Assembly: GCF_006345805.1 (NCBI RefSeq)
Contig: NC_043004.1
Span: forward strand, 19,096,001-19,160,000
Length of the DNA stretch: 64,000 nt
Source of the DNA: Octopus sinensis
Lineage: Eukaryota
Direction: 5' to 3'
Under the pieces are notes generated by a model. The model searched no databases and was not told where the DNA came from. It worked only from the letters and a program-made list of their open reading frames with translations. Both the position numbers and the translations under genes were made by a program. Shown here piece after piece: positions 1 through 64,000 of this stretch (position 1 is the first letter of the stretch; each line of letters begins with the position of its first letter).

Positions 1-366
1 AATGGTTATGTTCTTTAAGTATTATTTCGTGATGTGCAAATGGATACCATGAGTTTACTTTCAGATATACGCATTAGGTTAGTTTTTTGAATTATCTGAA
101 ATAGAATACCCGCATATCTATTAATCCCCAAAACTTAATTATTATTGACTTGTATGAGATACTTTGTGTATTTCTGCATAAATATATAAATATATGATAA
201 ATAAGACCGTATGTAATGGTGAAAGTTTGGAAATTCGTTTTCCAAAATTATTTAAGTTTTATATATATTATTATTTTTTCATCTTTAATTTCCCTTAGAC
301 CCATCTTTATTATAATTTACTTTCAATTTAGCATTATGCCTTCTTATAATTTTTCCTCTCCTCAAA

Positions 367-740
367 AGCAGAAATTTAATTTACTGCATCAAATGCCCTA
401 ACTGTGAAGATATACGTTGGTCAGACTGCCAATGCATTATCAGAATATTCACGTGAGCACCAACACCAAATTAGAGATCCTGATGTCATCAGATACCTTT
501 AAGCATCCATCTCGAAACATGTGTTCAGAAAAAGTTTATAAAATTACCATTCAACAAACTGCAGAACTAAAGGATAAAGCCAACTATTTTGCTACAGTTG
601 TTAATTTTGGAACACGAATATCACTACATAAACCTGAAGATTGTGTACCACATGAAAGTACAAGTTTATTTAAATATTGTAAGAATTTAAAATTGAAAAT
701 AATAGCACGTAAAAATCAGAATAAGATGGAGTTTCATTGA
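367..740 (+). mobile_element. Penelope-like element (PLE) 3' remnant: frameshifted GIY-YIG endonuclease plus degenerate hammerhead
   Basis: Translates as SRNLIYCIKCPNCE/(frameshift)/YVGQTANALSEYSREHQHQIRDP, the PLE GIY-YIG pattern IYCIxCxxC..YVGQT also seen in the PLE at 57 kb; hammerhead motif follows at 628-669. Confidence 0.7.
628..669 (+). ncRNA. Degenerate type I hammerhead ribozyme motif
   Basis: ATAAAC-CTGAAGA-T TGTG TAC CACA T-GAA-AGTACA-A-GTTTAT; stem I ATAAAC/GTTTAT; stem III is one change from palindrome AGTACT (U16.1 lost). Confidence 0.55.
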
Positions 741-2212
741 TTAATATATTGTTCTATACACAATTATACAGACTCAGTTATATATGTGTGTGTATGTGCG
801 CGCGTGTGTTTGTGTACGTGTGCGTGTGTGTTTGCTTGTATGTGTGTGTGCGTACGTGAGTGTGTGTGTGTATGTGAGGTATATACGCATACACATATAT
901 ACAGATAAATATATTATATACATAGCAACATATGCATGCACATATTTATATACAGATATATGTATAATATACATAAATACAGTTGCATAACAACTCCACA
1001 CAAGCAACCCCAAGCACCTGTGGAATTTCCCTACAGCACAAAATATCTTACTTGACCGGTTTCGCCAGAGTTGTATTTCTATATACTAGCGGTTTCTTTA
1101 ATAAATAGTGTTCATTAGGCAACGGTTTTAGCGACCAGTTCAGGGTAACCAATTCCATAGAAAGTATCGGATGTAACTCATTCATTGTATTGTAAAATTT
1201 CGAGTCTCTGCTGGCTGACTAGCAGGGTGTGAGTAATTTTTAAAGAAACGTATCGATTTTATTTTCGTTTGGGTAGGTAAAAGAATGCGATACATAACAA
1301 GTTGAAACTGTTGTTAAAGTCATAGATGTGATTGAAATATGAGACATAGTAACTGTGAAAGTTGGTGAGGGATGGTAAGTTTTGATTAATGATATAACGA
1401 ATTTACATCACTGAACGAGGCAAAGCTATGGGCTTCAGTAAAGTCTATAAAGATGTTACGGTTGTTGGGTTTTATCTTGGTCGCTGTGTTCTGTCGATGA
1501 TATTCATCAAAGGAGAAAATGATAAACTTTAAATATATAATTGAACGCAATAATGTTGACAAACAAACGGAAAATAAGGTGTGACACATGCGTACATAGA
1601 CGCACAAGCATACACACATACATGCATCCACAAACATCCACACACATACACACACACATACTGTATTATGATGCTCTGGTTGATGAACACGCATGTACAT
1701 ATACTTACACTTACATATATATGCGCACGCCGCACTCACAAACAAGCACGTGCGCGCGCATACACACTTGACTTACAGTTAAACAAAGGGGCTTTTATGC
1801 AAAAAGAGAGCATTGTAATACTTTTTGATACATTCCATTAAAAAGTTTATTTGTTCATAGTTTTCCTTTGTTCTCTTTTATCGCCAATTAGACACTAAAG
1901 TGGCTATAAGGATGGGTTAGACTACAAATTGCTGGCCGCTGAATAAAATCCTTGTTCAAATATAATAGATTTACTTCCTGATTATCTTGATTATATTCTG
2001 TGACAGTTAAACTTTATATATACCTTTGTAGCCAATAGATAAGAACTTGTATGCTGATTATTTTTAAGATCTAGATTATCTAAAATTTGGATTCCCTACG
2101 GTATAGGTAATTTCGATTATTAATTCCAGTAACAAATGGTAGAGAGTAACATCCTTAGAATCACAGGAGGTTACTTATGGGATTACGTAGAGTTATCAAG
2201 TTGGGTACAATT

Positions 2213-2296
2213 TTGATTTACATCTAACCTTTCCTTGATTTACATCTAACCTTTCCTTGATTTACATCTAACCTTTCCTTGATTTACATCTAACCT
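2213..2296. repeat. 22-bp tandem repeat (TTGATTTACATCTAACCTTTCC) x ~3.8
   Basis: Exact direct repeats read from sequence. Confidence 0.95.
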
Positions 2297-2722
2297 GATC
2301 AAGCATTTTTAATATATCTAGCGTCTAGATTTATAGTCTGCTGCCAAAATTAACTGATATTATTTTTCTTGTATCATTAAAGACGCAGATGTTTACAGTA
2401 AAACAAAATATAATGGAGATTTCCTAAAATATTTCTGACAAGCCTCTTTCGACTATGACGTCAATATTTTATAGACAGGGACACTATATTATTAGAATAC
2501 GTCACAAATGACATGAAGGTTTCTAAACTTAAGAAGTCCCAATTAAAAGAGAAAAAAAAGGTGCAGACATAAAAATAGAGATAAAGAAAAAGTCAATAGG
2601 TGCGACTAACAAATATAAAACATTAGGATATATTTCCATATGTCCTCATGTCAGAAATAAATTTTTATTAAGATTATAATTTTCCGGATCATTAACTAGA
2701 TAGTGTGCATTTATATATATTA

Positions 2723-2942
2723 TAGCTCCGTGCCGACCCAAGCCATGTGAGTGGATTTAAGTACACAGAAAGTGAAAGAAGCCTTTCATACATATATATA
2801 TATACATATATATCCAAATTACCGAAGTTATTCTTGTTGCTTATTTTGATTATAATCACCCCATGGATTTATATGGATAACACCATACAGAATTCTGGTG
2901 CATCTAACTAAAGTACCATATTCATTTGAATCTAAATTTTGC

Positions 2943-3014
<72 letters not shown>

Positions 3015-3022
3015 TATATATA

Positions 3023-3074
<52 letters not shown>

Positions 3075-3246
3075 TGTCTGTATTTGTCCCCATCATTATT
3101 TGACAACTGGTGTTGGTGTGTTTACGTCCCCCGATAAAATAAGCACCAGGCTTAAAAAATAAGTACTGGTGACGATACATTCTACTAAAAATTCAAGGCG
3201 GTGTCCCATCATGGCGGCAGTCCAATAACTGAAATAGCTAAAACGT

Positions 3247-3314
<68 letters not shown>

Positions 3315-3570
3315 TATAATAAAGGTACACTATGAAGCAAATATATATATACATATATACATGCGTGTGTATCCTTGTGTCCGTGTTTGTCCCCATCCAC
3401 CACTTGACGACCGGTGCTGGTATGTTTACGTCCCCATAACCGTGTGGTTCGGCAAAAGAGAACGAGGGAATAAGTATCAGGCTTAAACAAAATAAGCACT
3501 TGTGGCGACACATTCGACTAAAGATTCTTCAAGTGGTATAATGACTGAAACAAGTAAAAGAAGATGAAAA
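2723..3570 (+). mobile_element. Cluster of partial family-B SINE copies interrupted by (TA)n
   Basis: Segments GTGAGTGGATTT..GAAAGAAGCC, TTGACAACTGGTGTTGGTGTGTTTACGTCCCC and ATGACTGAAACAAGTAAAAGA match the full copy at 55273-55682. Confidence 0.8.
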
Positions 3571-3599
3571 ATAAGTATATGTATATGTATCGCTCAAGT

Positions 3600-3925
3600 A
3601 TCATTCCCTGTTACAGCGGCGTTGGTGACACGACATGGTATGTCATGGCCTTACTTCGCCTTGGCTTTTCTTCTCGGCAGAGAGGGTGGTTTGCCATTGC
3701 CTCCCAAACAGCATGGCCCTCGGCCCCAAAGAAACTTATCCGGCCTTCGACAGGCATTGTTTTCAATCCTGCTAGGCATCCCAACACCCTCCCCACATGT
3801 GTACCATACTACTGAAGAGAGGAAACCCGTTTAGTCGCTGAGCCCTCGACCATGAAACAGGTTGTACTGGTCTACATAATACTAGTTGCGGGTCTCAATA
3901 GCCTGTGATGACATCACTGGCCTGA
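3600..3925 (-). mobile_element. Probable RTE-related non-coding fragment
   Basis: GC-richer island; minus strand has GAGGCAATGGCAAACCACCCTC, resembling the motif of RTE/BovB-type UTRs and derived SINEs (from memory). Confidence 0.35.
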
Positions 3926-5382
3926 CTACACGTATGTGTGTATGTATGTATGTATGTATGTATGTATGTATGTATGTATGTATGTATGTATGTATGTATT
4001 TATGTGTGTATGTATGTATGTATGTATGTATGCATGTATGTATGTATGTAGGTATGTATGTATGTATGTATGTATGTATTTATTTTGTGCGTGTCTGTGT
4101 ATGTGTACGATTAGTCCGGTTCGTCTCCCGGTTGACAAGTATAAACACATTTTAAAGTTGGATTTAATAGTTCGAAAACTTGCAAGTCCTTTATATTTTA
4201 ACGCTGCTATGAAACTTATTAACATATGATATACCATATATTTCGTGTAAATTAATTTTATAATTGAGATAATTGTTTTATACACAATTTCAGACAGTGT
4301 AACCTCTATAAATATTTATAGAACGGAAAGATCTCCTATAATAGGTTAATTGCGCTACTGTTATGAAGTGAAATAATCTAATTTTAATGTATTTTGATGG
4401 TTTCACTCTTGTCACAAATTACAACGGAAGAGATTCGGAACATATTTTATTGAACAATAAATGCTGGAGAACAAGGTCAATGTTCCTGTGTGTTGATTTC
4501 GCTATACAATTAATGGATGCAAGCTTTTCACAAACATACGCTCACTGAAACAAATTAACGCTATTATATATATATATATTGATCAATATTTATATGGCGG
4601 ACATTGAAGAGAAAAAAACTGCGAAATATGGTGAAACAATTTATTTTTCTTACACTTTTAATCTGCTGAGAAGACAGATGCACATCACGATATCTTATGT
4701 TCTGTTGATTAAATTATTTGTTGTATTTTACCTAATCATAAATAGTATGCTGTAACTAAGTGTTCTCAAATATTGTCTTCATTAACATCGTGAGTACCAA
4801 AGTTACTTCAAAATCCCATTTTGCTTTTGACTGTTGCTTCATTTGTTGTGGCGAGCTTTGCAAAGCAACAAGCTAGGTTCTTACAGTTTGGGTCTGTGAT
4901 CTAAATTTCGATTATTAAATGAAACGCATTTAATATATTCAGCAACTACATTTAGGAAATGTATGACTATTTTAACACCATAATTTCCATTCACCAAAAA
5001 TAATAACCTTAAATGCGCAGAGAAACGGCAGTATATGTAATTATTGAGATTTACCTTCATTTCACGTTGTTTGGTCTCAAGTCTATTTTGATTGAGTAAG
5101 CCTATGATCAAAAGCATTCCAGTGGCGACTATCTTGTCAAGGACTACATTATCCAGTTATCACTTCCTTATTCCATTGCACTAAGGGGCAATGTACAATA
5201 TATTATAGTGGGTCAAGCGAACATTTACTGTTAAGATTTTTCAATAACGCAAGATTAAGTTAGGTGCTTCATACGTTGTATGATTGTATTCAACGTTGTT
5301 TCATTATATATCTTGCGTAAATTAACATAAATTCTTGCTTTCAAAGAATTTTCACAAGCACGCACTCACACACACACACACA

Positions 5383-5422
<40 letters not shown>

Positions 5423-5578
5423 ACGCTTACGCACATATATATATCTTGTCGTAATTGCTCAACATGTGTAGATAAACAGCCGACAACAGATGAAGGGTCA
5501 TTCTTTATATTACTTGTCTTGTATTCCATTTGTTTCTTTATTCGCAAAAACGTTCGCATTTCATGACTTCCTATACCC

Positions 5579-5695
<117 letters not shown>

Positions 5696-5699
5696 CATA

Positions 5700-6058
5700 T
5701 ACATACATATGCATTTAGATATATATATATGTACATTGTTTGTTTTCACTGTTATGTTCTTGTTAACAAATTTGGTCCCCCGCAAACCCTAAATTCTATT
5801 TTGCTTTGCGTGAGCAACTGTTTTCTCGAAGAGACATCTTGCCATAATTGTTCGAATGTGAAGTAGATACACAGCCGACAACTATTGATGGGTCGTTCTT
5901 TATGTTACGCGTCTTCTTTTCTATTTGTTTCTTTCGTTGTTCGCAAAAAGGTCGTATTCCATGTTTAAGTACTTCGTATTTCATGTTTACGTTTTATGAT
6001 GTCCTGTGCGCATATATGCATATGTATATACATATATATGTAAGTCTGTACATATAAG

Positions 6059-6134
<76 letters not shown>

Positions 6135-6515
6135 TATATATATATACATATACATACATATGCATTTAGATATATATATATGTACATTGTTTGTTTTCAC
6201 TGTTATGTTCTTGTTAACAAATTTGGTCCCCCGCAAACCCTAAATTCTATTTTGCTTTGCGTGAGCAACTGTTTTCTCGAAGAGACATCTTGCCATAATT
6301 GTTCGAAATGTGAAGTAGATACACAGCCGACAACTATTGATGGGTCGTTCTTTATGTTACGCGTCTTCTTTTCTATTTGTTTCTTTCGTTGTTCGCAAAA
6401 AGGTCGTATTCCATGTTTAAGTACTTCGTATTTCATGTTTACGTTTTATGATGTCCTGTGCGCATATATGCATATGTATATACATATATATGTAAGTCTG
6501 TACATATAAGTATGT
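5700..6515 (+). repeat. Near-identical tandem duplication (~450-bp period) of a short dispersed repeat flanked by (TA)n
   Basis: 5700-6065 and 6150-6515 nearly identical; related partial copies at 5441-5580 (+), 8095-8230 (-) and 9650-9780 (-). Confidence 0.9.
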
Positions 6516-6528
6516 ATATATATATATA

Positions 6529-6571
<43 letters not shown>

Positions 6572-6699
6572 ATAAATCTCTGGGCGAGATCTCTTCTGGT
6601 GACGTCGATGTTCGCCTGGGGCTAAATGCATCAGTAACACCCCCACCACCCCGCCCTGACCCTAGCCACATTCAGATGGCTGATCCCTCTTATGTTATA

Positions 6700-7050
6700 T
6701 ATATAATGTTTTTCAGAATGAGATAAAACTAAGGCTGTGAAGATTTTAGAACATTTAAAGATAGAATGTCTTACAACTGCTTCCAGGATATTTATTATAC
6801 CCTTCATCGGAGACGGTGTGAGAAAATGGTTAAGCAATAGTTAATTTAGATAAGATACGAAATAGAGAGGGAAATGGAGGAATGAAAATAGATGTAAGAT
6901 ATACAGGGATATTGCATTTGTAGATCCATTATTTAGGCAGAATGGTATACATATAAGATTCCAATACTTTGCGAGTAAAATCCAGTAATATCTAAAATTG
7001 GTCATTCCAAGTATAGAGTTTGTACGCAGTGCTACTGAATCAAGGGTTTT
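6700..7050 (-). mobile_element. Degenerate PLE 3' end with hammerhead remnant (6768-6814)
   Basis: Minus strand: TRKVLESY-like endonuclease tail, then GTCT-CCGATGA-AGGGTAT..ATATCCT-GGAAGCAGTTGTA-AGAC (stem I GTCT/AGAC, near-palindromic stem III). Confidence 0.5.
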
Positions 7051-8015
7051 TTTAAAGTGACCTAAAAGTAGGGAATGTATTTGTAAGTTGAAATCTAAAA
7101 CAAGAAGAAAGGAATAAAGAAAAGAGAAAAAAGAGAAGAAAAAACAGGAACAGTGGATTAAAGAAAATAAAGAAAAAAGGAAAAAAGATAAACAAGGAGA
7201 GATATTATAAAGGAAAGCGTACCAGTTAGTGGTCAGTCAAGATAATTTGAAAGTAGGAATGGGGAGATGAGTGAGAGTAATAGAGAAAGGTTTTAGAGGG
7301 TAAAAAGATAGAAAGAATGGGTGTGTTAGAAAGAGAGAGAGAGAGGGGTATAAAAAGTAAAGGAGTGTCAGTTATGTAGTGATAGAGTGTAAGTGATGCG
7401 GCAGAGAGAGAGAGAGAGGGGTAGTATTATGGAAAGAAGAATTTGGGAATATAGATTAGGTGGTTGGACAGGTCACTGCTTAGTTGTAGAAGAATATATA
7501 TATGTGAAGATGTATGCATAAATATATATATATATATATATATTAGACATGTATATATATATTTATACAGATATTATACATATCAATATCTACATATACA
7601 ACTCGTACCCATGTGTATATGTACACACGCACATCCATATATACATGTATCTGTATGTATTATCTCCCCTGTATACGCAGGTATACGTACCTTGCATTCA
7701 TACTTACATTCACACATACACACATACATACACGCATACACACACATACATTTACACGCACATATGCATTCACGCATATACACACGAATATAATTAGATG
7801 GTTGTGATATTCAAGTATGAGTGAGGAACTAGATAGGGATTAAGAGTTAAAAAAAAAGCGATTACCTAAGGGGCATTGTGGAAATATACTGTATGGGCGT
7901 ATAAGCGTTGGAATTGTGGTAGAATTTGAATGGTGAAAAAAGCGGTGGTTGCATGTGCATAGTACCTAATTATATACATATATATACGTATACACACACA
8001 TACACACACACAGAC

Positions 8016-8084
<69 letters not shown>

Positions 8085-9198
8085 CGTGTGTGTTCGAAAA
8101 TTTATGACAAGATGTCTCTTCGAGAAAGCAGTTGCTCACGCAAAGCAAAATAGAATTTGGGGTGTGCGGGGGACCAAATTTTGTAACAAAAACATGACAG
8201 TGAAAACAAACAATGTACATATATATCTAAATTCATATATATGTATATGTATACACATACACACACACACACACATATATATATGTGTGTGTGTGTATGT
8301 ATATATATATATATGTGTGTGTAGCTATGTGTGTTTGTGTATATATGCTTAAGGATAGGTGGATATAGTAGTGTATGTATATGTTTACTAGGGTGTAACT
8401 GTAGATATGTTTGGAGATGTATATTTAACTCCATGTATTTAATGCTGTGTATTTGAAGCTGGGCATAATGAAGCATACTTGTATACGCTCGAACATGTTA
8501 GTTTACATATATGTGTATGAGTACGTGTATACACACACACATATACACATACCATAAACTTATAAAGCTAGTCACTTTTAATGGCGAGTTTGTGTAAAGT
8601 GACTGTTTATCACAACAATATCAAATTACAACCTCAATCTGTATTTCAACGAGTGGTCAAAATTAAGAAATTATTTATGACCACTACCATCCCATCAGTG
8701 CCAAAATCTTATTCTCAGCTCTTTAGTATCTTATCTCTTTATCTCTTACTCTACTTTATATTCTTAATTCTTTTGTTTTTATCTTTTTTTTACTTTATTC
8801 TTATTTGGCTAATTCTTATTCATATGTGGTTCTAACTTTATTATCCTTATTTTTATTATTTTTTTTTCCTTTTATTACTCTTGTCTTTTGCTCCTATTGT
8901 CTTTTAATTCCAGTACTCTTGCTCTTTATTTCTTATTTTTTATTTTTTTATTTTTTTATTTTTTAAACTTTTAACTTTATTTTTTTTCTTTCTATCTTAT
9001 TTTCCCTCCTATCTTATACAAGAGAATTAAATATAAACTCATTCCAATCCATTTAACATTCACTCTACGCTGATTGGTTATACACTATGGGCAGATTTTC
9101 GAAATCCAATGAATCATGATACATTTATACAGTTAAGAAATTTTACAAATACACTTTTTCAAGGAGATATGATAAACATATTATAATGGGTAATACTA

Positions 9199-9385
9199 CA
9201 TGTACTTTTAATATTTTTTATATTGTGATGTGATTCTTTGGAATAACAATGTTTGCGGTTGAAGGGAGCTTTAAACCATCCCTTATATCAATAATACACT
9301 GGTGTAATAATGGATTGTTTATAAAGCTTGAAACACGTGTACCGCGATATCCTTTGTGTTCTGTTTTTAATTTTATTTGATATAT
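9199..9385 (+). repeat. Short hammerhead-bearing repeat, copy 1 (mutated core at 9255-9345)
   Basis: Homologous to 53750-53945; GCGG-TTGAAGG-GAGCTTTA...TAAAGCTT-GAA-ACACGTGT-A-CCGC. Confidence 0.75.
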
Positions 9386-9441
9386 AGATAGATAAACTTA
9401 CTTGGAAATGGATGCGTGGCGTTCAATCATACAATAATAGA

Positions 9442-9474
<33 letters not shown>

Positions 9475-9479
<5 letters not shown>

Positions 9480-9546
9480 GTAAATGTAATATGTGACAAT
9501 TATTCGGTAGGTACCGAATAATTGTTACATGTTACATTTACAGATA
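9475..9546. repeat. 35-bp-arm inverted repeat (hairpin)
   Basis: 9475-9509 vs 9512-9546, two mismatches. Confidence 0.9.
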
Positions 9547-9608
9547 AATTCCCCTATTTACATAATATCGAGGTCTCTTTCATTCTTTTGCTGTCTTACC
9601 ATTTCTAG

Positions 9609-9646
<38 letters not shown>

Positions 9647-10055
9647 GCATATATGGGTACAGGATGTCACATAGCGTAATACGAAGGCAAATTTAGGTAT
9701 GCGAACAACTAGAGAAACAAATAGAAAACAAGACAAGTAACACGAAGAACAACCCTTCATCTGTTGTCGGCAGTTTATCACAGAAATGCTGGTTGTTATT
9801 TAACATATCTTTGTATACTGCCAAATATTTTGATAAATGTAGAGTTGATAAATCACTAAAAGTATGGTAATTTGTTAATAAGCTAGAATTAATAATCTAC
9901 CTTCTTCATTTTAATGTATTTTCATATTTTATGTGATCTAAATATTACATTATTTATTAAGTCTCAGCGCCATAAAATTATAGATAAGAGGATTGCAATG
10001 AGTCAGCCAGAGAAAACCATCTCTATTTTAAAGCTTGAACATCGAAAGACAAATT

Positions 10056-10250
10056 AAAGCGTAAAGAATCGTTACCATGCCGGGTACTTTACGTTTGCAC
10101 TTTACGTTCTGAATTCAAATACCACCGAGGTCGACTTTACTTTTTACCCTTTCGGGGTTGGTAACCTGAGTACCAGTTTAACACTGGAGGCGATGTAATC
10201 GACTTATCTCCTTCCTCATATTGCTGGCCTTGTACCAAAATTTGACATCA
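10056..10250 (+). mobile_element. tRNA-derived SINE family A, diverged copy
   Basis: ACGTTCTGAATTCAAATACCACCGAGGTCGACTTT...GTACCAGTT matches 52062-52277. Confidence 0.8.
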
Positions 10251-11880
10251 ATATCTAAAGATGATTTCATCCTCTCCCACCCCAGCGGATTTGCTACATT
10301 TGAGCGCTTAACTCCTCTTTATGACTTCAGCCTCTGTAAGATTAGTTCCCACTCGTAGTTGAACCACCAAGAGTGACTGGATGTAGGTCATCATCGAAGT
10401 ATTCCTTTCCGATCTTTTCTGTAGGGAAAAGAATCCAAGCCGGCGTGAAAGGAAGTTTATTGTTACGAAATCGATAATTGGTTTGCAGGAATAGTTTATT
10501 GTTCCCTCGTGGCGGTGCTTCGGGTTCCCGGGGCACGCATCCTTTTTATCACCAACTGAAACTTGCCAGAACAAGGTATAGGTTTATTGCTGCTTTACTG
10601 ACACTGTGGGGTAGACTACAAGGTATTTTTCGAGCTGACCTCTGTAAATAATAATGATTGAACTCCTCATTTGTTATTCTGTGCGATGGACGACGCGGTA
10701 TGGTTATTGTTTTGTACACTTTTCATATTGCAACTTTTGATGATCTTCTTTGCACTAAGAAAAAAGATGATATATGTACGGCACCGTGATATTCCACCTG
10801 CCGATGGTCTTTAAAAACGTTACATTCAGAATAATTCTCTCGTCTCTTCTTCAGAGGCATTATGTATGTATGTATGTATGTATGTATGTATGTATGTATG
10901 TATGTATGTATGTATGTATGTATGTACGTACGTACGTACGTACGTATGTGTGTATGTGTGTGTATGTATGTATGTATGTATGTATGTACGTACGTATGTG
11001 TGTATGTGTGTATGTGTGTGTATGTATGTATGTGCGTGTGTGTATGTGTGTGTATGTATGTATGTATGTATGTATGTATGTATGTATGTATGTATGCACG
11101 TATCAAGGCAACTGAAAATGTGAGTAAACGTTGTTACACTTCTTACCGCTACATTGCGAAATGCCTCTTTCCGTAATGAAAAGTGTATAAATGGGCAACT
11201 GCTCAACCTGCAGAGTGCCGAATGAATGTTAGAAAAAATTTTCCTGTAAATACCTATAAAGTCTGCCAGGATAAAGAAGACGCTAATACTGTCACCTTTT
11301 GTAATATAAGAACTACAATATATTTAGTGATGTCAAAAGAGGTGTATGCCTTCTAAGATACGGCGTAGTGGGAATGTTTAAATCTTTTTATCTAAAGAGA
11401 ATTATGGTGATTTTAATCCGGGATAAATGTGCTCTATTCAACGGTGTGTAAACATACTTATCACTATATCACTTCTTAGACTCGATGATTCATGTAATCT
11501 ATATATTGCTGTAGCATATGAGACACACAGTTTCTGTCTCTCAATTAAAGCATGAAATCGCCTACTGTTCCAAACTAGGCACCCGGGAAACTTCTATTCC
11601 TTAACAAATGAACGCATTTCACTTGTTGTCATGCTATTAATTTATTCTTGCTCACTAAAAACGAAACTGTTTTCCCAGATCGAATTTTATTGATGATTGC
11701 AAATAAAAAAAGGACAACGAATTTTATACACAACGTTGTGAGGAATATTTTATGTGTGCGATTATATGTGTGGATGTATCAGTATATATATGTTAATATA
11801 TTTAGATGGACTCCCATATAAACACACACATACAAATACGCACATGCAGAGATACACACATACACACACGCGCACACACG

Positions 11881-11917
<37 letters not shown>

Positions 11918-11983
11918 CATGCATGCATGCATGCATACATGCATACATACATACATAAATACATACATACATACATACATACA

Positions 11984-12014
<31 letters not shown>

Positions 12015-12520
12015 GCTCACACATGCAGTAGGAGAAATGTCATGAAGTTATGTAAGTTCCGATTTTACTTTCTAATTAATGATTATGTTCAATTTAACAT
12101 TTTAAGCACTTGGCATAACCCATTAGGCCTAAATTAATTTAAGACTTGATATTCACGTAATTTATTAGTTGTTCTCAGACCCTAAATTATGTGGAATCAT
12201 TTGTTTGATAGCAACGAGAAACATGAAGTAGGACATCCATTTAATAAACTATAGTGTCTTGTAGAAAAGTTTATGTTACATTATATCCAAAGGTACACAT
12301 ACACAGATCTTTCGTGAGTAACACCAGCTGCAATACTTACTCGAAAATGGATAGACATGGTATTTGGTAACTGACACGATTCTAGTCAATAACTGAAAAT
12401 GAACTCTGTTACCCTCTCAGTTGACGTTCTATATCCTTTAGACTCAAATTATTGTATCTTTTGTATCCTAACTAGTAAATAATTAATTGTGTGACAGTTG
12501 CAGAAAGGAAGCAAATATCA

Positions 12521-12611
<91 letters not shown>

Positions 12612-12639
12612 TAATAATAATAATAATAATGATAATAAT

Positions 12640-12905
12640 AATATTAGGGAGTATATCCAAACTTACAGGGAAAAATTTCCCAGTATAAATAAATATAAAT
12701 TAAATTAGAGATAAAACCACTATTAGGCAACTCAAACAGTGATAGACATAAACCAAAACATAAAAAAATAAATAATATAGTATACAATATATATATAGAA
12801 TATAAAATTTTAAATTTAAATTATTAAAATTTGAAAATTTTAAATTTATATTTATGTCTATTACTATTTGAGCTGCCTAATAGTGGTTTTATGTCTAATT
12901 TAATT
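12640..12905. repeat. Short repeat with ~55-bp inverted arms; related copy at 18005-18095
   Basis: 12698-12752 inverted at 12851-12905; AATATTAGGGAGTATATCCAAACTTACAGGGAAAAATTT shared with the 18 kb copy. Confidence 0.8.
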
Positions 12906-12931
12906 AATATATATATATATATATATATACG

Positions 12932-12962
<31 letters not shown>

Positions 12963-15299
12963 GTGTGTGTGTGCGTGTGTGTGAGTGGTATTACAGATAA
13001 ATGACCGATTTACAACGCCGATATGGCATTCGCATAATATATATAGATTCATTATCAGGAATCTATAAATATTACACGAATATTAATTTACATAACTTTA
13101 GTCTTACGGTTTTTATAATTTTGTCTTTTTGTGCTTTTATAATATCATTCAATTTATATTACGGACTTTGATTTCAGATTATATGTGTTATGCTTATTGA
13201 GACCATATTTATAATATTTTTATTATCATCGTATTTATATTATTCTATGACAGGTATTGGCAATTTTGTTATATGCCCATCATTTCTTGTTGAAGTTTTA
13301 GTCAGATATCAGCCCAGATCAGGTAGGATTATTTTCGAGATTGAGGTCAAATTTATTAGATAGAAATTTTCAATAAAATCAGATTGATGCATTTCTGCAT
13401 GTCTGTTTACTAGATATCAAAATATTAAACTAGAAGGAAAACACCTTTCGTACCAACATAGCATGCTTCATTTTGCATTATGTTGAACATAGAGTTCTAG
13501 TTTAAAAACATTTCATTTACTTTTAACATATTGAAAATGAAAGCGATAAGTCAATACTTTGCAGGATCGCAAAACAATTTGCTTGTTTTAGGGATAGAAC
13601 CTTTTGCGACGGCAGCGTGTTTCCATAGATTGGGAGAAAGGTTCGAGAGTGAAAATGTGCTTGAACACCATATTCTTTGTGAGTTATTTTCGATGTGTCA
13701 TCCTTATAGTGTCTTAAAATACATGATCAGTTAAAATGTAGATGTTATTGATTTATGTATACGGAATATTTTTGCAAGGAAACCTTTTAGCAAGGCTAAA
13801 TAGTAACAGCTATATTTGCAAAATGCTTAAAATAGAGTTTAAAATATAGAGTAGATAATTGTAGAAATATATACAGAATAGTGCTTGACGCCACCGGTGA
13901 GATTTCTTTTTTCACAGCTCTAGATTACATTTGCTGCAATCATTAAACAAACTTTACTGTCAAAAGTTGAAAGTTAAAGATATATTTAAAAGAAATGATA
14001 AACATGTAAAATTTTCCATGTCAGAGGCATTTATTTTCTTTCTATATACATTACGCAAAAAAAATAACAGAAAAAGCAGTGCCTAATATATTTTGTATCC
14101 TATATAAATGTAATATTATGTGTGTGTCCGTACGTATCCGCATATGAAACTATAGTCGCATACCGAAATAAATATATGCAGATGCCGGTGAGCGTAGTTG
14201 TTGATGAAGTTTTTAAAGTATATTTGATACTATTTGCATGATGTTATATTTCAATATGAATATATAAAAAATAGATGTTAATATAATAATAGAAGTTTGG
14301 AGTTAATTCTCAATATGTATTCGCTTTGAGAGCCAATGATAGAAGAAATGTCTTTAACAGAGAATTATTATTGGAGTGCTTCAGATTTATCTGACATAAA
14401 CTTACAAAACGACGTCATGAGTTATTGCTGCCTCCATAAACGTAAAACTCAGTTAAGCTTTAACAAAATACGATTACAAATAATGTGCGACAATTTGTCT
14501 TTATGGCCAAGATCTGGCTGGATGCAAATTGACTCCTGCTTCAACTGGTTTAGCGATATTCATTAACACCATTAAATAACATGAGATTTAATTTGACTTG
14601 TTTTCGTCTTATTCAGTATTCTCAGGGTTATATTAACTTTTTGTTTTCATAGATTTTGTATAATGTCAGGTTTGTAAAAGATGGTTGCTTTCTCTTTGAG
14701 ACAATTACCAAGACTGCTGACTCTTGAAATCAATTGTTTCCCTTTTAGTCACGGCTTCTATTCTTTAGCGTGATGATTGTATCAGATTTTAAAATAGTTT
14801 TCTTGTAGGTATTATAATTAAATCATTTAATTTTCTAAGAATGAATAGCTTAAATATTTCATGATAAACAAAACAATATCAGCTAACACGATTTTAAGTA
14901 AGCACACTTTTCAATGTGCCTGTTGTAATTCTTCACGTTAGCTACGATGTTATTTAATTTCATTGCGTGTTTAATGAAATTAAAATTATATAAATACTAA
15001 AAAGACATAACGACTGAACTCCTCACTGCATTACCATAACACTTCGATCTATAATATAAGAAAATATTGAGTAGTGGGGAGAAGGCAAAACTAAATTTCG
15101 ATATTCACAGATCCAATAAAATTATCAATGTACAAATCAAAAGTAGCAAGGAAACATAATTGTCTCTCCCCGTTGTGGATGAAGGTGATTTACTTCTCTT
15201 CAGATACATTACTGGTCATTAAAGCTTCTAATTTAATCGGCGTTTATTATTGATTTTGTCCTGGTAGTTGGAACCTCTAAGTTAATCGTCATTGTGTAT

Positions 15300-15670
15300 A
15301 TTGATTTGTTTCGGAGCAAAAGTATTTGCCATGGATTTTGCTGGCCTTCTGTGGTTATGGTTCCACTCGAACAGTCACAAGTAGACAGTAGCAGATAAAT
15401 TGTGATGAAGGAATTTCTGAAAGCTGATTTTCTAGGAAGGAAGACTTTATATTGTATCTAATATGCGTCCTGGGAGCGGACATAATATGAGTGACGAGAA
15501 GAGGAGGAGGGGTTAGTGAGTCAGAAGTACCTAAGTGGAGATGACAAGAGACAAAAGATCTTCGTGGTAGTAGTGGTAGGGAATACAGAGGCAGGAGACC
15601 ATATTTGTTACTAGATATAATAAGCAACTTCAAGCCTATCACTCGAGTGAATTTTCTTTGGAAGCAGTCA
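15300..15670 (-). mobile_element. Highly degraded LINE (APE endonuclease region) remnant
   Basis: Minus strand LGTSD resembles the end of the APE domain (xSDH); no intact frame. Confidence 0.3.
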
Positions 15671-15704
15671 AGTAAAAATTGTCTAAATACATATATGATG
15701 CCCG

Positions 15705-15920
15705 AGGCGATGACCTGGCAGAATCGTTAGCATGCCAGGCAAAATCCTAAGCGGCATTTCGCTGGTCTTTACGTTCTGAGATCAAATTCCGCGTGGTCGA
15801 ATTTGCTTTTCGTCCTTTCACAATCGATGACGCAAGTACCAGTTGCGCACTAGAATCGATGTAATCGTCTTAGCTCCTCCACCGAAATTGCTGGCCTTCT
15901 ACTAAATTTTGGAACCAATA
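15705..15920 (+). mobile_element. tRNA-derived SINE family A
   Basis: GGCGATGACCTGGCAGAATCGTTAGCA head, GAGATCAAATTCC B-box-like motif, conserved central domain. Confidence 0.85.
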
Positions 15921-16616
15921 TATATGAGGTGTCTCTGTGTGTATATCTTTTTCGTAACACTTTAGAATTTCAAGCTGTCGAATTTGTCCCTCTTTATTAG
16001 ATTTACACTTTCTAAATCATTTGACAGGAGCTGGAGTTGTTTTGTAAATTTATTGTGTACGGAAGTTGATTTTGCTAGCTTCATTGTTTCATAATGCTAT
16101 AATTAACGTTCATAAATTCAGATAATTCTCCCGGCATCGCAACATAATACGCTACTTTAGCGTGTGGTCTAGCGCACTATCTATATATCTATAGTCTATG
16201 CAGTGAAATGACCTGATCTGGGTTAGGGTTAGGGTTAGAAACACTTTAAAATTACAGATTGAAAGTTCAGACGGTGAAAGTCCGTTAGTGCTTTCTCATG
16301 TCTACACAAGAAATGTGGTTCTTCATGAACTTCTGCGGTGAATCATTCCTGTATAGTATTTTGAGATAAATATAATTTCCTTTTTTCGTGTTACTTTAGC
16401 ATTTTCATTTACTTACTCATTTTCTAATTATCAACTTTCATCGGTTTATTTTTTCAAAAATAACGTCGTCATCGTTGACGGCTCCGGTACTCTAGCATAT
16501 TATAAATAACCTAAGGCCTTAAGATCGAGAGAAATAAACAACAATGCAACGAATGTAACTCATGTGGTTTTTATATTCCAAAGCACACTCCAAACAACAA
16601 TGAAAAAATACATCCG

Positions 16617-16618
<2 letters not shown>

Positions 16619-16663
<45 letters not shown>

Positions 16664-16737
16664 GCCGCCGTCACCGCCATCACCATCCTCGATACCGCCG
16701 CCATCACCACCACCACTGCTACTACTTCTATGCACAG

Positions 16738-16772
<35 letters not shown>
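16619..16772. repeat. Compound microsatellite (TAC)n/(CAC)n/(CT)n
   Basis: Direct reading. Confidence 0.95.
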
Positions 16773-16776
<4 letters not shown>

Positions 16777-17267
16777 GTCTCCCTGTCTCTTTCTCTCTTC
16801 CTATTGTTTTCCTGTAGAATATGACCTCGATATTATTACAGTTCACAGTTAACAAGTGTCTGGAATTTTAATATTTTTATCATTTTATCATATTTGATCC
16901 TTCGTTGTCATCTCAATAACCGCATTTTATCGACTTTATTACTTTCTCATTGTATCACATTTAAATATTTCATAATGTTATTTCGTATAAAGATAACTGC
17001 TACTACTACTACAACAACTACTACTACTACTGCTGCTGCCGTTGCTGGTGTTGTTGGTGTTGCTGCTGTTGTGATATCACATGTTTAAACGGCATCGTTT
17101 ACTCTCTATGATCTAAGTCATCATGCCTGATACATATCTTTTGCAGATTGGTTTCTCGAAGAGTTGAAAGAATGAAATCGATCCCAGAGGATTCATCACA
17201 TAAATACCGTAACAGTGTTATGAGGTTTCTGTCTCTGCACTACATTTTGTTGAAACTGTTTTAAAAT

Positions 17268-17295
17268 GTGGTGGTGGTGGTGGTGGTGGTGGTAG

Positions 17296-17348
<53 letters not shown>

Positions 17349-17462
17349 TTGATGATGATGTTGATTATGGTGGTGGTGGTGGTGCTGCTGCTGGTGTTGA
17401 TGATGATAATGATGATGATGATGATGATGATAAAAGAGGAGGAAGATGAGGAGATGAGGAGC
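17268..17462. repeat. Compound (GGT)n/(GAT)n microsatellite
   Basis: Direct reading. Confidence 0.95.
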
Positions 17463-17931
17463 AGGACTAAAACGAGAAGAAATATGATTTTGCGAAGATC
17501 AAACTTATACGAATAATTGTTTTTCCTTACGTTTGAAAATTGGAAAAACAAATGTAAAGTTGCTTGATTATATAGTCTGTGTAATTAATTACACAATGAC
17601 ATTCACATTAATTAATGATATTAATTCTATTAATATGTATTACTAACTATCCATATATCAAAGGTTTTATACAAACAGAAAATCTGGATATGAATGGACA
17701 TCAAAGTATCTGTAACAGAATGTAGTACGTATAATTGAAATTCAATGTGTTTCATACAAGCAGAGTATAATCATACTCTATCCATCAAACTTTTCTGCCA
17801 CTATTTCTGCGAAAGTAGTGGAGTGGATGGTAGAGGTTTCAGATCCCCAAGGAATTATGGTTGCAGTTGTATAAAAATGGTGAGGTGACTCCTCGATTTA
17901 ACAGAAGTGCCCATTTATAATTATGAAGGTC

Positions 17932-18001
<70 letters not shown>

Positions 18002-18090
18002 TCAATATTAGGGAGTATATCCAAACTTACAGGGAAAAATTTAACAGAAATTTAACAGAGTTGCCTAATAGTGGTTTTATCTCCAATTTA

Positions 18091-18128
<38 letters not shown>

Positions 18129-18584
18129 TATATAATTTTAGCTTTAATAAAAGAAGCATAGTACTCTACGTTCGGTATTTGAGTACTATTTTTTCCACCT
18201 TGCATTTATGTTTTCCTTACTTGTGTATATATATATTAAGCTGTGCCCAATTACTGCTTCAGCGAAGCAAGGTAAAGTGTTTGCATATACATAGGCACAA
18301 TGAGTCAACTGGTTGTCTAGACTAACATTGGTTAATCTGTCTCACTTTTCAAGCCCTGTGTGCGTATGTGTCCGAGTATATGTGTGCCTTTCAGAAAGTG
18401 TGTATGTTTGTGTGTTGTTGCAAAGAAAATTATATAAATGTAAATTTTTCGCAAAAGTGTTTAAAACTGTTTGAGTATATTTTCCCGTTTAAATGTAAAT
18501 TCCAATATAATGTTTATTCTTTAATTCTGTCTTTATATTGTATTAAATCATTTTCTTTTATTGTTCCAGAATATAAGAAAAGAC

Positions 18585-18635
18585 ATGTGTCGTGTTGTGT
18601 GTAACCCATTGACAATAGTTTTGATATCAATGCAG
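18585..18635 (+). CDS. Putative first coding exon (signal peptide) of class B1 GPCR; exon 18570-18635
   Basis: Acceptor TTTTCTTTTATTGTTCCAG (AG 18568-69), ATG 18585, MCRVVCNPLTIVLISMQ, donor CAG|GTAAGT at 18636; phase 0 matches the exon at 53972 and gives MCRVVCNPLTIVLISMQVYNSLA-FNQT. Confidence 0.65.
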
Positions 18636-18939
18636 GTAAGTAAATATTGGCAATATACTCTGAACCGTAAAATTTTCAAATGTCATTTTTATATCGTAAA
18701 TTCTCGCAATTTATTTCGGGGATGTAAGTGTAAATATTTCAAGACATGCTGGTTTATGGCTGAGACCTAAATTGCAGATTACCATTCAACTTTTCCTGAA
18801 ACGGAAGCGAAAACGCAGCTGTGTTGAATGCCGTGTATGGCAGTCACAAGCAGTTGTCATGGAAACCGAAATGCACGTGCATCTCGTGGCGGTGTGGGAT
18901 ATAAAAATCAACTTGAACTGCGTTTCTGGCATTCGTAAT

Positions 18940-21043
18940 TCCTGCACATTCGCAATTTGTACCGTTTTGTGTTGGTTTTGTTGTTATTTCTACTGTTGAG
19001 ATAAGTACCTGTGTTATATTGCTTGTTGTAGGTTTTCCCTTTTGGGATTACCTGTTGTTGTCAAATTTATTTCTGCGTCTTTTGACGCACAATCTGCAGT
19101 TGCAGTCTTGTGTCCATTTAACGTTTCTTTCGTTTAAAAGCGAATTGTTTTTTCTATGCAAGAGCCGTGCAGCTTGGAGGTTGAAAACTTCCAATGTGAA
19201 TCGGAGGACCACGTCGTGGAGCAGGCGCCTAAAGAGGCTCGAATTAGCAATATCGGAGGCAGCTACGCGTCCATGACCAAAGTTGACAGTTATGTTTCCA
19301 TGGCCGAAGTCACCAGCGAGGGAATGCAGGTTAGTGGAGAAAGCTCGAAAATTATAAGGTCTTAATCCAGAAGGGGGGGTCGAACTTCAGATTGGCCTCA
19401 CCAAAGAAAGTTATAGATAGCCCGAAGAAGAAAACGATCACCTATAGAACATTATCAATGGCAACAAAAAAGATAGAGATGGCTTCCAAGGATGCCATCC
19501 AAAAATGTTTACGCCAAATATGGAACGAAACAATGTTTATAAACAGGGGGAAACGTTTCGATACGGTAGAGGGGAGATTTACGTATGAAAACGAAGCAAT
19601 AAAACACTCATCTACACCTCTAAAGTCGGCAGAGCTTGTGCTACAGCCGACTTACCTTGATAGACGGACCTCCAGAATTAGAGTTGGGGAGGTCCAACGA
19701 GTGATAAAGGAGAGGTGACTGAGAGCAGCCATTTTGTTAAACATGAAAGAAGAACTACATAAACTGAAAACGACCAAAACACAACAGCTAAACTTTTGGG
19801 GCTATGGTCTGGAAGTAATAATTTAAGTCACCAAAGGGATCTGGACAAAGTTACAGATCTAATCAATTAAGAGTGATAGTAGGGGGCAGAAGCTCAACGT
19901 GCTACCAATGCAGGGAAAAAGGTCACACAAAGGATAAGTGCCCACAGGTTTTGCACCCAGTAGTACACCCCACACCCAGCTTTCTCATACAATCAGTTGA
20001 ACCAAAGGACATTAGATCAGACAAACCCGCCAGCCTATCAATAAACGACAGGCCGAAGGAGGGGAAATCGACCAACAACTCGACTAACCTAATGCTGAAC
20101 AATATCCCAAAAGAAAAAAAGCAACAGAGACCATATCAAAACAAAGAAAGAACAGAGAACTATGAAAGATACCCACATCGAACTATCACAAACTGAAAGC
20201 ATCTACGTTGAGGAGTCGGTCAGCAAAAGAAGGGATACAAAAGGTATCCGCCACCTAAAAATCTACCAACTGCAAACCAAGACCAGCAACCACAAAGCAC
20301 ACACACAACTCAAACAAAGACAACCAACAGTATGATAGCACACATTTCTCAAGCAACCTACTCGTTTGCCACATTCACGCAGGACATTTCACCACCATCA
20401 ACACCTAATAAAACAGACACGATTCTTCGTCCAATCCCTCCAGACACAGACTCAGAACGGTCACACACAGATACACTTGCTGACACAAAAGAGACACAAC
20501 TCCGCCCCCACCGAAAAACGGCCTTCATAATGATTTACAAGGCAAAAAATGCAGCACTGAAAAAAAAGATAACAAAACAAAAGTTAATCATAAACGTGAA
20601 ACCAACCATTGGTGATTTCTCAGCAGATATGAGATGTTCTCTCATTGATAAAGAGAAGTTCCAGAAACTTAGAGAGACATTTAGGTCGGATATGGATCTG
20701 TTGGGACTGGAGGTGGTGATTGATTTACTGCCTCCAGTCGCCGACCACAGTGACTTGAACGCACTGATCATTAAAAAGTAAGTTAATTTTATAAAAGAAA
20801 TATGTTTTTATTTTAAAAAGGAGATACATAAAAAAGACTCCAAAGCGGTAAACATTAATCTAAAAAAAGAAAAACAGAGTTAAATGAAGCTGCTTGGGTT
20901 GAGAGTCTCGAGTAGCCGTCATTACACTTTCGCATATTTTATATTTCATCCACTTTGTCACTCTCCACCTCACGTCCACTTTTATGTTTGTCTGTCCTTG
21001 TGCCGTCCCCTCTATGTTTATCCTTTTAGGATAAATAAAATCA
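18940..21043 (+). mobile_element. ORF1-only (gag-like, CCHC) non-autonomous non-LTR retroelement, Tx1/L1-like ORF1, degenerate
   Basis: 9-bp TSD ATTCGTAAT (18931-39, 21044-52); broken ORF ~19156-20781 with zinc knuckle CYQCREKGHTKDKC; no endonuclease or RT motifs seen; A-rich 3' end with AATAAA. Confidence 0.75.
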
Positions 21044-21067
21044 ATTCGTAATCTGGGTGCATCAGGT

Positions 21068-22062
21068 GTGACCCGATTGTCAACAGCGCAGAGAGAACAA
21101 GCCATCGCCCGATTGCAAGCAGGACATCGTACCCTGGTTGTTGCGAAAACTTACAATGTCCATGTCAGCACCATCTATCACCTACAACAGCGATACAACA
21201 ACGCCAACAGCACTGCAGACCGAGCCCGCAAATTCCCCAATCCCACCCCGGGTGACACCACCCAGGCAGGACCGCTCCATCCACCTTGTACACCTCCGTG
21301 ATCGCTTCAGATTGGCTAGCATGACAGCTCGCGAGACCATTGGCACTGGACAGTGACCTATCAGCGACGACACGGTACGACGTCGACTGACCACCAACAG
21401 CCAGCGTTGCCGCCGTCCTGCTCGAGGGCGTCCTCACTACCCGCTACCGTTAGGTGCAACTGCAGTAGGCTACACAGCATTGACATTGGCGACATCAACA
21501 ATGGATATCGATAGTCTTCTCTACATTTCTCAGATGGTAGAGTGAGGGTATGACGTAAAAGGTGAAGAGAGACTTCTGGGGTGGCCAAAACCTCATGGTT
21601 TGGTGTGCTATACGCCTGAATCAGAGAATTGGACCACATGTGTTCTAAAATGTTGATGCAGGAGGAGAGAATGGTATTACAGCTCAGGGCTACGTTGACC
21701 AGATCCTACGACCTCACATAGTGCTTTTCTTTACACGCCATCATAGCCACGTGTTCCAGCAGGGCAATGCTCCCTCCCACACAGCCAGGTTCACCATGGA
21801 TTGCCTGCATCTGCACAACAGCAGAACCATGCCGTGGCTGGCTCTCAGCCCGGATTTGAATCCAACCGAACACCTGTGGGATGAAATCCAGAGGCGACTG
21901 AACGAGGTGGTTCCAAGACCGACAACTCGTGTAGAACTGGAGGCAATTTTCCTCAGGATCTGGGCCGAAGTGCCAATGGATTTTGTGAACTGCCTCATGC
22001 ACTCCATGTACCGACGATGTCTGGCCGTTTTGAACACCCAAGGAGGGCATACACGGTATTGA
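21068..22062 (+). pseudogene. Tc1 transposase pseudogene
   Basis: TRLSTAQREQAIARLQAG (HTH), FQQGNAPSHTAR, WLALSPDLNPTEHLW, GGHTRY; frameshifts, stops and loss of catalytic Asp residues. Confidence 0.9.
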
Positions 22063-24087
22063 ACATGTCATGCCCTAGAATCTCGATGTTCTGGATCCGC
22101 CCACTACCAGAACACATGACAATGACCCCTAGACTGCGGTCAAAGTGCATCAAAGTAATTCACTTTATCAGATTTATCAAAATTTATCTCTGACATATTG
22201 AAATTAAAAGATATTTCACAGTCACATACGTCTCGCGCTTCTTTTGCGATTCAGTGTATTTCAAAATAAGACTGTTGCGGATATGTTGTTTCAGTTGACC
22301 AAATATGAGGGTCAAAGTTTAATGGAAACACAAAAAGAATGGCTTTATGTTATGTTCATGTTTCTGAAAGCTTTTTGGGATAGTAACGTATCAAATGGTT
22401 TAACCCAGAAATTACACATTGCTAGTAAATTACATGGTAGACACATTAAACGCATATACAAATACATGCCGACAATAGTGGCGTCAATACTATTTACTTA
22501 CAACACCTCAGACGACAGTGCAGTAAAAATAGATTAGCGTACATCTCTACCAGACGTGAGCGAATGTATTCCACTGGTATCTAAAACACTGAGGTAAATA
22601 TTTGTAACTTTTGTACATCATTGACGAATGCTATACAAAATATATCTAGTTTGAATCATCAGAGGTCTTAAACTACAAATAGAAATATACTTTGTATTCA
22701 TTCGACAGAAGATGCATGAAAATCTAAAGCGATAAAATATTAATATATAGTCACACAATGAATCGAGAGTAGAGTTATTGGTGTATACATAGTGTATCTC
22801 TTTTAAATACTCATAAATACAAAAAAAAAAAAATGAAAGGAAAGATGAAATGCTTATATTTAGATTGCAAAAGATATTATTACTAAATTTTAGTGTACTA
22901 CTCTGATATTAAAAAAACAGACCGTAAAATATCTTGAGGAAAAATATATCTTCAGAAGGGAAAGATGTCTCAGTTGCACAAGTCATAAGAAAGAATAATG
23001 ATCGACAATATGTTCTATATCTGTCATGCGCAAACGTCAGTCAGCGGGACTTTATGAATAGCATGCCAACGAAAACGTACCATGAAGTATTTTAGAAGAG
23101 CGGCCCACCTGATGATTAAAGCCTTGTCTCATGCAGTCTACTCGTCATAAAAGTTGCCCATGCCTGTTCTATATTGTCACAATTTAATCTATAATAATCT
23201 AATTCAAACTACAACTTATTACACAATTTACTCGAGTTTCTTTAGATATGGAGCTTATGCCGAACACATACATGCACATACAGACACACACACATTTTGT
23301 GCATAAAGCGTATGTGCGTGCATGCTTGTGCGTATGTGTACGCATTGGCGTATATTCATGTGTGTGTGTGTGTGTGTGCGCGCGCGTGCGTGGTGTGTAT
23401 GTATGTGTATGTGAGTGTGATAGAGACAAGCAGAACCTACGAAAGAAAAAGGTAACATTTTATATATACACAATAACATTAAAATACAACTGCTATCATC
23501 AGATCTAAGATCTTTCTTATCTAGATTCTCACTTATCATTTAAACAAGTAATACATTTATTTTGTGTTAGGCCGCCCAATCCTAAAGTCGTTTGATGACA
23601 AGTTTTGTAAAAGACGACTACACAACTGAAACAAGACACCCTTCTAAAACCTATAGAGGTGCGTCAAATATTTAGATATTTTATTGCCATTTACAAAAGG
23701 AGCTGCTAACCTCCAGTTTTAGCTTCATACTAAATGAACAGGGAAATGTAAACTACAGTAATAATCTTCGTCAAGGAACGAAAATGTTTAACAAAAAATT
23801 CTGTTTTTATACAAAACTTTAATGACCATACAGCCTAATATGCAGAAATTCATTATGTTTCTATAAGATTTCTAGTGCAGTATAGATACACAAAATAATT
23901 TGACCAAATACGTTTCAAACTAGATAATGTAATGGTTTATAAATATGAATTTGCAAATCAAAGAAATCTGGACAAAAGAACTTTCAAACAAAAGATTTTC
24001 ATGCATGAGAATGTTAAATGTTATTCAGTTCAAAAACTTAACTTCCGTCCAGAAGTTATTTATAGAAGAACAATATATGAATGTATG

Positions 24088-24256
<169 letters not shown>

Positions 24257-24299
24257 TATACATACATTCATATATTGTTCCTCTATAAATAACCTCTCT

Positions 24300-24465
24300 A
24301 TAAATAACAACGCGAGGACGTGGATCAAATATAGTATTATTGGACGCTCAGGAAAGAAGGAAAGAAGGAAGGTTTAACGTTTCGAGCGGAACTCTTCGTC
24401 GGAAATATAGGAGAAGGAAAGATCCAGAGAAAGGAAAACAGGGGAAAAAAATCGCCAACGGTACA
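24300..24465 (-). mobile_element. Short 3'-end copy of the PLE family at 56-58 kb with minimal hammerhead (24373-24405)
   Basis: Minus strand TTT-CCGACGA-A-GAG TTCCG CTC-GAA-ACGT-T-AAA; flanks similar to 56190-56340 and 51540-51735. Confidence 0.65.
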
Positions 24466-24489
24466 CACACACACACATATATATATATA

Positions 24490-24524
<35 letters not shown>

Positions 24525-25313
24525 GCAACGGAAGCTGTATTGATGCCAAAAGGTAATTTTTATATCCATCTTAACCCATTAACGCTATGGTACATTTTTA
24601 ACAGCCGAAGGATAATCCACAATATTTCATGAATGAAAATAGATCAGGATAAAAGTATTGTTTATTGTAATATCTTTACAAGATATATAGTCAGTGTTGT
24701 GCTATTTTTCTTGCTTGAAAACAAATGCAAGGAATACAGCCATTTATTTTGTCACTCACGAGTAAAAAAAGCACTCTGGATCAATTCTCAATTGATGAGA
24801 AAAAAGATACCGGAAATAGTCTAACACGGCGATGTTTTAGGCATCAAATCATTTTGTTAAATCTGTGTAAAATATTTTATCGACAGATAAGATTTTATCG
24901 TCAATAGATTGGTCGCGCCATTTTACTTAAGAAAGTAAACTACATTTGTTACAATTTCAACAGAACAAAGACACACATCTGACTTAAACATGACCAACGC
25001 TCAAGTAGAACCCTAATAGACCCTCCAAATATTAGGACTCATTCTAAACGAGTATTTTTTCAGGTGAAAGCATGTCCTCTTTCTTTCCTTTTCTCGGAGA
25101 CATGATATTTCCAAGCGGTTGCTCAAAATCTACAAAGATTAAGTGAGGAGCACAATGGATTATTACTTCCACTTCTGGGATAATGCTACTGTTGCACATA
25201 TAGACATTTAGGATCGCATCCCGAGACAACCTAATTGATCTACTGGCATAAAATCACCGCTGAAATCTCACATTTATCACCTTTTTCTAGTCATTAGAAT
25301 AATTGGTTCTTTA

Positions 25314-25638
25314 GGCGCATGAGGACGCGTGGAGTAGTGGTTAGGGTATTCGGTTGACGATCGTAAGGACGTGAACTCGATTTCCGGCGGCATGATATGT
25401 CCTTGAGCAACACGCTTTATTTCATGTTGCTCCAGTCCACTCAACTGGCAAATGAGTTGCACCTGTAATTGAAAGGGCGAGCCTTGTCACAAACTGTCAC
25501 GCTGAATCTCCCTGAGAACTACGTTAATAGTACGCACATCAGTGGAGTGCTCAGCCACGTGCACAATAATTTCACGAGCAAGCAGTCCCATTGGTCAGAT
25601 CAATTGGAACCGTCGTCGTCGTAACCGATGTAGTGCCA
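25314..25638 (+). mobile_element. tRNA-derived SINE family C
   Basis: A-box-like TGGAGTAGTGGTTAGG, B-box-like GAACTCGATTTCC, then CORE-like GTCCTTGAGCAACACGCTT. Confidence 0.7.
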
Positions 25639-25649
25639 GTAGTATATTC

Positions 25650-25885
25650 TTGGTTCCTACCATTCCCACTCAAGCACTTCCAAATCACTGGTTTCTCCTC
25701 CCCTTGTCAAGCATGGTATCCTGACACCACCTCTCAGACACCACACTAAACAATATTCACATCCTTTACTCCCCAGATCGTTTTCTGCCTGGAATCTCTT
25801 CCTTCCTCACGTCTTCCTAGTAATTGACGATTTACAACAATCTAAACGGAACATAAATGCGTCAACCTCATTTGCCTCAGAGAGC
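25650..25885 (+). mobile_element. 3' end of CR1/Jockey-type LINE ORF2, degraded
   Basis: Resembles the C-terminal motif PR..AWNxLP.HVF...DLQQxKRNIN. Confidence 0.45.
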
Positions 25886-25924
25886 TGCGAAAGACATGAG
25901 TACTGGTTGTAGCTCAAACTCCAG

Positions 25925-25956
<32 letters not shown>

Positions 25957-28598
25957 TGTTTGTATGTATGTATGTATGTGTATGTGTGCACACACACATG
26001 CACTTATACACAAACATATGCCACATGCTTATACATAGATACATACATACATACATGCATACATACATACATACATACATACATACATACATACATACAT
26101 ACATACATACGTACATACATACATACATACGTACATACATATCGGTATTGGACAAACACGAGAAGAATGCTAAGCGAACTGAAGGTTCGAGGTATAAAAT
26201 TTTACGATCGAATATTCTAATTTAAAATTAGAATATGCTATTTTATATAAAGATTTATGATATTGGCACAAGAGCACATGCTTTCATTTGAGTGGGTACA
26301 GTTGATTGAATCAAATCACAGTATGTTACTAGTACTTTTTTTAGTCAACCATAGAGAGATAAAACGCAATTTCCGGTAGGATTCGAATTTACAATGCAAA
26401 TACGACAATATTTTTCGTGCTCACTTCTGATTCCAGTACCCACCGGCCTTATACTTTATATAATGCATAGTTAATGTCAACTTCTGTGGATTTTAAATGC
26501 TATTTCAATTGTAGCTTTTACGAAGTGAACACATCTATAAATAGTTTCAAACTTGACTCTGTATTTTAGTAACAGCGAAAACCACTCATTGCAACATAGG
26601 TTTTGCAATACTTTCTTTATACTCCATATAATCGACTTAACACGTCATAAATTTTAACTTAAATTCACTTAGTTGGGTAAAACTACATGTTATACCATAA
26701 AACGTTCATTGACGTGAATCTCTTTGTGAAGAATAAATCAACAACTTGTATATTGATGATGATTGCTCTATCGAATTTATCTATAAATTGTTTTTACTGT
26801 GGCGCAAATGGGATCATCAGTTATTTTTTTTAGCTACTAGTTACAAGTAAATTTACTTTATCAGCACCATATATGCCATGAAAATGTAAGGAGTACCGTT
26901 CTGTTACATTCCTCTTCCTTTTAATTTAGTCTCCGAAATGAATTTACAGCTTGGTCCTTGTGTTATTACACATTTAACTGCTTTGGTGCAGTCCACTCAA
27001 AATGATGTCACGACGAAGGATAGTCGCACCAATTGAATGCTAATACTTGGATGAAGTTTTTTTTTGATCATGAAACTTAAATTTTTATTATCTATTATTT
27101 ATTGTTCTTTAGTAAATTGTCTGATTGCCATGAAAAATTTATTTTGAGATAATTCAAAGAAAATATGTATAAGCGAATGTCACAGATATGTTCAATCATT
27201 ATTAATTCTAAATATACATTTAAAGATTTTTCGTTTGTTAAGAATTCGTAAAGTAAAGAGGGAATTAGAATCACTTTATTTCAATTCCTGCGATATTCCC
27301 CCTGCAGTTAACACGATGTAGTGGCTGTGGAACACACGAGTGGAATCAAATCAAAGTGATTATATTGATATTTTTGACAAAATATTATATTTCTATCTTT
27401 ACAGATTAAAATTTCCATGTTTTGCAACATGTGTTAAACTTAATATATATACCAGTCTTGCGTAAATAGCTTTATTTGAATGGTTCCTCCAAATAATTTT
27501 AGTTTGTCCTGAAATATGAAATATGAAATAATTGATATCAAATTAACTCTGATAATTTTGAATATATTTACTCAGATGTAAAGAAAATTAGTGATTGTGG
27601 TTAGTAATTATAACAGCGTATATCAATGAATTTACCTAATTAAAATAAAAATAAAAATTCTAATGAAGCAAAATAACATAATACACGTTAATATGATACG
27701 TTTTCAATGTTTATTGCAAATATTACGAAAGGATAATATACTTTGAAGAATATGATAAATATATGAAATTAATTTAATATATTACGGGGCTTGACATTAA
27801 GCCCTTTTAAATAATAACAGTCAAAATCAGAAACCGTTTTCTATACACTGTCATATAAACTAAGCATATATTAATATATGGATACATAGATACGCGCGCG
27901 CTCGTGTGTGCTAATGGGAGTGGGGATAGCAGGCTTTCTTGAATATTAATACTCCAAGAAATGTGTGTGCTCGTGTTGTACCTATATATTTTAAAAGAGA
28001 ATATATATAGATATAAATGCACAGGTACAGACACGCGCGCATGCATATGCACATACAATTGCACGTACAATTCCAAGGAACATTTAATCTCAGCTCACTG
28101 AAACATAAATAAGAAACGACTTCAATATTCACGTGTATGCGCGAGAGCTTTTTGTAAGCTCACTCTATGCAGCACACACACATACACACACACACACTCG
28201 CACACACAAATCCACACACAAACGGACTCATATATAAACGCATAGTTTTGCATGCAAAGCATTCCAGTCGTGAGAGTTACATTGTTTTTCTATCGGGGAA
28301 TATATTCTTCAGTTTAATATTTAAGAGTGGTGTGTCATTGTAAGGGGTTGGTTGATATTGTAAGCAAGTTGTATGGTAATTTATTAAATGAATGAAAACA
28401 TTTGTTTTTAATGAATAACACCTCTCTTCTTTTTACTTTTTGTAACCCTCACTTTCCATCTCTCTTTTACCTCCTCTCTCTCAAGCACATACACTCTTTC
28501 TCCCTGTATTGCACTTGCTGATTCATCCAGTGCTTAAACTGAACTCGGAGACATGATTGTTGAGTTTTAACTTAGCTAGAAATGTCGGTACTTTTTGG

Positions 28599-28897
28599 TT
28601 ATCTTACCCCCATTACAAAATTGGGTTATCTCCCCGCATTTTATGAGAAATATCGGTTCATGTTTAAATCTCAATAAAAAATGAGAAATATTAATAAACA
28701 TTAAAATTAAACATCTTATTGAATCTGATAACGTTTTTATAACAAATCATGCCATACCTATTGAGGAAGCCAAACGTCTACAATGTGTTGAAGTATTGAA
28801 TCAAAAGGATCTAAACCTTTTAATCCAAACTCTCGTCGCCTCATAAACTCAATTTTTTAGTGGGGAGATAACTCAATTTTTTTAATCGGGGAGATAA
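28599..28897. mobile_element. MITE-like element with terminal inverted repeats
   Basis: TTATCTTACCCCCATTACAAAATTGGGTTATCTCCCC is inverted imperfectly as GGGGAGATAACTCAATTTTTTTAATCGGGGAGATAA. Confidence 0.55.
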
Positions 28898-28909
28898 GAG
28901 GTATTATAA

Positions 28910-31050
28910 CTCTTCCTTGTGTTTTTCGACTTACCTGGTGACAGAACGCAGTTTAATGATTGATTTGTTCATCATGTGTTGTTATTTGCGTCAATTTTCC
29001 TGTTCTGACCTCGATATTTCTGTAGTTCTACAGTGGATGTTTTATAGTAGTTTTGTTATTGTATAAAGCCTATACTACCTTCAATTCATTGTATATATAA
29101 TCTTTCTATGTCAGATTTCGGTTGGTATATTCTGAATTGCAGTATCAGTTTTCCCGCTTTCCTGTCTGATCTGCCTAGTTCATTCAGTTAAGAATATTGT
29201 AACAGTAGCTTATAACTGGAACAGCTAGAGTATTGATGTCTATTATCTTATATTTAACATTGAGCTGTTTTAAGTAATAATATAATTCGCTTATAATAGT
29301 CCTTCCTTATCTTTCTTTCATTTGTGAGTGCTGCACTGTATCTAGCCTACTGATTTCTAAGTATTTGTATGTTTGAATTTGGTCTAGTTCTCTTGTTTCA
29401 TTTTCTTTATCTAATGTAATGTTGTTATTCTTACTTAATTTTATTCTACTCAATGTTGATTTAACACATTTTCTAGGGAGAATTTCATATTTATTTTCTT
29501 GGTAAACCCGTGCAGTCTCTATAGCAATATTTCCAGTTGTTTATCATTTGCAGCATACGGCTTGAGAACGCCCATATACAGGAGATGGTTGATGGTTTTC
29601 CATAGCAGTTGTATCTATGTCCAGTATTATGTAGCATTACAGTTAAAGGCGTTAGTGCCGCCCAGAAAAAATGGAGAGAGCAAATCTCATTGGAATATTT
29701 CTATTGTAAAGGGGATGGCCTAAGTTTTTATAATTCTCTCTTCTGTCTGTAACTTAAGAAATGTTTGCCATTTATTCATGGCATGCTTTATACATTTTAT
29801 CACTGAATTACTTTGCTCATGACTAGTGCTTCAAGGTTCCACATATTTGGGATCCAGGTGTTGGGAATGCTGTCAAAACCTTCCTGTAATCCATCCAAGC
29901 CATGATCAGACCCTTCTTTTTCTTTCAGTAGTCTTCAGTTGTGGCTTTGTTGACCAACAAGTGATCCTTACAGCTATGTGAGTCTTTGCACCATCTATTC
30001 TGTTCCTCTGAAAACATACCTGCGCATTATCTGCGATATTATTCCATTTAAAGCCTTTTAGGTTGCAAGGAGACATGTAATTTTACGTGCTTGCAGTTTC
30101 AGCAGGTTTGCAAATTAGGATGGTCTTACTTCTGTGAGCGATTCAGTGTTATGTTTGGCTACGGTAGCATCTAATTCAACATCTCTGCTACCTATTGAAT
30201 GTATTTGTTAAATATTGTAGCTAGAAATGGGAATCTTATCGTGTATTGATGCCTTCCAGTTATTTCAGCTTGGCACTACCTGGGTTACCACTTTCGTTGC
30301 TATGGGGGTCCAGATTTGTTTAGGTGCCGTACTTGTTTTAATTAATCCTTTCTGGAGTAATTCTTTCGCCGCCCTGAAATGTTCTCATCCTACTCATTCT
30401 GCTGCTAGTATTGCATTGAGTTCTATTTTATTTTACCAACTTCTGGTAGAATCCATTTGGATTGCAGTTTAAACTGCTTGTTCTGTTCAAAGAATCGTTG
30501 ACATTTTTCATAACGGCGGTATCTTTTGCTTTGGTAACGATATCTGGCTTTAGATTTTCTCTTGTTTTAGAACCATCTCCTTTTGTTATTTTATATTTCT
30601 GTAGTATTTTGTTTCTCTTTCTTGTTGTTAAGTGGTATTATTTAGTTACTAATTTCTTCAACAATTGATAGAACTCTTTATTTTCTAGTTTTTTCTGAAT
30701 ATTAGTTTTTTCTTGTCGTTTCTTTGTTTTGATACACCCATTTAGGTGGATTTCAGAGAAAATCCACTTGACTTTGTGACCACAGAAGCTGTCATATATA
30801 TATTATTTAACCTGTTCATGCTGATGCTTCCTTCTGTTGCGATTATACGTGAAATAAGCAAATTTACGTTTTTTATTGTTGTTGATATATTAAGTCTAAT
30901 GTTTGGGGAAGCTACATTAATTATAAAGTTTCATAAACATGGCTTCCAATTTTATTTCTTCTAGTTTTTAGATTTTCTTCACATTTCCTCCTACTTTTAT
31001 TTTTGTTTAGTCGCTCTGATTTGATGAATTTTAGTCTTCGTTGAGTAGTC
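28910..31050 (-). mobile_element. R4/Dong-clade non-LTR retrotransposon RT-region remnant
   Basis: Minus strand near 29500-29630 reads INHLLYM(GV)LKPYAANDKQLE, a decayed HLLYMDDLKLYA; many stops. Confidence 0.7.
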
Positions 31051-31384
31051 CTAACGTTTGTGTTTGTTGTGTTTTGTTATTTATTTAACTTCACGTTTTG
31101 AGTTCAAATTTCGCCGAGATTGACGTTGTCTTTCAACCTTTCGGGGTCGATAGAATAAGTACCTGTTGAACAATGGGGTCGATGTAATCATCTTACACCC
31201 TCCTCTAAAATTGTTGGTCTTGTGCCAACGCTAGAAACTATTGTTTGTATTATTATGAGGTATTATTTGAGCACTATTTGAGTTTTCGTGACGTATTTCA
31301 TTTTTTTAATTCTCTTTTTCAATTTCTGATGTCTGTTTTTGTTTTGACAGTGTCTCTCCTTATTTTAGATAGCTTACTCATATT

Positions 31385-31510
31385 TTAGATAGCTACACTG
31401 TGGCGAGTCAGTGCTTTTATCAATGTGATATTCGGAGTAGTTTGTTCTGAGAACTTGTTCTTGAGCGCTGTACACTAATGCCTCAGTCTCCTTTCTGCAG
31501 GCATTGCCAG
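31385..31510 (-). mobile_element. R4/Dong fragment beside a (TAA)n/(TTC)n array
   Basis: RKETEALVYSAQEQVLRTNY...IDKS.DSPQC motif. Confidence 0.65.
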
Positions 31511-31520
31511 GTTCTATTCC

Positions 31521-31562
<42 letters not shown>

Positions 31563-31669
31563 TATTATTATTATTATTAGCATGTTTCTTCTTCTTCTTC
31601 TTCTTCTTCTTCTTCTTCTTCTTCTTCTTCTTCTTCTTCTGATTATTATTATTATTATTACGTCTATAA

Positions 31670-31732
31670 TAACTTCGGGCCGCCCAGAGCCTTGTTAGGG
31701 GATTTGGTAGCCGTAAGCTGAAAGAAGTTGTT

Positions 31733-31771
<39 letters not shown>

Positions 31772-31990
31772 GTTTGTCTATGTTTGTTCCCCACCACTGC
31801 TTGATAAGCGGTGCCGAGGTGTTTACGTTCCCGCAACATTGCGGATCGACATAAGAGATCGATAGAATATGTACCAGGCTTTAAAAAGTGGTAAGTACCG
31901 GGGTAAACTCATTCGACTAAAAACTCTTCAAGGCGAAGCTCCAGCATGACCGCAGTCTAATCACTCAAACAAGTAAAAGATAAAAGATAA
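31670..31990 (+). mobile_element. SINE family B, 5'-truncated
   Basis: Matches 55370-55682. Confidence 0.8.
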
Positions 31991-33315
31991 AGTCCCAGTC
32001 TTGCTTTCCTTCAAAGGACGTATCACTTCTTACGGTAAATGACGAAGGACAGTATTCAAGCTTCTGACCGACCACAATTATGACCCAACTTCCATTTTGT
32101 AATATTATGTCATATGCGGTGACATATGAGCGTTTCACAGTTTTGTATTTGCTCCTCAGCTATAAAGTACAGCTATTATTGGATGATGCATTAACATTTC
32201 ATGGAATTCAATTCTGTTGTATATAATTTGTTTCACTCTAATTTAATCGGTGAGACACTTTTAGAATTAATCACTTTATGCTTGAAAACAGTGGCGGTGC
32301 AAACAATAAAACTTAAAATTTTGTTTAGAATGGAAAATCGTAAAAAATATCTGTGCAGCGATTTGCGTCAACCTAATTATCTCTTGTCATTCGATCGTTT
32401 AATAAAGCATTGTTGTTTGACATTCGAATATGATAGTCACATAAATTTATGGGCCTGTGAACAACTATCCATATACTATACAATATAATGGCGGTTGTTT
32501 GCAGATTGATAAATTACGTTGCATGACATCTGTTGCTATGAATTCATATATTTCTTATTTGTCTACAAGTTATAGTAATTATGACATGTATCATAGTGAT
32601 ATTGCATTACAAAACAATTTTTACATTAACTGTCGATCACATTTATTTCCCACTTCCCTTTCTGAACAAATCTCATTCAGACTTGCATATCAAAATATAT
32701 AAAACTAAGATACAGTGTAAAATGTAATCATCCTAGCTTTATATGTTGATTAAATGCACAATGGATTAATTTTTAATAGTACCTTCGAGTCCCCAAAGAC
32801 TAGATATGGGATTCACTCATGCATCATTCCCTGAAAAAATTTCCATTAATTCTCTTCAAATATTTTTTTAACAGCAGTTAGTAATCGTATTAGTCGGTTG
32901 ACTGCGAAGAATTAAGCCATACATTAATAGCTAAAGGCAGAAAATTACATACGTAGGAAATGGAAATCCTGCATGAAACATTCATCTCGACAAACCTCGC
33001 GTGGGAGTTATGACGAAATTAAAAGTGGGAAGATGCGATCTTATCGTATTTTCTTTTCGCCAAACACAACTGATATTTTTCTGATGAATGTCAGAAATCA
33101 ATAACAGTATACGTTAATGCTAAGAGCCGAAAGGTTATTAACATTAATATATACTGGTTTACTTAAATGTATTGGTACTATATTATATTCAAAGAGAAAA
33201 GTCCTATTGTTGTCGTCACTGCCCACTACGCTACTTGGGTTTCCGTGTATCTTTGTCAGTTGGTGGCCCTTTGACCCTGTATAAATTATTCCTACATTAT
33301 ATAATTTGTATCTAA

Positions 33316-33646
33316 GTCGGCGAGCTGACATAGCGGTATTTCGCCTGCCGTTACGTTCAGAGTTCAAATTCCGCCGAGGTCGACTTTGCCTTTCATCCTT
33401 TCGGCGTCGATTAAATAAGTACCAGTTACGCACTGGGGTCGATGTAATCGACTTAATCCGTTTGTCTGTCCTTGTTTGCCCTCTCTATGTTTAGCCCCTG
33501 AGTTCAAATTCCGCCGCGTCAGCTTTGCCTTTCATTATTTCGGGGTCGATAAATTAAGTACCGCCAAATACTGGAGTCAATACGATCTACATACCTCCAC
33601 CCCACAAATTACAGGCTTTATGCCCATAGAAGAAAGGATATTATAA
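33316..33646 (+). mobile_element. Dimeric/chimeric family-A SINE within a single TSD
   Basis: Two successive GAGTTCAAATTCCGCC units with different tails; TTGTATCTAA at 33306-15 and 33647-56. Confidence 0.8.
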
Positions 33647-34149
33647 TTGTATCTAACCATATAATTTTCGGCACGTAACCACAGATATCAAAATTTGTAT
33701 CCAATTCTTCACAGAATCTAGCTGCGATCCACAGATCTTTGGGTTATGAACTCGGAACGCTACCACTACGATAGTCTGAACGACGAGAAATTAAGTGAAT
33801 GTATAGAGTATTATTTCTTTACTGTCTGTTCTGAGTTCTATTACTTCTATTACTCTAGCCACCATCTTCTTATTTCTTACTTATTTATTTATTTGCATTT
33901 TATAGAGTTATCATTATCATAGATTAAATGTCCATCTGCACGCACTAGAACAAGAATTAAAACAATAACGAATATATTCATTAATATACTTTCGGCCGGT
34001 TCGAACGTGAACATGATTGTATTTCAATAATTGCTGAAGGCATCATTTTCATGTGACTATCTAAAATTATGCTTAAGGCTTTATATATCAACAAATCATA
34101 ATCAATCAATTTATCTGAATTGCCTATTTTTCTAATTTTAGTATTAACT

Positions 34150-34420
34150 ACTGGCCATAGCCGACCAAAGCATTGTGAGTGGATTTGGTAGACGCAAACC
34201 GAAAGAATCCTGTCACATATGCATATGTGTATGTGTGTGTTTGTCCCCCACCCCATCACTTGACAACTGATGTTGGAGTGTTTACATCTCCAGTTCAGCA
34301 AAAGAGCCGATAAAAGAAGCACTAAGCTTACAAAGGATAAGTTTTGTGGGTGATTTGTTCGACTAAAGGTGATGCTCCAGCATGGCCACAGTCAAATGAC
34401 TGAAACAAATAAAAGAATAT
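34150..34420 (+). mobile_element. SINE family B, partial
   Basis: Matches 55375-55680. Confidence 0.8.
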
Positions 34421-34489
34421 GTGTATTAGATTTGTGTATATGAATATATAGCAGATGTTATTCTACAGGGATTTCATTATATATATTAT

Positions 34490-34676
34490 TTTCTACTCTA
34501 GGCACAAGGCCCGAAATTTTGGGCCAGTCGATTAGATCGATCCCAGTATGTAACAGTTACTTAATTTATCGAACCCGAAAGAATGAAAGGCAAAGTCGAC
34601 CTCGGTGCAATTTGAACTCAGAACGTAAAGACAGACGAAATAAGACGTGCTAACATTTCTACCATCTTGCCGCCTT
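34490..34676 (-). mobile_element. SINE family A
   Basis: Reverse complement of family-A core (GAATGAAAGGCAAAGTCGACCTCGG...TTTGAACTCAGAACGT). Confidence 0.85.
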
Positions 34677-35811
34677 ATTTAACTATATATATTTTATAAA
34701 GGATTTTGTTTAAATCAACTGTCAAGTTTTACGCGCAAGTTTATGAACATAACAAGATGAAAGAATAAAAAGTAAACTTGATGTGTTTAATATGTTCTTC
34801 CGGACATGTCAGTCATAATCTGCCGATGAAATAACTTCATCAGTCATAGCGATAATGGCACTGACGCCAAATGTTCTGTCAGTTTTCACTTACGATGACT
34901 TTTTGCTATAGTTGAATATTAATGAGAAATAGGCACATAACAGAAATAGCCGACGGTCCTTCCTCTTGCCAATTCTGATAATGGTTTTATATCTTCAACG
35001 CCTTAAAATCTTTTGGGAGCTTATTTAGCATATCTGTCAAATTATCTAAGTAATGAACGTTGAAGAAAGGAAAATTCTTTTATATGCATATACTCTAGTA
35101 TATGTTCTGTACATTACTGTCCTGCGTCGTAATATTCACCTTTTTGTCCTAGAAATATGAGTGTAAATTTACAATAGAAACATTTTGATATTTTAATAAA
35201 AACTAGCAGTATTCATTAAAATTCCACGTAAATATAAAATTTTTTAGGCAATTAAAAATTTTTATGGAGCCATAAAAATTAGTGTTCCTTTATAAATTAT
35301 ATATTCGGCATTATTTTCATTTAAAAATACCTATCAGCTCTTCTGGAAAAGGCTGTAATTGAAAGAACATGACTTTCTCATTCTCTCAGCAGTCCAGTGA
35401 TTTATATATAATCCTAAGAGCTTCAAAATATTATAGAAAATAGCTTTCAACTACACGTTTCTAGTTTTTTAACTTTCACTCTGATTCTCATTTTGTATAT
35501 TCAAGCTTGAATTCGTTTCCTTATCTGTTGTAAATGCTCTAAAATTTGGTTCATATTGTCCCTTCTACACACTAATACCCTCGTGATTGTTTTTAGTCTT
35601 TAGGCTCTCTGCTTCTCTATAATCAATTGCCTATATGGTTTCATTATTTCTCTTGTTAGCTTACATCGTCTATCATCCATATTCTATAAACAACTATCAA
35701 TTATCAAGCATGCTGATGATCAATAATTACACTTAAGTGCATGCGTTATATGACTGGTGATATATAAAATAAAAACATAGTTCAATAAATACAAATTACA
35801 CTATTCACTTA

Positions 35812-36140
35812 GACGCAGGTGTGACTGTGTGGTTAGAAGCTTGCTTCCCAACCATATGGTTCCGGGTTCAGTCTTTGCTATAGCCTCGAGCCCACCAAAG
35901 CCTTGTGAGTGGATTTGGTAAACGGAAACTGAAAGACGCTGGTAGTGTGTGTGTATGTGTGCCGTTTCTTTGTATCTGTGTTTGAAAATCGGTGTTGGTG
36001 TGCTTAGCGGTTCAACAAATCAGAGCGATACAAAGAAATAAGTCCTGGAGTCGATTGTTCGACTAAAACTGTTCAATGCGGTGCCCCAGCATAGCCGCAG
36101 TCAAGTGGCTGAAACAATTGAAAGACGAAAGATAAAAGAT
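35812..36140 (+). mobile_element. SINE family B with internal deletions
   Basis: GACGCAGGTGTGACTGTGTGGTTAG...GGTTCAGTC head and family tail. Confidence 0.85.
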
Positions 36141-37079
36141 CCACTCACCACCACCACCTCCACCATCACCATCACCATCCCCATTCCCTTCCTCTCTCTT
36201 CCTCTCTCTGTCTTTCTCTTTCAGTTTCTCTGTCTCTCACTCGGCATCACCGTCTCTCCCTCTCCGTCTCTGTCTGCCTGCCTCTGTTTCTCTATCTCTC
36301 TCCCTCTTTCTACCTTTCTTTAATCCCACCACCAGAACATCACTCATTTGCTAAACATATATTTCTAACTCTCTTTCACTCCCTTCATCTAACTTTTTAA
36401 CCACGAAATAAATACTGTTTCCCCTACCTTAAGTTATGGATGCTTCTCTTTTCCACTTTTTCTTTCTTCCTCTTTTTTGTTTCCCCCACTTTCTCTCTCG
36501 TTCTTCGCCTTTCCTTTCAACTAAACACGTGAAAGTGTAACACATTTCGGCCTTAGCGTATTAATATATAGATAGTAATAATAATACACGCTTGACGTAT
36601 TTGTTGTGAAAATTTGAGGATAGTATTTTTGTTCTGATCAAAGCCACAATAAAACTAAACTGACAGTTATCTTACTATCAATGCCATTGCAGTAAATCTT
36701 CATTTCCGTGGCATTCAGATGCTTTGATCGATTTTTACACCCCGTTTCCTCAAACTAGTTTTGTTAATTTGTTTGGGATAAATCTCAGTAGTTAAGACCC
36801 GTTTGACAAGTCACAATTTCCAGATTATGTTCGTGGACATCTTTACGGACATCTGAGTTTAATGTGTCAGTGACAACCTGCTTCATTGCGCTCGATAAGC
36901 ACAAGTCTCACCTGGATAGGATGCTACACTAACCGAAGCAAACGAAATAAACGAGAACAGTCTTTTCTCTAGACAGAGTACTAAAGTAATTGATCCACCC
37001 TGTCCCTCCACCCCACTGTGTCTGTTCTGTACCAGTCTACACAGTTCTATAAAACTTCCACCTCTAGTTTCTTTGATGT

Positions 37080-37500
37080 TATTGCTCAATTTGGTTCAGA
37101 TCTTCCTCTTGACTTTTTGTAATATGCTACACCTGTTAGCAAGAACTTGTCAAGGTCATATTTTCTAAGTATATGGCTGGTAAATGTCCCTTTTCTTTTC
37201 ATGGTGGCATTTAAGTCTTTTCTGACACTATATGTTGCGAAGGATCCATTCATTGGTACTTTTATCTGCCCAGCTTATTTTAAGAATAAGCTTATTCTGT
37301 GTTTAAAATACCATTGTTCAAATGCTTCAATTTTCCTTTTATCAATTTTCTTTATGATCCAACATTCAGCTTCATAGGTGACTATGCTAAATATCAATGA
37401 ACTGAGGAGTATTTTTTTCATCGTTCGCAAAGAGATGGCCTTATTCTTCTATATGCTGTTCAGTGATATGGCTTTCTTGGCATAGGCAAGCATAGTACTA
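37080..37500 (-). mobile_element. RTE-clade LINE C-terminal remnant
   Basis: Minus strand IVTYEAECWIIKKIDKRKIEAFEQW...ISWADKSTNEWIL, a decayed YGCESWT..AFE.W..ISW.D..TNE. Confidence 0.7.
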
Positions 37501-38348
37501 AATAAATTCTGCGAGCCAAAGAGATACTCCCTAATATATGGTGATTTCATATTAAGAGAAATGTGGCAGAGCCTCTTTTCGAATTGTGTTGGCTAATTTA
37601 AATAAGCATATATCCATTTATATTATCCAGGCGCAAATCCTCAGTTAAATTATCTAATTTGAATGATGCAGTATAATGGGCATATCTTTTTAAATGGCAT
37701 ACTTTAAATGATATTATAGCGTAAGATAATTTCGTTTTTGTAGCTAGTTTGCAAGATATTTCATGGGAATTCGTGTGTTGAAACAGATTTTGTTGTATAT
37801 TTGGGAGGTCATTATCCCAATTATAAACACATGGACTGGCTCTATATCACGTCTATATTATTCGTTACTTGGTTTAACTAGTTATCTAATTGACTAATCG
37901 ATTGTTTGAGTAATCATTCGACAACAAAAACGGAAGGTAAATGTTGCACAAAATCGAAATTAGGTTGACTGAAGACAACTATTTTAGTTGCAGATTTCAC
38001 TCTTGTTGTTTACTAATATTTTTTAACAATTTTTCAGCTTCTTGGAAGTAGATTTACAGCATGGTTTTTATTTTAGGCATGGTAATCATTCAATAAGTTA
38101 TGTTCAATCTAATGCTTAAACGAGAAATCACATGTACTATATCTTACCTTGCGCTCTCAAATCATTACTGGAGTAGTAACAGAGCGGACATGACCTACTG
38201 CGTACCTTAATTTGTTTTAGACCTAGTGGATCCTATCTGTTTCCAGGCCTGGCCACAAATGATTCCCTCTATAACAGATAAAGACAGAAAGAGAGTACCT
38301 TGCGTATGTGTATGTGTGTACATACGAATTTGTTTCTGCATCTATGTT

Positions 38349-38400
<52 letters not shown>

Positions 38401-38401
38401 G

Positions 38402-38432
<31 letters not shown>

Positions 38433-40201
38433 GAATGTTTTCTCTCAAAGATTTGTTTTTCTCCCTTCCAATATTCAAGCTGGTCACAAACAAAATGGGA
38501 TGTATTGAAACCAACGCTGGGTGTTTCAAAATCTATAAATTGGTTAGTGTATGGATATGCGTGTGTTTGTGTGTGGATAAACTTGTATTCATGCAGTGAG
38601 AGTGAATTCCACTTCAGTGCACAAGTGTGCTACATTACTGTTTGTGTGTGTCTTTATCCGTGTGTGCATTCCATATGTACATGTGATTTTATGTACATGC
38701 TAAACCCAAGAACCTCCAATGGAGGAAAAGTGGAATGTTTTACAAATTTTCATTGTCCTACTGATCGATTGCACTTGCAGAATGTAAATCAGTTTGCTTT
38801 GTTCTTCATCGAAGAACCCATGCGTGTTTAGTCTTTCATGCAAACCTATTGTGACGTAGCCCGATGCGTAAATTCTATGTGTATATATATATTTTTTCAC
38901 GGGTTGATTACTTCTGTATTTTTCTTTACATCTCTTAATTGGTATTGTGGGAATGTTCCGCAAATGAAAATGTTTCAACTCTGCAACTACAGTTACCCAA
39001 GGATGGTGCCCCCATGTTGCTGCTGTACAATGACTGAAACCATAGAAAAAGAAAATAGCATGTTCCAGCAAAGACGTTTAGTTAAAATTCATGTTATATG
39101 TTTAAATAATGTCAAGAGAGTCATTTTATGGAAGAAAATTAAAACCTATCTCTCATCTAAGGCATTTTCATCTATATGTGATGGAAATATTCCGAATACA
39201 AATATTAATTGAAACTTTTATGAAATTGCTCACCATTTTGCAGCTATCATTCCCTCATGATTTATATAAATAAGATATAGGTTTTGAAGAAAAATCAATT
39301 TCCTATAAATCTGCAAACTGTCACCAATCTTAATATGTTTCCAGTAATAATATTTCACATCGGATGTTCTCAAAATTTCATCTCTAGAAACCAGGAGCAA
39401 TGTTCATTTCATTTTACAAAACAATTTGATAGAGATCAATATTAGGTGTCAAAACCATTCTACAAATTGATGCTTGTTGAAGCATTTTTATACATATGAA
39501 ATATTTTTATGTATGAAAAGCAATGAAGCAGAAAAAAAACAACGCGCAATAACGATAATTATATCTATATTTTTTAATCATTTTCCTATCAAGAAAACTG
39601 TATACAACTGACGTTTTAAAAATAAATTTTATGTACTTGTGAAATACCCAATTTTCTAGAAATAAATTTTCTTTCTGCTCTTCAAGAGTAGGCGACGGTG
39701 CTTCCCTGAACAATTAATCACATTTTCCTAGCTGAAGATTTCTCATGTCCATTACATGTGTCATGGCGTTGTAAACAATACAAGTTCTTACTTATTCCTC
39801 TTCATTTAAGTACAGTCGAAAGAAAGAACGACATATGTATAATATCTTTATAAACAATTATGCGTTTTATCGAAGTAACCTTTGAATTGCAGCTGAACAT
39901 CCCACAAGTTGCTTAGCCGAAGTTCTTATTTCAGTTTAAGAATTTGCTCGATTGCAAAAATATTGATTTTTAAGTTCTCGCACAATGCCAGCAATTTCAG
40001 GGTGGGGCTCGTTGATTACATCGATCCCAGTGTTCAACTGGTACATATTTTATCGTTCCCGAAAGGATGAAATCAAAGTCGATCTTTCGGAATTTGAAAA
40101 ACATTTTAAAAATATTACAACTCATTAGAATTAGTTGGTATTTATAAATAATTATCGACGGCTGCTGAATTTTATTCTCATTATTTTACTTTTATTATTA
40201 A

Positions 40202-41340
40202 CACGGTGTCTCAAAATTCATTATCTATTTTGAGAAATAATTGGGGTAATGAAAAACTGATTTAAATTTGAATAGTATATTTATTTCAAAGTATATGCTG
40301 CAAAGAATTAGTGTTCCACAAGTGATTATCAGTGTTACTACATATCTCAAGGCGATAAATAGCTTCCTGGAACACACTTTCCAGAATTTGGGATGCGATG
40401 TTTGGAACTGCATCATCAATAAAATTTCAAAATGCTGCTACATCTCCAATTTTATTTGTGTATTCCACTGACTTAACGAACCCCCAAGCGAAAAAACAAA
40501 TCTAATGGTGTTAAATTGGGTGAGTGTGCTATCCACGGTTACATTTCTCCACGACAAATACAACTAGGAGGGAAGCGAGTGCCAGGACAGTTACGTACGA
40601 TTTTTGTATAATGGCACGGCGCTTCAATCTTTTGAGAAACTACCGTGTCAAGAATGCCACCTATGAGAATTTGAAGCTCAAGAAATTGTTCAAGCATATC
40701 AAAATATACTTTTCTTTGGACCGTAGTTTCTGCGAAGAAGAAAAATCCATACACATTTGACTTAGTCATAATAAGCCAAACATTCACTTTCGGTGTATTT
40801 CGTTCCCATTCAAGAAATTCAGTTGGCCTCTCACTAACCCAAATGCAATAATTATCACGACTAACCTTTTCAAGTGTTTGGAAGTTCGCTTCATCACTGA
40901 ACAGAGTTTCGTTGATTAACTTGCCACTTTCAGTTTGAAGCTCAGCACATATCGCTGATCTGGTTAGATATTTGTAAGTTGTGAAAACCTTTAATGTGAT
41001 GATCTTTTTTGATCACATCACTTCGTAGGATTCTGTTGACTGATGCATATGGAATTTCTAACATACTAGCTGCTCTACGAGTCGATAATTGCGGATCGTG
41101 TTTGCATTGCTGACTATAAATTGATAAGACTTTGATTTTAGAGAAATTAAATTGGCTAGCTATTGCGGTATTCATAAATTTTCTTATGGTTTTAGAATTA
41201 TACATAGATTAAATAAATAAACAAACAAATAAATATCTTTATCAATGTGTATTTGAAGGACGTCTCTTCCTTAAAGGAAAATAATTGCAATGGAAATTTT
41301 AAACAGATACAATCAAATAATCGGCAAGCTCACACCATGT
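40202..41340 (-). mobile_element. Degenerate mariner/maT-like DNA transposon (right boundary approximate)
   Basis: NVYGFFFFAETTV...YFDMLEQF, HSPNLTPLDLFF (cf. WPPRSPDLTPLDFF), STRRAAS; CACGGTGTCTCAAAA TIR-like left end. Confidence 0.7.
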
Positions 41341-43974
41341 TCTTATAGTTAATGACTTTTAAAATAAGGCCAGTGACGAGACACTAATCACGTACCTATT
41401 ACAAGCGAAGTAACGGTAATAATGATTCCACAGAGCATCTAAGACTTCTTAGATAGAGTACTATGTAATCGTTTTCTTTTCGCCATTTTTAATTACTTTC
41501 TTTTTGGTGGAACCTTATATTCTGGTTATCAGTTTTCTTTTTTTTTTTAACTAAAGCAGTGTGAGAGTTTCTTATTACTCATGGGCATTGTTTGCGTTCG
41601 AAACCAGTGTGTTTATAAATATGAAACATTGCAAAGTTAATGAGAGCAAAGAGTTTCCCATTATTTATTTTTCTTCACATGCAAAATACAAATGAAACCT
41701 AATGATAACGATGTTTTTGTGAAGTCTTCGGTGTAGTAACGTATTAATATAAATTCGAAACCATCGATTTAATTTCGATTTAAATATTTTTAATAATCTC
41801 TAGAAATCTTTATGGTACTGAATCATATGCTGTTTTTGTATTATTAAAATTTACTTGTATGTCTTTCGTAACACTACAATGTCGCAATGGAATCAAGGTA
41901 TTAAACTGCAACTAGTCTGCTAAGAAGTTCGAATTTTAGACTTAAAGTCTAAAAACTATACAAAGCAATCATATTTGTATCACAAATAATATAAATATTG
42001 CTCAAATATTTGATACATAAGCAGTAGAGTAGATAGTATACTTCTTCACATATACATCTTTCTTAATATAGCAGTAGTCTGTATAACAGTCGTAAGCAAG
42101 AAATATTTCTTAATCCTGGAATTATAATTCAATTAAACCGTTATTTCCTGCTTCTTATATAATTTTCTTCCCACTTATTCAAGTATAAGCTTTGGTAATA
42201 TCTTTGTTCTTATTTCACATGTTTTCTCCTAAAATTCATAAAATTTTGGGCAATAATACTACACGGAAATGCATTCCATTAATTGAAAATATATGACAAA
42301 ATTTGAATTTGATCCATAAAAATTCAGCTGTTTCTTAAAAGAATTTTCATTGATTATATACATAGAATACAATTTACTAATTGTTTCGTACTGAAAGAAT
42401 TTTTATTTTTTAAAAAACTTCTTTTATTTCAGCTATGTTATAAATCTTATGCACCTTTACTTCAATGTTTATATTCCGCATTTAATAATGTATTTCTTCT
42501 TTTCACAATACTAAACTTATAGAATTTCATTATATAAAGATTTCTCCTACATAATACTATTTATTTTTCCCAGGTGTTTTATGAATTTATTTACTATGCT
42601 TTAATTTTCACAAATGTTTCTTATTACACACTTCGTCGCAACCTCTGAAAGCTCTATAATTATGCCCCACAAATACATTCATCATTTTTGTTCATATCAA
42701 TAGAACAATTTCTTTTGTCATTTTCGAACTTTATTTCTATTGATTTGCTTCATTGGAAGAATCCTCTTGCCGATACTTTTTTTCTCCTTTAAACATAAAA
42801 ATATTCTTTTTGAAAAGAGTGATGAATCATTAAATTTCTGCCGAGCCAATGTGTTTCAACTCTTCCTTAAGAGTACGCTAAATAAAATTGTCATTTTATT
42901 CCTTTGTGATTATTTTGCTATTTAGCTAACTACAGTTACAACGGCTAAAATCATATCGATTTCCAGTCAGTTGAATTTAGCATACAGTCGATTATAGATA
43001 CTATGTTTGGTAATTGGCGTGTAATACAAGATTCTACTTCCAGTTGCTTACCTGCGAGACTTTTGTTTCTTGCGAAAGTGTGTAACAACAGTTTTTAAAC
43101 TAATACTTTCTACATCGTCCTCTACTACCGAAGATTCATGTTATGAGAAACAGAAATGCATATAGTAGGGGGAGAAAAGAATTTTTTTTTCAAATAGTTT
43201 TTTTATTACTAAAGGACTTACATACTTGTTTCATGAAGAAATAACTTTTAAACCTATAATGTGTTAAGAAAACTGTAAAGTTGGAAATAGTTGTTGAACA
43301 TAGTAAATAACATGAACACTTGCTCTCCGTATGATGTATTTCCTTAAGTATAACATCAACGCAGAAAAAATGATTTTACATGTTACAAATATGAATATTT
43401 GCAGCATTAACAATTTTCGATGTATTTGCTATTGCATAAAACCAAATAATAAAGTTCGATCAGATACTTATTAGCACTACACTATTTCAATTTTGAGGTA
43501 CTGAAAACTTTTACTAACTTACATTCCAATTCTTCTAGAACGTCCTATGTCGAATAAGAAATTGCACGTTATTTTATATTTTCAAAAAGACAAAACAATA
43601 ATCTTCCGCAGATGAACGGAGGACAATGTGAAGACTCGTTAGAAATTTGCAGAATAAACTTTTAAAAAAAGGGTGATAATTTAGTAAACAACTTTCTGTA
43701 GATTGGTAAAATATTCCCCCCCACCAAAAAAAAAACACTAGCCAAACAGTATACCAAAAACTACTCCATAACGAACGCGATGAGGTTTTAGTTTCTTGTA
43801 TGATTAGCCACTCGGTGTTTAGACAGCAAACCAAACAAATTAGTAGAATATATTGTATGATATATGTTTTATGATCGGGAATTGCATATGTAAAGAAAAC
43901 CATTAAAAAGAGTAAGAGTATTAGTAAGGAAAAGGGAAAGTCAGTAACTTCATTTGAATATTCACCATGAAATA

Positions 43975-44125
43975 TTTAGATTATTTACATTATTTACATT
44001 CGACGGATATTTGTCCTCTTCTTGTTTGTTAACGCAACGTTTCGGCTGATATACGTTCCAACCTACTTCAGGTGTCTTGGGGAAATTTCGAACCTCGGTC
44101 CTCATTCCTAAGGTATTTTTCGATG
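43975..44125 (-). repeat. Short hammerhead-bearing repeat (motif 44032-44075) abutting (TAA)n
   Basis: Minus strand ACAC-CTGAAGT-A-GGTTG..CAGCC-GAA-ACGT-T-GCGT; core A9 mutated. Confidence 0.55.
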
Positions 44126-44270
<145 letters not shown>

Positions 44271-45432
44271 TCCAGTAGTTTTATTTGTATAGCGTGCTTT
44301 CACTTCACTACCAAGCGCAGCTCTGCCTACCTTGGGTATGTGCTGTGATTTGATGTGATGCTTTTATGGTTACTGTATTGAAGGTGTTTTGCGTTGGATG
44401 TGCCCAGTAGTGCAATTTTCTGTATGTTATATATATTTGTAAGTCCTGGTGTTTATGTTAAGTATTTGTCTGAATATTTTTGATCATACCTAATGCGCCT
44501 ACTATGAAAGGAATTGTTTCTCTTTTTTGATTCTACATTCGAGTTACCTCTATTTCCAAGTCTTTCTATTTTGAAATTTTCTCCATTTCTTTTAGAGACA
44601 CGTTGTAATCTGCAGTTATTGATACATAATTAGAAAGCATTTTTTCTTCATGATCTCTGACAACTATATCTGGCCTATTGGCCTAATTTTTGTATGTGTG
44701 TGTATTGGCATATCACAGAGTATGGTTGCTTTCTCGTTTTCTGTGACCTTTTCTGGTATCTGCCTATACCATTTTTTTCCAGTTGTTATTCCATAGTGTT
44801 GGCATATCTTCCAGTGTATATAGGTCCCAACGCTGTCGTGTCTGTGAATATATTCCTTCTTAGCCAGGACTGGGCAGCCAGAGATAATGATTTATTGTTT
44901 TTTTATCCATCTCCACATATTCTGCAGTTACTTGTTATGTTTCTCTGCAAGATATGTCTTTGGTAATTTCTGATGGGGAGGCTTTGGTCTTGTGCAGCAA
45001 TTAAAAATCCCTACGTCTCTGCTTTGAGTCCTGAACTTCTCAACCATTGTTGGGATTTTTCTCTGTCTATTTCTTTTGCATTTAGTTTAGTCCAGTATTT
45101 GCCATGAAGGGGCTTTTCTTACCATCGTTTTATCATGGTCCGTCGCTGTTCTAGTTTTAGCTTGGATTTCATTTGTTATAGCATTTGTTGTTTCTTCCTT
45201 TTCTTCATCATATTTGTTAGGTAGTATGATTTCTTGTTTGTATTCGTCAGCTTCTTTAAATACTGAGTGTTTTTGTATTGCTCGTGTTTTGCCGTTATTT
45301 GTATCAGTTTTCCTTGCTTCTGAAGCAGATATTTTTTCAGTTCTATGGTGGTTATTTTATAATAGTTTTCCAGCTTTATAAGCCCTCTACCAACTTCTAT
45401 ATGTTTTATATATAGCCTTTCTATGTCAGATT
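44271..45432 (-). mobile_element. R4/Dong-clade retrotransposon 3' part (CCHC + restriction-like endonuclease), ending in (TAA)n
   Basis: RLYIK..GRGL, ETxGFLIAAQDQ, CRICGDG, EYIHRHDS, RPDIVVRD, IPFIVGALGMI motifs on the minus strand; degraded. Confidence 0.85.
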
Positions 45433-45905
45433 CCGAACGCTTCAATTCGCAAACTCCGCGGAGCTTCGAAATCTCATGAGTACGAAACTCTCACTCTAAC
45501 TCGGATCTAGTTTTAAATAAACTGAATTGAAAATATTTTAAAAATTCCCAACGTTTTGGTATTACTTTAATATGGTCTAAAAAAAAACTTCTAAGTTTCC
45601 AAATTTTTGGAGTTCTTTTAAATTTGAATTTTCAACTGTTAGCATATAACAAATTCTCACCCAGATATGATCCCCATACTGTATGTTCCAGAACCAAATG
45701 AAGGGCAGATTTTCAATTCCGGCATCCTCCTGATTCCAAAAAGGTGTAATATGTCTATGTAGGGCAAATGTAGACTGAGATATAGGCGACCCCGATTGAC
45801 AGACAGAATTTAGAGTTTATTTTAATATATATATTTATGTGTGTATGTATATGCGTGTGAGTTAGTCTGTGTGTTTTTGTGCAAGTGTATATACATACAT
45901 ACATA

Positions 45906-45944
<39 letters not shown>

Positions 45945-46072
45945 TATATATAACCGATTACACTACGACTTCAAAGTCGCGCCCGTGAGAGAAACTTTCC
46001 CTGATAGCCTCTAGGTTCTCTGAATGCACATATTTTACTACATACACACACACCACACACACACACACACAC

Positions 46073-46151
<79 letters not shown>

Positions 46152-47211
46152 ATGAGAAAGAGAGGGATCGAGAGAGATAATACATACTTTTGTAGATGTA
46201 CTTCTATGTATCTGTATGTTTCGTTTTTGTTTTTCTGAGTTCAGTATGCTGGAAACTGTTTCTAAGGTGTGTTTGGAATGTATGAGTAAAATTCTTGGTT
46301 TCAAATAGTTTTCTATGAAGTTCTATGACCTTGTAAACCCCATATTGAAGTTTACGCTAGTTAAGTATTATTTGTTGGTTTAGTTGACCTTAAAATCTCC
46401 AACTAATTCTTTCCCACTTACCCGTATAATAATTTTGTCTCAAAATTCATCTATATTTTTTGCTTTTAATTTCATATACGCTTTACATAATTTTTAAGCC
46501 ATTTATTTCAAAATTTATTTTCACTTCCTCTTCTTATTTTTCTCATTTTTTTTTTTGTTTTTTTATGTTAAAGATTGTCAACCTCCCAAATTTCCCTCAT
46601 GCACTTTAACTTAATCTATATGAGTCAACGTATTTTCAGTTTTATTGATTAATTCTAACTAATTTTGTCCAGTTTCGGCCTTCGATACTTTGTAAATCTA
46701 AAGAGGAAATTTTTTCTATGTATATTTGAGTTGCATTATTGATGTAATCCTGATGTTCCGTTGATCTGATGAACGAGCTTTTTTTTTATTATATTAATTT
46801 GTGAAAGCAACACTGTTTTGTATAATGTGAAAGACATTTATAAATTCAAACATGTAGGCTAATTTTTCCATACAGAAATTAATACTACACGAAAAAGGAT
46901 GGGAAAGGACCGTAATCTTAGGGAAGTGAGGTATTAAATGAATATATATTTAGCTCTCACACCTTTTGATTTTATGGTTTTGTATACTCCGCGTGAAATA
47001 ATTTCATTGATCGTTTATTGTAGATTTTCAGTTACTTGAGCATTCTGCGTCACACTTTCAAGCTTAACTGGTTACTATACGATTTCATAGCAGCATCCCT
47101 GGGAGGAAATTTCAGTTATAGCCTCTCGGTTCTCTGAATCCACATCTTTTACTGCACACACACACACACACACCACACACACATACACACACATACAGAT
47201 ATACAGATTAT

Positions 47212-47256
<45 letters not shown>

Positions 47257-47369
47257 GACGAGCTTCTTTCAGTTTCCGTCTACCAATCCACTCACAAGGT
47301 TTGATCGGCCCGAGGTTATAGAAACTTTCGGTTGGAAAGCAAGCTTCTTACCTACAGCCACTCCTGCCC

Positions 47370-47550
<181 letters not shown>

Positions 47551-48681
47551 CATATATATAAATGTATATGTGTGTTTGTGTGTGTAGTTATAGTAATGAT
47601 GCAGTCATAGCTACAATTCTTAACTACTTAAATCTTTATCATTTCACATTTGCATGTATGAAGCCAAATGTTCTCTAAGAACCATACTACTCTTTCATAA
47701 TCCATACGAAGAATCTGGCCATCTTATAGGTGAGACACTGAGTAGTAGTTATAATGTTTTAGTTTTGTAAACACTAAAGGATGTCATTTCCCCCCGGTCT
47801 CTCTCTATTGTTCTCTTTTCGTTCCCTAATTCTCTTTGTCTTTCTCTGTGCAGGTACAGAGGGATACATATTTTTGCATGTATATATTTAGATATGTTTA
47901 ATTATTATATTTTCTGATATATGCTTGTGTGTTTGTAAATGTGTGTGTATGTGTGTGTATGTGTGTGTGTGTGTGTGTGTGTACAATTCTGCTTGTATAT
48001 GCAGAAACACACATGCACATATACACGCACATACAAATTCACTCACTCACTCATTCTCTCTCACTCTCTCTCACGCACACACAGAGGATAAGGATCTTTC
48101 AGTTACCGTCTAACACGACCATTCACAAGGTTTTGATCAGACTAAGGCGATAGCAGAAGACACTTGCCCTTGCTGCCACGATGTGGGACTGTGTCTCAAT
48201 TATGTATTATGTGTTTATGTGCATGTGTATGCTTGTGTGTGTGTGTGTGTGTGTGTGTTTGTGTATGAGTACGCGCGCGCTGGTGGAGATGGACAGATGA
48301 TATAGATAATTTTGTATATCTATGCCGGTGTTTCGATAGATTAAAATGATTAGAAATGAAATTCATCGATTTCTCTTATAAATGTCAATAGCAGTAATTA
48401 AGATTATTACATTCTAAAATTTTCCAGAGACAATTACGATAAGAATACACGATACAGGTTTTAACAATTCGAGAAACCATACTAACCCCGTTATATATCA
48501 GATGTATGAATATAAAATTTTATCATCACTACTTGTGATTGAGGGTAACAATTCACCTATATTGCAAGAAATGAGTTAAACACTCTTAAAGCCTCATGAA
48601 ACACACACAATATAAACACACAGACATGCATATACATATGTATATATGTAATGTCTTTATGTATGTATGAATATCTCTCTC

Positions 48682-48720
<39 letters not shown>

Positions 48721-48753
48721 ATCTATCTATTTATCTATCTATCTATATATATC

Positions 48754-48786
<33 letters not shown>

Positions 48787-48829
48787 TATATATATCCTGG
48801 TTTCTACTCCTTGTATAGAGTTTGACCAC

Positions 48830-49390
48830 CTCCTACCCACATAGATTGCACCTCTCATTTAGACCACCAATACCCGCAGATAAGGTCTGCTCTTTGTGGA
48901 TCTTAACATGTCTTTTGAGGCCCTCGTTGGATTTGCAAATCTTCTGCCATTCACTGATATAAACAGACAAGTTCCACACTAAATTATTTGTTTTAAATAG
49001 CATGGTGTAAGATAACATTTAAAAGGGTGAGAGAGATAACCAAAGAGAAAAAAGGGAAAGACTTAAAGATTAAGAGGGATACAGAGAGATATAATAGGGC
49101 TGAGGATGGAGATTATCTATGTAGAATAGTGGAGATATAAATTACCGTCGTCAAATAGGAGCTCATTCATTCAAGACAATTAACGATAATGAATACTTGC
49201 AAATACACATCGAACTTGCGCACAATCTATGATGGTCACAAACACAAGTAAACGTACATGTGTATGTATGCATAGACACACATATACGCATATATGTGTG
49301 GGTTTCTGTACGTGTATGCACACATATATACGTGTTTTGTATATGTGTGTTGTAAACATACGTAATGTACATATATACATACAATTATGC

Positions 49391-49459
<69 letters not shown>

Positions 49460-51480
49460 CATACATACATACATATACATACATACATACATACATTCAT
49501 ACATACATACATGCATACATACATATAATATGTGTGTGCGACTGTCTGTGTATCCATAATTGTATACTTTTTAAAACCATATATTTCCTCTGTAAGATAC
49601 TAAAGTGTTTATATTTATCTGCCTACACTATAAGCGGCTTTATTGTAACTGTCATAATTAATTTAACGTATAGTTAATACCTTTTGGCGTTACTCTTTTG
49701 TCCGCACTAACACTCAGACTTCATTTTCATTCCTAGCTGACGGGTAGTAACTATATCACCTTTCAATACATTTATTTACAAATTTTGCGTATGTTTATGT
49801 TTTTACTTCACTTTCAGAACGGGCGAGATAGAGACTTGACATATTTAACATAGATGGAACACTTAATATAGTTTAGAGGTTATATATACTTACATATTTG
49901 CAAACATTCATACCATACTTACATATATACATACATACATGCGCAACTCGAGATTTCTCAAAAGTAGCTGTCCCCTCATATACAATCCTTCTCCACTTGC
50001 TACGGTCAATAGCTAAGCCCACCCATGTGTCAGGAGAGATGCTAGCATCTCTTAAGTAAGCCTTTATACCTATTTTTTGGTTTATGTGGAGGTCGTTCTC
50101 CTTTAGCTAACTCCCCATAAAAGAGTTGTTTTGGCATCCTTTGAATCTTTCATCATGACCAGATGACCACTCCATCCGAGCCTTTGCTTCAACACAAAAG
50201 CTTCTATACTTTCACACCAAGAGCCTTCCAATATTTCAAGATCACTGATGCGGTCTTTCCACTTAATGCCATAGATCCGTCTGAGACACATCTGATGGAA
50301 ATATTCCAGTTGTTTAAGTTGGCATCGATATGTGACCCTCGTCTCGCAGGCATAAAGAAGAGAAGAGAGCACACACGCCTTGTACACCTTTATCTTTGTC
50401 TTCCTGCATATGTATCGCCAACTCCAGAGACACATTTCTAGCCTTTCGAAAGCATCACTTGCTTTCCTAATTCTGTATGGAATTTCATCATCCAAATTGC
50501 TATATCTATTAACAGTGCTTCCCAGGTAGACAAACTGGTCAACTACACTAAGTCGTTTACCATACACATAGATATTTGGTTCACGATACTACTTACCAGA
50601 GGCAGGTTGGTACAGTTTTCTTGAGACTGACTGCCAAACCTAAGGCAGCGCAAGCATCGTAGAATGCATTCAAAATGTGTTGCACATCAATCTCTATGTG
50701 CACTACTAGATCACAATCATCTGCATACAAAAGGTCACTTTGTTTTTGCAGCAAAGCGCCTGATATTAAATATGCTGCAAGAGGTTCGATAATGGAGGTA
50801 AACATCATACCTACAATTTCTGAACGCAATACAGAAAATCATCGCAAAATATATGGCAAGTAGGGTCGGTGCCCGAATACCCCCCCCCCCCGCTCCGTTT
50901 CACTCCATTTTGTATTGAGATAGGCTCTAACATTAGAGCAAATCAGGCAAGTATTACAAAGACAACCTTTAATACATAACTAAAAAGAAACCAATATCAA
51001 TGCTGACTTCTGGGAACATCTTGCATCAGATAGGGAGCTGCAGAAAAGTGTGATTGTTACTGGGTTAAGAGTCTGATAGCAACAGAGTTGCATACACTAA
51101 GTTGAAACGTGCTGTAAATATATGGATGATGTGAACATTGTGCTTGAAAAGGACACGAAAGAGTAGATTTTGTGTAACCAGTGTAGTCGCATCGGCTTCT
51201 CAAAGGCAGTCCTACTCAGCCACAAGCGTGGGCACGGAGGCGTCCCCCGTCTTCCAATGCGATATCCAATATGTTTTTGTCGTGCATCATGTGTAGCAGA
51301 GTGCATAAGGGACCAGTGGATTCACTCGTAATTGTAGGTCCCAACACTAAGAGGGTCAGGCTGTTGCTGGAAGATTGACTTGTGGAAGATGTGGAATGAC
51401 TTGCGGGTCTATAGAAGGCATTCAAAGCCATATAAAACGACATCAGTGACTGGGAGACTAAACGTGAGATATTTCTTACA
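48830..51480 (-). mobile_element. Fragmented RTE-clade LINE (RT 49950-50830; possible endonuclease remnant ~51060-51480; zinc-finger tail ~48830-48960)
   Basis: LLYADDCDL, FVYLGS, RIRKASDAF, VLSSLLYACET, LRRIYGIKWKDRI, WSGHL motifs; CKSNEGLKRHVKIH. Confidence 0.8.
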
Positions 51481-51539
51481 GTAAATAGGGTTCATGAAGT
51501 GGTCTCACTTGATCACTAGTGGACTTGTAATAAAAAAAA

Positions 51540-51735
51540 AAGAAAACGAAGAAAAACACAAGAAAATAAACAAGAACGCGAGGATGTGGAACATGCAAAG
51601 GATTAACAAGCACACAGGGAAAGAGAGAAAGGTAGTTTTACGTTTCGAGCAAAGCTCTTCTTCAAAAACAAGAGACAGCGGAAAGTTCGGGAGAAAAGGA
51701 AGACGGGGGGAAAAATTTCCAACGATCCACATGTA
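51540..51735 (-). mobile_element. PLE 3'-end copy with minimal hammerhead (51635-51669)
   Basis: Minus strand GTTT-TTGAAGA-A-GAG CTTTG CTC-GAA-ACGT-A-AAAC; homologous to 24300-24465. Confidence 0.65.
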
Positions 51736-52061
51736 GTTACACACACACACATACACAAACACATATAATGAGAGACAGAAATAGAGAGAGATATAGAGAA
51801 AGAAAGAGAGAAAGAGAGTTTGGAACCCACATTCTCTTCTGTACTACACAGTTTGTATAATACAGTTTTCGAGGCCAACGCTCCCACAATCAAGTGTATC
51901 TTCAGAGGATTTTACACCACTCTCTCCTGAATTTTACATCATGTCTTACACATATTCCCACACCACACATATGTGTGTGTTTGAATGAGTGTGTGCATAT
52001 GTATATGTATATATATACATATATATATATATGTGTGTGTGCGTGTGTGTGTGTGTGTATA

Positions 52062-52277
52062 GGCGGCGAGCTGGCAGAAACGTTAGCGCGCCGGGCGAAA
52101 TGCCTGTCGTTACGTTCTGAGTTCAAATTCCGCCGAGGTCGACTTTGCCTTTCATCCATTCGTGGTCGATAAATAAAGTACCAGTTTCACACTGGGGTCG
52201 ATGTAATCGACATAATCCCTTTGTCTGTCCTTGTTTGTCCCCTCTATGTTTAGCCCCTTGTGGGCAGTAAAGAAATA
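52062..52277 (+). mobile_element. SINE family A, well preserved, tail shared with the ORF1-only element
   Basis: GGCGGCGAGCTGGCAGAAACGTTAGC (A box), GAGTTCAAATTCC (B box), GCCTTTCATCC..GGTCGATAAATAAAGTACCAG central domain, tail TTGTCTGTCCTTGTTTGTCCCCTCTATGTTTAG. Confidence 0.9.
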
Positions 52278-52291
52278 TATATATATACGTA

Positions 52292-52391
<100 letters not shown>

Positions 52392-52398
52392 CATATTT

Positions 52399-52540
52399 AG
52401 GGCATTACTACACGTAAATGTTTCAGGCTATAAGGGACTCTTAAAGTCAAAACTACCTTAATGAACATGTATATTTATTATGGTAGTTTTGACTTTAAGA
52501 GTTTCTTATAGCGTGAGGAATTTACGTATACTAATACCCT
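52399..52540. repeat. Imperfect ~70-bp-arm palindrome (MITE-like hairpin)
   Basis: ACTCTTAAAGTCAAAACTACC / GGTAGTTTTGACTTTAAGAGT perfect core with weaker outer arms. Confidence 0.8.
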
Positions 52541-52747
52541 TAATATTGTAAATGTACTTAAAAGAGAATAAATTAATTATAAATTTTGTATAAAATTTTA
52601 CCATAACTGGTTTTTCACACTGGCTACTTGATATTTTCCGATATAGATTTTCTCCTTATATTTAATGACACACACGCACTCACACACACATACACACACA
52701 CACACAACACACACACACACACACACACAGATATATATATATATATA

Positions 52748-53511
52748 TTTATATATAGAGGGCATTATTATACATACATGCCTCACGCTAAGAGGGACAT
52801 CAGTCATTTCTACCAAAAAATTTTACTAATCATACCCAATGCAATTTTTCAAAGCAAGACATTTAAAAAATGAATTTAGTCTTGTATCACCTGTGATTTC
52901 GTACTTACCGCAGAATTGCGACCGTACTCATCAGCAAGACTGATTCTGAATATATCATAAATAAACGACCTGTACCGCCGAAGTCGAACAGCCATCTGCT
53001 CTCTCCCAACGAAGCACATGGAGAAGTTTACATATTATACATCCGGTAAATGGCGGGCTTCTTCGAATTGCATTTCGGATAGGAAAAGTTTTTTCGGAAT
53101 AAATTTAAATCTAACAATTAAGGATAACTTCTTAATAAGGAATCTTAACAAGAAATTATCAGGTAGATAGCGTGAAAAACCTCATAAGAGAAAAATTTCG
53201 AAAATAATTCTTTCTTATTGAACATATTAATTTTTTAAATGTCTTGCTTTTTTTAAATGTCTTGCTTTTTTAAATGTCTTGCTTTGAAAAATTGCATTGG
53301 GTATGATTAGTAAAAAAATTTTTCGGTAGAAATGACTGATGTCCCTCTTAGCGTGAGGCATGTATGTATAATAATGCCCTCTATATATAAATTAATATGT
53401 TCAATAAGAAAGAATTATTTTCGAAATTTTTCTCTTATGAGGTTTTTCACGCTATCTACCTGATAATTTCTTGTTAAGATTCCTTATTAAGAAGTTATCC
53501 TTAATTGTTAA
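52748..53511 (-). mobile_element. Non-coding hammerhead-bearing element: ~480-nt monomer plus inverted junction copy (retrozyme/PLE pLTR-like)
   Basis: Arrangement A(52750-52870)-M-B(53112-53232)-rcA(53266-53390)-rcB(53389-53510), flanked by (TA)n. Confidence 0.8.
52878..52941 (-). ncRNA. Type I hammerhead ribozyme, canonical core
   Basis: Minus strand AGTCTTG-CTGATGA-GTAC[ggtcgcaattctgcggtaa]GTAC-GAA-ATCAC AG GTGAT-A-CAAGACT: all three stems pair, all core bases present, AUA cleavage triplet. Confidence 0.9.
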
Positions 53512-53513
53512 AT

Positions 53514-53548
<35 letters not shown>

Positions 53549-53558
53549 AATATATATT

Positions 53559-53592
<34 letters not shown>

Positions 53593-53822
53593 ATATATAT
53601 ATATATATATGCGATTGTAAGCGGGTTAGTGAGAAGACATTTTAAAAAGACTCCAGATTAATTGGGAATTAGCTAACTTCAAGATTAAAATCTTAAATAG
53701 ATCATTTTCCCCATCGTCAGCGCAATACATGTAGATATACATAGTAAGGTATGTACTTTTCATATTTCACATGTACTTTTCATATTTTTTATATTGTGAT
53801 ATTATTCTTTGGACTAACAATG

Positions 53823-53906
53823 ATTGCGGCTGAAGAGAGCTTTAATAATACACTGATGTAATAACAGATAGATTGTTTATAAAGCTTGAAACACGTGTAC
53901 CGCGAT
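53823..53906 (+). ncRNA. Type I hammerhead ribozyme with palindromic stem III, sense to the GPCR
   Basis: ATTGCGG-CTGAAGA-GAGCTTTA...TAAAGCTT-GAA-ACACGTGT-A-CCGCGAT; GUA cleavage after 53899. Confidence 0.8.
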
Positions 53907-53971
53907 ATCCTTTGTTTTCTGTTTTTGATTTTATTTGATATATATATATATCTTTTTTCATGTATTTCTAG

Positions 53972-54371
53972 GTTTACAATTCCCTTGCATTTAACCAGAC
54001 AGAAACTTCTACGAGTCCAAATAAGGAGGTACGTTTCTGCCGATTCAAGGATAAACTGATGTCTTACGACGAGTTTAAAAATAAAACGAAATTCATGTGT
54101 TTCTACTATTTATTTCGAAAGAAAGAGAAAGGCCAATCTTGTACAGTGTTATCAAGACAAGAATGTGAAAGATGGAAGACATGCAGTTTGGATGCTGTAA
54201 AATGCTGCGATCGAATGCTTAAGATGTCTGCCGATGATGATAATTCAACAAATTCCAGTAGTCTCTCCTGTCATTCAAATTGGGATGGATATGGCTGCTG
54301 GGACAAATCTTTTGCGAATAAAACAGCTAACATCAAGTGTCCTGGTTTTGCTTCGACACATTATTTACCAG
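53972..54371 (+). CDS. Class B1 (secretin/calcitonin-CGRP receptor-like) GPCR extracellular hormone-receptor-domain exon
   Basis: Acceptor TCTTTTTTCATGTATTTCTAG, donor CAG|GTAAGC; open frame VYNSLAFNQT...CERWKTCSLDAVKCCDRM...CHSNWDGYGCWDKSFANKTANIKCPGF with the C..WDG..CW....CP signature and several N-glycosylation sequons. Confidence 0.9.
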
Positions 54372-54457
54372 GTAAGCAATAATTTCGTGTTTTTGCAAAA
54401 GTAATTGCAAACAATTGTATCATATACACAAGCACACACTTACATACATATATATAT

Positions 54458-54577
54458 ACGATGGGCTTCTTTCAGTTTCCGTCTAACAAATCCATTCACA
54501 AGGCTTTGGTTGGCCCGAGGTTATATTAGAAAACACTTGCCCAAGGTGCCACGCAATGGGACTGAACCCAGAACCAT
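54458..54577 (-). mobile_element. SINE family B fragment
   Basis: Reverse complement of ~55315-55435; a similar fragment lies at 48080-48190. Confidence 0.8.
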
Positions 54578-54578
54578 G

Positions 54579-54700
<122 letters not shown>

Positions 54701-54825
54701 ATATATATATTATATTGGTTTATTTCGGGACGGTCATTTTTTTTGTCAGATACACACGCGTACTATATATTTTTTCTTCACTCGTTCATTGCTGTTCTTA
54801 TTTTATTATTGTAACACATGTCCAT

Positions 54826-54870
54826 TGTCCGGAAATCCTTCGTTACATACCTGTGACCTCTTCAGTGACA
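54826..54870 (-). ncRNA. Degenerate hammerhead-like motif in a short repeat
   Basis: Minus strand TGTCA-CTGAAGA-G-GTCAC aggtat GTAAC-GAA-GGATTTCC-GGACA; several core and stem deviations. Confidence 0.35.
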
Positions 54871-55272
54871 CTTTTCCTTTTCGTGTGTGTTCTTCTATGA
54901 TGTGTATGCTCACGTGCGCATGCGTTTGTGTCCTTGTTTTTTTGTGTGTGCATGTGTGTGTATGTGTACATATATGTGTGCATGTTGTGTGTGTGTGTGT
55001 TTGTGTGTTAATAAAATCACTGTCTACTAAAATTCAACATCTATAATAATGTAAATTAGATATACAGATGGAGAATAAACCAGTATACACCAAAAAGTTA
55101 AACCAAACTTCGTGGTTCATCAGAAGTATATTTCTGTTCTAGTATTTTTATTATCTCTAGTTACATATCTAATACTGCATAATCAAACATAATATTATCG
55201 GCTAACAAAAGTTTCATCTTAATTACTTTAATTTTCAATTAGAGTGATTTAAGAATAAAGAAATGTCAACAA

Positions 55273-55682
55273 GGCGCAGGAATGGCTGTGTGGTAAGTAG
55301 CTTGCTTACCAACCACATGGTTCCGGGTTCAGTCCCACTGCGTGACATCTTGGGCAAGTGTCTTCTACTATAGGCTCGGGCCGACTAAAGCCTTGTGAAT
55401 GGATCTGGTAGACGGAAACTGAAAGACGCCCGTCGTATATATGTATATATGTATAAAAATGTGCGTGTGTGCTTGTGTGTCTGTGTTTGTCCCCCTAGTA
55501 TTGCTTGACAACCGATGCTGGTGTGTTTATGTCCCCGTAACTTAGCAGTTCGGCAAAAGAGTTAGATAGAATAAGTACTGGGCTTACAAAGAATAAGTCC
55601 CGGGGTCGAGTTGCTCGATTAAAGGTGGTGCTCCAGCATGGCCGCAGTCAAATGACTGAAACAAGAAAAAGAGTAAAAGAGT
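55273..55682 (+). mobile_element. Full-length tRNA-derived SINE family B (CORE-like)
   Basis: A box TGGCTGTGTGG, B box GGTTCAGTCCC, CORE-like TCTTGGGCAAGTG, internal (TA/TG)n, tail GAAACAAGAAAAAGAGTAAAAGAG. Confidence 0.9.
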
Positions 55683-55755
55683 ATGTGATTCGATGAAACA
55701 CACACACAAAAAAAAATAATAATTCCGTATGCAAAAGTTAACTAAGTGATACTAT

Positions 55756-55814
55756 TAGTATCAAAGAGTGTCAAATAGTATCAAAGAGTGTCAAATAGTA
55801 TCAAAGAGTGTCAA
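55756..55814. repeat. 20-bp tandem repeat (TAGTATCAAAGAGTGTCAAA) x3
   Basis: Direct reading. Confidence 0.95.
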
Positions 55815-55964
55815 GACTCTTCTTGTCATTAATGCTATACACAAATTAGTTTTGTGGGCGCTTCAGAAGCATTAACATGTTGTAGTTCCTTAATATGTAT
55901 ATAAGCGGTATTGAATTAGCTTTTCATAGGATGAAGATGAATTGTACATATGTGTATTTTGCAC

Positions 55965-56036
<72 letters not shown>

Positions 56037-56043
56037 TATATAT

Positions 56044-56084
<41 letters not shown>

Positions 56085-56144
56085 GTGGTGTGTGTGTGTT
56101 TGGATAATGAGAAGGAAAACATGGAGGAATAAGAAAAGAGGGGA

Positions 56145-56188
<44 letters not shown>

Positions 56189-56287
56189 CGGGAAGCTTTA
56201 TGAAAATAAAAAAAAGACGAGGCAGGTGGAAAACAAACGAACAATTGTATTAGTATGGCGCTCAGGAAATATAATAAAAAAACAAGT

Positions 56288-56323
56288 CTTTAACGTTTCG
56301 AGCCTACGCTCTTCAACAGAAAG
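56288..56323 (-). ncRNA. Minimal type I hammerhead variant in the PLE 3' end
   Basis: CTTT-CTGTTGA-A-GAG CGTAGG CTC-GAA-ACGT-T-AAAG; palindromic ACGT stem III; core A6 is U. Confidence 0.6.
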
Positions 56324-57136
56324 ATACACAGAGAGAGAAAAACACAGAAAGAAGGAGAGAAAAAAAAAAAAATGCGTGCAGTAGCTAACGAATCAACATG
56401 GCGATCTGATTTCGGCCAGAGGTCAAAGATCAAACATGAGACGCGAGAGCGAAATAAGGGGAGATAATAGGGTTGATAAATGGGTTGAGGGACCAGCTAA
56501 TAGTGCGTGGGAGGGGTCTGGATGTGTGTATGTATAGGGTTGGTGTATGTATTAGTATGTATAAGGGTGTGTGTGTGTGTGTGTGTGTGTATGAGAGAGT
56601 ATTAGTGCGTAGGATTGGTCTGGACGTGCGTATGTATGGGGTGGTGTATGTATTAGTATGTATTAGTATGTATTAGTACGTATTGGTATGTATAGGTGTG
56701 TGTGTGTGTGTGAGAGAGTATAAGTGCGTATGCGGGGTCTGGACGTGGTATGTATAGGGTTGGTGTAAGTATTAGTATGTACTAGTATGTATTAGTACGT
56801 ATTAGTATGTATTAGTTGGTGTGTGATTAGTATGGCACATCATATGTGATGTGATGTGTAAAGTCATGTGGTGTAGTGAGGAGAGAGGGGGAGGGGGAGA
56901 AGAGGGGGAGGAGAAGGGGGAAGAGGAGAGGATGGGGAGAAGGAAGGGAGGAGGGGGATGAAGGAGGAAAGAGGGAGAGGGGGAGAGAGAAGGGGAGAGA
57001 GAGGAGTGAGGGAGCAGAGGGAAGGGGAAGAGGGAGGGGGGAAGAGGGAAGGGGAGTGTAGGGGTGAAAGGATGAAGGACTGAAGAAGTAGGGGTCGGGG
57101 GGAGAAAGGATAGGTGAGGAGGGGGGAGAGGGGGGT

Positions 57137-58728
57137 TAGATGAGGAGGGGGGAGAGTTGAGACCAAATGGCGTATAAGAGCGAAGAGAGAAGATTAATTC
57201 CTGTTCACGGCGCAAACGGGAATCCGGATGGCCTCTGTGTAAGGACAAACCGAACACAGATAGGTGTTGCAAGGAGTGACCGGTGGAGCGGAAATGGCGT
57301 GAGACCGGTGTGTCGTTCGCAAGGTGGATGTCACGAAGGTGTTCCGCGAACCGGTCAGCCAAGCGGCGTCCCGTTTGTCCGACGTACAAGGAATTGCAGA
57401 GAGAGCAAGAGATGCAATAGATAATATTGCTGGAGGTGCAGGTGAAGGAGTGGATGATGGGATAGGGTCGATGGTGGGTGCTAGTGAGGCGGGTGGTATT
57501 GGAGAGGTAAGGGCAAGTGCGGCAACGTGGGCGGGAGCAGGGGAACGAGCCGGGTTGGGAGGTAGGGTCAGGGAAGGAGCTATGGACCGAAAGGTCTCAA
57601 AGGTTGTGGGCTCGTTTGAAAGAGGGGAGGGGTCGGTTAGGGAAGAGGTGTGAAGTGGACGGGTCGGACTGGAGATGACGGAAAGCTCGAAGAATGGTGC
57701 GTTGGAGACGTAGGGTCGTGGGGTGGTAAGTGAGGGGAAAAGGGAGGCGGGAGACTACAGGGCGGGTTCGGGGAGAGAGAGCAGATACACGGTCCACGGA
57801 CCGTGCTCTGGCAAGGGCGGTGTGGATAGTGGTGAGGGGGTATCCACGTAGGGTGAAGTGGTGAGCCATACGTTGAGACTGAGTCTCAAAGTCATGGTCG
57901 TCACTACAGAGCCTACGTAGACGGAGGAATTGGGAATAGGGGATGGAAAGCTTGGTGTTTTCTGGGTGGGAGGAAGAGAAGTTGAGGTATGAATGTGAGT
58001 CTGTGTGTTTGTAGTGAATGGAGGTGGTAAGAGTGGAGTGAAGAATGCTAACCGAAATGTCGAGGAAGGAGACAGAGGTGTTGGAGATAGTGGAAGTGAA
58101 GTGGAGGGCTGGATGGAAAGATTGGACGAAAGAGAGGAAGGAATCTAGATGTTCGCGGGAGAGTGAGGTGGCACCGATAATGTCGTCAATATAACGGCCA
58201 TATAGTTCAGGAGTGGGACCAGTGAAATTAGAGAATATTTGGGCCTCAACATAGCCAACGAACAGTTGGGGCCCATTCGCGTTCCCATGGCCACTCCCGA
58301 GACCTGATGGTAGAACTCGCCCGCGAACGAGAAGCAGTTCAGAGTAAGGACAAGTTCGGCCAGACGAATGAGTGTGGAGGTGTCAGGTACAGGGTTAGAG
58401 CGGAGGTCAAGAAAGTGTCGAAGGGCCTGCAGTCCTTCGTGGTGAGGGATAACAGTATAGAGGCTTTGGATGTCCATAGTAAAAAGGATTTTGGAGGAGC
58501 CGGGAGGAAAGGAGAAAGAGTTGAAAAGCCGGAGAGCATGGTTGGTATCGTGGATGTGGGAGGGAAGAGATGCCACTAGGGGGGCAAGGACACGGTCGAG
58601 GTATTTAGAGATGAGCTCCGTGGGGCAGTTACAGGCGGAGACGATGGGGCGGCCAGGGTTGTTGGGTTTGTGGATTTTGGGGAGGAAGTAAATGGTGGGG
58701 GTACGTGGGGTTCGCACAATTAGTTTGG
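57137..58728 (-). pseudogene. PLE reverse transcriptase + Zn-finger + GIY-YIG endonuclease, disrupted
   Basis: YFLPKIHK..GRPIVS, MDIQSLYT, GVAMGTRMGP, RYIDD, FLD, CSRPRCRTC, IIYCISCSLC..YVGQTGR, RFAEH, GLN; small frameshifting deletion near 58265 and stop at 57597-99. Confidence 0.92.
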
Positions 58729-58748
58729 ATATATATATATATACACAC

Positions 58749-58833
<85 letters not shown>

Positions 58834-58922
58834 CATGTGTGTGTGTATGTATGTATGTATGTATGTATGTGCGTATGATCACTGAAATGTAAAGCTGTAG
58901 AAATTTGTATGTGTGTGATATA

Positions 58923-59840
58923 CCGTGAAATGGGGTTACTTTGAACGCCATTCAGAGTAACCCCGATCACTATTTCCGGCAGTAAGCAAGCTGCTACCGC
59001 TCAATTCCACAAATATACTTCAACCACTTGACTTGGCGTTATATTGGCCCCTGAAAAAAAAGTTGGAGAAAAATCTTAAATTATTCGAAGGCTAATAGCA
59101 GGAAAAACTCAAAGACCTTAACTAAAGATGCATTTCCTGCTCTGCTCACACAGCTACATGCTGCTCTCTTTCCTGAAAGTGTCACTCCCCGCTAGAATCG
59201 GGAACTGTAGAATTCACCCTTTTCATTCGAACAGGTTTTGGATGAGCTACCAGATCATGAAGTGAGCAAAGAAGACGATGAAGTCATCAATGTAAGAATT
59301 CCGGATGTTGTGCTAGGAATGCTAATGTCAATGAAAGGAGTGGATGAGAGCAGATCAAAGAAGAGACGAAAGAAATTGAACGTTAACTCTGGCAAAAGTA
59401 TAAGTGCTGAGGATATCAGTGCTTCTGGAAGTGAAATGATGGCCATCAATTCCTCAACAATTATAGAGAATCATAGAGAAAGAGAGCAGCAAGAGAATTT
59501 GCATGATGAAGAGCTAATCTCTGTTGATAGCGATATTTCTATGAATGAATGTAACAGATATTCCGGCACTTCAGACATGGCAAGAGCAGAAAATACAGAA
59601 AGTGAAAGTAGTTTTGTTGGAAACTTTGTCATTGTGGGGTATGAAGGGCATTTCCCGGTTAACATCTCAACTGGAAGTGACGGAGCACTTGTCTGTCATC
59701 ATTGACAAAATCTAAACAGATAGGGTGGAGGTGGCCACTGAAAGAGAATAAACTCGTCTTCGACTAGAAAGGTATGGTAGAAATGAAAACAAAATGAAAT
59801 CATTGCAATAAGAAGTCTAGAACTGTTCAAAGTTTCACGG
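58923..59840 (+). mobile_element. Internally deleted pogo/Tigger-like (DDE_1) DNA transposon
   Basis: TA-flanked TIRs CCGTGAAATGGGGTTACTTTGAAC / GTTCAAAGTTTCACGG (8-nt deletion); NSTNILQPLDLALYWPLKKK motif; acidic C-terminal ORF 59238-59705. Confidence 0.8.
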
Positions 59841-60644
59841 TATATTTGTAGTGTTTATGCTTCTGGACGATTGAGTGGTTTTCTATTATATTAATATCCC
59901 CAAAGTTTAAAAAAGATTTTATAAAACCGATTATAAACTCTGTATGAGTAGTATGTAAAATAATATTCAAAACAGAGATTGTGTTTCCTTGAAATAAATT
60001 AATATCTGACACCTTCATGGAACAAACAAAACTCAACGGTGAGAAAATTTTAGAAAGTGGTCTTTCGCATATGAAATTGATGCCTTATCGTTTGTATTAA
60101 TCTCCAGTGCCATAAATTGGTAATATTATACGCCACAAAAATAATTTCATGAAATTAAGTCTGTAAGCTCATGAACTAAGGAAATTTATTGTTCTAAGAA
60201 AAATATAAAAGACAAATAATGAAATAGGAGGAAGTATGAATAAATAAATAATAGCCGGAACTGAGTTGCTCGTTTACAATTTATTTACTCACAAGATGTT
60301 TCAGATATATTGTTAAATTGGCGAAGCCTATGAATGTACTGTAATATGCATTTTTCATAGTTAATTTTGAGCTGCTGAAAAGCTTAGAGCAAACAACATA
60401 GTCAGTGTGTAGTAAAACCAGATGTGTTCTTCCTCAGCTCGTGGCATTTCTTCTGGCTGTTGGCATTGTGATCAAATCCTGCCAATATCAACTTTGCTTT
60501 TCGTTCTAGGAACTTGAGTAGAATTGAGTGACAGCATAGCAACCTTTCCCAATCTTGCATCCTACAAAAAGTATCGAAATAAGCCAGAGGAAATTAATGC
60601 TGTGCAGCAGGGAACGATTTAACGTATCAATCTGATATGTTTTC

Positions 60645-60696
<52 letters not shown>

Positions 60697-60975
60697 CGGG
60701 GTGGATATGTAAAGAGAGAGAGCGAGAAAGATTGAGAGAGGACACGAAGACAGAAAAAGAGTAAAAGTACCGAAATAAGTATTTTACTGGTGCTCTATTT
60801 TTTTTTGACTTCGAAAGGATGATGGGTAAAGGGCAGTTTATTTTCCAACAATTACATAGGCACATAAAACAACTGGCGTTAGGAAGATAGAGTCAAATTA
60901 GCACAATCAGGCTAGCAATTGTTTAATCAAACTTGTGCCTATGTAGGAATTTATCACCGTTGTTACTTACGACGT

Positions 60976-61193
60976 TAAGACAGCGAGCTGGTGGAAATGT
61001 TAGCACGCCGGGCGAAATTCTTAGCGGTATTTCGTTTGCTGTTACGTTCTGAGTTCAAATTCCGCCGAGGTCGACTTTACCTTTCATCCTTTCGGGGTCG
61101 ATGAATTAAGTACCAGTGAAAATCTCGGGTCGATGTAATCGACTAGTCCCTTCCCTCAAATTTCAGGCCTTGTGCTTATAGTACAAAGGACTA
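60976..61193 (+). mobile_element. SINE family A with 13-bp TSD
   Basis: TTACTTACGACGT at 60963-75 and 61194-206; intact A/B boxes and central domain. Confidence 0.92.
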
Positions 61194-61468
61194 TTACTTA
61201 CGACGTCAGAGTCGTTTAAGCTTCGGAATGATTAATTGTAGTAATTGTTCCTTTCTTTACATTCTACATTCAAATCCCATCGAAGTCAAGGTTTACTTAC
61301 TTTTTTCGGGATATCATCCGAATATTGGAAACGATACGATTAACTAACGTCCTCTCTCACTGGTCTTGCGTCTAAATGATAATGCATTGTTAGCTACAAT
61401 GTTAATGTGTTTACTAAACGTAATGCTACAACCGATTTCTTGTGTAAAATACACGATATTATCAAATA

Positions 61469-62826
61469 CAGGATGTTTAAAAAGATTTGATATCATTTGA
61501 GATGTAATTATCACAAAAACTACATAGTTAAAGCAGATGAAACTAAAGAGGTTTAATGTTGAGCAATATAAGATTTATCCCCCCCCCCCAAATTGAGCGA
61601 GAAATTCGAAGGTATGTGGATTCCATGAACGATTTTACAAATGTTCAATATGCGCAACGCCAGAGACACGGCACACGTCAGGTCGGTAGACTAGCTCATC
61701 CCAACCATGTCTTGGGTAACAGTTTCCAGTGCGGTGGTGATTATGTTCTCGAGTTCCTCTAGGTTTCCAGGAACAGGGGGACATAGACAAGGCCATTAAC
61801 ATAGCCCCAGAGAAAAAAATCGCAAGGTGTTGGGTCAGGTGAGTGTGGCGGCCATTTTAACAGCACATTGTCTTCATCACCAGCACGCCCGATCTATCTC
61901 CCTCGCAGATTGTCATTGATATAAGCCCGCAAAATGAGCTTCCAGTGAGGTGTAGCCCCGTCCTGTTGAATAACGAGGTCTTCATGTTCATTTGCAATTA
62001 TCTCATCCATTAGCCAGTTCTGAAGCATTTGCAGATAAACATCTCCGGTCACATTTCCCTTAAAGAAAAATGGGCCATGAAGAGGCTTCTTGGAGATGGC
62101 GCAGAACACATTTATTTTGGTGAGTCCCTCTCATGCTCAACTGTGGCATGGTGATTTTCTTCGCCCCAAATGCAAATATCATACTTATTGACTTTGCCAT
62201 TCGTATAGATTGTGGCTTGATCCCTGAAAACAAGACGTTCCTTGAACTGGGCTTCTTCAAGTTCCTCTTGCACGTCAACACAAAATTGTTTGCGCTTTGG
62301 CTTGTCACCTGCCGTTATGACCTGAATAAGCTGCGGCTTGCAGGGTTTCATTAGCAAGCATTTCCTTAGGACGCGCCAAACTGTTGTTGCAGGAACCTAC
62401 GTTTCCAAAATTGTTTTTCTTATGAATTTCTTGGGGCTTTGCAAGAATTTTTGGCGAACCTACTCGATTGTCTCTTCCGGTATTAGTGGTCGTCTAGAAC
62501 CTTTTGCTCAGCACAGACAGCCTTCCACTTGGAATTTTTTGTGCCATGTCCAAATCTGCATTGCTTTTGGTGTCTTTTTAGAGAGAACTCTCTCACAAAT
62601 GCATGCTGCACAGTCTTGTTCGACTGTGTTCGAGCATACTCCAACACACAAAACATCTTTTCTCTTCCAGTGGATGCCATTTCTATACCCGAAAAGAGAA
62701 ACTTATCAAACATTAAACATATTTTGACCTGTTTCTGCACATGCTGTTAAAATCTGAATTCATTTGACAAAGAACTGGCAAATTTATTAGATTTCGAAAT
62801 GATGTCAAGTTTTTTGAAACGCCCTG
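61469..62826 (-). mobile_element. Full-length mariner/maT-like transposon (dead), TA TSD
   Basis: TIRs CAGGATGTTTAAAAAGATTTGATATCATTT vs CAGGGCGTTTCAAAAAACTTGACATCATTT; fragments REKMFCVLEYARTQS, HGPFFF, QQDGATPHW, WPPHSPD, CDFFLWGY; frameshifted. Confidence 0.9.
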
Positions 62827-64000
62827 TATATAATTTATTGAAATCTGCGCATCAAAGGCTTACTGTTACTAACATAAATTCACAGTGTATCAAGTGTATC
62901 AGAATTCATGTTTTTTTAAAGACATTTTCATTCCTAAGTGGGATTTAAAAAAATAATTGTCAGGTATGCTTTGTTAAAGTAGCACAAGGAACTTCTGCAG
63001 TAATGATTGCTTTTGTTGCTATAGATCATCTTACTCCTTATCACTATATGACAATTATATAGCACATTATTGAACATTAATTCCAAGGAGATAAGGATGG
63101 TAAAAATTGCTTATAGATATTTAATGACTTTATCTTTTCAGTTGGTACTCATAAAAAGATGAGAGATAAGTGGCTAGAACATGATTTAAAGAAATCAGAA
63201 ATTGAAACTGAAAATGATAATCAAAAACAAACGGCGGGTGCAATATCGTCAGAAATTATTGTCAGCTCTTCTTTAATATCTCAACGTCGTATTATTGCAC
63301 TGATTGGTCCAATCTAGGTCTCCTATACTCCCGTAGACGTACGATAAAAGGCATTCCAGCTGTAACCATCCAATCTTTAAGGTGTGTCTTGTAAACGTTT
63401 TGTAATGTGTCGTTCCCTTATTACGAGTTTAGAATGTGACAAGATGTGTTACGTCTGGAAGATCTAGCATTATATTCTCTAAGAATAATTAATGGAAATA
63501 ATTATATTTGTTAAAACTTTGAAGCAGCATTAATCGACTATATTTGGTGGTTAAAATGCCATTTGATTTAAAATCGTATTGAAAAGTAAACCACTGCATC
63601 AGAGTGCAGTCTTCATAGGAGTGCAAAGCAAAAAAGAACACAAAAAAGAACATATGCTTATATATTTTAGTTCAGTATTTCCTTGTAGTAGTAGTAGTAG
63701 TAGTTTCATATAGAGAAGGATTATGGCTCGATTCCAGCGAATCAGCATGATTGTTAGGGACATTGAATAGATTTGAATAGATATCTTCGTTGTACTTAAA
63801 CTTACTGAAGAGATAAGATTTTCCTTTTTTTAACTAAGTATCTTGTTTTATTATTATTTTTTAATAACAGCAATTTGATAACGGAATTACACAAACAGTC
63901 ATACTTTAATGAAATAAATCCGTTTTAACCTGCCAGTTAGTGTTTTGAAATGGTTCTTGAATACTTCTGGTTATTGACAGCGGTGTAGGATAGCATGTGA

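What the first reader, a model, noticed from the sequence alone, without database searches (positions are those of the whole stretch)
53750..53971. Sense-strand hammerhead cutting 72 nt upstream of the GPCR splice acceptor
Seen: intact core CTGAAGA/GAA, 7-bp stem I, 8-bp stem II (G-U closing pair), palindromic stem III ACACGTGT and a GUA site at 53899, with the acceptor AG at 53970-71. A second same-strand copy at 9255-9345 has two core mutations. Known: minimal hammerheads with palindromic stem III work as dimers, and intronic self-cleaving ribozymes (e.g. CPEB3) can compete with splicing. Inference: cleavage at the end of a 35-kb intron could modulate receptor mRNA output; the core is intact only in the exon-proximal copy, which could reflect selection or just younger age.
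Basis: partly seen in the sequence, partly recalled or inferred. Interest (0 to 1): 0.75.

Follow-up and report, generated by a model that had tools for sequence, protein, structure and literature searches.

The report
Transposon hammerhead stranded beside splice site
The self-cutting RNA motif just before this octopus receptor exon is real, but it is one of several hundred leftover ends of a Penelope-type jumping gene, and it likely sits there by chance with little or no effect on splicing.

Summary
The anatomy is confirmed: a type I minimal hammerhead, cut site after 53899, 72 nt before the acceptor of a 35.3-kb intron of an octopus CGRP-receptor-like GPCR; RNA-like contigs show this splice. 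The motif is the 5'-truncated end (pLTR) of a Penelope-like retrotransposon with Hydra-clade motifs: at least 250-279 exact genomic matches to either half, and a decayed full element with two such pLTRs around RT and endonuclease. An intact core is usual (50 of 59 copies), and the core decays like its flanks (2.9% vs 3.5%), so there is no sign of selection. The second copy (9255-9345) lies outside this intron. In a dimer the intact core would cut the partner, not 53899. The monomer is predicted about 1% active-fold; chance predicts a few such acceptor-proximal copies (assumed acceptor count). An unrelated young hammerhead element lies 0.9 kb upstream, antisense. The scan noted other Penelope-linked hammerheads in this genome; a sequence look-up found no note on this family. 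Residue: both branch-point candidates 3' of the cut lie in the transposon tail. Cleavage and conservation in distant species are untested. Ordinary; low interest.

The parts
53769..53951 (+). 5'-truncated pLTR fragment of a Penelope-like element with Hydra-clade motifs; ends in (TA)n; 17-nt deletion and 4-nt insertion in the loop II arm
   Evidence: 82-83% to both pLTRs of the full element at G000:C4:73.97-73.98 Mb
53751..53767 (+). 17-nt direct duplicate of the fragment's 5' end (53771-53787), a truncation-junction feature
   Evidence: read from the sequence
53823..53906 (+). type I minimal hammerhead: stem I 53823-29/53900-06, core 53830-36, stem II 53837-44/53880-87, GAA 53888-90, palindrome 53891-98, cut after A53899
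53925..53939 (+). two TTGAT branch-point candidates (A at 53928 and 53938), inside the transposon tail and inside the AG-free zone 53885-53969; use not shown
   Evidence: YTRAY consensus recalled
53952..53971 (+). pyrimidine tract and acceptor AG, outside the element
53972..54373 (+). exon of a calcitonin gene-related peptide type 1 receptor-like class B GPCR (HRM domain)
18572..18636 (+). upstream exon (start codon and signal peptide of P0003/P0005/P0006); its donor opens the 35.3-kb intron
8275..9492 (+). longer 3' fragment of the same element with the second hammerhead (9253-9348; C3U, A9G); outside the 35-kb intron
52741..53524 (.). unrelated young two-armed repeat with its own hammerhead on the minus strand (core starts at 52934); context, not part of the same element

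Best explanation
The hammerhead is the ribozyme motif in the terminal repeat of a Penelope-like retrotransposon; this 183-nt truncated copy likely landed by chance in a (TA)n run 20 nt before the acceptor, and it is predicted to cut rarely or not at all, so the intron would be spliced normally. Shown: motif, repeat family, parent element, splice junction, neutral decay. Inferred: the parent's GIY-YIG endonuclease nicked the TA run and its RT copied an uncut RNA, starting about 45 nt 3' of the cut site and stopping after about 180 nt. Inferred: stem III (2 bp plus 4-nt loop) needs a strand-swapped dimer, which in the parent is supplied by its two pLTRs and perhaps its protein; the lone copy has no such partner.
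For: Family: 932 first-look candidates, 41 scored matches; 250 exact matches to the 3' 24-mer and 279 to the 5' core 21-mer, controls 0; on C1-C6 38 of 88 3' sites have the exact 5' half too, capture-recapture about 650 copies. Parent: two same-strand pLTRs, 98.7% identical over 464 nt, flank a broken RT and a C-terminal endonuclease at G000:C4:73.97-73.98 Mb (RVT_1 E 0.0045, below the Pfam cut-off). All 8 of 8 endonuclease hits of at least 79% identity on C1-C6 lie within 11 kb of a hammerhead copy (one search read). 14 of 15 close pairs are inverted, back to back; 46 of 80 copies end in a TA/CA run. Neutral decay: core intact in 50 of 59; 9 of 312 core sites changed vs 3.5% of flank sites, Fisher P 0.75. 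Folding: active-like monomer 0.9%; the homodimer folds as a double hammerhead in which A15.1 pairs with the other molecule. Spliced junction present. Literature: monomeric min-HHR showed no cleavage, dimers low (PMC4209133); the PAc HHR needed its protein and uncut RNA was the main insertion template (PMC11167929); introns cut by a hammerhead still splice (as described in PMC2995048).
Against: No cleavage assay. Of three same-strand copies within 61 kb only the exon-proximal one is intact (third copy A15.1G); chance of both others being broken is about 0.14 at a 63% intact rate (rate). Three copies in 61 kb is unusual (P 0.0004-0.008) although the family is not clustered genome-wide. The tail next to the exon is present in DNA contigs of three coded organisms, so the insertion is not private to this assembly. 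The 80-copy sample was chosen by an exact 3' 24-mer, which favours younger copies, and only the 5' six core sites could be scored. Spliced contigs show presence, not efficiency. No covariation was found among 22 copies (0 of 26 pairs).
Confidence: 0.86

Rival explanations
1. The ribozyme is passive, but the transposon tail has been co-opted as the branch point of this intron, so the insertion now matters for splicing without cutting.
For: The only YTRAY matches 3' of the last upstream AG (53883) are 53925-29 and 53935-39, both in the tail; only 20 nt of non-element, non-TA sequence precede the AG; these 50 nt are unchanged in three DNA runs.
Against: Branch-point consensus is weak and recalled; no lariat data; the same tail is in all copies; microsatellites also lie within 170 nt of 2 of 8 other fetched acceptor stretches of this gene. 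Compatible with the best explanation rather than exclusive of it.
Confidence: 0.25
2. The host uses the ribozyme, CPEB3-like, to cut the intron and lower receptor mRNA.
For: Sense strand, intact core, stems I and II predicted to form in local context (0.85-0.95 for 53750-54100); only intact copy of three local ones.
Against: No excess conservation; monomer about 1% active-fold, and stem I is lost in a longer context (0.01 for 53600-54373); no partner in this intron; CPEB3's ribozyme lies 9,931 nt before its exon with a 2-3 min half-life (PMC10274809), whereas 72 nt takes about 1 s at a mammalian 3.8 kb/min; a cut 5' of the candidate branch points leaves branch point, tract and exon on one piece.
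Confidence: 0.06
3. The two window copies pair in cis as a double hammerhead across 44.5 kb.
For: Same strand, identical palindrome and compatible stem I.
Against: The upstream copy is outside this intron and may be outside the transcript; about 12 min of transcription apart; by strand-swap geometry the intact core would cut 9341 and the doubly mutated core would face 53899.
Confidence: 0.02
4. It is a non-autonomous retrozyme (ORF-less tandem hammerhead repeat).
For: Most copies are short and non-coding.
Against: Long copies run into an endonuclease and an RT frame, and two pLTRs flank them; only 1 of 15 close pairs is not back to back.
Confidence: 0.03

Closest known systems
Hydra-clade Penelope-like elements, e.g. 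Hydra-1_Obim (Craig et al. 2021, PMC8557442; section 11, passages, supplement rows seen)
   Same: RT then C-terminal endonuclease; RW(A), DKT, Cys linker, CxxC and CxH motifs; (TA)n target; canonical hammerhead at the 3' end, with the same ctgaagag start in Hydra-1_oBim; RT motifs line up by eye with Hydra-1_Obim.
   Different: A different family: other stems, helix II arm of about 50-65 nt, stem III ACACGTGT (not found in the supplement's Hydra rows among its 4 ACACGTGT hits); long Asn-rich insert between RT and endonuclease and a long 3' region, so longer than the typical under 3 kb; RWA instead of RWK, CxCX3-4C instead of CxCX5C.
[quoted passage not shown]
   Same: Long helix II (8 bp), small palindromic helix III, mostly single dispersed copies, inverted pairs 100-700 bp apart, a few in full elements.
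   Different: G-U rather than the conserved G10.1-C11.1 if stem II is read from 53837; if G53837 is the unpaired base after position 9, the closing pair is A-U. Helix I is 7 bp, longer than 4-5.
CPEB3 intronic HDV-like ribozyme (PMC10274809; passages seen)
   Same: Self-cleaving motif on the sense strand of a large intron.
   Different: CPEB3 is described as highly conserved, monomeric and fast (2-3 min), 9.9 kb from the exon, with a measured effect; this motif is one of hundreds, neutral in decay, dimer-type, 72 nt from the exon, untested.

Membership tests
type I minimal hammerhead | core CUGANGA ... GAAA ... UH with stems I and II, open end in stem I | tested here: met
type I minimal hammerhead | short palindromic helix III that favours a strand-swapped dimer | tested here: met
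   P(15.1-16.1) 0.03 in monomer; dimer MFE is the double hammerhead, -47.3 kcal/mol; prediction only
type I minimal hammerhead | G10.1-C11.1 closing pair | tested here: not met
   G-U in 22 of 22 aligned copies
type I minimal hammerhead | covariation in stems | tested here: inconclusive
   0 of 26 pairs with two-sided change; copies too alike and chosen on the 3' half
type I minimal hammerhead | self-cleavage | not testable with these tools
   needs a bench assay
Penelope-like element | pLTRs with hammerhead flanking one RT-endonuclease frame | tested here: met
   C4 element, 464 nt at 98.7%; 8 of 8 endonuclease hits linked
Penelope-like element | RT and GIY-YIG domains by profile | tested here: inconclusive
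   RVT_1 E 0.0045, under cut-off; no Pfam hit for the endonuclease frame; YIG motif seen by eye; protein search of an RT piece found nothing
Penelope-like element | 5' truncation, inverted partner copies, optional 3' tail | tested here: met
   14 of 15 close pairs inverted; 30 of 80 continue into a tail, 46 end in TA/CA, 4 other
Hydra clade | RWK, DKT, CxCX5C linker, CxxC and CxH around E and N, no CCHH | tested here: inconclusive
   RWA, DKT, CxCX3-4C, CQLC, CMH read by eye in broken frames against section 11: close but not exact
Hydra clade | (TA)n insertion | tested here: met
Hydra clade | placement in an RT tree | not tested
   reference sequences were seen only as text in a supplement
host-domesticated intronic ribozyme (CPEB3-like) | core conserved beyond neutral expectation | tested here: not met
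   (within-genome test; one copy gives little power)
host-domesticated intronic ribozyme (CPEB3-like) | kept at the orthologous site in distant species | tested here: inconclusive
   contigs show only the tail 53922-53951 in three coded organisms with near-identical exons; they break before the core
host-domesticated intronic ribozyme (CPEB3-like) | effect on mRNA level | not testable with these tools
   spliced form present; efficiency unknown
retrozyme | no coding parent; head-to-tail short units | tested here: not met

The most novel reading that the evidence does not exclude
The transposon tail became this intron's branch point, and the hammerhead 29-39 nt upstream of it cuts only when a Penelope transcript (trans dimer through the ACACGUGU palindrome) or Penelope protein is present, so that transposon activity throttles splicing of a neuropeptide receptor.
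Probability: 0.04. Interest if true: 0.75.

Novelty: new member of a known kind. Interest (0 to 1): 0.14.

Why it matters
As it stands it adds one more hammerhead-bearing Penelope family to an octopus genome and shows that such motifs near genes are common there. If the novel case held, it would be a transposon-triggered ribozyme switch on host splicing and a direct test of what Penelope hammerheads do, which PMC8557442 calls unclear. The genome's hundreds of copies also allow a simple test of selection: are intact sense-strand copies depleted in introns?

Tried and rejected
Rfam gathering scan: 0 matches. Pfam on the neighbouring PLE frames by first coordinates: 0; weak RVT_1 and GIY-YIG at E 0.001-0.005. 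Protein search with an RT piece: nothing. Covariation: none. A first neutral comparison (11% flank divergence) was rejected because subfamily-diagnostic columns inflate it; one search removed 27 such columns and 28 of 80 copies that were truncated or rearranged near the core (21 dropped). L027 was mis-oriented and is not counted there. Genome-wide clustering of the family: not seen (0 pairs under 61 kb, 1.0 expected). Sequencing runs: no RNA holder listed on record; run kinds are guesses and all are contigs, so ends at 53899/53900 and expression levels could not be read; none was listed in table 6. Only 8 of 24 listed runs were laid. Whether 9255-9345 is transcribed with the gene was not settled. 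Lunse et al. 2017 is not held, seen only as a citation. PMC3365414 passages gave nothing useful. Searches for a prior description: 'Penelope-like, hammerhead, octopus' and 'hammerhead ribozyme, intron, octopus' gave PMC8557442 or its preprint as the only PLE paper; supplements of other papers and Repbase/Dfam were not seen and may list this family. Scan look-ups by sequence, place and words found no note on this family.

Full report
1. Observation. The motif is as described: stem I 53823-29/53900-06, CTGAAGA 53830-36, stem II 53837-44/53880-87, GAA 53888-90, ACACGTGT 53891-98, A17 at 53899, AG at 53970-71. A loose type I descriptor finds 2 sites in the window and 2 in total over 20 shuffles. 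Rfam reports nothing at gathering score. The exon 53972-54373 has an HRM domain and is 99% identical to an Octopus CGRP type 1 receptor-like protein. The preceding coding exon is 18572-18636, giving a 35.3-kb intron. Contigs of X14, X9 and X12 carry that exon's end as the loose end at 53970 and the next exon at 54371; contigs of X7 and X13 also align exactly over 53970-54371. Run kinds are guesses. The second copy (core 9259-65, C3U and A9G) lies upstream of exon 18572-18636, so not in this intron.

2. What it is. The 181-nt query has 932 first-look candidates in the genome, 40 scored. Exact patterns give 250 matches for the 3' 24-mer and 279 for the 5' core 21-mer, with 0 for reversed controls. 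On C1-C6, 38 of 88 3' sites also have the exact 5' half; capture-recapture gives about 650 copies among the better-kept ones. Following long copies led to a decayed full element at G000:C4:73.97-73.98 Mb: two same-strand repeats, 98.7% identical over 464 nt, each with this hammerhead, flank a broken RT frame, an Asn-rich stretch and a C-terminal endonuclease with a YIG motif, interrupted by later insertions. Pfam support is weak (RVT_1 E 0.0045; none for the endonuclease). Independent linkage: all 8 of 8 endonuclease hits of at least 79% identity on C1-C6 lie within 11 kb of a hammerhead copy, 7 on the same strand upstream of it and 1 inverted (one search read by eye). Of 147 sites on C1-C6, 15 adjacent pairs lie under 4 kb apart and 14 are back to back. 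Of 80 fetched copies, 46 end in a TA/CA run, 30 continue into a tail, 4 other. These are the pLTR, inverted-copy and tail signatures of Penelope-like elements described in PMC8557442 (passages) and PMC4209133 (parts 1-2 of 4). The motifs RWA, DKT, a Cys linker, CQLC and CMH, and the TA target, fit the Hydra clade; Hydra-1_Obim is a visible but distant relative. No tree was built. The window copy spans 53769-53951, is truncated at its 5' end, and has a 17-nt deletion in the loop II arm.

3. Is this copy special? Eighty copies were taken as the first 80 of the 250 3'-half matches, without regard to the 5' core. Twenty-one were truncated or unalignable at the core; 50 of the other 59 have CTGANGA intact. 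After dropping 7 more rearranged copies and 27 subfamily-diagnostic columns, core sites differ at 9 of 312 (2.9%) and flank sites at 3.5%, Fisher P 0.75. The window copy has 2 of 89 private changes, the upstream copy 2 of 103; 20 and 8 of 52 copies are less diverged. A copy keeps all 13 core sites with probability about 0.63. So the intact core needs neither selection nor youth. Against this: a third same-strand copy 6.6 kb left of the window has A15.1G, so the exon-proximal copy is the only intact one of three (about 0.14 by chance), and three copies in 61 kb is unusual in a family that is not clustered overall. Position: with 650-3000 copies and an assumed 150,000-250,000 acceptors, 2-14 sense-strand cut sites are expected within 100 nt of some acceptor. 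A second, unrelated and much younger hammerhead element (2,701 first-look candidates, 92-100% identity among full-length hits) sits on the minus strand 0.9 kb upstream, which shows how common such insertions are here. DNA contigs of X1, X2 and X6 (three coded organisms) run from 53922 into the exon with 0, 0 and 1 differences: the tail is shared among close relatives, but the contigs break before the core, and no distant species was seen.

4. How it likely works. Predicted: stems I and II form, stem III does not (P 0.03); the active-like monomer is 0.9% of the ensemble; two copies fold as a double hammerhead through the 8-bp palindrome. In that fold A15.1 pairs with U16.1 of the other molecule, so an intact core cuts its partner. 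With the 9.3-kb copy as partner the cut would fall at 9341, while 53899 would face a doubly mutated core; the copies are also about 12 min of transcription apart at a mammalian rate. Published PLE motifs behave accordingly: no monomer cleavage and low dimer cleavage (PMC4209133), and protein-dependent cleavage with uncut RNA as the main insertion template (PMC11167929, passages and section 3 part 2). The family agrees with the last point: 76 of 80 copies end in a microsatellite about 45 nt 3' of the cut site or run on into the tail, so their templates were uncut there (inference). Even a cut need not stop splicing: PMC2995048 (passages) reports that hammerhead-cut introns splice and only a fast HDV ribozyme blocked it (Dye 2006 and Fong 2009, seen only as described there). 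The CPEB3 race model uses 9.9 kb and a 2-3 min half-life (PMC10274809, passages); here 72 nt is about 1 s, and the cut lies 5' of both candidate branch points. Committed reading: a passive transposon relic, 0.86.

5. What remains open. The AG-free zone 53885-53969 holds two TTGAT branch-point candidates, both in the transposon tail (consensus recalled). The tail may therefore serve as branch point (0.25), with or without cutting. The boldest reading, a cut triggered in trans by Penelope RNA or protein, is not excluded (0.04).

6. Verdict. Real motif, known kind of element, probably an unlisted family (searches; Repbase and Dfam not seen). PMC6765202 (passages) states the general case. The scan has noted other Penelope-linked hammerheads in this genome, none matching this sequence. 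Interest 0.14.

Noticed in passing
window 52741-53524; hammerhead on minus strand, core from 52934 down, cut site near 52884: Young two-armed repeat between TA runs with an intact type I hammerhead (CTGATGA core, 4-5 bp stem III); 2,701 first-look candidates, best copies 98-100% identical. Resembles the retrozyme-like repeats in earlier scan notes; identity with them not tested.
   Followed up: partly
L038 3223-3409 (G000:C8:19089223), 6.6 kb left of the window: Third same-strand copy of the family, with A15.1G and a stem II mismatch; three copies in 61 kb, unexplained.
   Followed up: partly
window 56800-58950, minus strand: Separate Penelope-like remnant (RT and GIY-YIG frames, weak Pfam hits) in the next intron, split by a microsatellite; no DNA match to the hammerhead family's element.
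   Followed up: partly
L039 8200-9960 and L040 400-3250; L032 4300-5355: The parent element has a long Asn-rich insert between RT and endonuclease and over 1.5 kb of 3' sequence; related endonucleases at 60-70% identity sit in open frames up to 842 aa, 17,005 candidates.
   Followed up: partly
window 53812-53836: The pLTR carries GGACTAAC about 20 nt before the AG inside the hammerhead core, which recalls the intron 3' end overlapping the Drosophila virilis Penelope hammerhead (PMC4209133); upstream AGs make it unlikely to serve the GPCR acceptor.
   Followed up: no
window 53639-53733: Another short dispersed repeat just 5' of the fragment (high summed depth in DNA runs).
   Followed up: no
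window 13241-13345: Matches an extra N-terminal exon predicted in P0001/P0004 at 80% but absent from P0003, P0005, P0006; may be a prediction artefact. RNA-like contigs extend 98-341 nt 5' of the junction, more than the 65-nt exon, so a further 5' exon exists, not located.
   Followed up: no
window 21649-22062 (+), 40539-41012 (-), 62112-62396 (-); 45176-45490 (-), 50103-50588 (-): Frames that look like Tc1/mariner transposase remnants and LINE fragments (labels recalled, not tested).
   Followed up: no
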